Source: Oikopleura dioica (lineage: Eukaryota > Animalia > Chordata). Taken from it: a stretch of 64,000 bases of DNA. The notes under the pieces are model-generated. The model saw only the letters and a list, made by a program, of their open reading frames with translations. It was not told where the DNA came from and did not search any database. A program made the translations under genes and the position numbers. The stretch is from positions 1,798,001 to 1,862,000 of the forward strand of contig OU015566.1 in NCBI GenBank assembly GCA_907165135.1, written 5' to 3'. Of the stretch, positions 1-64,000 are shown one piece after another. The stretch's first letter is position 1; each line of letters opens with the position of its first letter.

Positions 1-116
1 GCTTGAGAATTTGTCTTTACAATTTATGTCTCAAAAATAACATGATGACACCCTTATTCAATCTTTCAAAAAAAAATATAATCAGTGGCGTCATTTTAAG
101 GAAGTGGGGTCATGGG

Positions 117-241
117 GGAAAACCGACAGAAAATTTAAAAAATTTTGCGTGGGCGGCTGCTGATTGGCCGGTTTCCAAAATCCAGGCTTCTGATTGGTTG
201 AAAAATTTGACAAAAGACTTGTGGGGATTTTTGTCGGTTCC
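117..241. mobile_element. MITE-like dispersed repeat (GGAA-ACCGACA...TGTCGGTTCC termini) carrying two CCAAT boxes
   Basis: Terminal inverted repeats. Close relatives at 20960-21086 (reverse), about 53768-53899, about 49740-49878 and about 7560-7641. Confidence 0.65.
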
Positions 242-448
242 TTTAATTTTTACTCAATATTTTCGAGTTACCTTTTTAAAAATTGATATTAAATTCTCTT
301 TGAAAGAAGTTTTTTCAGACTAACAGAAAATAAATTCGAAGAATAGGCCATTGGATCTGAAAATATATGTACAAGTGCTAATCGGGCGGATAAACCGAAT
401 TATTGGGCCGAAGGTGTTTCCCTATCTCACATGATTTGGTCCGTCGTG

Positions 449-1355
449 GAGGGGGGAGAATGGCGTTACCAAAAAAATTTTTCGTAACCGTTACCAAAAT
501 TTTGGTAACCGTTACCAAAATTGGTAACCATTACCAATATTTTTTCCTTTTCTTTTAAGCGAAAAACCAGAGAATGGCGTTACCAAAATTAGTAACGGTT
601 ACCAAAAATTGGTACCGGTTACCAAAAGGAAGCTTCTCTCAAAATCAGGCGCGGAGCGAATTCAACCTTTAATTTCGGGATTTCTTTGATAAAGGACCTT
701 TTAAATAATTTTTTTCCGGATACCCTCCTCGGTTCGCCGGGATTTGGGCCAGAAAGTGTGTGATGGTGAAAAGAATTCGAGAAAATGAGGACGAGCCTGT
801 AATCGTTCATTAAATACTTTTTATAAATAAATGTTAGGGTAAGGGGGCACTGGGCAAAATGACAGAAGAAACTCACCCGAGGGGGATAGGCTAGGGTTAG
901 TTAGGGTTACTGAAGGTCACCCTAAGTAACCCTAGACTAGACCCCGGCATCTTAGGCCCGAAGGGACGGAGCCCCGAGGTAAGGGACACTTGGATTTGAT
1001 AATTTCAAAAAAAATTTTTTTTTTATTTCTTTTTTATTTTATAAAAAAATTAGGACCAAAAAGTCCCGGCGAACCGAGGATGAGGGAAAAATTCCGGCGA
1101 ATCGAGGGTCATCCGTTTTTTCTTTAATAAGGGTTAGTAACGAATTCGGGACTTCTGCGATCTGACATGATTAAAATGATAAAAAACAACAAAGCCCGAG
1201 TTCTAGAGACCCTTTTTCTTATTTTTTCCATTTTTGAAATAAAGAATTTTCCGGAGAATGGCGTTACCAATTTTGGTAACGGTTACCAATTTTAGTAATG
1301 GTTACCAATTTTTGGTAACGGTTACCAATTTTGGTAACGCCATTCTCCTACTACC
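449..1355. mobile_element. Non-autonomous TIR element, MULE/foldback-like
   Basis: TIR core GGAGAATGGCGTTACCAA at 455 and its reverse complement ending at 1348. 9-bp direct repeat TCCGTCGTG at 440-448 and 1356-1364. Subterminal GGTAAC/GTTACC arrays. Internal inverted repeat about 720-745 / 1062-1090. Confidence 0.7.
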
Positions 1356-3369
1356 TCCGTCGTGACTGTTAATTTCGTACGTACTCGGCTTTTGAGGCAA
1401 AAAGTGCACTTCTCGAGCGCTTTTCTTGTTCACTCATTTCTCTTGAACTTCTTCTCGAGCTCATTAAAGATCTTGTGGAAGAAGAAAATTTGCAGCGACC
1501 TTCAAAAGGAACTCTCGGAGGTCTCATTGTCATTTTTTTCAATTAGCCGAAAGTAAACTCGAATTACAAGATTTTCCCTCTCAAAAAATGGAGAAATAAA
1601 TCTTCCCGGGAAAGGAAAAAGAAGGAGGGATGAAACGGAATAGGGAGAAGGCTCAATATGACAAGGATCGGGTAGGAATATGAGCTTTTTAATCAAAACA
1701 GATAATTTAGGATGATAAATAGAAAGAGGCAAATAAAAATTTATAGAAATCAGCATTTTTTAAAGAAAATATTTTGTGATTTATTCGATTCAAGTATTGA
1801 AAAAATCGAGCATTCAAAAATGCTTCTATCGAGATTTTTGCCTTGAATTTTTCTCAAATAAGCAACTTGACCCCCTTAAATTTTCATTTAAAGACTCTCA
1901 AATAGATATTTTCCGATACAGTAGCTCTGAAGAATTTCTATAATTGAAATGACGAAAAAAGTGTATAAGAAAATTCATTTGAAGACTCTTTTCATTTAAG
2001 CTTCTCACTCCCTTAATTTTATTTCCGAGTACCTTTTTCTAGTGCTCCTAGCACTTGGTGGCGCAGATAACTTTGGACTGTCATACAGTCTGATATTAGT
2101 ACTTTCATCTTCATTAGCTTCTCTCAGCCAATTAACTGTATCACAAATCCACTGCATTTTTTCTAGTTTTACAAAGGCTCTTTAAATTGGGGTCTTGTTT
2201 AAACTTGTTTTTGCTTAGATAATCAGAAAAAATAAAATATCGAGCTTATGTCAAACGCAGTTAAAGCAATATATCTTCGGATAAAATATATCTTGGCAGG
2301 CCATAATGTGCCCAAAGCGGACAGGTCTCGCCCCGAGCCCGGGGGGAGTTCTCAATTTCAAGCGACATTGGCGCTGACAGAGCTTGACGGGAGAGGAGCA
2401 CACGCGCGACAGGGCGAGTTTTCTTCTGAACAACGGCTAATGGATGAATAATTTCGCGCTTGATAAGTTCATTATGGAATTTGGGATTTAGTGGCAATTT
2501 TGTCAAGAAGACCGGAAAAAAGGCTATGTTTATTTTTTTTATTTTTTGTTAGGCTTAGAGTAGACCCTTAGTATAACGACGTTTTTGATTGGGCAATCCC
2601 AGAAATACTGGTTTTTGATTGGCTAACTTTCCCCATCAAATAAATTTAAGTCATCTCTTGAATTTCTAGAGTTATTTTAACAAGAATTTTTAGGGACATA
2701 AATTTTAAAATTCAAGAGTCGAAAATAAAGTTCCCACTGCGGCAGCATCCAGTCGTATCTTACATTTGCCTATTTATCGTCGATAAATTATCGAACATCC
2801 TAGGAGTACTAGTCTGCCCACCCATTATGAATAATTCATGCTTACACCGAGCCTTAATTGACCTCATGTCCAATAATCCGTAGTCTGACAATGCGTTTAT
2901 TGTCTTACTGTAGTTCATTATTTTCCTGGACTGTTAAATAACTACAATTCCATATTTTATTGCCCGTCATTATTTTTATCTTTCTGGATGTCCTTCTTTG
3001 TTGAGCCTTTTTCTTATCAATCAGCTCCCGTCAAAAGCAAATCGATTCTTTCAAATTTTGGAGGGCTCAAATTAAGATCAAGCCCGCTAAACATATTGGA
3101 CAAGTGACCGTCTTATACATTGCCGCAATATGGACCTACACCCTGTCTTCTGTCTCATGAATCAAGATTTACAAAATGCTCATCTTGATTATTTGTTGAA
3201 ATAATTTATTTCGAGTAAAAAGGGGATTATTTATAACCTCATTTTTACAACCCAAAAAATGATTAATAAAGGCAAAATAACTTTTTTTATATCATCTTGA
3301 CGCAGTAGCCGAGATATTGTATCTCTGATTAAACAATTTAAGGGTTCAAGAGATACAGTTAACCAAAGA

Positions 3370-5540
3370 ATAAAGGAAAGATTGAGGATCTCCCCGCCGC
3401 TATTTGGAAGATTATCCAGAATCGTTGATTCCGAAGCGATTTTTCTGTTTTGCCCCAAAATTAAGGGTTTCAACCCAATATCCTTGTTTGAAAAAGTCGT
3501 TTTTATTTGAGGAAGTCCTTAAACTTACGTTTGTAAACGATCATCTTCAAAAGTCGGCGTTGGAGGCAGTTGAAGGTCGGCAATGTTGAAGTCGTATTTA
3601 CTCGTCTAAAATTTGATAATGAGTCATTCTGATTTTAAAATTTTGATGACTGAAATCTCTTTTTAAAAAAACCGGTCTAGGAGAAGGCGTTCTCGATCGC
3701 TTCGGATGCAAATTATTGAGCGTTAATTTGGCGCGTCCGACTGATTTCGCGATGCTTGTGAATTTGGCTTTTGATCGACCAAGGATTGGCATTTCCGAAA
3801 CTGTTTTCGTGTCTTCTTCGTTTTCAGGAGGGCGAGGAGGGATTTCTTCGCCGACAATGTCTTTTTCGGAGGATTGTTGGCGAGATACTCGACGGACGAC
3901 GTCGTCCATCATTGAAATCATGGAAGACTTTTCTGGATTCAAGAGAGGGCTCAGTTTTAAAGGGAAACCTTCGAAACTATTCTGCATGCAGAATAGTTCT
4001 GCAAAATGCAGAATAGTTTCGTCGGAAAAAGGGCTGTTTTCCGACGAAATAATTCTGCATGCAGAATAGTTCTGCATATAAGAAAAACGACTTTTATCAA
4101 AGGAGGCGCGAGAGTAGAGAAAGTTGGCCACCTTCAGAAATGAGTTCCCTACCAGAATTTGCGCGCAAGGGCCGTAGGCCCGCTGCGTGCTTCCAAACAG
4201 TGAAATTTTGTCTCTAAATGAAGATCTTCTTTTCAACACAATGCAGAATAGTTCTGCACTTGTGCAGAATAGTTCTGTATTTTGCAGAATAGTTCTACAT
4301 TTGCAGAATAGTTCTGCATTTGCAGAATAGTTCTGCATTCAGCAGAATAGTTCTGCGAAACGCAGAATAGTTCTACTTTTTGCAGAATAGTTCTGCATGC
4401 AGAATAGTTTCGACCCCCTCCCGTTTTAAAGGGGGGTTCCCTTAACTGGTTCGAGTCGAAAAAAAGTGGAGCTCAATTATTGAATCCGAAATGAAGTGAA
4501 TTGTAGTGTTCAGAATGCGATCGATCTTGATCTTTGTTTCGAATAAATCATTTCGACTTCTAATCCTTACTTATTCAGGGCATTTTCTTTGAATCCTGTT
4601 CAAGTCGATAAATTTTTTATGCATTCGAAACAATTTCCCTTCGCTCTCTGATTTCTTGCGTTGGGGCGATGTTCCGACTTTGCTGTGCGATCGTTCCATC
4701 AAAACCGCACGCATTGCTTCTCTCCACGGGTCTCAGAATTAAAAGTTGACGAGTTCAATTTCTCGATCAAAAGATGAACTTTTCATTCTGGACCAGACCT
4801 TTTCACCGGATCTGAAACATGGCTGCCTGTACTTTTTGTTCGCGGCCGTTTCATGGGACTGTCTTTAGGAGAGTTCCGTTTCTGGTGGAAAATTTTGTTA
4901 GGGTGAAGGTTAGGGTTAAGGTATAAGTGATATAAGAATTTAGTCAAAAGCTATTATTTGACAGGTAAGTCAATAAAAGTTGAGTTTAAATGCGTCGCCC
5001 TAATTGTAAAGCAAATCTTTTCTTAGACCAATCAAAAGAAAGTATTTCTCTAAACAGCCAATCAGAAAGCCGTTTTTCAAAAATCGAATCAATAAAAGCT
5101 TATCAGTCAAACTGCTCAAAGCTGGAATAAAAAATCACGCTAACCCTAACCCTAACCCTAACCCTAACGAGAGTATTTTCATCCTCAATTACTCTTTATG
5201 GTTACCCTAGACTAACTAATGACATTAGGTTTTGGAACTTATCTTGAGAACAACTCCGAGGACGATTTCCACTGAAAATATGACTTTCAGAATATCTTTT
5301 TTTCGGAGTCAAAAAGCCATTTTCTTTTCAATGAGATTCTCTTCCTTGATTTCATTATCTCTTTCTCTCTTTTAAAAGACTGTTGTTTGCTATTCGAGCG
5401 AAATTGACTCCTCGCCTGTAATGATATTGTGGTACTGAGCGATCATCATAAGCTGTTCGCATGACAGGTATATCTTTGTCGAGCCCTGCTCGTTTCTGTG
5501 ACAGCTTCTTCCAAAGTGCTAAATTATGCAGCTCGTCCAA
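3370..5540 (-). CDS. Probable multi-exon gene of unknown function (boundaries uncertain)
   Basis: Exon-like blocks MDELHNLALWKKLSQKRAG..., DPWREAMRAVLMERSHSK, MMDDVVRRVSRQQSSEKD... and TSKYDFNIADLQLPPTPTFEDDRLQT followed by a GTAAG donor. No family motif recognised. Confidence 0.4.
3957..4445. mobile_element. MITE with internal tandem array of a palindromic GCAGAATAGTTCTGC unit
   Basis: TCGAAACTATTCTGCATGCAGAA near 3972 is the reverse complement of 4391-4412. Ends are TTAA(A)GGG...CCCTTAA. About 9 tandem copies at 4242-4410. Confidence 0.6.
5140..5168. repeat. Interstitial telomeric repeat (CCCTAA)n
   Basis: About 4.5 units of TAACCC. Similar tracts at 6711-6730, 53918-53934 and 57350-57375. 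Confidence 0.85.
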
Positions 5541-6836
5541 ATGCTTGTCTTAGCCAAGTTAAACTGCTCTTTCTCCACGATTTTCAACAAATTTATATTC
5601 TCTTATGAATTTTCAATGAATTAAGCCCCTCTGGTCCTATTTTTTTGAGTTTTTTTTTCAAAAAACTACGCAAAAATTCAGAAATTTCTAATCAATATGG
5701 TAAATCTCAGAAAAAAAGCTATTCTTCAGCAGCTTATTGAGACGTTGTATATTTTTCGTCATGAAAACGTCATTTTACGCCTCGAAAAAAGGGACGAAAT
5801 TAATAAAAAAGGCCTCAAAAACAATAAATTATGCATAAAATGTGTCTTCGGCCCCCTTCACACCAATTTTTTTATCTAATTTGCGATCGAAAATGATACA
5901 AATAACTTATTTGAAATAAGTTAAAATTCGCCGAAAATTCGGGCAAAAAATTACTTTCTAGGGACATTTTTTTTCCTAATTCTGATTCAACAGGGGACAA
6001 AATGCTCAAATCTGATTAAAATTATATCTGAGATAGGGTTGAGTCAAAATTTTCGCAATTTTTTTTGTCTAGTAAATCTTACTTCGCAAATTTTGAAATC
6101 AAAAGTTTTCGTCTTACCAACTCATTTTCAGAAAATTTAATCAAGATTCTCTTCGACCATAAAAGGAGAAGGTTTCAAAGTTTTTATCAAAAGAAGGTCA
6201 AGATTTGAGAAAGATTTGTTTCTTCTGAAAGCTTGAGGAAACGATCAATAAGATTAAACTCGGAGTAAATCCGTCTTGTGGACAATTTAAAGTAGTCTGA
6301 TTCAGACTTGATCATCAGATAGATATATTTTAAGATTATTGTGACCCTTTTTTAAAATCGCAACTTTCCTCACTTCATTCTCTTCATAATTCATTTTCTT
6401 TCAATTGGAGGCTCTCAAAAATGCTTAAATCCGTATTCTTCGTATCCTCCTATCCTAATTACTGGTTTTCGCTCGGGCCGGAGCTCACATGTGCTCTTCA
6501 ATTATTCCGTGAAAAAGGGCAAAGTGTAATTAACAAATAAGATATTATTAATTATCCAGAGAAGTGCGAGCACAGGCACCTGTATTGATTCTGCCCCGTT
6601 TCTTCTTTTCTTGTTTTCTCTGATTCTGGCATTTTCGATTTCTCTCCGCGAAATGAATAAGGGCATACTTTCGTACAAAATTGAAGGCGGGAAAAGACTG
6701 ATAGGAGGGTTTGGGTTAGGGTTAGGGTTAGAACTTTGTATTGGATGGCCTTAGGTTATGGAATAGGGTGGGCAACAGGTTTATATAGCCTATATAATAT
6801 AAGGAAATTATCTCGGCTCTGATTGGCCGAATCAAC

Positions 6837-9100
6837 TCATACAAGCCTCTTATTGGCCGAGACGTCCTCCTTCAATCTTCTTTTAGAATTTTGCTTATGG
6901 AAAGAGATAAGGGTTTTTGAAAAGTGAGAAATTTCAGTCATCAAAATTCAAAAGTCAGAATCAATCTTACTGTGCTACAGTCTTTATGCGACAACGCTTT
7001 CGTCAGGAATCCAAAAATTGCCATCAAAAATGCTCCAAGCAAACATCCAACAATGGCGGCTGAAATTTTGATTAAATTTTTTTTTTAAGAATTTGGTTAT
7101 TTACTGCAAAAATGACTGAAAATCCCAAAAAAACTCGTGATAAATTACCTGAGTAGGGTTCCAAATCATCGATAATCGCAATAAGGCCTGTATCAACCAT
7201 GGGATTGATTGTAGCTGCTCTCTTACTCGGTGCCATTTTTCTCGTTTTTGCAGAAAAAAAATGCCTGATGGAATTCTGTAATCGCAATGTATGGTCAAGC
7301 CACGTATTCTTGCGGTAGAAATTGGCCTGAAAAAACAGTATCGAAAGAGGACAGCGCGCGCTGAATTAACTATTCAGGAATATTTCCGCTTTTCTCGCGA
7401 ATAATGCATACTGTTTTTCTGCTCGGCCACGTTTATTCATTGCCCGATCCAATTTGTGGAGTCAAGACCTTTTTATTTCGAAAGGTCAAATCGAATTACG
7501 ACTTGATGATTTCAAATTGAACATTCTCTGAAAAAAACCTTATTTAATTTCTACTGTATTAAATATATCCGCAAGAAAAATTTCGCAAATTTTGATTGGT
7601 TGAAAATTTTCTCGCGAATTTCGTCGGAATTTTTCGGTTCCTGAATTTTATTCAGGTTTTTTTATATTTTTTAATTAATTTTTTTTATATTCTATTTTTT
7701 TATTAAAAAAGGCACCATGATGAGGATAAGGGTTGTACAGTAGAAGCTGATCTGATGCAGAAAATTTTGATGACTCATTCGACATTGAAACTTGCAAAGA
7801 CGAGAAGAATATTATCCGCAATTCTCGACCAAGAACGCGACCCTGGACATCGTCGTAGGTAGATAAAGACGATGTCGAGGGAGAAGTCGAAATGCTGCCG
7901 AGCAGTGGTCCTGGTGTTGATTGCTTCGATTTCCGGAATGATTCGTTCTTGAAATGAAAAAAGGGTTGATGATGTGGAAATCTTACCTGGAACGGGTCTT
8001 GATGATGGACTGGCGCATGGTTTGTCTTCCTTGATGGATTCGATCAGTGAATTGTAATATCCATTGACTCGGCGGGTCAGGCGAATCGCTCCGTTTCCGG
8101 TGAAGGTATGCAGCTGTACGTAGTAGACCAACTAAAGTCTTTGAGCCCAAGAGTCAAAAAAAGAAGTCACTTACCTTGACTCGTAAATAATTGAGCAACT
8201 CAACCACATCTCTCAAATTATAAGTGTCGATTTCAGATACCCAGTCGAGTTTGAATCCTGCTCCGTTTTCGGTCCGATCTGCATCGAAACCGATGTAGAC
8301 TTTGCTCGAAAACATGTTGTAGGGAACATCCCAAATGAGCATTTCCGGGGTATTTCGAGGGTTCCAAGCGATTTTTCGTAGTGCATCGTATGGTCTTTTT
8401 TGGTTTCAAATCGTTTTAATCCAACAGTTTATTTATGGCTAATTTTAACTGATTGTTTAACGCAGTCAAGAATAATGCGACAGTTAAAAGCTTGAATTTT
8501 CAATAAAACAGTGAATTTATCGTTTCTTAAAAAAAAATTTTCTAGAAATTTTTGAATCCAATACTGTCATGATGATGTTTTGGACCGCACAATCTTGCCA
8601 TTCTTACATTTGAAATTCCATCAATAAGATGAAGCTTGTCATATCCGCATTGCCTTGAATTTCGTTTTTACAATATCGAAAAAAAATCTAATTCTACCTG
8701 TGATACTCAATATCAAAGCCGTAGGACTTGTCAAATTTCAGCATGATGTTCTGGTCATTTTCCGCCTCAATCGTCCAGAGACAGTGAGTCAGGCCATCAT
8801 ACAGGGTCGAGTTCAGAATAATCGAGCCTGCGTTCCCTGTCAGGGTCATTTTACATTCCTGAGTGCACAATTGCGGCGCTAGAAGACACCTCGGCCAATC
8901 GTACAAATATCGCGGCTGGTGCAAAATATCGTTTCCGCGTTTTCTCGAAATTCCGGGATTTCGCCTTTCTCTCGTTGTTATTTCTTGAGCCAAATTGCTG
9001 CCAAAGAGAAAATAGAAGAATTTCATTTTGACGAACTTAGTTTCACTTTTTGGAAAATGAAACCTGGGAAGTGCCTTATCGAAAAACATAGAACCGAGAG
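6837..9100 (-). CDS. CUB-domain single-pass membrane protein (multi-exon, start uncertain)
   Basis: CUB motifs CKMTLTGNAGSI..CLWTIEAENDQNIMLKF, QCGYDKLHLIDG..RLCG and GFDADRTENGAGFKLDW. C-terminal TM segment AAIVGCLLGAFLMAIFGFL. GT-AG introns keep frame. Confidence 0.75.
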
Positions 9101-9334
9101 AGCGCCACAAAATTTTATCAAAATTTTTTGTGGTTCAAGAGATGACGTTAGAAGGGTTGAGAATTTTTCGGGCATAAGAGTGTAAGTTTTTTATACAACA
9201 CGATTGAGGTGGTGAAACAAGACTTCTTTAGTTTTAGACAAAGAGCTTACATTTGCTTCACATGAGAACCTCTCAAACTGAAGATTGGTCGATTTTTATT
9301 TTTCTTTATTTGCATTTTTACAGTGAATCGTTTT

Positions 9335-12300
9335 TTATACATCTTGGCTTGAATTTTCTGAAATTTTCGTGGTTCTTCTTGGTTCAGAAACTGATTTTGA
9401 CGATGCTGTGTTTCTTCGACTTTTGGATTCTTCCTCGAGTTCCTCTAGAATTTCCGGCATCATGACGAAGGATTTTCTGATCTCGCTTCCGAAGTCTGTT
9501 GGAATGCTCATCGATCTATTCTGCTGCACTCTCCTGAAATATTTTGATAAAAAAAGGAGGAGATTTGTAGTGCTTATTCTATTGTATGACTTTTGCAACT
9601 TCATTCTGAAAGCGAGCTTGCCCTTGGCGCGCGAAGAGCGCATGCGGCGCACTGTACCTGACCAATACAGTACAGCGAGACTAGCCAAGCAGCGAGCGCG
9701 CAGGTGCTGTAAAAACCAAACTCCTCCGTTTTCCGTGCTCCTCCTTGGTTTTTAATGCTCCTCCTCGGATTTCGAAGCTCCTCCACGAAATTCCGTCATT
9801 GTCCACGGATCTCTATATAAACCGTTCACTGTGCACACATAATTAATCACACTCCCAGAGATAAACTTGAGTGATCCGCTATCAAACACCCCATCAGTAG
9901 AATTAATGATTTCGATGAACTTTTCTTCTAATTTACAAACATTGATTATCTAGGGAAAATTTACAGGGTTGAAAAGTCCGGCCATGATCACAAAATGATT
10001 CATATTGAATTTATCAGAATGATAAACGCTCAGTTGGGCGAAATGCCTTTATCGGTTCACGAAAGGAAATGTGGCGCGGCGTTTCGTTTCTTGATTTTGC
10101 TTACGCGCTGATTTTCATTTCAAGAATCGGTGCGGACGAATCTTGATTCACTCATTTTGGAACCACTTTAGGTTTTTCGTTTTCAGCAGAGTTGGCAAAT
10201 TAGCACTCCATGTCTTTCGAGGAAATTCGAAATCAACTGCGTGAAATTGAAGAAAATCATGAAAAAGAGATAATGCAGCTTCAAATGGAAAAAGACGATT
10301 TTGCCCGAGAAACTCTTCGCCGCTCAGTCAGCCTTAGCAACCTTGAGGTAAATATTTATGATTGTATCAAGTAAAATAGTGAATATACGAAAATTTCTTT
10401 TCGTTTATACGAAAAATAAAAGTATTCTTTAGGGTGCTTACAAAAACGCGCTCAAGCTGCAAGAAAATTTAGAAAAAGAAAATTCGGAGTTGCAGATTGA
10501 AAGGACCGAGCAGCAAAAAGCAATGACGAAGTTGAAGAAAGAAAATGCCAATCAGCAAAAAACAATTACGAAGTTGGAGGAAGAAAAGGCCGTGCTGCAG
10601 CAAAAACTGTAAGAATTCCATTTAAAAAATACTAATTATTCTTAAGAGCTGCGTATGCTTCCTTCGATGCCTTTATGAAGATGCAACAAGAAAATGCTGT
10701 GAATAATGCTGTGGCAGAAGCCGTAAGTTTGATATAAATCTAAGGCTAGGAATTTAATTACTTGCTTCAGTTGATGAAACAACGAGCTGCTACGGAGCGA
10801 GAAAAGGAGGTCGCGAGAGAAGCAGGAAGAGATGAAGCGGTTAGTCTCTTAGAATTTTGTTTGATCTGTATGATTTCTTCAGTTTCGAGGCATGGCGAAT
10901 GCCTGCATGGAAGAAGGCCCCGAACAAAAATCGCGACGAAAGAAAGCTCGACGAGGCACTGAGCGACGCTAAGCGGCGGTATTCAGTTACTCCTAAAATT
11001 TAGATTGTTTGAAAATAAAAAAAAAATATTTCTGTCAAAACTTTCTCGTTCTTAATTTCAGATAAGAATAGATAAAGAATACTCAGCAGGGCATTCTGTT
11101 ATCTGAGCTGGTGGTCCAAATGCAAAAGCCGCAGTTTGCATTGTTTGATTTCCAACTTGAGCAGATCCACGTTTTAAAAATCAGGGTTTTCAATTTCGGA
11201 TATCCGTCGATCCGCTCGTCAAGTACAGCTAAAATACAGTCATTCTGCTTGTAAGAGTGAAATAAATGTAGATCTGCGTTTAGCATCTCCGACTTGTTTT
11301 AAGAACAGAACGGTCGAGTTCATTTTCGATACAAAAATTTTTCGGAGCATTATTCATGTTTGTTTGGAAACAGGGATATTACCAAGGAGGAGTCTGTAAT
11401 TTCGTTAGCTTGAATAGTGTTTACGAAATTTCAACTCAGTAAACACGGCTGGCCCGCTAATTCAGTTCCCCTTTTTTCGTGAACTTGGAAAATCGCTTTG
11501 ATTCGGGCTATCTACTCTTTAGACAAGAGAGGGAATTAATCCTATGGCTTAATATTTCTTATTATCCTCTCACGGCCGCCGTCTGATAATGTCCAACGTG
11601 AGCCAGTTAACCTAAGCTGCAACAATCGCATGATTCTCGGGCTCTGATCCGCTGCGGGAAATCCGAATTCGGGCGATCTTTTCTTTCTTTTTCACACCAG
11701 GTTCGTTTTTTTCGTAAGAAAAGGGATGATTTCGCAAGATCAGATGCACTAGTTTTGTATTTAGAGAAATAAACTGTGCTGTGCACTTGTTCTTGCGTAT
11801 TCAGAAAGCGAAAATATTATGGGCGCGGTTTGTCATGGAACGGATCACTGTCAGATTATCCAACAGTATACCAATGATGGTGGCAGTTACTAGTAAATTC
11901 TGCCGCGTTCGGCCTCCTTTAGACGGCTTGTTTGCGCCTTAGAAGCTATTTCTCTCTTTCTGTCTATTTCCTTCAAACTGCAGTTTTTCGAATTCGTCCT
12001 TTTTGCGCGATTTAGAATCGAGACCGCTTCCCGAGATTTCACACTATCGCCTTGCTGCTCACCTGCGCAAGATTGAGGTGAATCTCAATCTTGCATCGGG
12101 TCTAACCCTAAGCTGCAGAAAAGAAAAAAGAGAATCTTCTGCGGTTTGTTTATCATTTTTTTTGAAAAAATATCAGCAAGCTTGAATTGCAAATTTTCTG
12201 AGAAGCAGTTTGAACTTCGAAGACGGCAACCTTTCAACACGTAGCTGCATTGCAACAAAATTCTGGGCATTTAATCAACACAACAACTTCAACTTGCTCC

Positions 12301-15300
12301 CTTAGGTACTTATTTTCTTCAAACGACGATCACGAAGCTTCCAAGATGTCTACAAGAGTGATCTTACCGTAAGTATTGGAATTATACAATTTGTACCCTT
12401 TTCTTTGTCACTTGCAAAATAGAAGCAAGCAGTACAAAATTTGGTGACTGAAAAAAACGGCGAGAATTTACGACTGTAAATCACGATTCCCCGAACACGA
12501 TCGAAGAGAGCTGCTGTCACGATCGAAAAGAGCTGCTGATTCGATAGAAGAGAGCTGCTGATACGATCGAAAAGAGCTGCTGTAAACGATTTTTCCTGAC
12601 TCTCCTAAGGACAGCTATAAGGTCCTTTATAAACTATATCCAGGGTGAACCTAAGCAAGCGGAGTTTAACCATAAGTTGAACCACCGACAGATGAACCTT
12701 TAGGATCGATTTTCGCAAATATAATCGGACCTTCTGAGCGCTTCAACAATGAGTGACACGTATTTCAAACTTGTTATCGATCTGAGCAGAACGGAGCTCG
12801 TGAAAATTTACGATTCACTGGATGGGCGAGTCTTTCCAACGCCAATTCCAATAAGTGATAAAGCTTCCGTTGCCGCGAATATCCTTCACGTGGATGAGTC
12901 AGTCCTCTCTCGCGGAAAGAAATACTTTTTCAAGAAAGAAGCCGAAGGCTCTGTTAAATATCTACCCAATTTTGCCGCGGATCACCCAAATGTAGCAGAT
13001 TCGGTTGAACAAAAATACGCGAAAAGACACCACCGATTGGATCTCGATCGAATTCAAACGTCGAAAAACGCGAAAGATGTTGATTCATTGATTGCAAATC
13101 TACCCGTCACTGATAGCGATATCGAAGACGAAGTCGATCTGTACGACGATGAATCTGTAAACGAGGCGGACGAAACTGTAATTCCAAATACAGGGAACTC
13201 TGAAAAACGTGAGAATATCAAGAAAGAAAATACTGAGCCAAAGCCGCGTGTGCAAAAACCAAAGTCAACAGCGAAATCAACTCCACCAATGTCGACGTCA
13301 GTGCAAACATCGTCAACATTAAAAGTTAAACCACCGAAATACGATGGAACAATACCTATCGCTTCCTGGCTCAAAAAAATCTCGATATTTACGCCCACTG
13401 TTCCAGGTTGAAAGACAATGAGGTAATCACAGTGGCACTAACGACACTTCTGAACGAGTCAGAAGGCAGTCATATCATCGAGAGCCTTGAAGAAGAAGAC
13501 CTCAACGATTGGAGAAAATTCAAACAGCGTCTAACAGCGATGCTTGGTAAAACCGCTGACTACTACAAAAATGAATTCAAAACCTACAATCGCGGATCCG
13601 ACAGCTTCGGAATGTGTCTAAGCAAACTGATCAGTCTTTACAAACAGGGATTCGGCCTGAAAAATCTAACACAAAACGACAAACTTCTAATCATAGAGCG
13701 ATTTGCTGAAGCTCAGGATCAGAAAATCCGCGAACTGCTTATGCGAGAAAAATCAGCGTTAACGATCGAGAATATTGCTACAAGAGCAAATGAAATCGAA
13801 AATGCTATCCCGAAACGCGACATTAACTTCAGTATCAAAACTGAAGAAAGAAACGAGATGTTCCGAGAGTTTGTGAACCAAATTAAAGAAATGATTCGTG
13901 CAAATCGAAGTGATGAGAGAAGAATCACTGAAAAAATCAACCCGGAAAAACTGGAAGGATACTGCATCAACTTCATTAACAATCGCAATTGCAGATTTAA
14001 AGATGAGTGCAAATATCTTCATTCCGAAAATGCGCCGAGAAGAGTTATTGACTATGTTTCTCAACTGAAGAAGACACAGTTCTCGACCTATTCTGCGATT
14101 GTACAAATCAATCGCAGGCAAAACACAATAAAAACGAGAAAAATATAATCCAAAAAATGAGAAGAGAGGAGAAGAGATGAATACATTTAAGAGCAATCCC
14201 AATGAGAGGGATGATCAAATTTTTCGAATTATTATTCTGCAGCCATCTCAAAAGCTGTAAGAAAATGATATCGAAATCATCGCGAGAGTTCAAAATCAAT
14301 ACGATAACTAAGAGGGAGAAGTTTTTCCGCCGAGAAATTATACGAAAATATAAGGAATGTAAAACGAGACCTTCTTGAGTCCTTACAGCTTAAAAATAGC
14401 TGACTGTATGCTGGAAGACCATCAACAAACAGAGAATGAGAAGGAGCGAGAACCGTGCCATGGACCTCGTATAATCCATGTTATCAAATGGCTAGTTAGC
14501 TTCAACGCAGAGGAAACCTGCTCTATCAAACCCAGCCTTGGCCCGCACAGCTACCCTGATGGCTACTGGACTTGTGGACCTCTATTTTTATGTGATATTT
14601 GTGCCCACCGCGCGCACCCGGGCCCAAATCTCTCCATATGATATGTTTCATGATGAAAGTAGAAGCAAAAATCGCCTGCTTCGCGTACAGCTTAGTTTAT
14701 CGAAGAAAAGAAAAAAAAATTATACAGAGATCGACGAACAACACCGATTGATCACGATTAACAATCAACTGATGAGTGAGCAACACTTTATTCCTGAAAT
14801 ATGTGCAAAAGTCATAAATTAAGAAAGGAAGGATTTGTAGTGCTTATTCTATTGTATGACTTTTGCAACTTCATTCTGAAAGCGAGCTTGCCCTTGGCGC
14901 GCGAAGAGCGCATGCGGCGCACTGTACCTGACCAATACAGTACAGCGAGACTAGCCAAGCAGCGAGCGCGCAGGTGCTGTAAAAACCAAACTCCTCCGTT
15001 TTCCGTGCTCCTCCTTGGTTTTTAATGCTCCTCCTCGGATTTCGAAGCTCCTCCACGAAATTCCGTCATTGTCCACGGATCTCTATATAAACCGTTCACT
15101 GTGCACACATAATTAATCACACTCCCAGAGATAAACTTGAGTGTCAATAAACTACGAGATAAAAACTTTTGTACCCTTTTTCTTTGTCACTTGCAAAATA
15201 GAAGCAAGCAGTACAGATTTTTGACCTTACCTTGGTTCCATTTGATAGGCCATTCCCGGCGCTCCATTTTTCTGCCCTTTCATCAAATGCCTCATATACG

Positions 15301-16255
15301 GGCTGTTTCTCACTTGCTGTCTTCCTTCATGAGTATCGACGGAGAAAACACTTGGACTTCGCCCCTGTTTGATCATGAACTCGCTGCTCTGAAGGTCATC
15401 TTGTTTTTCGCTCGTTTCTATCGACGGAATCGGCGCAGCTTGGGTCTGTTTTGACAAGGAAGAAATCGTGAGAAATCCAAGAAAATGTAGGATGATGATT
15501 GTGATGATTTTTAAAACGAGGGTGACGGAAATGTAGATGACTCCTCGACTCCACTGAAATAGAAAATGAAAATAAGCTAGAATTAATTGACCAATTATAT
15601 TATATTAAATTTAACCTTATATTGAAGCTCATCATAATCTAAGTAATCGTATCTCAAACTTCCATAAGAACTGACATAAACCAGCAGGCAAGAAAACAGC
15701 AACAACAAACTGATTCCAAAACCAATCAGAGCACCACTCAGCCAAATAATAGCAGGAAGAATTTCTTTGGACTTTTTGCTTTCTTCGCATTTTTGAGAGT
15801 ATTTGTTGCCCATGTAGGCGGCGAGAATGGAAAAGATGGAGATGATGAAGGAAAGAATGCTGGTCGTTTTGAGGATGAGAAGGGTTTCCGAGCTCATTTC
15901 GACGGAATGATAAATCATTGACCCAAGACGGCTGTTTCTGTTGTGAGACAAGGAATTGAAATCTGCGCAGTAGACATTTCCCTGAAGATGAAGACAAATA
16001 TGAGCTTATTGCAAAAAGATGAATTACTTTTGAAACATCTGTTCGGCAATAACCCCATATTCCTGCCTCCAGATAAAAGTCTTCTGAGTCTTCTGTTAGA
16101 TCAACTACAACCGGTTATTCAATGAATAAAAAACAAAAATTTTGATGAGAAAACCGATTTCCTGAAACCCAGGATCCAGACAAAATCGCAGCACCATGCA
16201 GCGCAAAGCCCAAAAGCTCAGATCCGGAAGCAATGCAGAGCGCGTAAAAGCGCAT
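9335..16255 (-). CDS. Claudin/PMP22-family tetraspan protein; last intron contains an LTR element
   Basis: TM1 MRFYALCIASGSELLGFALHGAAILSGSW, then the signature GIWGYC and a second Cys (GNVYC), then three more TM segments. Exon ending EPR at 15231 splices in frame to RVQQNRSMS at 9533. Confidence 0.75.
9566..9873 (+). repeat. 5' LTR, first 308 bp
   Basis: Matches 14836-15143 with no mismatch seen by eye. TATATAAA at 9814-9821. Confidence 0.9.
10210..10972 (+). CDS. Intact 5-exon 182-aa coiled-coil protein inside the 5' LTR insert
   Basis: Exons 10210-10347, 10433-10608, 10647-10722, 10771-10839 and 10883-10972. All introns are GT-AG and the spliced length is 549 nt with no internal stop. 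Heptad-rich MSFEEIRNQLREIEENHEKE...; basic tail SRRKKARR. Confidence 0.8.
11990..12372 (+). pseudogene. Possible truncated second gene fragment at the end of the insert
   Basis: CTGCAG acceptor, exon-like FFEFVLLRDLESRPLPEISHYRLAAHLRKIE, and a final GTAAG donor at about 12369 that is cut off by the resumed LTR. Confidence 0.3.
12390..12436 (+). repeat. 5' LTR, last 47 bp
   Basis: Identical to 15168-15215 and ends in CA. Confidence 0.9.
12749..14148 (+). CDS. Gag-like protein with a CCCH zinc finger, split by a 1-nt frameshift at A7 13373-13379
   Basis: KPPKYDGTIPIASWLKK is a retrotransposon-gag-like motif. The -1 frame continues NLDIYAHCSRLKDNEVITVAL. C-x8-C-x5-C-x3-H at 13963-14022. Confidence 0.7.
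14836..15215 (+). repeat. 3' LTR (380 bp, complete)
   Basis: TG...CA ends, TATA box, and AATAAA at 15146-15151. Confidence 0.9.
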
Positions 16256-16418
16256 ATTCAAGTTTTCTCTGCGGGTTAGTAAATGTCGCTCTTCAGAGTA
16301 AGCGTTGCGTTCTGCGTGATGTGTGCAGATCGTTAAACACGATGACTTCTGCTATTTGGAAACCATGCTCTATCATAACGTTCCGCTTCGAACGAAGCGC
16401 TGGGCAGTCATAGCCGAA

Positions 16419-17407
16419 GGGCCGTCTCAGCCCCATTCCTTGATTTTTAAATTTAGGCTTGAATACCCTTCGGGCCGTCTCAGCCCCGTTCCTTGATTTT
16501 TAAATTTAGGGGCTTGACGCCCTTCGGGCCGTCTCAGCCCCGTTCCTTGATTTTTAAATTTATGGGGCTTGACACCCTTCGGGCCGTCTCAGCCCCGTTC
16601 CTTGATTTTTAATTTAGGCTTGATTGGCCCTTCGGGCCGTCTCAGCCCCGTTCCTTGATTTTTAAATTTAAGGGCTTGACATCCCTTCGGGCCGTCTCAG
16701 CCCTGTTCCTTGATTTTTAATTTATGGGTTTAGCCCTTCGGGCCCTTCGGGCCGTCTCAGCCCCGTTCCTTGATTTTTAAATTTAGGCTTGATTGCCCTT
16801 CGGGCCGTCTCAGCCCCGTTCCTTGATTTTTAAATTTGACGGCCCTTAAGGGGCGTCTCAGCCCCTTCGGGCCGTCTCAGCCCCGTTCCTTGATTTTTAA
16901 ATTTAGGGGCTTGACATGCCCTTCGGGCCGTCTCAGCCCCGTTCCTTGATTTTTAAATTTAAGGGTTTGACGGCCCTTCGGGCCGTCTCAGCCCCGTTCC
17001 TTGATTTTTAATTTAAGGGCTTGACGGCCCTTCGGGCCGTCTCAGCCCCGTTCCTTGATTTTTAATTTAGGCTTGACAGCCCTTCGGGCCGTCTCAGCCC
17101 CGTTCCTTGATTTTTAAATTTAGGGGCTTGACGGCCCTTCGGGCCGTCTCAGCCCCGTTCCTTGATTTTTAAATTTATGGCTTGACGGCCCTTCGGGCCG
17201 TCTCAGCCCCGTTCCTTGATTTTTAAATTTAGGCTTGATTTGCCCTTCGGGCCGTCTCAGCCCCGTTCCTTGATTTTTAAATTTAAGGGGCTTGACGGCC
17301 CTTCGGGCCGTCTCAGCCCCGTTCCTTGATTTTTAAATTTAAGGGGCTTGACGGCCCTTCGGGCCGTCTCAGCCCTGTTCCTTGATTTTTAAATTTAAGG
17401 GGCTTGA
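16419..17407. repeat. Tandem minisatellite, about 18 copies of about 55 bp, each containing a GC hairpin
   Basis: Unit GGGGCTTGACGGCCCTTCGGGCCGTCTCAGCCCCGTTCCTTGATTTTTAAATTTA. Confidence 0.95.
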
Positions 17408-17917
17408 GATCGGCGTTGGACTCTGAGGTGATCAATCTCAGTTATGTCCCCAACCCCACCCACACCCATTGGAGGTGGAAATACAAATTATTCAAGTTTT
17501 TCTTTTTATTATGGTTTTTATTTGAATGTTTAAAATTTAAATTTTTTATTTGCGGATTCTTTATCTCGCTTCGACTTTTGACTCAAAAATCATTTTTGAG
17601 CTTTAAAAATGATTGTCTAGGTTTTCTCAGGCTTAATTTTGCAAAAATGAAAAAATCGATTTTTCGGCCCCTATACCCTTAATTTTTCGAAAATTTTTTT
17701 GATTTTTTCTTGATTAGGACCTCAGAAATATGTCCACAAAATTTCATCCCTCCAGGTCAAGTGCAAAAAGTCCATTTTCCCACTGGCGCAACCCCAGTCA
17801 TAGGTGTTTTATTGCTTGCTATAGGAGAAATTAAGGACGTCCTAAATAATTTCGAATCGCGAATAAACGGACAAGGAAGGTTATAAATGAGTATTTATTG
17901 TATTAGAAAATATGGCT

Positions 17918-19160
17918 TCAGCAAACTCGTTCTGTCAATTTTGCAATCTTCAGCGCCCATCTTCCACTGATAAAATCTAAAAACGATGATTAAGAAACAT
18001 ATTTATGAGAAGTTTCAAAACAAAATGGCCTTGTTCATCCTTGAATCGGTGCATGTGATAGCTTCTTTATTCTTCAGGCCACGTGGCCTTTCCTTTCCCA
18101 GAAATCTTGAAGATTTGAGAAAAAGTAAGGCTACGTGGCCTTAATGTTGAACAAGGCAACTCTTGCAATTATTTAAGGATGAACAAGATTACTCCTTTTA
18201 AATATTTTTTTACCTGGAATTCCATCAAGACAAGCAAAATCAGAAGCGATTTTTTCCAAGCCCTCTTGAAAAGCGCTCATTAATTTGCAAGGATTTGAAC
18301 TCAATTTTGAGTTCTCCTCGGTCCATGATTTGAACGAAGAGCCACCGTAGCTCTCGAAGTCAAAAGGAATGAGACAGGAAGAAGATTTAGTTGAGGCGAT
18401 CATTTGATTGATTGGTACCATTTGATGCTTAATTTTTTGAAGAAAGAAAGTTTGAGAATTCGCACCTTGAAAGCCCACGGTTTGATATTGACCATTTTAA
18501 GGACTTTGATCACGTGATTCTCCATTTTTCGCAGCAGCTGGATTCCTTCTTCGACATGGAATGAATCTCTTGATCTATCTATTTGCTGAATCTGCCCCCA
18601 TTCGACCTAAAATAGTCCGAAATTTCCGACCAAAAATTCCTATTTCAAAAGTACCTCGAATTTCCAGGAAGCAAGATTTGGTGGAAAGTGAAGCTCAATT
18701 TTGCTCCCCGCTTTGAAAACTTCCGGCAAACTCGGGCTCGAAGGAAAATGTCCGAACCGCAGAAGCTCCAGTAGTTCTCTCGATAAATGACCGAAAGCCG
18801 CTCTTCAGCGCAGTTTTCGATCTTTTTGAAGACAAATGGGGTAATTCTCAAGCTCACATCGGCAGAAGGAGTAAATTGATAGACGACATCTTCGGTCTGG
18901 TCGCGAAAATCTTCGCTGGAGAATTTCTGTGGCGCGAATTCGATTGGAGGGTGAAAAACAGAGTTTCTGGCAGACATTTGATGATCTTTGGGAACATGTT
19001 TATTCGGCCGGCCAGCGATCTTTTCAAATTTCAAAATGCCGCTATTTTAGATTAAAGAAAATGTAGTTTTGAAAATTTTCCTTGTAATTATTTTTTCTGA
19101 AATCAATCTTGTTCAATGACTGGGCCTCTAAAAGGCAAGCAAACCAATAAAAAGCTTCAT
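17918..19160 (-). CDS. Secreted CUB-like protein, paralogue A (1-nt frameshift in the signal peptide)
   Basis: MKLFIGLLAF start. CUB-like ENCAEERLSVIYRENYWSFCG. KVLKM followed by a GT donor. SNPCKLMSAF..FACLDG module. Last exon FISGRWALKIAKLTERVC*. Confidence 0.65.
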
Positions 19161-19619
19161 GCTTTCTCTCTTTTTTTCTCTTTGACTTGAAAAAAGGAAT
19201 GATGCTCTTTGTAAAGATATGTGTGTTAAAAAGCGAAAATGATAATTCGCGCGGTCTAACCACCTAGTTTATAGTAAAGACAAAAGGCAATCAACCAACT
19301 GGTTTAAAACGTGTTCGCTGCGGCTTAACCCGTTGGAGGCCTTTTCTAAAGGATTAGTGTGCTTTAACCTGAAACAAAAGTCCCGAGAGTTGCATTTCTT
19401 TGCCCCACTTAAAGGCCTTCCCGTCACTTTTTTCTCTCCAAAGAGAAAAAAAAACGTGGCTTGTTCAAGCTCGGTTTTATCTAATCAAACATATCCGGCC
19501 TCATTAAACTCCCGTATCGTATTTCCAAAAGGTCTAATCGTCTGATAATTTTCCTGTTTTCATATAAAACGCACAGGTCCTTAATTCAACAGGGCCTTTT
19601 TTCATCAAGACAGAAAAGA

Positions 19620-21474
19620 ATGAAGCTTTTTACGATTTTTGCAATTATCGGTTTTTCTGAAGGATACAAGAGAAAATCGGCGAACGTTTGTCATAATTAC
19701 CACGAAAAAGTTTTTGGAGAAGAAAATGGGGAAATCGGGATGAGTGATTTGACAAAGAGAGAATATTCGATCTTTCCGAGCTTTTTCAGATGCAATTGGA
19801 CCATTCAAGCGCCAAAGGATAAAAGTAAGAATATTTTTGAATCGATTTCAAAAAACCATAATATTTTCGTTGTTTCGATAATTCAGGATTTTTGGTAAAA
19901 AATCGTGATCAGTACTTATTTAAAAGCAATATTGTTGTCAAAGAGAAACTGACGTACTTTCATGTCAACTTAAAATAGGGGACTGCCTTAATCGTCGTTA
20001 AAACGTTGCATCGAACTGTTTTAGTCGTCGTTAAAACGTTGCATTGGGCTGCCTTAGTCGTCGTCTTGGGAGAATCTGGAAAGTCTTCGGAGAATCTGGA
20101 AAGTCCAGAAACACTCTGAAAGCGCTGGTTGGCGCGCGCCTACCTATCTTGAAATTGAAAAAGGCAAGATGACTCAGACGACGACTAAGGCAGCCCAATG
20201 CAACGTTTTAAGGACGACTAGAGCAGTCCGATGCAACTTTTTAACGATGATTAAGGCAGCCGATGCAACGTTTTAACGACGATTAAGGCAGTCCCCTATT
20301 TTATTATAGTTAACTTTAAGATTTCTTATCGTTGAATCATTATTTTTTTCTAGAAAGCAAGTAGACGAGAACTATATTTATGCTTTAAAAATGCTGAAAT
20401 TCAATTTTCGAAAAACAGGGTGTTTGTTAAAAACCCTTAATAATCACTTTAGTCGAACCATTAACAATTATCAATTAATTATTTTCTTTATAATTATATT
20501 CAAGAGCTTTTGGTAAAAGTCAGTCGATCTTCAAACGCGGCCTACCCGCGTCACAAGCCGCAAAAAATGCCTGGAACGTGCGACGATAAGCTCGCCATCG
20601 CGACCGAAACCGATAGCTACAATATCTGCGGCTTTTATAGCACCTTCCCGCCCGCTTTTCTTCTTTCAGAAGGTGAAGAATTGAACTTTTTCTTTTCGAC
20701 GATGACTGGTGGACAGATGACTTGGGATTTTGACGTCAGCTGGGAGGAATTGTGGGATGAGCAGGAAGGTGTGGAGAGGATTCAAGAATTGATGAGTCAT
20801 TTCAAGAAGGTGTTGAAGATGGTTAATAAGAAACATTATTCGATTAAGGTATTCTTGACAAAAATTTTTTGCTTATTATTATATATACCATATTATATAT
20901 ACAACTTTACTGTAAAAGAAATACAGTAAAACCACTGAATACGTCATGGCGATGTGTCAGGAACCGAAAAAACTCGACAAATTTTTCGTTGAAATTTTCA
21001 ACCAATCAAAAGCCTTGATTCGGTCTACCGGCCAATCAGCGGCCGACTACCCGCCAACGCAAAATTTGTCGAATTTTTATCGTTTCTTGATGCAGCCCCT
21101 AAGTAAAACTGTATAACTAATAAATTCAAATCAAAAATTTATTTTTTTAGTACAAAATGAATCAGCTGAGCCCAATGTTTTCTTCGACAAATCTCATCTG
21201 CAACTCACCACTCAACCCGTCAAAATACGGCGCTGCCACCTTCCGAAATTGGACAAATACGGTCGAAAAAAGCTCCAATCCTTGCAAACTCGCAACCTCC
21301 ATCAAAACCGGCCTCGAGTTTTTCCTCGACAATCATGTCTGCCTCGACGGCGTTTTCAAATCAAAAGCGGATAAATGGAAGTCTTTGGTGGAAAATTTCA
21401 ATGGTGATTTTTGCGAAATGAAACACGAAGAAAAACGCTTCGCGAAAATAATGAGAATGGTCAATCGAGGGTGA
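19620..21474 (+). CDS. Secreted CUB-domain protein, paralogue B
   Basis: Signal peptide MKLFTIFAIIGFSEG. CUB motifs CHNY..EENGEI, CNWTIQAP, CDDKLAI..ICG. KVLKM followed by a GT donor. SNPCKLATS..VCLDG module. Confidence 0.75.
19978..20296. mobile_element. Intronic MITE with about 115-bp TIRs, TA-flanked (Tc1/mariner-like)
   Basis: GGGGACTGCCTTAATCGTCGTTAAAACGTTGCATC and its reverse complement. About 30-bp subrepeats. TA on both sides. Confidence 0.75.
20960..21086. mobile_element. Copy of the paired-CCAAT MITE family (intronic)
   Basis: Reverse-orientation relative of 117-241. CCAAT at 21002 and 21032. Confidence 0.6.
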
Positions 21475-21512
21475 GCATTTTTCTCCTTTTTCCTGTCAAT
21501 AAATCTCTTTAT

Positions 21513-22200
21513 TTAAAAAATCACAGACCAGTACTTTGACCGCATTTTCCAAAAGCATAAAACCAAAGAAAAGTGCAGATCAGAATAAAGGGGATGAAAT
21601 ATACGATCGTCAGAAAATAGACTAGAAACATTGCATTTATGACGAGGTTGAAAAGGACGATTTTCATCTTCCGGAGATATTTCGGATTCAAGGCCATTAT
21701 GAAGGGCAATTGAAGTGCGTAGAGGATCCCGATTGAGCATAAAGCAAGACTGATCCCGACGATCACTAGAATTTGAGTAAAAAAGGGTAAATTTTTATAA
21801 AAAATTTACCTTGAAGAAGCTTGAATTTCAGCCCAATCGTAACAGAACTATTCTCATCCAAATAATAAAAAACAAAAACTAGAATCGCCCAGAGAAAAGA
21901 AATCAAAACCATAAAAACATTGCAAATCGAGTAAATCTTCGAGGCTCCAGTCAAGCAGGTCCTTTCTTTCCGCAGTTCAAAGTCTAAAAATGCTCTTTTC
22001 GAGTTAAAAAAACTTGAGGATTACCGAGGTCAAGGACTTTTCTAGGGCGAAAAGCGACCTGAAGGCAGGAGATAACGAGAATGAGGGTTGAGAGGATCAG
22101 CTCATAATAGCCGAAAATGATAAGGGTGAAGCGAAGACTTTCGTATTTCAGCGGGTAAATTGACGATGCAGCATTTTGATCTTTGAACCAATAATTTTTC
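21513..22200 (-). CDS. Four-TM membrane protein of unknown family (5' end uncertain)
   Basis: Three in-frame exons give four hydrophobic segments (FTLIIFGYYELILSTLILVISCL; FMVLISFLWAILVFVFYYL; VIVGISLALCSIGILYAL; IVLFNLVINAMFLVYFL). Confidence 0.55.
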
Positions 22201-23057
22201 AAAAAGAAAATAATGTAATTTGATTAGATGAGGGACCTACAGATAGACGCTATTGGTACTTACAGGAAAATTTCAGTGGTACTGAAAAGAAAAAAAAGTT
22301 TACATGTAAAAATAAAAATCATCTTCTGGTTTTTATTTTTGCGAAAAAATCTCATTTCAAACCTGGATTACAAGATGTTTTCTCAAAGCAGGAAAACAGC
22401 TCCGCGCTAGAATTTCCTCCTCCGACCAAATTGCAAGTTTCGAGACTCATTTTCGTTTTCTCCTTTTCTTCGATTTTCGATCTCTTGTTTACGAATTGAA
22501 AAAGATTCAAAGATTCGTTGCTAAGTTAAAATTTAAAGCTGAGACGAATATTTGTTTTATCCATTCTACTTGAAATAAAAGACCTGAGCTAAGTTGTGAT
22601 AATTGCTCGCAGACAAAGATCTATTGAAAAATTTAGCTTTCAGAATTCTGAAATTGTTCCGCTTCTGCAATAAAAATAATCAAATTGGCCTGGTTTTTTC
22701 CCATGTCAGAAGAAATTGACAATAAAGGGTTCGCGGAAGGGGACCGTTTTGAATTTTCCGGTTTGCTTTTTTGAGTCCTTGTGCTCCGATTCTTTCGCCA
22801 GGAAAGAAAGAAAGATGCAGTAGTGATAAACCTCAGCTGGGCGCCATTGAATCAGTCAGATGCCCCAATATAAACCGATCAAGGGTGAAAGCCACATTCA
22901 CACCCCAAAAATCACAAAAATTGAAAAACACAGAAGCTTTCAAAAGACAAAAAAAAATAAAAATAGAGAGAAAATTCAGAAAATCAGAGAATCTTCCAAG
23001 TCTTCGAAATTCTTCAAAATTCTTCGACAAATCTCGAAAATCTTTCTTGAACAAAAT

Positions 23058-24093
23058 ATGATTCTTACTCAAAGAAAGCTCAAAAAGGTATGAAAATCGT
23101 TATTTATGAAAGATAATTTGGCGGAAAAGAAGTGGAATAACCATAAATGACTTGACAGAATGATGGGTTCGATCTAAAAAAAAGATATCTAAATTGAAGG
23201 AAAATTTAAACTAGTGTCTTCTAATTAATGAACACGGTCAGCTAAATATTGAAATTATTTACTAAAAATCATCCTTTACATCTTTCTAGGCAACGATATG
23301 TTACGTAACAGTTTCGTCCCTCTCCATTGCCTTTCATGTTTTGATATTCACACTCACAACGATAGCTTCTGGCTGCGTCTCTGGAATCGGAAATTGCCCG
23401 AAAACGCCGTTTCCTCTCATCGGCCATGGTATTTGGTGTGGAGCTGGCGGCTTTTTATGCTCGGCGATTTGTATTCTTCTCGCTAGGTAAAAAATTTTTT
23501 GAATATTCGGATTCGTAACCTCATTTTTCTAGCGACAAAACAAAGTCAAAGCGCAGCTTGAAAATGATCCTCCTTGTTGGCAGCGTCTTCATGATCATGT
23601 TCAGCTCATTCGGCTCAATTGCTGATGGATATGGATGTTTGATGCTCTTGACTTGCTTCGATTGCGCGCTCTTCAAAAGCCAAATTTCAACGATCCTGTT
23701 TTTGCTGCTGTTTTTGGAGTGCATAGGAAAGGTTGACAAATTTAAAAGTTCATATTAACTCATCAAGAGAACAAATCCTCAACCTGAAAAGTTCTCCTGA
23801 CTCTCTCCGTCCTCTCCTTCGTCATGACTCTCCTCAACGGCCAAGACATCCTCCCTCTTTCGATAGTCAAAGCCCCAAAAATCATCAAAACGTCTCGCCA
23901 AAAACGAAAACTTCGCCGATCTCAAGATCCAACAGAGCCCGCCGACTGGACCTGTTCCTACCTCAACCCAAATCCACTGCCACAGAGAATGGATTTTAGC
24001 ACTTCTTATCACCGATCGCACAGTCGGATCGATTTGGATTATTCTCATTGTCCGACTTTGGAGGTCGGCAATGTCTCCATCGCGCATGCTTGA
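23058..24093 (+). CDS. MS4A/CD20-like four-TM protein
   Basis: TM1 followed by PFPLIGHGIWCGAGGFLCSAICILL, resembling the MS4A G-x-P-x-W-x-G motif. Two further TM exons with GT-AG introns. Confidence 0.5.
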
Positions 24094-24223
24094 AAATATT
24101 GTGGAAGCGTCTGTATTTATTCTCGTTTTTTAACTGTATTTACAAGCATGAAAAAATGAAAAAAAAGGTTTTGAACGATTTGTCATTCGCTAAAAAAGAG
24201 GCAGTAGAAAAGATTTTCGTCGG

Positions 24224-26520
24224 TCAAGTCGTAGCAGCGGGATTGACAATTCCATCCGGGCCGTAGATTGTTGAAAACTGTGTTTCGCGATGTTCTCTTG
24301 CATCTCTGTCGATATTTCTAGTAAATTTCGAGATCAAGGAAGAAAACGATGAGGCAAACCTCCAGCTAGTGAGTGTTGTGAGAGGAGAGCTGCACTTTTT
24401 GACGAAATACTGAGAATTCGACAGGTGACAATGCGCCACTAGAATCATCAAAAGAAGGACGCAGATTGCCGCGCAGAGTAGAAGTGACCAGACGATCCAA
24501 CTATACGCCTCTAGAAACCACTTATTTCACCATTTTGAACATGACTGTACCTTGGCGTTCCTTGATTAATAGTGGGCCAAATTTTAATTGAACTTGTTGA
24601 TCACCCTTCTTGAGAGACACTTCACGCTTCCTTCTTGCTACAGCTGAACAGGAGATGGAGCATTCTGAGCTACTGCTCTGTCAGAAGATTTTTTGCTTGT
24701 CATTTTTTCTGATCTATTTATTGCGATAAAATCGAATTCGATGATGATGATTTCTTAATCCTAGTCTCGGAAACCGGTTTAGAAAACCTGAGTCAGGTTC
24801 TGAAGAGGTAAAATGAAAAGCCGCATAGCGGCTTTTTTAAAAACGAAGCCGCGAAGCGGCTTCGCCAGCATTTGAATGAAGATTATAGTGGTTGAATTGC
24901 GAAGCCGCTTTGCGGCTTCGTATTTGAAAAAGCCGCTACGCGGCTTTTCATTTTACCTCTTCAGAACCTGACTCAGGTTTTCTAAACCGGTTGCCGAGCC
25001 CAGTCTTAATCCTAGCGATCATCAATTTAACCGAACTCCCAAACTTGCGATTGTTACAACTTACAAGTGCCCCTTAACCCGTTTGCTTTGGCCCTTGGTC
25101 CGGAAGAGAAGACAAAAACCTTTCCTCGCATAAAGTGACATCGCAGTGGAGATAAGTTCGATTCGACTGAAGGAAAGTGAACACAGACGCCGAAAAGCCC
25201 ACGCTGCCATCGTCATCGTTCGAAATCGTCTGTACTCGCCCGCTAAATGCGAAAGTTATAAGCGCATTAGCGGTAGTTTGATACGAAAAGTATTGAAATG
25301 AAAATCGATAAAAGCCAAAAGTTGGGCACGAAAGAGGCGATTATCTCTTCCATTTTCGACCTCGCCATATGCGCTAAAGATCTTTGAAAAAAGAGATGGC
25401 TCGGAAATTAATCTGTTAAATCGACTGTACTTGAGCTCGGGGTTCGGGCAGCCAGAATCTAAGAGGATGAGGAGGTCGGTTTCGTCGTCGCCGGTGATCC
25501 AGCATCTGTCGAGGCGGATTCCAAGGTCGATTTTTGACTAAATTTTTGACCAAAAATTTTTTGACTAAACTTTGACTTGAAATTTTGACTAAAATTTTTG
25601 GCTGAATGACTAAATTTTGGACAAAATTTTTCGACTAAAATTCGACTAAAATTTTTTGACTAAAATTTTGGACTAATTTTTTTGACTTAAATTTGACTAA
25701 AATTTTTTGACTAAAATTTTTTTGTTAAAATTTTTGACCAAAAATAAGAATAAAAGCTTACGTTTGCCCAGACTTTTGCATAAATCTTCTCCCCTGCGTC
25801 AAACACCAAATCTGTCCTTCTTTTCTCCAACTTCTTTGTCTTGAAAAGCGCCATTTCGACCTCGAAAACGCCCGTGCCACTGATGGCCGGAATGATTTTC
25901 AGGCTCTCGCTGACGGCGTACGAGTTAGAAAGAGTCACTTTAATCAGGTTCATAAATTAGCAACGCAGACAGGTCAATCAAGCCCGCTAATCGCGACATG
26001 TCGCAAATGGTCATTAGGAGAGCAATGAACCTGCACTTGATGGTTCAGGTCGTAGCCACAAGAGAACTGGATGTGCACTTGTTCGCTTACCCGCGGATAA
26101 ACAATCAATTTAGATTAAAAAATGTCTGGTAGACAAGAATGGTTGTTTAACCGCAATGCCCAGTTACTGCCGATTTTGACCGAAAGCCGGAAAAGATGGA
26201 GTTGGAGAAGATCATTTTTGTAGTGTTTCCAGCTCTTTCTACGACTCTTTTTGTGCCACAATGATTGTTTGCAAGGGTCAATGATATCCTCCTTAAAACA
26301 GATAACTATCCCTTCCTAAGCCCAAAACCTAAGTCAGGGTCGTGAATGACCCAAGATCTCTCCTCTAGAAAAAGATGCTTACCAATCAGAATTGACCTTG
26401 CACTGGTCCGGCGTAATTTTCATCTGCTCATCATCAACAGCACCAACTTGAATCTCCTCCCATGAAAGCCCTTGTCTCGTGAACCAATCTCGATTGAGCA
26501 CGAGTTCAATTTCAGACACG
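24224..26520 (-). CDS. Zona pellucida (ZP) domain membrane protein
   Basis: ZP-N LANNHCGT..IQFSCGY. ZP-C GVFEVEMALF, LDRCWIT..LLDSGCP, FTF..YLHCDVTLC. Furin site RRKR, EHP-like QLKFGPLLI, TM WIVWSLLLCAAICVLLLMILV. Confidence 0.8.
24761..25003. mobile_element. 243-bp near-perfect palindromic MITE with 8-bp TSD (hAT-like)
   Basis: TCTTAATC at 24753-24760 and 25004-25011. About 105-bp inverted arms. Confidence 0.8.
25531..25742. repeat. Intronic AT-rich minisatellite (AAATTTTTGACT-like, about 12-13 bp)
   Basis: Degenerate TTTTGACTAAAA repeats. Confidence 0.8.
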
Positions 26521-27149
26521 CCGCAAGCGAGTTCTTATTCAGAGTGTAAGGCGCTTGATAACAAATTGTTAAATGTCGGGTGCGATCCCTTAGGGACCAA
26601 GTTCTCTTGTTTGCTTTTTCGCCACACTTGCCTAATGGACTTTCGTTTTTCCCGGCATTCCCCGTGCTGTCGGCTTGGTAGTCCAAATCTATGTTTTCAA
26701 TGAAGAATTTTAACTCTTTTTTTTCATCATTTTTTACCTCTGAAAACATCTCCCGATCCAAAATCTCCAGAAAAATTCTCTTCGACATCGAAATCAACCG
26801 GAACTGACCAAATTTCTTCGAGCGCTAGAACTGATGAAATCACGAAAAAATAGAATTTCATTTTTGCCATTTCGAATTGCAATTGATTAAGAGTACAATG
26901 ATAGAAGTTTAATGTCTCTATTGCTTTTTTGCGTGCCCAAAAAATAGATCAAAGATATCGTGTGCTCCGGAGCGCCACGGTCAGAAGCTAAGAGCGCTGA
27001 CGTAAGAAGCTTACGATTTATAGAAAACCTTTTAACTGCGATTGAATTTCTACAATAAGAATTTTTAATTGAGGATTTATTTCAAGTAATGAAAACAGGG
27101 AGTAAAAATAAAATGAAAATTTCGGGTCGAAAGTTCGAAAAACATGACT

Positions 27150-29013
27150 GCGCACCACTGAAAATATCTCCTCTGCAAATTGCGAAGGATTTTTCCTAAA
27201 AAAACCTAGTTAACAGATCATCATATAAACTGAGGCAAACTGGATTAGGGCTGATCCACCAGGGTCCAACTTTTTCGACATCGTCTTTTCTCCACATCAG
27301 CGCATTTGGGATAGTTCCCCAACTTTCGTCGATTATTCCAAGTTCTCGATGTTCTGCATTGTAATCTAAAGAATCATGGTTAAATTTCTAAACAATCACG
27401 AAACTTCGAGGAGAATTAACATGAAATTTACCTTTAACGAAATAAAAAACATCTGAAAAAGTTCCACCAACAATGAAATTTACCCTTCCATCATCATCTT
27501 TGACGATTAGGTACCCGCTGAAATCTAAGTGGCCATTTTTAGCCTTCCTTTTTATGCAGTTTTCTTGGGCTCATATTTAATACAATGGTTGACTTATACT
27601 TTTGAGGCAGAAAAAAAAAATTTTTTTTTGAAAAAATTTTTCACGTGACCAAATTTTCGTCTTAAATTTCGGTTTTTCCGCTTTCATTTGTGAGCCTAAA
27701 CAAGCCTAAAAATGAATCACATATAAGATGAAAGAGCACAAAAAATGCTTTCAGAAAATGTGCCTCATTCAACGGCCGGAAGCGGCCGAAAATTTTTAGA
27801 GCCAAAAGATTGCCCGAAAAGCAGTGATTTTAGGACAAAAATGGCGTAGGCGGACCAGCTATAATCAATTATTTCTAATTAATTCTTAAATAGAACACTT
27901 GTTGAGCTGGAGATAAGCACCAAACGACTCACTTTGCAAGTCTGAACACTTTGGTGTGCGAAAGTACCCCGAGTACAAATGTTCTAGAAAATTTTATTAC
28001 CGAATTTCGATGACCTCGAATGACCCCAAGATGACCTTTTTTCGAACTTTTGTGGTCAGAATTGAACTCTAGGGTACTATTTTAGTATTATCACAAAGTT
28101 TGAATGAAAAATATGAGCGAAATCTACCATTTAGTTTTTTCAGCGGGTACCTATTTGACGATCTCTGTCTCGTTTATTTTTGATTGAAACTAGAAATAAT
28201 TATTGATATCCAGAATTTCGGTCAGTCCTTACTTTTGATTCGATGAAATGGAAAAGGCTGTTCGCATATTTGACGCTCGTAAAGGGTAGATTTATCAGTC
28301 CTAAAGGCTCACAGAAGAAAACTGATTCATCTAGTGTTAGATTTTCTCCCAAAACAAGATTGTCTTCCCAGAAAAAACTGTCTTCCATGTCTTCGTCAGA
28401 AGAAACGCAGACGATGTAAAATCTTGATGATCTATCGAAGTCGCCCGAAGACGCGAAAATGATATTTTCCCTCGTTACCGTCGTATTGTTTTGTATTTGC
28501 AGCCGGAGAACTGGACCTGAGAGCACCTTCTTACTACTTGTGGCCACTGGTCTTTTGACATTGAGATATTGAGCAAGAAATGTCCAAGAATGATAAACTC
28601 CTGTGTCGCTGGTTGAAGAGTCATTATCTTTACGATATTTTTGATGGAGCAAAATGCCAAAATTCTGCAGTTTATTCAGATCTTCAATATCTTCTGGAAT
28701 AATGATCGATGAACTTAGTCTTTTCGTGGGTCTTACGGACATAAATTTCATACTGTTTTGATTTCGGACCCTCCCTGGAGCAATAATTCAGCGCATTCGC
28801 ATTGCTTAAAAGCCCAGGAAAAGCAAAAATGCCCGGAAAATTATCGGAGGTGACAATATTTGCCTTCGTTGAAAAGAAAATTCTTCTCAAATCAAGGCTC
28901 AAGTCCTCTTTTTGGACAAGTTCAGCGGGAATTTTGAGTTCTTTCAAAGAAGTCTCTCTAAAAAAATCATCAAAATCTCCGAAAACATTGTGAAGTAGAA
29001 CACAAAAAAGCAT
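27150..29013 (-). CDS. Secreted protein N-terminal exons, possibly the 5' part of the ZP gene
   Basis: MLFCVLLHNVFG signal-like start. The overlapping ORFs are joined by a 40-nt GTATG...AG intron near 28725-28765. Downstream donor at about 28230. Linkage to the ZP exons was not resolved. Confidence 0.45.
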
Positions 29014-29222
29014 TTAAAACGAGTCAACGAAGGTTTTCAAACTTGTGAGGCCTTGTGATAGGTGTTATCGTTCGATATTTACGGACAAGTGCTTACGGCG
29101 GCCTTTTTTATGTTTTCAATAGCATCTTTGTATAACGAGGAAGAATCGAAATGATATTATTTTTGATATTTTATATTTCATATATTATGAATAAAGTTCT
29201 GAAGCAGAAAAATAAAAGAAAA

Positions 29223-30434
29223 TTAGTGATAGGGCTGAAAAAGTGAAGGGAAGGTATGGGTCAAAGGACCGTTAGGTTCGGGAAGAGGATGGAGATTCCA
29301 AAATAGTGCCATGGGATTCATCGCCATCGGGAACATCTTGGGAAGATGAGAGCTCAATTCATCAGTTTGCGGCAGCGAATGTTGTTTTCGTGATCGAGAT
29401 GGATTGATTTTACGATTTCTGGTCTGGATCGCGCCGTCTTTTTTCATCGTCAGTGGTCGGGGAGTCTGAAAAGATCGGATAGAAATACCAATGGTGAGAA
29501 AAAGATCTTTTTGGAAATTGAAAGGTTGGCATACCCTGTGAAGCTTTTCATAAAGTCCGCAAGCGTTGCAAACCGAGATCCCAGAAGAATTTTTTCTCCA
29601 AAGCGAAGTTTCTGTCGTCTTGCAATTGTCGCAAATTGTTCCTTGTCGCTTCGAGGGCGCTGGTTTTCGCTTCGGCTTGACGAGGGGGCGAGATTTGCCG
29701 TTGACTTTGCAGTACAATCCACAAGCGTTGCAGAGGTAATTTCCTGCCTCATCTCGTCGCCAGAGGGGAGTGACTGTGGCTTTGCAGTTCGAACAGACGC
29801 GGTTTTCGAGCGAGACGTCGGAAGGCTTGCATCGTTTTGCTGGAGGAATTTCTGTCTGGGGAAGAGATCGCTTGGAGGCTTCTTGCGGAGAGGATGGTTG
29901 AGTTTGTGAGAAGAAATTTGGGATGGGTTGGAAGTAGTTATCTGGAAGAGACGATTCTTGGTGAGTTCCAAGTTGCGGAGGGGGTTGATATTGAGGCTGT
30001 GGTTGGTAGAAATTTTCATTATAGAAATTCATCTGAGGATTTTCAATTGAGACTTGGGGCTCTTGATTTTGGCTGTAATGGAGGTCTTGATATTGGGAAC
30101 TGTGAAAGTCGTTGTAGCTAGATGAGGAACCAGATGATGGAGAAGGCGGCACATCTTCGACAGAATTTGATCGAGTTGGTAGAAGAACCTCTTCCTGAGA
30201 AGAATTCTCGAAAGTGGCGAGAGGGGCTGCTTGGATATTTGGCGATTCGTATTCGTTCCTTGCTGATTGAGGGGAGCCGATGGAGCCATCGCTGGAGCTG
30301 TTGGAAGCGATTCCGGAATCGTGGTGGCCCTCTTCGAAGTGATAAAACGAGCTGGAATTCAAGAAGTTGATGTTGAAATTATTGCTCGGTTGGGACTCGT
30401 TTGAAAAATATTGAAAATTTGTTGATTCGGTCAT
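29223..30434 (-). CDS. GATA transcription factor with two zinc fingers (GATA1/2/3-like)
   Basis: [28 protein letters not shown] and [32 protein letters not shown], then RPLTMKK..QTRNRK. 69-nt intron at 29466-29534. Confidence 0.92.
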
Positions 30435-30828
30435 TTTGAGATGAGGAGATTTTGTAAAATTCTTTGTTCTTGCTAGAATCGAGACGATCGGACAATATAT
30501 GAGTACCTCCGGTGAGTTGAGGCGCTCGAGGGGACATGTGCTCCGGGCGCGCGCGAGGAAGTTTAGCAAGAATCGGCCTAAAAGTAGCGGCTGCTCGATG
30601 TTTCAGCTGCGGGGACCAGCTTTGAAATGATTCAAAAACAGTCGATGGCGGTCAAAGACATCTGATTTTCTATCATTTTCGGCGTATCTCACCTACCATA
30701 ACGCAGAAACCTGCTGCTGATTGCCCTGGCCTGCTTAAGAAAACGCCTTTGCAACTTTGGATTTTCAAAAAATGAATCTATTAGGGGCGTTTATTGAATA
30801 ATGGTAAGGGTTAACCCGTAGGCAACAA

Positions 30829-32553
30829 TTAAAGTGTTTGATAGAAGAAATTTCGAACCCTGTACTCAGAAGCGGCAAGGTAGAAATTGTCCGAGACGAA
30901 TGCCTGGAGATCACCAGTAGTCATGGAGCCGCTGGAGTCGTAGCGTCCTACAACAACTGAGACTCCATCAACGCTCATAATGTAGTTCAATGTTGACGTA
31001 GTCCCTTCAACGAGCTGTACTTCGACGGCATAAGTATTCCACTCTTGATCGTTGCATACAACTTCGTAGTCTCTTTGGTGGTATTTGTCACCAACAACTG
31101 GATGGACGTAGTCCGGATCGTTGACAACAAAGTGGATCTTTTGATCAGATGGCCGTTGGAAAAACGCAAAGGTTCGATCTCCTGGAGAGCCGTAGTCGTT
31201 TCCGCCAGTCACGTGGAGGATAGTCTTCCAGTTTCCGTCAGGCTCGATGCTGTGATCACAGAAAATATCAGCAGAGACCTTGTAGCTCAAGGCTGCAGCG
31301 GCGGTTCCGACTTGAGTATTTTGAACAGGGGAAACGGCGCAGCTGTTGACGAATGAAGTGCAATTTTCAAGACCATCGCATGGATCGGAGCATGTTTGAT
31401 AGAAGAAACTTCGAACTTGGTACTCAGAAGCCGCGAGGTAGAAATCATCCGAAACGAAAGCTTGAAGTTCTCCAGTCGTCATGGAGCCAATCGAGTCATA
31501 GCTTCCTTCCAAGACAGTTGCGCCATCAATACTCATTACGTATTTCAAAGTCGATGAAGTCCCCTCGACTCGTTTCACCTCGACAGCATAAGTATTCCAT
31601 TCTTGATCGTTGCATTCAACTTCATAGTCTCTTTGGTGGTATTTATCGCCGACGACGGGATGGACGTAATCAGGGTCGTTGACTACGAAGTGGATTTTTC
31701 GATCCGAAGGGCGTTGAAAAAAAGGCAAAAGTTCGATCTCCAGGAGAACCGTAGTCATTTCCACCAGTCACGTGGAGGATGCTCTTCCAATTTCCATCAG
31801 GCGTGATGCTGTGATCGCAGAAAATATCAGCTGAGACTTTGTAGCTCAAGGCAGCAGGAGCAGTTCCGAAGCTCGTATTTCGAACTGGAGAGACGGAACA
31901 GCCCTTGACAAATGCCGTGCAATTTTCAAGGCCGTCGCATGGATTGTCGCAAGTACCAGCACACGAGTTTTTCCAGTCGAGTTTGTTCCACCACGGATTA
32001 TTGAACTGACCTTTGTAGCAATGAATTGTCCCTTTGACTTGTCCATCATCGCAGACAACTTCATAGTTGGCTCGCTTTTTGTTGATGACAGGCTTCAGAA
32101 GGTTGAGCTGTCCGTCTTCGATGCTGATAGTGGCTGCTTTACCGGCACATGGATGGGATGGTTTTGGAGAGCATGAAAGTTGAGTACCAACCGGCAGATT
32201 TCTATCGAAAATGAAAGAGTTTTGGCAATATTTGGGTCGAAAACTTACTTTCTAGCAACAGTAGCTGGGTCACCGCATCGAGTCATGAATCTAGCAATGT
32301 TCTTTTTCGGCCTCACAGTCCAGTCTGGAATAAATCCAGCGTCGCATGTTGGCTGACATAGGATCTTCGATCTTTGAAGACCGAGATTAGGGCAAGCCCA
32401 AGATCCATTTTCAATCGGAAAGGCGTTTTTTGTCTCTTCAGCCTTTGCGTCGCAAATTATTCGCCGCCCCTCTCTTTCCTCTGGTGTCAAGTTTTTATAA
32501 TTTTGGTATTTTCCGGCGAAAACTTTCGCAATCAAGAAACTGGCAACTTTCAT
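30829..32553 (-). CDS. Secreted protein: two sushi-like modules plus two about 190-aa LamG/ConA-like repeats (frameshift at A7 31717-31723)
   Basis: MKVASFLIAKVFA signal. One intron at about 32204-32250. Repeats PCDGLENC..YKVSADIFCDHS..GDRTFAFF..EWNTYAVEV..VRNFFYQT. Confidence 0.8.
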
Positions 32554-32829
32554 TTTTAGAGCAATATGAAAATTAGGCAGTTTTTAGTATCACGTTAATG
32601 ATGGTTTTACTGAAAATAGCTCCAGGATATTCAAACCATCAATACCAAGTACTTCAATCATGTTTTTATGAAAATAAGCGTCAATAGCTTTTTCTAGCGC
32701 TTCGAATTCAAAAAAATATTTTCCATCAAACTAAAAATTAATGAATTATTTTCGGAAAATTTTTAAAATATTTATTTGGTACAATTTCCAGAAGACTCTC
32801 AACAGAACCAATTGATGTAATGAATGTGC

Positions 32830-35026
32830 TTAAAGAATTTGATAATAGAAGTTTCGGACTTTGAAGGCAGAAGCAGCGTCGACTTGGTAGTTGTCAGCGA
32901 CGTACGCGTAAAGATCGCCGGTAGTTTTCGCGCCGCTTAAATCGTAACTTCCGGTCAGTTCACTGGCTCCGTCGACACTGGCGACGTAGTTGAGTTGGCC
33001 GTTTCCGTCTTCGATGACTTCGATTGTATATGTGCTCCACTCACCGTCAGTGCAGGTGACATCCGAGTATCGCTGATGGGCATAAGTATCAATCGGATCG
33101 TTAACTACGAAGTGAATTCTATTGCCATTGGGTTCTCGCATGAGTAGAAAAGTTCGATCGCCGGGCCCGCCGTGATTGGCACCGCCTGCGCCTAGTCTAA
33201 GAATGGCCGTGTATTCCGAGTTCAACGGCGCGCTATGATCGCAGAAAACTTCAGCCGAAGCCTTGTAGCTCACAGCAGCTGGCACAGTTTCCAGAACATT
33301 ATTTTGAATTGGGGCGATGGCGCAACCGTCGACAAAGCTGAAGCAGTTTTCGACTCCGTCACAAGGGTCAACAGCGCATGCTGGAGTGGCATCGAGAATT
33401 TGGTAGAAGAAATTACGGACGTTGAAGCCTGTAGCGGGCTCATTGTATTGCCCTGCGACAAATGCTGTGAGGTCGCCGGTAGTCTTTGCGCCGCTCGAGT
33501 CGTAAGTGCCATCCATGACGGTGACTCCGTCGACGGTGGCGACATACGAAAGTGTAGACCCTTCAAGCACCGTCACTTCAACAGCGTAGGTGTTCCACTC
33601 GTTTTCGATACAGTCGTGAATCACATATCTTTGATGACTCCAATCACCAGGAAAATTCACCACAACGTGAACTCCATTGCCGTTTGCATTTCTCATGAGA
33701 AGAAAAGTCCGATCCCCGGGCGCACCGATATCACCACCTGCCCCAAGTCGAAGAATGGTCTGATTGCTCGCAGAAACCGCCTTCTCGTGACTGCAAAAAA
33801 CTTCAGCAGACGCTTTGTAGGCCAGGGTTGCTTGGACGGTCTCAACTTGATAATTGGCAGTGGGAGCAATTTCACAGCCGTTGACAAGTGTTGTGCAGCT
33901 TTCGATTCCATCGCATGGATCAGAGCAGAGAGGGGTATCGGCAAATGTCTGATAGTAGAAGTTGCGGACAGCAAACGCCGATCCAGCATCGTACCAGTCG
34001 TCAGAGACGAAAACTTGGAGATCGCCACTTGTCACCGATGATTGATAGTTGTAAGTTCCTTCATCGATTTGAGCACCATCAACGCTGACTATGTATCGCA
34101 AGTTCTTTGGGGAGCTGTCGACTTGCTTCACTTCAACGGAGTAGGTATTCCATTCACCGTCCATGCAGACGTAGTCGTTGCCCTTGGAATGATCGTCACC
34201 GGCTGGATCATTGACGGTGAAGTAGAGCTTGTTTTCGCTAGGATACCGCCAGAGCGCAAAGGTTCGGTCATTCGCAGCGCCAAAGTTTTCTCCCGCGCTC
34301 ACGTGAAATATGTTCTTGAAGACTCCATCAAGCGCCATGCTTTGATCGCAGAGAACGTCAGCGGAGAATTTGTAGTTGAGAGCGGCGGGCACGGTTCCAA
34401 TCTGATTGTTTCGAGAAGGTTGGAGGCTGCAGCCATCGACGAGAATGTGGCAGTCGTCGAGTCCATCACAAGGGTTGGTCTCGCAGGGAGGAGGAGTTGG
34501 TGCAAGGAGGTTGCACTTGAGCTGTTTGAATTTTCTGTTGAAAAGCATGTTGCGCTGTCTTTGGATGGTAAAGATCATTTTATGGGGAGCCCATCCGTTG
34601 TCAGTCGTGAGGTTGACATCGTCCATGCAGACGAAGGCGTCGTGGAAGCTCTTGACGGACGCAATTAGGTTGTTGATTGAGTGGCAAACGTCTTCACTGT
34701 CGTAGTAAGGAGGGATGAACGCATCCGGGTCGCCGGAGCCGGCAAAATCGACGCAGGAATCTGAGATGCGAGTGGGGAAGTTTTCGACTTTGTTGTAGAA
34801 ATCGCGAAGTCGATTTGCCTTCTTCCTTGAATTGCGGGCGGGCAGTCCTCTTCCAACGTAGGCGGCGAATACATCGTCGTAGACCTCGTTGTAAGCAGCA
34901 GCAACCTTAGTCCAGGCATTGTCCGCTACCTCGAGACCAGCAGCAGCTGCGATAACAGCAGGAAGAAGCTACAATGTCATTTATTTTTTAATATTTTTTC
35001 TCTTATAAATTCGCTCTTACCTTCAT
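32830..35026 (-). CDS. Secreted 714-aa protein: helical Cys module plus three LamG/ConA-like repeats
   Basis: Exon 1 ATGAAG (35021-35026), 52-nt intron, then an open frame 34968-32830 (MKLLPAVIAAAAG...). Three repeats are homologous to the neighbouring gene. Strong C/T-ending codon bias. Confidence 0.85.
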
Positions 35027-35367
35027 TTTCCGATCAATTTTGAAAAAATTCTATTTTCAATGATAATTCTGAGGGACTTCAAGTTCGATTTTATATCGCG
35101 AAAGTGCTGACTAGCGCGCCGCATGTGGTATCTTATCGCATGTTTTCGATCGTAATTAGCCACAAGGCCAAGCGTAAAAACACGCGGCTGATCTTCTAAC
35201 TACGTACCTGGTTCGTCGTACATGGCAAGTAATTGGTGCATGTTGACAACTTTTTCTCATCATGGTCACAGAACAATAAACTCTTGCAAAAACAACAAGC
35301 GTGAGAACGTTTTTACAAACAAAGTCATAAAGAAGACGCTATTTGATATCCTAAGCTCATTCGAAAT

Positions 35368-36083
35368 ATGCTCGTTTTCATTATTTTCAACCGAGTTTTT
35401 GCAGAGACGAAATTTTCAATTGGTCAAGAAGAAATCCGCATCTTCGAAAATTGTCCGAATCCATTGGAATTAACTCGATATATTCAAATTTCAGGAGGGC
35501 AAAATGGCTTAGGGTCGAATCTTGATCTATCCAAAGAAGAAAAATCCGTGGAAATTTGCTGCAAGCCTTGCTGCGAGTGCTATGAGGCTATTGACTGCGA
35601 TGATGTTCAAGAGGTCGAATTTTCTGACGAGAAAAAGGCCGAGATTGTTGATTTTCTCAAAAGAGCATTGACTTGGAGTTTTGTTGAAGAAATCGCAATT
35701 CACGATTCTTGCCGAGAATTCTTCGTTCTCGAATCAGGTGCTTTTTCAAAGAAGATTATTTATTGAAACATTTCCTAGAGATCTTCTTCTACCTTCCAAA
35801 ACTCAAAGAAATTTTCCTTCTTTCCCGGAACGGAAGAAATTCCTTGGCGAAGTTTGATGACTCATCGAAAAAATTTATCTGCGCCCCAAAAGCTCATGTT
35901 CTTTCAAATCAGATTCTAGGCGCAATTATTTCTGAAAACCGAGATTTTCGAGCTACTGAAATGGTAATTGATCTTCACGAAGAAAACCTTGCTTTGGGAC
36001 AATCAAGTTCGATTATTGAAGATCTTCAAAACTGTGCAAAAAGACTTCTTCATGTTATTCTTTACAAAAAAACTACGGAATAA
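35368..36083 (+). CDS. Putative secreted protein (1-nt frameshift at T5 35742-35746)
   Basis: MLVFIIFNRVFA signal-like start and Cys cluster CCKPCCEC. The two overlapping ORFs join if one T is added. Confidence 0.5.
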
Positions 36084-36305
36084 AGATATAATAAAATTTG
36101 ACATTTTGTTAATGTCAAACAACCCTAACAATTCAATAATTGATCAATCAATAAGTTTAAATAAAAAAAAAACTCGGATTTTTTCGTGAAAAAACAGTGG
36201 TAAGCAGATTTTTTCTTTCGCAAGTTCAAAAACAGCCTTGAGAAACACCCATCTGCAATTTCATTTTTCTCCATTTCGTCTCAAAAACCTTCAAATCATC
36301 TCCTG

Positions 36306-38685
36306 ATGAAACTGTTAGGCTCCATATCTCTGGCTCTTGCGAGCGCAGACCGCAATGTTGAGCATCGAAGTTTCGAGAGACCAAAGAGCGTTTCACAAAT
36401 CAACGCTGAAGGAACCATTCCAAACGGGATCAAGAATCAAGCGCGACAAGGATTTCTAGATGGGGCTCATCGATGGCATAATCGGACGATTCCGATTTCT
36501 CTGAATCGATCACTCGATGAAAACGGAAGGTAAATCGTTCATTCCTATAAAAAATTCTTTAATTTTTCGCTTTGACCTTTTACTTACCATTTTTCTAGCG
36601 GTGGACTTTTTCAAGCGATCCGAGAACTGGAAGAAAAGAACATTGCTCGATTCAAACCCGCTGGCCCGGAAGATAAAGATTCAATCAACGTCATGAAGGG
36701 CGGCGGCTGCTGGTCCTGGTATGGACGACTGAGCGGGGAGCAAGAATTGTCCCTCGGGACTGGTTGTGGCTGGATGAATGTAGCTATTCACGAGCTTTTC
36801 CATGCGATGGGAATGGCTCATACGCAGATGAGAAGCGATAGGGATGAACATGTGGAAATCCTGTGGGAGAATATCAGCGAGGAGCAGGCTTATAATTTTG
36901 ACAAGCTTGACGATATTTCCTTCAGCAACTACGGTTTTCCATATGACAAGGGATCGTAAACTTTTTTGAAATCAAGAAAGACTTCGTTTTTTTCCAATTC
37001 CGATCCCTGATTTTTGATTATTTCTCCGTGATGCACTACGACAAATACGCCTTCACCAACAACAACGAAATGACCATCAAGACGAAAGATCCCTACTACG
37101 AAAATCTGATTGGCCAGCGGATGACCGCGAGCCCTCAAGATATTCAAATGCTCGATATCATGTACGATCCTTCAAGCTACGACTTGACTCAATGCCGATG
37201 CAAGGCTTTTGAAGTGTCCGGATTTCATTCCCAGGGACACAATGTTCACGGAGTCTACTACCTTGATGGAACTGCTGAAGATAAACTTCTCTATGGCCAA
37301 GGTTTTTGAATAAATTTTTCAATCACAACAAAGAAAATCATCAAAAACCAAACAAGACCAAATCAAAACGGCAACTACCTCGCATACAACAAGTACAACT
37401 GGAGCTGGGGCATTCAAAACGTCGTCGGCGAGAACTACTTCTTTGCCTTGATCTACGATGTATCTCTCTGCCCAGAAGACATCAACGGCCCAGAACCATG
37501 GAACGAGTGGACCGGTCAGCAATGGTCTGCTGTTCCAGGCGCAAAAGCAGAATGCATCGATTGGCTGACTGAGGATGAGACTGTTCCGGAGAGCATCAAA
37601 ATGCCAGAAAACGAAAAACTCGAGAGAGCTGAAGAAGCAAACGGACTGTGTCCATCAGATGAGGATAAATTTATCTGGGAGATTGACAACTGGAGCTTCG
37701 TACTGTAAGCACTCTTTCCTTTTTCATTTATAAAAACTAATCAAGAGCCACGATTCCTCGAGGAACAGCACTGCGAAAGACCTTCGTCGATCGAGAAGGT
37801 TACACTTTCGAAGCTTCAATCTATCCAAATGGTGCGCTGACCGCCCCAGATCACATTTCCGTATTCTTCGGCGTCGTCGAAGGTGAACATGACGATGAGC
37901 TCCCTTGGCCTCTCTACGGTAGATACCTGACTATGGGCCTTGTCGAACCCACCAAGACCTGTCGGGATCGAATGACGCACAAAATGCAGTTCACTTCGGC
38001 CAAATATCTCAACGATTACTACAAGCCATCTGAAGTCGGCCCAACCACCTACGGCTGGAACACCTTTATGAGCAAAGAAGAGTTCGCTGCGTATGATTTT
38101 GTTGACGAGCAAAATGACAGCGTCAAGTTTGTCTTTTCCGCTGAAGATGCAACAGGGCAATATTTGGATTGTGACGTTGAAAAGCTTGGAGACTTCAGCA
38201 GATGCTTTTATCATCCAGTTGATAATGATCTGAGTAAGTTGACTGTAGATCGGAAAGAGGTTAAGGGTTATGGTTATTGACGACTATTTTGAAAAGCAGT
38301 TTCCCTTATGTCATTTTAAGCATTTGACAACAACGGAGTCATTTCCGGCCGCGGAGTTGTCTCCACCAAATCTCCACCAATCAAAATCTATGGCAAACGT
38401 TGCCTCCATGTCGATCTAGAAACAACTGGCTCCGTCACTCTCAGCATCCAGGGCGAAAACGTGTGGACAGGAGAAGAGTATCAATACCTCCTTGAGAAGC
38501 GATTTTTCGAGGGCGACGAGCATCAGCATTTTGATGTCGAGCTCGGCCACGATGATGATTTCTCCGTTGGATATCTTCAATACATCAAGTTGGAAATCAT
38601 CAATCACGACAATGTCGAGACGAAACTTATTCAAACCAATTTTGAGCATGACGACTGCGAGCATGATCACGACCATCATCTTTAG
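36306..38685 (+). CDS. Meprin-like astacin metalloprotease with a MATH domain
   Basis: Signal peptide. HELFHAMGMAH zinc motif at 36789-36821, then RSDRD and the Met-turn SVMHY. MATH GYTFEASIYPNG..HISVFFGVVEGEHDDELPWP. Confidence 0.88.
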
Positions 38686-40437
38686 AGAGATATTTTTTTC
38701 TACTGTTTTAGACAAAAATAAAACATGACTCATTATCAATATTTTTTTTTGCTTTTTCAACACCTTGCCCTAGTTGTTCCTGGTAATCATATTATTCAAT
38801 TCGTAAAAATTGCCCCTTCGCAGAAGGCGACAATGGATAATGACACGAGTCGGCAAGCGGGGGCCTGTCAGGTGTTCCCAGCTGCTCCCGGTTCGTTGGT
38901 GGTCCTTCTTTTCGCCACGCGACCTCGGCCTGGCCGGTTGCCAAGGAGCACCAAAAGTCTGCACCACCGGATTATGGCGCCAAGGAACAAGTGTGTCTAA
39001 TTAGCAAACCAAATAAGAAGGGGAGCAAATCTTGGAGCGCGAACAGCTTTTTTTTGGGCGGGAAAAAACGAGCTCATAACTTCCGGGAATTGAATTAAAT
39101 ACGCCTCGTTTTCTTATGTCAGTTCTTACTTGATGTTTTTCAGAGAAAGATCTTCTCGATCAATTATTTCTTGCTATTCGATTTTATTCTGACAGCATCG
39201 GCAGATCATCTTTTTTCTCTTCTCTATCAAAAAGATGCCAATTAAATTGATGAGTTTCTGTATAAAAACTCGGGCAAATTGAAATGATTTCTTCAAAATT
39301 CAGATGAAATGATTCTCAACAAGATATACATTTTAATCGTTATTTCTTTTGCCAATCCCGTCCTTTTCGGAGTTTTGAACAAGTACGGAAAGCTAATTTG
39401 CGACCTGAAACATGATGATTTGACTCATCCACATCGTAACTGTAAGTCGCTATTACAGTTGCAAAAAAAGGGCTGTGTTTTTTCTTCAGATAAAACAATT
39501 CCTGGATTTTACGGAGAAAATTTTAAACAACTTTTGAATAAAGACCTGCACCTGACTTTTGAGCACTAGATTTAATAAAAACCAGTTCGAGTTCAATTTT
39601 TATGGTGTCGCTTTTTATTGTGTCGTATTCTTTGTACAGGGTCTGACTCTAGCTTCAAGCAAAGCTGTGTTTTAAATAGTTATAGTAAAAGTAAGCATGC
39701 GTTAAATCATTCCGCTGATCTCTACCAGAGAGGGCGCAAGAGCTGTTATTTTGGCGGGAAATTTGAAAAGCAAGAGCGAGAACTAGAAATTTTTCACCGT
39801 AGAAAGTTGAATAAGTTGACTGTTTATATAAATGAAAATTTGAAAATAAGGAAGTGAAGCCCTTAAAAAGGGAAGAAATTTTACAGTTTTGAAAAGTGCT
39901 TATATATAAAATTGAAATAAGGAAAAAATTGAAATAAAGAAAGGATACTTTGTTTTGAGAACAATTCATAAATAAGGTGACTCCTGAATCTTTTTTCTAA
40001 AGAGAAAAAGACAAGGAAGGTTGAAGAAAATGTGACACGACGGTGGTGGGTGAACGGCATTACAGGATGGCAAAGCGAAGTTGTGCTGCAAGTTGGGGCC
40101 CCCAACTTGGGGGGACTCATCGCGGGGTTGAGTTCTTTTACTTTGAGACGGATTCTGAAATTCTAGCGTTAGAAGACTGTTCCCAAATGGTCAAAAAGGA
40201 TGTTCGAAAGAAGGTGTCACTGAGAAAACCACTCTAGAAATACCCTCCTTTGATCCCCAATTCTAGCGCCGGGAAATAATCCCTTGCGGAATTTCCCCCT
40301 CTTCGCACCTTTAGAATTGTAGAATTTCCGACACTGGAAGTCATTGAAAGATCAAATTTGGAATGTGGCATCCAGTGGCACTTGGCTCTTCGCGAAATTC
40401 AAACAAAGAGGCGTTCTTAAGGGGCTCTCAAGCACCA

Positions 40438-41285
40438 TCAAGTGCCCATTGTTTCGAACAGACTTGAGCTCAGCAGGTTTACTGCCCTTTTTTGCGCTTT
40501 ATGCTTACCTTGTTGATTTTTCGGCCGGATGGTGAGTTTTGTCATTTTGGCTTTCTTCGCTTCTGTGGCTGAAACTGGCGCGGAATTCGAAAAGTCGAGT
40601 TGGGCGCGAGTTCGTTTGGTTGGGGATCGCTTCGCTGGGGAGGCAAAGTCGGGAAGAGTCGCGGCTTTTTTGCTTCCGACGGCGTTCAGGGCTTCGGCTC
40701 GACGATTTCGGAGGGCGATGGCTCGATAGTATCGTGGAGCAGAGCGGGTGATAGTCCAATCGTAGTTTTGTTCACTTTCACTGAAGAAAAAATTGTAAGA
40801 AATTTGATGAAGGAGCCTCTTAAATCTTGGCATGTAAAAGGCCTTTAATTGCTCAAAAATATAACCCTTTTCAAGAATCTCTAGAAAGCCCCCACTCTCG
40901 CATGCCCAAACAAACCCTCAAAGAAAGAGGGCAAATTAACACGCGCGCTGATTCTTGTCAAAATAGCGGTCGCTCACCTTGATCTAATGGGTCGACCGGT
41001 AGTCGTGTTGAAGTTGTAAATTTCAGCAAAGCGGCGTTCTTCCGATTCCATTGCTTCAGAAATTTGACGCTTCAGGAAATCGTCGGTAGATTCGCGAGTC
41101 GACACTGGTCGGTTGTTTTCGTCGTTGTCTTGGCCAAAATTCAACCTCCTAAAAATAAAATAAGTCTCTTTGTTAAGGGAATCCTTGGCACTGTTCATAT
41201 TGAGCGAAAAATCTCAAGAAGGCACCTTAATCCCATTAGCCTTTCCACTCCCAAATGTCAAATACGCATTATCTCTGCATGGCAT
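40438..41285 (-). CDS. Cip/Kip-family cyclin-dependent kinase inhibitor
   Basis: CDI-like RLNFG..FLKRQISEAMESEERRFAEIYNFNTTTGRP spliced in frame to NYDWTITRSAPRYY. Basic, SP-rich tail. First exon uncertain. Confidence 0.7.
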
Positions 41286-43705
41286 TACCAAATGTACTCG
41301 AACATAAAATGTCAATCACGCAAAAAATAGTCTTGACAATAAACTGCGGTTTTGTCAACACTGAGTTTTATGCCCAGGACATCTTCTTGCGGCTTTTTTA
41401 TTTAGTATTTACGGCTTCGTTTTTATTCAATAAACCCATTTTGTCGCTAAACTGCCCTAGATTATCAAATCAAAAAACACCCTTTAGCTTTATTTTCCCC
41501 GAAATAATAGGGAAAATATCGTTTGGTAGACCCTTAATTGCCATTTTTCAAGTTTTGATTACATCTTCAACTGACCCCCTCAAAAAACCATCAAACACAT
41601 AATATTATTCCATTTCCAAAACAGTGGCAACCTGGTCACGCGCCAAAAAATAAACTTATGGTAACTACCGATTTTTTTTCTTTACAAAAATAAATTTTCA
41701 TAAACGATCTTTATGTAATGCGCGACTTTGTGGCGGCGAAAAAGCGCGTGAAAAAAAATAAGATGCGATGACCTTAAAAACGAACGGGTTAGATAATGAT
41801 AATAAACATGGTGTCGGGGGCCTGGGGGTTTTCGATTCTGATAGACGGGCAGGAGTGAACTTGGCTTGATTTATGACGCAGGGGCAATCAAGTGAAAGGC
41901 CAAATACACACAAGCTGGGCAAAACAAATTACTTCGCACTTGATTTTCAAGACTTCTAAGACTTAGATTTATCGCTTGTTCCATCATTCAACCCCCGGTT
42001 ACCATAATTTCCGACCGCAAAGAAACATCCCCTTACCGAAAATTATCAAACTTCTCGCACGCTAAGAAGCTTCCCTGGACACGTGACTGTGGTCAATATT
42101 CTGCAGGTGCTCAAGTCGGGGGGCTAAAATGGCGGTCCTAGTAGCGGAAAAAAATCACCACCCGGAACATCCTGTGAAAGAAAATTCGCGGTTCTTTTGT
42201 GTTTTCAAAAAGGTTTCAACCCTTATTTTTTCACACCGGGGGATGCAGATTTTTGGAACTCAGCCTATCCTCATCTTTTTGAGACCTTCGCCCTAGCGCA
42301 TTCGTTTCTGAGCAAAGAAATGATTACGTGATAATAGCGCACTACAAAGTCAATAGAAAAAAGCGTAGTAAAAGCAGAAAAAAATACGCTGTCGGAGAGC
42401 CTGAGAGCTCCGAAAACAAGCACGAGCCCCATCCAGTCTCACCGACAGAGCATTTTTAACTGACTGAGGCAAGTTTTGAAGATGAGAACTTATTTTCAAG
42501 GACGAAAATACGCAATTTTCTTTCAATAAAATCATCATTTTTTTCGGAAAAAATTCAAATTAGCGAAAAATTGAAAATTTATAGGAAGAAAAAAGGTGAA
42601 AAATTAAGGGTATCTCTCTAAAAAATATTTTTATAGTTCTTACCTTCGAACAGGAAGTCTGGATGGGCGAGAAGGTGTCATGAGACTGATGATGTTCGAG
42701 GCCGAGTTTGTCATTGTAGGAATAGTCTGAAAAGAAAAACATGATTATCTCTCATTTTAATAAAATCGTTAATCAACAACAATTAAATTTCTCTTTTTTC
42801 AAATTTTCCTGAAAAAAGTGCATCGCGGCCTGGGCGCGAGCTCAAAATCGATCTTGTCTGACAGAACCAGGCGCGCAAGATCTCTGTTTTGACCGTTTTT
42901 TTTCCCGGGGAAATTTTACTTTTTGAAGGTTTTTTTTCGAATGAGGGAAGACTAGGATGAGCTCGAGTTTTTATGCGTTCGGGCTTTGAGAAGGCAATCG
43001 GTGCTCATCAGGCCGCTCAGACTTTGGCCAAACAAAAGAGCAATGGCGGAGCATAGCGGGGCGCGCGGATCATCCAAAATCATCAAGGGTCGGGGCAAGA
43101 TGGTTGACGATCAGGAGGGCTTATTCAGGGGTAATTAAATAGAAGGAGAAAGTCATTAGGCAAAAATTCGAATCTTTTTTTATCTCAATTTTTAATTTTT
43201 TAGAGTAAAAATCATCAAAATGGTGAATTTTAATTTGAAAAAATAAGGGTGTCAGAACTTTAATTTTTTGTTAAACATTCGATTTCTTGATTAATATCGA
43301 CCTTGAAAAAAAAAAAAGAGTTGAAAAGAAGTAAATATGGTTTTTGGTCATTCACGCGTTCATTTCCGCTTTCAAGCAAGTTTCTGCTTGTTTAGCAGTT
43401 TTATTTTATTTTGTTGAATATAATTTCAAACCCGTTAGTTTGGACAGATGACACCGCCGCGGCGGATGAAAAGGATCAAGAGCGGATCATCCTGGCGGGA
43501 AACAGAGAGCTATAGCTACAGGATACTCTATCCCCCGCCGCTTATCGCTATTGTAAATAACATAAGGATCTGGCCAGGGAAGCCAGAACTACTAAGATTT
43601 TGGGTTTAAGGGTGTAAGAAATAATTCGAGGTAAGTTGAACTTTTCCGATATCATTTTGACACCCTTAAATCACCAATAAACCCCATTTGTCCTCCTTCA
43701 ATACG

Positions 43706-43775
43706 AAATAAGGGTGTCAACAATGCTTTAATCAGGGTTTCGACCTTCTTTAAAACGCCATTGACACCCTTATTT
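43706..43775. mobile_element. 70-bp mini inverted-repeat element (AAATAAGGGTGTCAA termini)
   Basis: Perfect 15-bp inverted termini. The motif recurs many times in the window. Confidence 0.55.
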
Positions 43776-46700
43776 CTAAATTTTCAAAGGCAAAAGTGCT
43801 ATCAATCATTTTTCGTCACGAAAACAGAAGAGAAACGCAATGAAATCTCATTATTCATATCAATTTGAGGCGAACTTTCCCCTCTATTCACGATTATTTG
43901 CGCAAAATCCGATGATCGAGTTACTATTCACCTTCATTTTCATTTCAGAAAAGTCAATTTGCTTTGCGCAAACTAATTCTGAGTCTCAAAATCGCGAAAT
44001 TAAATTTCAATCTCAAGTTCAATCCGGCTAAAAATCGCTTGATCCGGTTGATCCGTTAAATAAGATTAATTTCAAGCTTGGTTTTCTCGAAGAACTTATT
44101 GAGCGAAAGCTTAATTTGATAAAGAAAAAAAAGCGGACAAAAGAACTGCTGGATGCTGCTTAACAAGTTAAGAGCCCGAGGGTCGAATTGTCCTTGTGAA
44201 TGTGGGAGCACGTGGCGGATGTCCGGATCAAAACAAAAAAAAGCGCACTTGAGGGAGTTATTTCTCGCTGTTTAGGTTGATTGAGCCTATTCAGGAAGCT
44301 CGATTTTCGCTAAAAAGAGCGTTTTTCAAGAAAAAAATCTCAAAATAAAAAATATTTTTCTTTTTTTTTATAAAAGGACATTCAAATCGCTGATAAGCCG
44401 CTTATCAGTATTATTTTCTTTAAAACTTACATTTTGAGTCATTCTTGATGGTTTTTTTCGGTATAACTTTTTTTTTTTTCTTCTTGTTGAATTTTTATAT
44501 CTTTGTTTCAAGTTTGTTTCGAGGTCTCTTGGCTGTTATTTCTTCGAGAAAAAGGAGTGATTGAATATCTATAAGCGCGATATATTTTGTTTGAAAAATG
44601 GATTTGAGCTCTGCATCCGGGTTCGCGCTTTTTTACTACGGTTTGGAATAGTAGCGGCGCTGGGGAGCACGCGCGCGGGCGCAGCTGAGGCGCCATCCTC
44701 ACGTACCGAGCTGCTCAAGGCTTCGAGCAAGGCCAGCGAGGAGGAGGAATCGATGACTCTTGATGCAAAACTCAGGGATCGATTCGGGGGTGAATGATTT
44801 GATGAGATCGAAATAAAGGGAGGGATATCATTTTGAGAATTAAGGGATTATTTTATGGGAAATAATAATTTCTGAGAATTTACAAATTGACACCCTTAAT
44901 AAATTTGCTCAAAGGGAAGTTAAAACAAAGAAGAACTGAATCAGGAAAACCTTTTTTGCTTTGAAAAGAGTGATCAAAGAGCCTTGACTAAGATTTTCTT
45001 CCAAATCTGCTAAGGGGATCCCAAAGGAAAAAGATTGAAATAATGAGTCTGGACGGGCGGGCGACCGGAGACAATTTAAATAATTTCAGGAAAGTCTGGA
45101 ATCCTCCTCGGACTCCAAATTCTTTTACTTCTTGACCGAACCATCGCAGGAGTTCCTTGACATTTCCTGTCAGCACCACTCAGCGATCGTTTTATCTCCC
45201 CGCGGCCAGTCAGTTGCGGAGATCAATCAGGACATTTTTCGCACTTACTGTCCTTGACCAGTCCCATCGCGAAAAATGGATGAGCCACGAGCTTAGATCC
45301 CTCCCGCTGAGATCTTTTCAGACCGGGTTTTACAGGCGACTGACAATTTATTGCCAATTTCCGACTCAAGCGACCTAAGCGAGAATAACCATGGGAAGAT
45401 GGAGCTAGAAAAAACTGTCCGTGAATATTTAATCGCATTGAATAAATAATAAATTTTCTCGAGCAGGTGGTCTTTTCGCAGCGCATCGTAATTTTGCTCG
45501 AACACACAATAATGGATGACATCTGTAATGACGAGAAAAGGAGAGGTCGATGCCCCCTCCCCTAAATTTAACCTGGAAGCGAGTCATGTTATCGTCAAAA
45601 GAGACGTTTCAGGCGACTCTTTTGTTGAGAAACGCAGGAAAAAATGGTGAAATAGCCTCATTCTGACTAAGAGACTTTGCGAACTCGTAGTAAATCCAAA
45701 TCCATTCCATATTGATCTACTACTGTATCAACATTTGATTTCTCTCGTAGATTAAATCTTGCGATTCAGCGTTTCTTTTCGCAGCCGGGCTTCAAATTAA
45801 TATTTGTGCTAACCGCGCTCAGCACTGAGTTTCAATGCAAAAGCAATTTTCTTATCGCGTTTTGCATGGGATTGTTAGCTCGTCATCGTTCCTGGGAAAA
45901 AAGGAGGGATGAGAGGGAAGACGAGTCCCTCTCCTCAATGAGTGTCTTGATGAAGCAATAAACGTCTAAAAGGGATAATTCTTGACTTTCTCAAACGCGG
46001 GCTTTTTAAAAATTTCAAACTCGGCGCCGAAAATCACACAGCTCCCGATTTCCCGGTATCGGAAAAGGTTAATGCTAAGCTTCCAATATCCGACCCTGAC
46101 ATTCGTGACGAGTTTTAGGTCTCTCTCACGAGTTCAAGAGTAAATTTGAACACTGTTTATTTGATTTAAGGAAGTTGGCATCAGAAGACAGTATTTCGCA
46201 GGAAGAAAATGAGGGTGTCACTTCGATTTCCTGAAAACTTCGAAAATTGACGGCAAAATTGCTAGAAAACTAATTTTACAACATTATTCTCCAGGTGTGA
46301 AGGACATGTCGCTTATCATGGTGTAGGAAGTGAAAAGGTTAACCCTGACACCAGATGGCTCAGCATCCTGTTCATGTTGCGATAAAGGGATTACTCGAGT
46401 CACACCCCGCAGAAGGCGATAAATTTCGACCAAAACCGGAAGTTGGGCTTTTTGCATAAAAACGACTTTCATTCGAAATTGAGAAAATACCTTCATTCTT
46501 GAAGAAGCCCTTAAGGGGCGGGTCGACGAAATCGGGATTTCCGTGACCAAAAATGGGAGAAAACCTGATAAGATAGGCGAAATCTGAATTTAGTGGCGAA
46601 TAGAAAAGGGTTGAAAAAATTAACCGGCGAAAAGTTGAAAAAATTTGGCCAGAAAAATCGGTCAAAAATCCCATCAAAGTGGGGCCATTTTCGCGAAAAT

Positions 46701-46885
46701 GCACCAAAAATGGTCATTTTTTTACATTTTCCTAATTTTACCCTCTAAATCTCATTTTTATCAAATGATTTTAGGCTCAAAAGATTTGGGAGAATCTGTA
46801 GATTCCAAAAATATAAGTTTCATATCCAGACTATGAGTACAAGCGAAATTACGATCACCCCTGAAAAATTTCTCGTCGACCCCCC

Positions 46886-47094
46886 CCTTAAATTCAGAGG
46901 AAATAGATTTTTTTGAAAAGAAAAATAAGGGTGTCACTGAGTTAATTTCGATGAATGTTATTCAAAATATAAGACTTTAAGTCTTTTTTGTGCGTTTACC
47001 CTTAAGATATTTTTTTGATTAGGAATTTGATCGAAATTAACATGGTGACACCCTTATTTTTCTTCTCGAAAAATTCTTTCCTCTGAATTTAAGG
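46886..47094. mobile_element. MITE with about 50-bp TIRs containing AATAAGGGTGTCAC
   Basis: CCTTAAATTCAGAGGAAA..AAGGGTGTCAC and its reverse complement. Confidence 0.65.
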
Positions 47095-47519
47095 ACTACC
47101 TAAAGAAAGAAGGTATTTTCTTAATTTCAAAATTTATGAATCTCAGAATAGAAAAAGTTAGATACTAAGCCTTAGTAACTAAGGGTATCCCCTTATTATT
47201 TATGCAGATATATTTGCTACGCCCTGAATTCATATTTTCACCTGGCTACAAAATTTTAATGAGATACTAAATGTTATGTTTTCATCATTTCCAGCGTCTG
47301 CCAGATTTGAGTTGGTCAGCATCAATTCTGAGTTTAATTGCCGGAGTATAAAATTTTATTTCGATCGCCCCCGAAAACGTAAGCACTTTGTGACAATGAT
47401 GGATTGTGGAAGCTTCTGTTTGAGAAACGAAAAAATAGAGGAAAAAATATGTTTGCGGAAAGGTCAGATTTGTCGTGATTTCGAGATAAATTGTGCAAAT
47501 TTGAGATATGAAATCTGAC

Positions 47520-47690
47520 AGACAAAAAATCAAAAAATCATTGCACTTTTTTGCGAAAATTTTTTCGAATTTTTTTCCGAAAATTTTTTCGAATATTTTT
47601 TGTAAAATTTTTTCAAATTTTTTGCGAAAAATTTTTTTCGAAATTTTTTTGCAAAAAATTTTTTTTTGAAATATTTTTGTGAAAAAGAAA
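47520..47690. repeat. Low-complexity AAAATTTTTTCG-type repeat
   Basis: Degenerate 12-mer A/T tracts. Confidence 0.6.
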
Positions 47691-50600
47691 ATTATCTTGT
47701 CCTTCATAATTATGTAAATTTCGCCCGTTTTTTTATCTCCCCTCCCGGCGCGGCATTTTCTTAGAGCCAGATGTCATAACTGCGCGTTTTCCCTTATCAA
47801 AGAACATAAAGATTTCCCAATTGTATAAATATATATCTTTTGCGATAATAGCATGTTTGGTTACATATAATTTTCGCGCGCGCTCGCTGACCGCTTTCAA
47901 ACTCCGCGCCAAAAAGAGAGGGACTCGCGACACCTTTTTGTTATCGCGGCCACGAGTGATAGGAGCCACGCGAAAAAACCGCTAAGTTTGGTAAACAACT
48001 CAAAATAGCGCAAATCACGAAAAAAACGCAAATGTGTTAATTTTTATCTGAACGAAAATGTCACGACAGAGTGGCCGGGTCTTAGGGTTGATATAACAAA
48101 ACATGGTGATAAGGTCAAGGCGAATCAATTCTTATCAGAAAAAAAAGTGGTTGAAATTTTGACCCCCATTTTGACTCGATTCGTGATTTTTACTCATCTA
48201 TGATTTTCTGTTTTTTTTTTGTGATTTTCTTACCTTTTTCAAAAGACACGAAAAAACTGGATAAGCGTGGCGCTGGGCGTAGTACAGCTCTCTTACTACT
48301 GTGTACACTTGACTGAGCGAGAACAAATTGAGCTTCGCCTCGGCTCTGACAAAGCCCTCGAACTTGAATATGATACATTACCAAAAAGCCGCGGCGGGGC
48401 CCTTTCTTTCTTTGCTTTCCCAAGTTCTCACAACGCTTCTTTGCGGCTCCACATATGATGAGAGGTATATCAGCAGTTTCTTGGAATTATGATGATTCAT
48501 AAAAAACAATCCTAGAATTTAAATAATTACGTTTATTTTAAATTATCTAAAGCAGTCAAGAATAAGTGTACATTCCACAAATCATTCGGGATACTCTTAG
48601 AAGACATGATTAACATTTTATTAAAAAAATTGCCAATTTTTTGGCCCTCAATTCTACCTAAATAGTCAGAACGTCGCGCCATCATCTTGCGAGTATGTCT
48701 TATCATAAGACGTATCTACTGTTACGCTTCAAGAATTTTTATCAAGATTTATCGGCGATAACTTATCGCAATTCTAAGCTCCCTTTTTTAAAGAAAAAAA
48801 AACAAGCAGCTTTTATGGTACTGAAAACTTGAATTTTCATTTTGAGATGATAGGTGCTCAAGGAGCTTAAAAATTTTCCTCCAAAAATTAAAAATCTGGT
48901 CATTATCCCCCAAAAAATCAATGAAGAGCACATTGTCCAGACGGACCGTGGCACGAAGTTTATCGAACGCTGTGTCCAGGTCGCAATCTGGCGCTCGAAA
49001 ATTTGGTTCCTCCGAAGACGCGGGTAATGCGATATTCAAATTAGAAATTTTCCGGATGAGGATGAAAATTTTCGGATTCGCGCCCGGCAGATTTATGAAG
49101 GAGACACTGGCGGAAGGGTGGAATTAATCAAGTTCTGTTTGTTCTTGGGAAGATTGACTTGGAATTTATTGATGAGTTCTGCTTGACGAAAAACGGCTTT
49201 TTCGACGAGAAAAAATATTTTGTTCAAATCAATCAAGGATCACATAATCCTCAAAATTACCCCTGTCAGGGCCTAAAAATATAAATTTCGTGAATATTCA
49301 TAATCAGCGCCAAAAAGTGATCGATCCTCGAGCGCGCGCGATTTCAAATTTGTGACGCGCGATTTGATCAAGAGCCCTCATTATCTCCTTCTTTTATGTT
49401 TTCCGCCTCATTATCTCTCCCGGGAAACGATTTGAATTCCGCACGGTACTGCTCTTCCTTGATTTCGATCGAGGATTTTACGACCCGGGAAAGCGTAGTC
49501 TGTGGTAACCCGCCCCGACAAATGAAAGATAAAGTAACAGTCATTCGTCGGGGTCGATCCAAAGATCTCAATCAAGGAAATAAGGGGAGAGCTGCGGTTG
49601 AAAGTGATGGAGATGAATTGATGATGCGTCTTTTTGGGAAATGGTTTCGAAAACTCCTCTCTCATTTTCTAGGAAAATCCGAACAATCCAATATTTTCTC
49701 CTTTTTCATTTTATGAAAAGATTTATGGTGTATTTTAACCGCCGAAAAGCGAAAACCAGTGTTTGAAAAATGGCGGCTACTCGGCTGAGTGAGCGTGCGC
49801 CAGTTTGCACGAATCAATTTTTTCGTGATTGGTGAGCGTGATTTCAGACGCGAAATTTGTCGAATTTTTGTCGGTTCCAGACACCTCCTCATTTTTATTT
49901 CAGAATAAATTGATAGAAGTTTCTTTTATTCGCCAATAAGCAAAAACAAGGCTTCGTTTTGGGTTGAAATTCAAAATAATTAATGACCCCCGTCAACAAT
50001 TTTAGAAAAATCTATTTTCGGAATTTCAAAATTTTGACCCCGGAAATGGATTCTACGGGTCAAAAACGATTTTGAAGCTGCATTTTTGGGCGGTCTATCT
50101 CGACTCTAATACCCTCAAAATCGCGTTTGAAAATCGGACATTTTGACAAAAAATGACGAAAAAGTCCCAATTTTGCTTCAATTTCAGATTATTGTTGGTC
50201 AAAAAGTGCTCCCAACGGTTTGGATTTTTGTGTACAGATTGTTTCGGTTAGGACCTTTTCAGATCTCTTTCAGGGAATTATCTGTTTTGTCTGAGGAAAA
50301 AAGATTCTCAAACAACCAATCGGTGGTGGGGGTCCATGTAGAGATTTTAAGGGAAACGGTAGATTGCTCATAACGATAAGATATCTATTTACCAATCTTC
50401 GATGGATGGCGCCCAACCTTTCAGAATTTCTGCTTATAAAAGCCTTGCAAAGTTTGTATCGAAGTGTTAAACTAATTTATCCAGTTTTTAGTATAAAAAT
50501 TTAAAATGATTCTTCATCAGTTGGAACAATTTAGCATGAGTAATAATCTTTTTATCATTTTTTTTTAAATAAACTACATGTTACATGTAACAACAAGCAC

Positions 50601-51248
50601 TTCTTTTTTTATTTGAAAAAGTTGAGTAAAAATGCGAAGAAATCGATACAAAAAAGCCATTTTTCTTCCGTCGATCAATTTTATTCGCGCAGGTTCGCTT
50701 TTGATCATCTGGTGCCGCCGCTGAAAATTCTGCGCAGCGCGTTGAAGCTCAAGCCTCCCGAGCTGTCACGTGCACGAGCTCCTTTCATCTGCGCCGCGCA
50801 ATATTCTTAAAATCTTTAATCTTTCTGCTACTTGAATCTGTTGCCTCGAGAATTCCCTTTGTTCCCGATTCGTTGTTGGAAGGATACAAAATTAATCTTT
50901 TTCGAGGGGCGTTTTCAAGTTCAAGGGCTGTTTATTTAGGAACCGGACATGCTTTCTTGCCAAAAATTCTTTTTGAAATTAATTAAAATAAATGTCAATA
51001 TTTATTTTGTACAGAAATAAACAAGCTGCAGTGTAATCGCGCATCATCTTTTTCGATAATTATTCTAAATTGTTGAATATCCGATTTGTCCTGTAATTAT
51101 TCTGATTGGGCGATTTTCGCTCCATCATCACTTCCAAGTTTTGCTTCATCAAAGGGTCAGATTGGTTACAGTCAGGCCTCCTGACTGTCATTCCTTATCT
51201 TTTCCGATTTTTCCCTTGATTTCAAGTCGAATGAAAGTTTTACCTATT

Positions 51249-53234
51249 CTATCTATCAACCCTTATTCGGCTTGTTTTCTGATAATCATTATTCAAACAA
51301 TCCGAGTCAGAATCTCCGGACCGCTTCGACAACCGGCGGACCAATCTCGGTCCGGCCGCGAACTTTGGCAGACTAGCGGCCAGATTGGAATGAAGATGAA
51401 AGGATCTAACTGACCCCAGCTTGATTTGAGCGCGTTTTCGGATTCTTTCGGTCACCAGGCTTATCAAACCAGAAACCCAAACAAGACCTGAAAAGAGTCT
51501 AAAAACTTGAAATCAAGGAAGACTTACCGAAAATAATCCATGTGAAGACGACAATTCTGTATGAAGTGTAAAGCATTTCAATTTTTGAAGGCCACATGCT
51601 CTAGAAAACGGCTCAAATCAAGGCAAAACTCGAGGAATTTTCGACTCACGGGAGCACAAAGCTCAGGAAGACCAGTTCGGTTGCTGATTTTGACCATCGT
51701 TACTGGCTCAATCATCGCCTGAATAGCTCTTTTTATCGATAAGAAGACCATAACAATTTATATTTATCATCAAAAATGTGCTCCTTTTGGCACAAAAAAA
51801 ATTTAAGAACATTAAAAGGAATGTGTTAAAAAGATAAAAAGATAATCGATTAGTCAGACTTTTAACCATAAAAATAATGTCAAATAAAAACCAATATGAT
51901 TTTGGGAGAGAAATTCTAGAGCTAAAAATGTCTTACCTGGAAGCAAACAGAATCATTTCGAACATTGTTCGCATATTTTTCCGGCGGCGCCACACTCGGA
52001 ATATAATCCCCAAAACCAACCGTGGTCAGCGTAATAATTGAAAAATAAACAGCATCGAGAATCGTCCATTGCTCGATTTTGATAAAAGCGACGCATGGAA
52101 GCACAAAAGTGAGGACGAAGCCGATCGAAATGTAGGAAAAAGAGACGATGGAAGAAATTCGCTCGTTTTTGCAGCAACCCTTGGCGGATTGGACGAAGCG
52201 TTCTAGTTTGCTGCGGCATTTTCGCAAGCAGTCGTTGATGATTTCGGAAATGACGGAGAGGAGGTAAGCTTTTCAAGGGACAGAAAAAAAAGAAAGAATG
52301 AAATTTATGAAAATTTTTTTCTTGAAAATATCAAAATTCGACCCTTCCCGAAATAAGGAACGCCAAAAGAAACAAAAACAATGCAGAAGAGTTTTCCATT
52401 ATCCGTCGCCGGAGAGGTGTTTCCATAACCAATCGTCGAAACCAACGTTCCAGCAAAGAAAAAAGCATTGTGATAGTCCCACCTTGAATTTCCCCCGTAA
52501 CAGTCGCTTTGGAGCGAGCTGAAATCGTTGATACTCGTTCTTGATATTTCTCCGAAAGTGTCCAGCAGCGCTTTTTGAGAGACGACCAATTCGTCGTCTT
52601 GACCCAGTTTTGATGCTCCGAGTTGAGTTGCTTCTGAATAAAAGAACATTAAATTATGCGTAGAAAATAGACTATTTTCCGAAAGAAACCCCATCTCATC
52701 AAAATGAAAAAGACACTTACGCTGCCAAACTCTGTGATATTGATTGACCACGGCTCTATCCGGCTTTTCACTGTTCATTTCTTCCATCATCGTATCCATG
52801 ACAATCGTTTTATAAGAACTCTACCGTCCGGATTTCAAGCTGATTCGATATTTTCCTCCTTGATTTCAAAAAGAAAATCCGTTCCTTTGAGCAATCTTCA
52901 TCAGTCCAGTCGGAAAACATCGTTACCAACTTTTCCGGCAATGTATCATCTGGCATCGATTTATAATCGAATAGAAATTTTTTGAGCCCAGAGCAAATGA
53001 GGGTATTGAGCCCAAGATTGACAAGCGTCTGCCGCACTTTCCAGACTTGACCATTTCTCGCTTCTCCAACAGCATGTTTGCATTTTGCGATCTGAAGGGA
53101 AAACTTAGGGCAATCTTCATGAAATATTTTACCTCAACAGGGAATTCTATTTTCTTAAAAACAGCTGCACCAATTCCAAGGTAAAGAATATACAGTAAAA
53201 GAAGCTTTCCACAGTAGATTGATTGTGCTTTCAA
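51249..53234 (-). CDS. Two-pore-domain potassium channel (K2P/KCNK family; true start upstream and uncertain)
   Basis: TM1 [21 protein letters not shown]1 [19 protein letters not shown]2 [26 protein letters not shown]4 [22 protein letters not shown]. Confidence 0.9.
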
Positions 53235-53710
53235 AGTTCGTTTTCTAAAGACAAAAATAAGATTAAAAACCGCTTATTTTCGCCAGTAAATCGAAAACTT
53301 ACTCATCTGAAATTCTCATATTATTATCCTTTTTGCGGAAATTTCTATTTCTCATCCCTTTTTTTCATCGTCTCTGTAAAAAAATCTCGTTTCTCGAAAA
53401 AGACTATTAGTCTCTTTCGCAAAACTGGTAATCCGGTATTGAGTTGCATTTTGTTTCCCAGCATACTCACAAATCAAAATCCATTTCACTAGTAATTATT
53501 CAGGTAGCATCTGTTCTCCAAAATAAGAGAAAGTGCAATGGCCAACAGTCGTAATATAATCAAGATCGATCGGTTGTAATGAACCTGTCCAAGTCGGGAA
53601 TTATAAAAAAAAAAGAAACGGATAAGGTAAAGGCGAACTTTTTTGTAGTCATCGAATTTTCATGCGAAAAATCTTTAAATTTTTTTTCTCAAAATTACTT
53701 TTTTAACTTT

Positions 53711-53934
53711 GGTTAGGGTTAAATAAAGGGTAAGGGTTTACCTTTTGAAAAATCGGGACGGTGTATGAAACCGACAAAAAAATTCGAAAAATTTTGCGTG
53801 GGCGTCTACTTGGCTGTTGATTAGCAGGTTTGCCTTATCTAGGCTTCTGATTGGTTGAAAATTTTCACGCAAAATTTGTCGAAAATTTTTGTCAGTTCCA
53901 GACACCTCCCGAAATATAACCCTAACCCTAACCC
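53711..53934. mobile_element. CCAAT-family MITE bracketed by inverted telomere-like repeats
   Basis: GGTTAGGGTT on the left, AACCCTAACCCTAACCC on the right, and a core homologous to 117-241. Confidence 0.55.
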
Positions 53935-56900
53935 AAAAACAGACAAATGAGCTGGAATAAGTCCCTTTTCCCCGTTCTCAAACACATGTTTCTTACATAT
54001 TCTCCGTCTCCCGATGAGTCTTATTGTGACAGGTACTTTCTGCAATACATTTCCTAGACGCATGAATTCTCGTTGCTGATTTTTTCCGGCCGAAAATATC
54101 AATTTGGTTGAGTAAATGTCTCATTTTTTCATCAATTTCTACTTCGAAAAATGACTAAAAAGAATTACCAAAAGGCCAATTTTTCAATATTCGATTAGAC
54201 CCTCGCTTTACATGGTTTTAAGTTAATGAGAAAATAACGATCTTGCCTTTAAACGCAGGTTGTATTGAATTATTAAGGCCCTATTTCATCTCCGAAAAAG
54301 TGACCTTTGCTTAAAAACCTTACGAAAAAAGACCATTATATCAGAAAAAATCAACAAGTTCAAGCGTTAATGATAAATGAGTGTACCCATTACAGAAGTT
54401 CAATATTTACTAATATCAAAATTTTGACTTGTATCCCATCAAAAATGAATGTCGTGTCGATTTTGATAAAGATATTTTAATATTTCGACTGAAGGCAAAA
54501 AGGCTGAAGCATAATTTGCTTCTGTTTGTTTTTTCTTGGGTTCAACTAATGAACTTGATTTTCTGGTTGTAAACAATGATCTAATGGACCCGAATTCACT
54601 GAGGTTGGGCAAGGCTAATGTCAATACTGGGGAAGACAGATTGTACTCGCTGGACCTTTGGGAGATAAACTCAATCCTTGATACTGTGTCAGACAAGTTA
54701 ATCGACTCAAAAGAGGCGTAGAAGAAAACTATTGAAAATATAGTCTATCGTCTCCGAAATCGGACAGTCTCACATATTGTCATGGAAAACATCATGAATA
54801 AGACTTTCAAACTTCGGTTAACTCAAAGTTTTTCAAACTACACTGAACAAACTAACTGCCTTAAAATAAGGCCCTTATTTTTCATTTCGGCAAAGATAAA
54901 TTTTTTTTTTTTGAATTTGATTCGAAAAATCTGGAAACGGAAAATTTCGCCATGCAAAAAGCATAATGGGGATTTCATCGTTGTTTTATTAAAATAACTA
55001 AGGGTGTCACTATGCTAACTTTTCGGTATAGGAAGAAGAAATCCCGACTAAGGATCCTTATAAGTTATAAGTTATAAGTTATAACTTATAACTTATAACC
55101 AGTTTTTCCTACCAGCAAATCAGATGAATTCTTTACCGTTTACAATAAATAGCCCGTCTGGCAGATAGATGACTATGATGCTGATGATGACCTTCTAGTT
55201 CTTCATCCCCTAGCTTAGTGAAGCTCTTTCTCTTCTTCGACTTCATCAAATGTGTCAACTTTTTTTTTGATGTGAAAGTGTGAGAGCAAGCTTCCAAGGG
55301 GTCTCTAACAAAATCAGCTGAAAAAAATAATGAGCACGCATCACCAGTAATGCATCGCACCGCGACAACAACTTTGACTGACGTTTGACTGATGCTCTTA
55401 CAGCGTTCACGCCCTTAGTGAGGTTCTCAAAAACGGTATCTGAGGATTCGGACGTATCTGATGCTCAAATACTCATCATAAAAACCGAGGGGAATTATAA
55501 ATCTTTTACCATATTTCTAATATGATATGAGCGTGAAAATGTTCCATCTTCCCTTGAATGATGATCGTGAAAATGACTGATTCAGCCATGCATATTACGT
55601 GGAAGAAAGAGTCCGACGTAAACAACATCTTTCTGGGACGAAAGTGCGTTTTCCCGTCTATTTTTCAGCCCCCAATCAAGACTTTCTCGACTACATTCTA
55701 GTCTCACATAATTCCGAAAGAAACCCAAAAATCTTATACAGTTTTTTTCCTCCTTTGTGGACCCCAAGTTTGTGGACATTTTCTTCATTTTAAGGGGTTT
55801 CCGTGGGACACTACTGCAAAGATATTGTTCCACTTTTGTGGACATTTTCCCTGATAAGAAAGTTTTAGAGGCAAAAATTGCATATTTTTTTCAAAAATCC
55901 AAGGTTATTTTCAAGAAATGAAGGACTAAAGCATTCAAATTTGTCGAAAAAAGATAAACATAAGCAAGAGAAAGGCGTTTCGAGGATGAAATTCGCCATT
56001 TTTCCGGATCAAAAAATGTCCACAAAAGAGGAAAATAACTGTATGTACCTGAAAATAGATTTTCCACTCATAAAGCTACCCTTCCTTATCGAAATTTTCG
56101 ACCATCCATTTGATGATCTCAGTGAAAAACTCCGTGCTTCTCTCATTTTTTTCAAAAGACTTATTTCTCAGACATAAAGTTGGGCAAAAAGAAAATTAAA
56201 TTTGAATTGGCCTAGGTTAAAGCCTTCGACAATAAAATGCAAAAAGAAGAAACTTTCGTGACGAAAGTCTTTGGTCTGAAATGGAAGTTAATTCTCAGTG
56301 AGCATACTTTTGATATTCAAAATGAACATCGTATTGAAATTCTGCCAATACCAAGGACCATTGATCCCTCTATTTAGCTTTACAACATAGGCTTTGTTAC
56401 ATAGCCTTCTTTACCTGAAAATTGACTTTCGTCGTCGATTTTTTCTTGATGATTTTTTTCTCAATGAAATTCGAAGCTCCATTTTACTCGAAAATTGATA
56501 AAAATTGCTGATCTATCTGGCAAAAAAGCGTCAAATTAATTTTTTGCGGTACTGTTTGGTTTCATTTCATTTTCTGGGTGACAGAAGAATAATACTGTAC
56601 GATGACATAATTGCATCTGACCAAAATCAGTGGTCAAAGTCAAAGATAACGGGCTTTAAATATTTAATTTTGGATACTATTATTTCTGAAGATTCGGAAA
56701 TCCTTATATCCGCTACTTAGATGCCTAATTCAAACGATAAAAATAAAAATTTCTTTAAAAGACTCACGCTTGTCCTTGAAAACGTTTTGGAGAAAATTTT
56801 TAAGGAAAATTTTTTTTAAATCAAGGAAGAAAAAATCTTCAAAACTCTTTTTCCTGAAGCAATGCTTTCTCTTTTAAAAGAAAACAGACTCGTTTGATCG

Positions 56901-57329
56901 GGAAAAATTTCTACCCCGAAATTCCCGAAAGAACTTATCGGCAAAAATCTGAACTGACTATCTCTTCTTTCAAGCATTTTCTACTTCAAAAATGGGGCAA
57001 AAGTGCAGCTGCTCATCACCGCAAAGGTACTAAAGCTTTGATTTCATTCCGACGCAAATCGGCGATGACAAATGTGATCCCTTTTTCTTATATTTAATGC
57101 AAATTCGGCTCATTTAATCAACCCTTTTTGTCATGTTTACTTCTGTTCAAAATGGCTTAATCAAAAGCAGCACTGAAAAATCGGACTTAACCAAATTATA
57201 GAAGTGCATTTTTGGATAACCAATAAGATTGCTGTATTTGGCCTACCGGCCAATCAAAACTCTGATCCATAAAATCACTTCAATTTCTGGTTCTGCCCGA
57301 AAAATTTGATCTTCATTTGACCGTTTTAA

Positions 57330-57394
57330 GGGTGTCAACAAAGATTTTTGGTTAGGGTTAGGGTTAGGGTTAGGGAAAGTCGTTGTTGACACCC
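57330..57394. mobile_element. 65-bp mini element with GGGTGTCAACA TIRs enclosing (TTAGGG)4
   Basis: 11-bp perfect inverted termini, TTAA on the left, telomeric tract at 57350-57375. Confidence 0.6.
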
Positions 57395-59038
57395 TAAATG
57401 GTCATAAAAGCTTGAAATGAATACCTTTTCTTTCTTGGAAGACCAGGAAGATAAGCAATGGCGTGATATTGATTGCAGTTGGTTTTCGGTAGGGGCACTA
57501 GAAAACTCTTCAATTTATAAAATATCATTTTAGTGACCTAATCTCTCTCCACATTGCAAATGCGCGACATTCCGATTCTCAACAAATTCTCCTTCTTTTT
57601 CTCTGTTTTTCTTTTTCATCCTTTTTCGGCTCAAAAGAGCATTTGATTTCTTCGAAAATAGAAAGTTGATTATTCTATTGAGGAGTGGAATCGTGTGCCG
57701 ATCGCGATTCTTATTCCAGCCGATAGTGTTAGCTAATCCATTCTATCTATACTAGCTCTGCCATTACATTATCAAATCGACATTCTGAAAACATAACGAA
57801 TTCATCGAAAGAGCAACTGCGTTTTTGCTTCACATCTTTGCTTGACAGATTTATTTTAGCAAAATTAATGCAGCAGTTAATGCGCTTACGTCTTATATTC
57901 TCTTTTTCTTCGAAAGAACACTGTAAACTTTACAGATAAAGATAAAATGATAAAATAATTTTTTTTTAATTAATTTTTTTTAAATAAAAACTCGATTCTA
58001 AAAATTAATTCTCAGAAAAATTAAAATGAATCTTGCTCTTTTTTTGAAAAAAATTTGAAAAAAAGAGATTTTCGAGACAATTTTTTCTGAAATTTGATTG
58101 GCTTGAATTGAAAGAATTTTATTGGTAATAAAATTGGTCCAAATCGTCGCAATTTTTTCGTCTATTTGACCAATCAGCACCCTATGAGAGCTATTTATTT
58201 TAAAAGTAAAGGAAATTAAGGGTATATCTACCTATATTTTGTGTCTATCAGAAAATAACTTTTTGGTCTACAAATTTTGTTAAGGTCTGTGAACTGCGAT
58301 CTTAGGCAGATTTTTTTCGTCGATGAACTCTTTCTCTTTCGATTCATTAGTCTTGATAAATGAGATTTGAAAAGTTCTGTCACGGATAATAAGAGCGGCA
58401 ATATTGAATATTGGAAAAGGTTACAAGTTGGACACGCCAAATCGTTTTGCTTCTGCATCGTTACTGTCGACTCGCATCGACGGGATTTATAAAAAGGCCA
58501 AGCATTATTAATGCTATTTGCGCGAGCTACCATTAAGACGATGCACTTTACTAGGCTTTTTCGGAGTTTAATCGAGATTTTTTGCGAATTGTAATTTAAT
58601 TTTCTATGGCAAAACTGGCCTCTGATCAATTATCATTTCTTAAATTGAGCGGAACATCGTCTTTTTTGGTGGATTTTTTATAACAAATCTTCATCGTTTA
58701 TTTATTTTCTCTAACCTTTTATGTTGCTGAATCGACAAATATTATATTGAGCTTAAAAGTGCAAAATTGTATTTGTCTATTTTCTCCATTCATAATCCCT
58801 TATTATCTCTTCGAACAAGTCGCCAATCTGTTCTGCGAAATCAGAAAATGCTTATTACACAAAACAAGCTAGTCCTCTTGGTTAATCCACTTTTTTGAGC
58901 TGGATTAATTTAGCCCATGAACCTTTCTTTTATTACTGTAGTTTTCCACAATTCAAAATCGATCAAGAAGAGCCATTTTTATCCAAAAAAGAAGCGATGA
59001 ATAAAGATTGTTCTTGTTTATTTAGCTTTTCGAAGATT

Positions 59039-61970
59039 CTAGAGGCGCATTTTATTAAAAAACTTCAATTGAGAAAGGTATTTTTGAGCAAGTGCTGTCT
59101 GTCCGCAAGTGTGTTCCTTGTTGATTTTCACACAGGCTTGAAATTGACCAGTTTCGTTCGAAAGACCTTGAAATCCTTATCTTTCTCAACAATTATCAAA
59201 CGTACCTGTGCAATTTTTGCTGTGCCACGGGTGAAAAATCCCTTCATCATGAGACCTGACAAATTTTATGCCTCTTTTGATGAAATCATCGTAAAGCTCG
59301 GTGTCTTCATTTCCCCAGCCGTGGATGTTTTGATTGTAGCCATCGGAAGAAAGATACGTCCTTTTCGTCATTGCAACTGGACCGACTCCGTGAGAGCGCC
59401 AGAATCCATTCGACTCGGAAATTTTAAAGTCTTCATGATTCGTCAGCTCGTATTGACTAGGGAAAGAGTAGCGCTAGAAATTACAAACAGCTCTTTACCT
59501 GAACAAGGTCGGGAAGTAGACAAAGTCGTTGCCAAGCGCTAGGACTCTCTTTATAAAATTCTTGGTCACTAAAATGTCGACATCGTAAACGAAAAAGAGA
59601 TCTTGTTCTTCAAGAGCATCGATGGCAACTTTTTCAAAGCTCTAGAATCGATAGTTCGTCAAAGAAAATGAACCGCTTTGACTGAATTCTAGAGCCGTTC
59701 CTTGGAGACAATGAGCCTTGTCAAAAGGAACCTTACAGGAATTCATTCGAGCATTCGAGTGAAGAAAATTTTCGGAAATATTCTCCTCCATGATTTCAGC
59801 AATATTTTGTCTCTCAATCTCGTCTCCTGAAATTGCCACGACAAGATGAAGATTTGGAAGACTTTCGAGAAGTTTGGCGTAGTTTTTGATGAATCGGATA
59901 AAAGCCGACTGGCGTTTGTACAGTGGCACAATCAGCGTCAATTTTCGGTATTTCGACTGGTCTTGTCCGATTTCGCCGTTTTCTCTCATGAAAAAGTCGC
60001 TAAATCGAGCATGAGTCAGGCTCAATTTCCAGCCAAAATCGTCCATTCCAGGGCGCAGAATTGATATTCCCTTTGAGTTGACGCATTTGTAAAGGGTTGA
60101 GTGAAGTTGAGTTCCAGGGATGAAAGTGTCTGTTTTTCGGAGAATTTCAGGCCAAGGCTTGTGAAGTTTCGACCCGGGGTTCGGGGCGTTTTGGTAAATT
60201 GCTGGAGCATGCTCATTGTTTAAATTTCTGACTTCATGCCAGACGCAATCGTTGAGTCCTTTATCAACCAAGTTCCCGGAATCTCTTGGCCGCAACAGCG
60301 CAGTCTTTCCAATCATCTTCTGAATCCTTCTTTTCAATATTTTGATCCTGACTGCTTTTTGCGATTCTGGCTGCTTGATTGCATGGAGAGAAATTGCATT
60401 GTCGAGTGTCTTAATTTTCAGGTCTTTTTCTGCGTCGATGTTGTTTTTGTAGCCGATTTCACCGGGAAGCGCGTCTCGCCGCCAGTTTTGAAAGAAAAGG
60501 GAACTGGTCTCGTATGAAGTCGTGCAGTTTTTATGGATGTGGTTCCAGATACAACGGCCGATTTCAACATCTTCATGTTCCGTCATCAAATTTTTGATGC
60601 AACTGCTCAAATGTGGTCTAATCTTCCTCACAAGCGCATGAGAAACTAGAATGCCCGAGCCTCCCATGCAAAAGCATGGCCCGCTGGGATGAAATCATCC
60701 TCGTTTCTCCCGAATCCTGTTCCTCCGATGTAATGCTCTTCGTTCGGGTCGAGTTTCGAGACGAATCGGACAAGATTGTCGAATTGGAGGGCAATGTCAT
60801 CATCGACGCGGTAAAACCAGTCGTATTCGTGCGCGATGCTGTAGAAATAAGCCAGAAGTTTGAAGGTCTTCTTTTGCGGTGGATAGTCGTAATCATTCAC
60901 GCCGGGAAGGGTTAGGGTTGGAAAACCAGCGACGGGACCAGAGATGAATTTTACTGTCGCGATTTCGGGGTCAATTTCATTTAGCCAAGTTGACCGAATG
61001 GCGTCGCCTCTTTTTTTGGAATCATAAAATTGTGAAAAGCTAAAGTAAACTTCAAAATGAGCCATCATCGCTAGAAATTTAATAATTGAGAGTCGCATAG
61101 AATTTTTGATCGAAGATAATTTGGAAAAGTCAGGAAGTTTCTTATTTGAGGCACCGGCCTTCCAACTCAGAATAAAAATTATGGCTTTTCAGAAAAATAA
61201 CCTCGAATTTTCCGAATTTTAATAATCTTTCAAAAAAAATTATTACATTTCCATTGATTTTTACTAAAATACAGACTAAAACATCAGACATACTAAAATA
61301 CCCCAGAGTTCCAAAAAACGCAAAATTCTCGCGTGCGCGTGCGTGCGCGTGCGAAGAAATTTAGAATTTCGCGTACGCGTGCGTGCGCGTGCGGAGAGTT
61401 TTAGCACTTTTTTGCATCTCTAATTTTTTTCAATCGACAATTCTAGAAAAATTATTGCTAAAACCAAGTGAAAATTGTTTTGAAACATAGGAAAACCGAG
61501 AATTTTATGCATTTAAATTGATTCTAGAAATATTTTCGGCATAAATGACCTAAAAACGCCAAATTTTCTAGGATTCCGAGCACGCGCACGATCACGCACG
61601 CGTGCGAAATCTCAATCTTCGCGTGCGCGTGCGTGCGCGTGCGCACCAATTTACAAAATCTGCGCACGCGTGCGCACGGACGCACGCGTGTTTTGGAACT
61701 CTGGTTTACCCTTGTCATTTTCATTGATTTTCTTATTTTTAATTTTTGACGATTCCTTGTTTCTAAATACTTCGGCGTCGAATGAATTGCGATGAAAATT
61801 TTCTTTTTACTTTCCATTTTCGGCACCTGAAAAATCCTCCCTTTTGGCAGATCTTCGAATTTCCGGCAATTTATTCTCTCGTGCGAGTCCTGAAATCCGC
61901 ATCCCAAATAAAAGCCAATTATAATTGAGAAGAAAAAATAAACTATCTCCATGATTTTTAATCTTGCCAT
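59039..61970 (-). CDS. Chondroitin sulfate synthase (CHSY1/3-like glycosyltransferase), with apparent 1-nt frameshifts
   Basis: Type II anchor. YPPQKKTFKLL..YDWFYRVDDD, YIGGTGFG, CMGGSG..EDVEIGRC, DVD motif, VYFPTLF, GFWRSHG and GWGNEDTELY all match CHSY motifs. Confidence 0.88.
61304..61703. mobile_element. Intronic MITE (CAGAGTTCCAAAA termini) with GCGTGC/GCACGC subterminal arrays
   Basis: 13-bp TIR. Partial target duplication (TACCC on both sides). hAT-like CAG termini. Confidence 0.65.
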
Positions 61971-62186
61971 GGCTACAAGAATTCGAGCGCGTAATTTGCA
62001 GTTTTCTTGGCATGTTCCGTTCACAGCAAATATTTGCCAGTTCCCCGTTTTTTTCGCAAATGAGAATTTTTCCTCTCTGATTGTCAAAATTTATTACTTC
62101 CAACAGTCCCTTTTTTACAAAAAAATGGCAATAATTTGAACTTTTCAACAGCAGTTTTTAATTTTTACAGATTTTCTTCGTTGATT

Positions 62187-64000
62187 TCACTTTTTAGCCA
62201 TTCCACTTTGTTTTTTCTTTTCGAGATTTTGGGAGTTTATGAGGTTTTCAATGGCCATGATTGGGTTTCCTCGCGGAGGAGAGGCTGATGATTTTCTTGA
62301 AGAAGAGTTGTCAGGTGAGGTGGGATTGTCCAGATGGGGCATTTTTGAAGGTGGTTCCAGCTCGTGATCCTTAAAAATGATGAAAATTGGGGTCTTTGCG
62401 AAAAAAAACTGGGGTTATTTCGGTTTCTTGTTCATAGGAGGTATTTTTGGAGTTTGAGTTGATTTCGATGAAAGATTGATTTTTTGATTTTTATGAAAGT
62501 GGTCTTTGATGAGCGCTTGTGAGCCGAATTCGCCGGCTTGGACGACTGGCGGCTAATGGAGCGATTTGGTGTGACCGATGGGTAAAATAAAAAGTGAAGC
62601 AAAAACATTTATTTGAAATAAATCTTCATTTTGACCGCTTCTCAAGCAGCCCAATGGATCATCCGACGACTTTTTACTGCTCGTTGAACAAAAATAATCT
62701 CCGAAATCAATCAACCACGCTTTTATCACCCACCGAATTCCGAATATACTAGTAGAGGCACTTCCTTAGATGAGTTTATCTTGGCATTCTCAAGATACGG
62801 TTAGGGTAAGAAATCGAAATTTAGGGTTTTCTTTCAGCCGGCTGCTGATTGGCCGACTCGTAGAATACGGGGTTTTTATTGGTTAATGTAACGAAAAGAG
62901 CCCTAGCCGGCTTCCTATTGGCGAATTTCTGGAATAGAGCCTTTTGATTGGTCGATTTTTTTTTGGGAATTATTATCTAAAATATGGGTTTTTAACGCTT
63001 ACCTCATGAATATTTTCATTTCCAGGCGATGTCGGAGCTACGATGTCAATGTCGCTGTCATGTGACATCGCAGATTCTTTCTCCAAAATCGGCGAATTCG
63101 ACCTGCTACAACTTCCGATCGGATAATTCTTGAAGAGAATTGGAGAAACAGTAGCATGAATGACTCGCTAACTCGCCAAGAAGTCGATCACAAATTACAA
63201 GCCGCTCATCACCCTGTATATCCTTACCTCCTTTTCGCTCACCAAGGGCTACCGTACTCATCTGATGGATAAGTTTGGGGATTAGCTTGTTGACAGCCCA
63301 TCCGTCCTGCAGACGAAAGGGGACATAGCGAAAACGGGACTTTTTCGCGACCTGAACCCACGTGTCAAGCTTTTCTGTTTTTACAAATACAATTTCAGAA
63401 TTACAGTGATTACTTTCTATTTTATTCTATTGCTGTTATTATTGGAAAAACTTATTATTTTTCAATAAATTTCAACCCTTTTTGTCAAAATGAAAAAGAT
63501 TTTTTAGGATGTGATACCCTTATTTAGTGGTAAATAAATAAATGATGATAAGCTATGATTTCAAAGGTCTTCCCTTATTACAAGATTTCTAATGAAAAAA
63601 TTCCATAAATTATGAAAAAAATAATGTCGTTGTGTATTTTTTTCAATAAGAATTCGAGCAAAAGTACTGGCGCTAGATTTGCGATACAGTGGATTTGGCC
63701 GTATCGATCAAGAAATGTGCGAAAAGAAGACGATCTAGAGAGTGATGAGCGGTTCTTGACACTTTCCGTGATCACTGGCTCTTCTCGATCAAGAGGGATT
63801 ATCCGATGCCTAAGGGGTCGTTTCTTCGACAAATCTAGTGGCTCTTCACCGTTTCCTCCTCCTTGTCTCCCACTGCTACTGCTCAGCCGCGAACAACTTG
63901 CCGCTGAAAGAAAACACATCTGTCAAGTGATTGATATACGGGAAAAATTGATGCATGATACTGTAATATTCATACAGTAAGCTAGCAGAAATTCCAAGTC
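62187..64000 (-). CDS. 3' part of a Ser/Pro-rich nuclear protein with a PLDLS motif (5' end beyond the window)
   Basis: EEPLDLSKKR at 63827-63841, SDIDIV and SP-rich exons, terminal IMAIENLIN..AKK*. Exon phases only partly resolved. Confidence 0.5.

Follow-up and report, generated by a model that had tools for sequence, protein, structure and literature searches.

The Oikopleura dioica LTR retrotransposon at 9566–15215 carries a complete intron-containing gene in its 5' LTR, and the locus looks like a one-off break-repair scar that duplicates an existing gene, not like a new gene or a cargo system. We put at roughly 60% the probability that the 5' LTR was broken after integration and mended, by microhomology-using repair, with 2.5 kb from a genomic locus resembling one on C2 of the assembly. 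The genome is O. dioica OKI2018_I69 and the locus is on chr1; all coordinates are those of the window, that is, the whole stretch of 64,000 nucleotides that was analysed.

The element lies antisense within an intron of a minus-strand host gene, in agreement with the sequence-only reading, which had placed it in an intron of a third gene. The host exon upstream of this intron (15231–15457, minus strand) ends at the donor AAG/GTAAGG, the intron starting at 15230. The downstream exon (9335–9533, minus strand) follows the acceptor TTTCAG/G, the intron ending at 9534, and the frame runs on from the upstream exon. Without the element, the intron would be about 42 nt long. The LTRs are a direct pair of 380 nt, TGTAG..GTACA, flanked by GATT. 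The two copies of GATT (9562–9565 and 15216–15219) pair as a target-site duplication and obey the 4-bp rule of the relatives, ATCT for a solo LTR on C3 and CGTA for a full-length relative on C1. The TG..CA ends of the LTRs and the GATT duplication together indicate a single integration event.

The 3' LTR is intact and occupies 14836–15215 (plus strand), hence the length of 380 nt given by the sequence-only reading stands, and its position was one base off. The left arm of the 5' LTR (9566–9873, plus strand), comprising U3, the TATA box TATATAAA at 9814–9821 and the start of the predicted R, is identical over 308 nt to 14836–15143. The right arm (12390–12436, plus strand), that is, the end of U5, ...GCAGTACA, matches 15168–15215 over 47 nt with one difference in the length of a T-run, so that the arms have 0 substitutions in 355 nt. 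Between them, the 24 nt found at 15144–15167 of the 3' LTR, TCAATAAACTACGAGATAAAAACT, with AATAAA at 15146, are swapped for a 2516-bp insert at 9874–12389 (plus strand), exactly the asymmetry that had been claimed. The TATA box is invariant across the family alignment, and so are the 24 nt with AATAAA in the LTR alignment covering the C3 solo LTR and both C1 LTRs. Since other LTRs of the family keep these 24 nt, the change in the 5' LTR is derived and post-dates the family, which upholds the earlier view that it is very recent.

The internal region (12437–14835, plus strand) contains gag split into two ORFs, 12749–13411 and 13408–14148, the second with a CCCH finger; of pol, neither protease, RT, RNase H nor integrase was found in the element. 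Three leader repeats, 22 nt each, are situated at 12498–12582. A conserved TGGTGACTGA located 5 nt past the 5' LTR is a candidate primer-binding site, and AAGAAAGGAAGGA precedes the 3' LTR by 2 nt, with the polypurine tract at 14821–14833; both features are common to the C1 relative. We also considered a tandem element and rejected it, as the string ...GGA(G)GATT preceding both LTRs is due to a target site that looks like the polypurine tract. Scanning the window with Rfam and for tRNAs yielded nothing. In the C1 relative, whose LTRs are about 80% identical, the domains RVP, RVT_1, RT_RNaseH and rve occur in that order; it has gag, protease and RT-RNase H-integrase (the gypsy order) plus one further ORF. 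Related gag-only copies are present on C3 and C4. Given the full pol of the C1 relative and the gag-only content of the window copy, the latter is a non-autonomous derivative. Judged by its sequence, the element is a very young, defective, gag-only LTR retrotransposon of the Ty3/gypsy type.

The genome contains the insert only once, and none of about 20 other LTR matches carries it. Searched in the assembly separately from the LTR, it has matches elsewhere only on C2. The upstream flank of the gene (9898–10158, plus strand) is 94–98% identical to the minus strand of G000:C2 at 2433134–2433028 and 2432019–2431864. The downstream flank (11064–12389, plus strand), where no convincing ORF was found, is 91–96% identical to the minus strand of C2 at 2430994–2430669 and 2409429–2408477, two stretches that are 21 kb apart on C2 and contiguous in the insert. 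Relative to C2, the window carries 65 extra nt at 11282–11346, and the C2 copy has an extra TIR transposon of about 1 kb at the position that corresponds to 10004. We considered whether the gaps against C2 at 10004 and 11457 might be spliced introns, implying a retrocopy, and rejected this: the first is this TIR transposon, inserted in C2, and the second is the 21-kb stretch, which has no terminal repeats and has one end duplicated elsewhere on C2.

At the left border of the insert, positions 9875–9897 (plus strand) are the last 23 nt of a TIR MITE of about 289 bp, its terminus ...CACCCCATCAG abutting TAG; for base 9874 (A), the choice is between an untemplated addition and a MITE variant. The MITE has at least 28 matches in the genome, in inverted pairs about 265 bp apart flanked by CTA/TAG. 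C2 has no MITE, and where the insert has the MITE terminus, C2 has an empty CTAG site. The four introns of the gene, the non-coding sequence around it (336 nt upstream and 1.4 kb downstream) and the 23-nt MITE end identify the insert as genomic DNA, not cDNA.

At the right junction, TTTGTA, a microhomology of 6 nt, is common to the C2-type sequence and the start of the right LTR arm. The left junction shares 0–1 nt, that is, no clear microhomology, with a possible extra A. The insert ends show no terminal repeats and no target duplication, and 24 nt of the target are lost, which supports break repair. Continuity across the borders was checked on contigs: an Illumina-derived contig of run X1, an independent short-read set, crosses the left junction (9811–10121) with 0 differences, and no contig crosses the right one among the matches listed.

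The gene itself (10210–10972, plus strand) encodes a coiled-coil protein of 182 aa in frame in five exons, 10210–10347, 10433–10608, 10647–10722, 10771–10839 and 10883–10972, with GT..AG in all four introns, as had been predicted. It is already annotated as Oidioi.mRNA.OKI2018_I69.chr1.g404.t1 (chr1.g404, CAG5102654.1) with the same four junctions; the annotated product, P0001, has 161 aa and starts at M22 of the 182-aa model. An acceptor-like TTTTCAG is seen at 10180–10186, 23 nt before the ATG, and AATAAA at 11014, past the stop codon. The C2 paralog is intact, 195 aa long, with the same five exons and phases. The two proteins share about 32% of residues and the motifs GAYK, AGRDE, MAN and a basic tail; their introns cannot be aligned. 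The suggestion of a gene birth is contradicted by this paralog and by the nature of the insert, which was copied as DNA from a C2-like locus and includes the non-coding flanks and the MITE stub.

The joined 182-aa and C2 models served to establish the frame and the exon-by-exon identity; databases were queried with single exons or P0001. Pfam searches per exon gave only sub-threshold coiled-coil noise. Among 1.84 billion representatives, exon 2 matched the annotated product of this same gene, a giant coiled-coil protein and nothing else; searching by words of P0001 retrieved only P0001, and an Atlas search only generic long-helix look-alikes. Exact look-ups of P0001 and two junction-crossing ORFs found nothing on record, and metagenome scans with the MITE/flank junction and an exon 2 word were empty. 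No third family member was found in the same genome with the exons of both paralogs as queries. As no relatives were found outside the O. dioica genome, these appear to form a two-member orphan gene family. The flanks are 91–98% identical and the exons and introns unalignable, which suggests old, recombining gene lineages. C2, which has the other version of this hyper-divergent gene, is probably the X-specific region.

No exact donor turned up in the assembly. Since C2 has no MITE and its gene body has diverged, the true donor should be a third copy or an allele missing from the assembly, and the X5 contig hints at a copy adjoining a complete MITE. With 0 substitutions in the 355 nt of the LTR arms against a 2–9% difference between the insert flanks and C2, the event can be dated as recent, and C2 drops out as the direct donor. 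Because the assembly contains no exact donor, which way the copying ran and when it took place are deduced.

The following course of events would account for these data. A gag-only Ty3/gypsy-type element would have integrated into a tiny chr1 intron, and its 5' LTR would later have been broken some 25–30 nt downstream of the predicted transcription start. Microhomology-using repair, in which a free DNA fragment was end-joined or a template was copied by replication with switches, would have deleted 24 nt, the poly(A) signal among them, and added 2.5 kb from a genomic locus. The donor may have been a relative or allele of the C2 locus with a MITE at its left border; the putative donor junction would join the complete MITE to TAGAATTAATG, with the "A-type" of a small, fast-diverging coiled-coil gene coming next. 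An intron-containing gene that already existed would thereby have been duplicated from one chromosome to another at the DNA level, and the sense orientation of the duplicate just downstream of the LTR promoter would be an accident. With poly(A) signals now standing between R and gag, the element has probably been killed by the insert. O. dioica lacks canonical NHEJ, and induced breaks are repaired by MMEJ, according to Deng et al. 2018 as cited in PMC11067885; in the literature searched, we found no documented case of kilobase-scale capture at a break in this species. As a separate observation, the break inside R together with the sense orientation of the gene is a possible hint of a reverse-transcription error.

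Such an error could have produced the asymmetry directly. The sequence-only reading took it as established that LTRs are regenerated as identical copies; this is not strict, since an error in plus-strand strong-stop DNA would end in the 5' LTR only. Within R, reverse transcriptase would have left its template for a foreign nucleic acid packaged in the same particle and then returned, copying 2.5 kb and skipping 24 nt. Both breakpoints indeed fall in the predicted R at a distance of 24 nt, microhomology is present at the right junction, an antisense and hence unspliced template would account for the kept introns, and template-switch chimeras internal to LTRs are known, BARE-2 being an example (PMC13317346). 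However, the particle would have had to contain intergenic DNA, MITE stub and gene in the form of 2.5 kb of antisense RNA or cDNA, two non-homologous switches would be needed, and nothing similar is seen in any other copy. By sequence alone a switch of this kind and DNA repair look the same; we consider the switch unlikely.

It is also conceivable that the locus is a snapshot of the DNA-level first step of a retrovirus-like transduction in a chordate, in which a Tor-type promoter would express a second, autosomal copy of the gene and read-through RNA would seed both daughter LTRs. If true, an intact cellular gene now occupies R of a 5' LTR, oriented in the sense direction, and the LTR has lost its poly(A) signal. 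We think this very unlikely, and less likely again is a functional cargo already under way, with the LTR promoter driving the gene and read-through RNA copying the insert into both daughter LTRs. The arrangement would suit it, as some 360 nt separate the invariant TATA box from the gene downstream, which is read in the sense direction, the LTR has lost its poly(A) signal, and transcription of Tor elements starts in the 5' LTR (PMC4402516). Yet the insert occurs once, its intact introns indicate no passage through RNA, four AATAAA motifs lie between the LTR and gag, and the element has a split gag and no pol; the cargo system proposed from the letters is not supported. Nor were RNA reads of the gene found, in counts too low to weigh on its expression: X17 has 0 reads over the whole 5.95 kb, the host exons being equally at 0, and X14 has only 2, both on the host exon at the left end; the runs presumed to be RNA (X20–X24) hold at most 1% of the sampled words.

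It is highly improbable that a MITE transposase moved a MITE end with adjacent DNA into the LTR. The insert does start with MITE sequence, but the terminus points inward, toward the C2-like DNA, the LTR junction lies 23 nt inside the MITE, the window has no second terminal repeat and no TA duplication, and 24 target nt are lost, so the junction anatomy contradicts this explanation. More improbable still is a chimeric joining of chr1 LTR reads to donor-locus reads during assembly. In its favour, the assembly lacks the exact donor, and each junction is bordered by repeats; against this, the X1 contig passes the left junction with 0 differences, the LTR resumes in register after exactly 24 missing nt, and g404 is annotated on chr1. 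An insert ancestral to the LTR and deleted from the 3' copy, the alternative offered by the sequence-only reading, has nothing in its favour beyond the asymmetry itself, is contradicted by the 24 nt with AATAAA invariant in the C3 and C1 LTRs and by the non-LTR genomic homologs and MITE stub, and has a practically negligible probability.

Under break repair, the preferred explanation, the locus would be a clean, datable case of a compact genome lacking canonical NHEJ that copies an entire gene, as DNA, from one chromosome to another: 2.5 kb of ectopic sequence would have filled a break in a retroelement weeks to generations old. The extreme scrambling of gene order in O. dioica could be fed by events of this kind (PMC11067885). 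This is a single locus, it reveals no new mobile-element mechanism, and a function of the gene at its new site is hypothetical. The two-member orphan family with its conserved flanks may merit a study of its own.

In retroviral transduction, the proposed first step occurs at the DNA level and places a cellular gene behind an LTR promoter. The window resembles this step in having a cellular gene in sense orientation behind such a promoter, but it shows no read-through chimera, spliced copy or spread, and the gene is not fused to a viral one. Tor elements are Ty3/gypsy LTR retrotransposons, or endogenous retroviruses, of O. dioica (PMC4402516). They share with our element the host, TG..CA LTRs, a TATA box and AATAAA, and with the C1 relative the gypsy-order gag, protease and RT-RNase H-integrase plus a further ORF; unlike them, the window copy is gag-only, with a broken gag frame and a foreign 2.5 kb in one LTR. 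The best named protein matches are to 'gypsy retrotransposon integrase-like protein [Oikopleura dioica]', and the Tor likeness is a candidate one.

MMEJ is the prevailing end-joining route in O. dioica (Deng, Henriet & Chourrout 2018, as cited in PMC11067885). The bases lost at the break and the microhomology on one side of the insert are consistent with it, although the published cases, as that citation presents them, are small deletions at induced breaks; the ectopic insert of 2.5 kb is far larger, and it is from the junctions that we infer the pathway. Captures by plant LTR elements (maize, rice; the BARE-2 chimera) are explained by read-through or by RNA-stage template switching, and consist of many propagated copies, usually of fragments (PMC2774510, PMC13317346). 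As there, host-derived DNA resides in an LTR element, and, as in BARE-2, within the LTR itself. RNA-mediated capture is expected to yield no introns, or to affect both LTRs or several copies, whereas the window has four introns and an insert in the 5' LTR only, in a single copy: a complete intron-bearing gene in one LTR, with the anatomy of DNA repair.

A single LTR retroelement spans positions 9566-15215. Its LTRs have the ends TGTAG...GTACA, the 3' LTR being 380 nt long (14836-15215), and it is surrounded by a 4-bp target duplication, GATT; duplications of this length are also seen at a solo LTR on contig C3 of the O. dioica OKI2018_I69 assembly (ATCT) and at a 7.5-kb relative on contig C1 (CGTA). 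The interior (12437-14835) encodes gag only and lacks pol, gag being read on the plus strand as two ORFs, 12749-13411 and, in another frame, 13408-14148, which contains a CCCH finger. The C1 relative encodes a 469-aa gag, protease and RT-RNase H-integrase, in the order found in Ty3/gypsy, and the nearest matches to its Pol are gypsy-like proteins of O. dioica. The gag-only interior, taken with this full-length gypsy-type relative, marks the copy as a non-autonomous member of a putatively Tor-like Ty3/gypsy group.

Several gag-only relatives are present on C3 and C4 (C3 1283761-1286931, C3 2458182-2460157 and C4 608121-611190, LTR matches about 2.8 kb apart), C3 being a Y-specific contig of 2,916,375 bases, called YSR in protein P0036, that hosts several of them. 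The short non-autonomous derivatives in this family look recently active. The leader, between a primer-binding-site-like motif and gag, features three 22-nt tandem units (CGATCGAARAGAGCTGCTG.., 12498-12582). One contig from run X1 lacks 2 nt at 13373, near the gag frame change of the assembly; therefore family copies, or alleles, differ in the gag frame.

The element lies antisense within an intron of a minus-strand host gene, one exon of which ends at 15231 (AAG/GTAAGG) and the next starts at 9533 (TTTCAG/G). The reading frame is open across this join, and the intron without the element would be about 42 nt, a typical size in O. dioica. Just past the host-gene exons there is a tandem array of about 18 units of 54-56 nt (16410-17400), crossed by no ORF of at least 50 aa in any frame. 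A foldback-like structure occupies 19971-20303 and is probably a small foldback element or MITE (a small terminal-inverted-repeat transposon): its perfect 43-nt inverted arms are separated by 247 nt, it contains 33-nt sub-repeats, and there is an 84-nt arm pair at 93%.

The LTR asymmetry and gene-bearing insert described in the sequence-only reading are confirmed. The two LTRs show no difference in their initial 308 nt, and in the final 47/48 nt they differ solely in the length of one T-run; between these arms the 3' LTR has TCAATAAACTACGAGATAAAAACT, whereas the 5' LTR has 2516 nt (9874-12389). Alignment of the element LTR with the solo LTR on C3 and the two C1 LTRs shows no change in the TATA box (TCTATATAAAC) or in CAATAAAC; hence the insert-free LTR is ancestral, and the alternative of a deletion from a gene-bearing LTR was dropped. 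Transcription is predicted to start near 9845, given the TATA box at 9814, and cleavage, given AATAAA, near the equivalent of 15170, which would place the break point within the predicted R region.

Outside its own locus, the insert matches only contig C2 (12,959,145 bases). The matching segments are 9898-10004 (C2 2433134-2433028, 98% identity), 10003-10158 (2432019-2431864, 94%), 11064-11281 (2430994-2430775, 94%), 11347-11458 (2430780-2430669, 96%) and 11456-12392 (2409429-2408477, 91%). The interruption of about 1 kb in C2 at the point equivalent to 10004 is a terminal-inverted-repeat transposon, present in the C2 copy only and not in the chr1 copy. It occupies 6021-7028 of L027, a stretch of that assembly (G000:C2:2432020-2433027), within the upstream flank, and has terminal inverted repeats of about 35 nt (CATGGGCGACCCTTTGTTACTCGATAAAACGCTGGC). 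No terminal repeats were found on the 21-kb C2 gap, and one of its ends has a duplicate at another place on C2.

What looked like filler at the start of the insert, its first 24 nt, is a MITE end: TTCCGCTATCAAACACCCCATCAG has at least 28 occurrences genome-wide, paired in inverted orientation at a distance of about 265 bp and in every case adjoining TAG. The MITE terminus in the insert adjoins TAGAATTAATG, whereas the same place in C2 is an unbroken GCTAGAATTAATG; therefore the DNA was copied from a C2-like locus with a MITE at that CTAG, an exact donor that is absent from the assembly. The MITE family is about 289 bp long, with terminal inverted repeats CTGATGGGGTGTTGGATAGCGGAA and CTA/TAG flanks, as at 1236-1524 of stretch L040 (C1:4432273-4432561), and has at least 14 copies over C1, C3, C4, C5 and C10.

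Illumina-derived X1 contigs cover, without differences, 9811-10121, which spans the left junction, 10092-11147, which includes the entire gene, and 11493-12369, and a second one runs on into C2 sequence at 12369, as expected of a paralog. In X5, a run of another study, the right junction of element and host is present (contig starting at 15186); X5 likewise contains the insert-type (A-type) gene, its exons 2-5 being identical, with two intronic differences there (10641, 10751) and one more within 10092-10401. The sole X5 contig at the left border ends two unaligned bases past 9875, before the LTR, as expected for a copy adjoining a complete MITE, which weakly hints at the donor arrangement in the population. 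No empty-site contig (9565 joined to 15216) was seen among the X1 and X5 contigs listed. Run X17 has 0 reads on the whole 5.95 kb covered, host exons included; X14 has two reads, in the host exon only, and almost none of the sampled words are present in older runs guessed to be RNA.

The insert gene is annotated as Oidioi.mRNA.OKI2018_I69.chr1.g404.t1 (CAG5102654.1), the window being chr1:1,798,001-1,862,000. The earlier five-exon, 182-aa model has canonical splice sites and shares its four junctions with the public model, which starts at M22. Between the conserved flanks, 10159-11063 has no DNA-level alignment to C2, where the counterpart (G000:C2:2430995-2431866; L027 4995-5866, minus strand) is an intact gene of five exons and 195 aa with the same intron phases. 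Identical residues in exons 1-5 are 12/46, 24/58, 5/25, 10/23 and 7/29 (about 32% overall), and GAYK, AGRDE, MAN and the basic tail are common to both. No further relatives of either paralog were found in the O. dioica genome, nor of the chr1 gene in large protein collections; nothing beyond a long helix or coiled coil emerges from Pfam and the ESM Atlas. The diverged block extends from about 50 nt before ATG to about 90 nt past the stop, exons and introns being unalignable and flanks 91-98% identical. This mosaic suggests that the two are old alleles or paralogs whose flanks recombined or were converted. The insert gene is a copy of a lineage-restricted gene that already existed and was not born in the LTR.

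The insert has neither terminal repeats nor a target duplication, and 24 nt of the target were lost. The LTR and the C2-type sequence share TTTGTA at the right junction; the overlap at the left is at most 1 nt, possibly with one additional A. A DNA template is favoured by the introns, intergenic DNA and MITE stub that the insert has kept. The LTR arms have 0 substitutions in 355 nt, whereas the insert flanks differ from C2 by 2-9%; thus the event is very recent, in support of the proposed recent post-integration capture, and C2 was not the template. O. dioica lacks canonical NHEJ and uses MMEJ according to Deng et al. 2018, as cited in PMC11067885, and microhomology-mediated break repair fits such a species. 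We favour, with a probability of about 0.6, a break that struck the 5' LTR after integration and into which ectopic DNA would then have been joined or copied via microhomology. The asymmetry could instead have arisen at reverse transcription, as errors made in plus-strand strong-stop synthesis would, on the established model of how retroviruses replicate, reach the 5' LTR only; but this origin calls for an antisense template of 2.5 kb and for two illegitimate switches, and we consider it unlikely. The MITE stub is oriented in a way that contradicts capture by a transposase, which is highly improbable.

Transcription of the insert gene could come from either of two sources: the LTR, whose TATA box is about 360 nt upstream and to which the gene is in sense, or the gene's native upstream DNA, of which 336 nt with an acceptor-like TTTTCAG are retained. 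Full-length genomic RNA of the element is unlikely, because most of R has been displaced and four AATAAA motifs now stand between it and gag. These features, added to the lack of pol and the division of gag, make it most likely that the copy is dead. Gene birth is not supported, in view of the intact five-exon paralog on C2, nor is a cargo system, as the insert is single-copy with introns kept and the element lacks pol and has a split gag. The locus rather adds a new case to two familiar processes, the capture of ectopic DNA at a break and the duplication of a gene at the DNA level, its location in an LTR being incidental.
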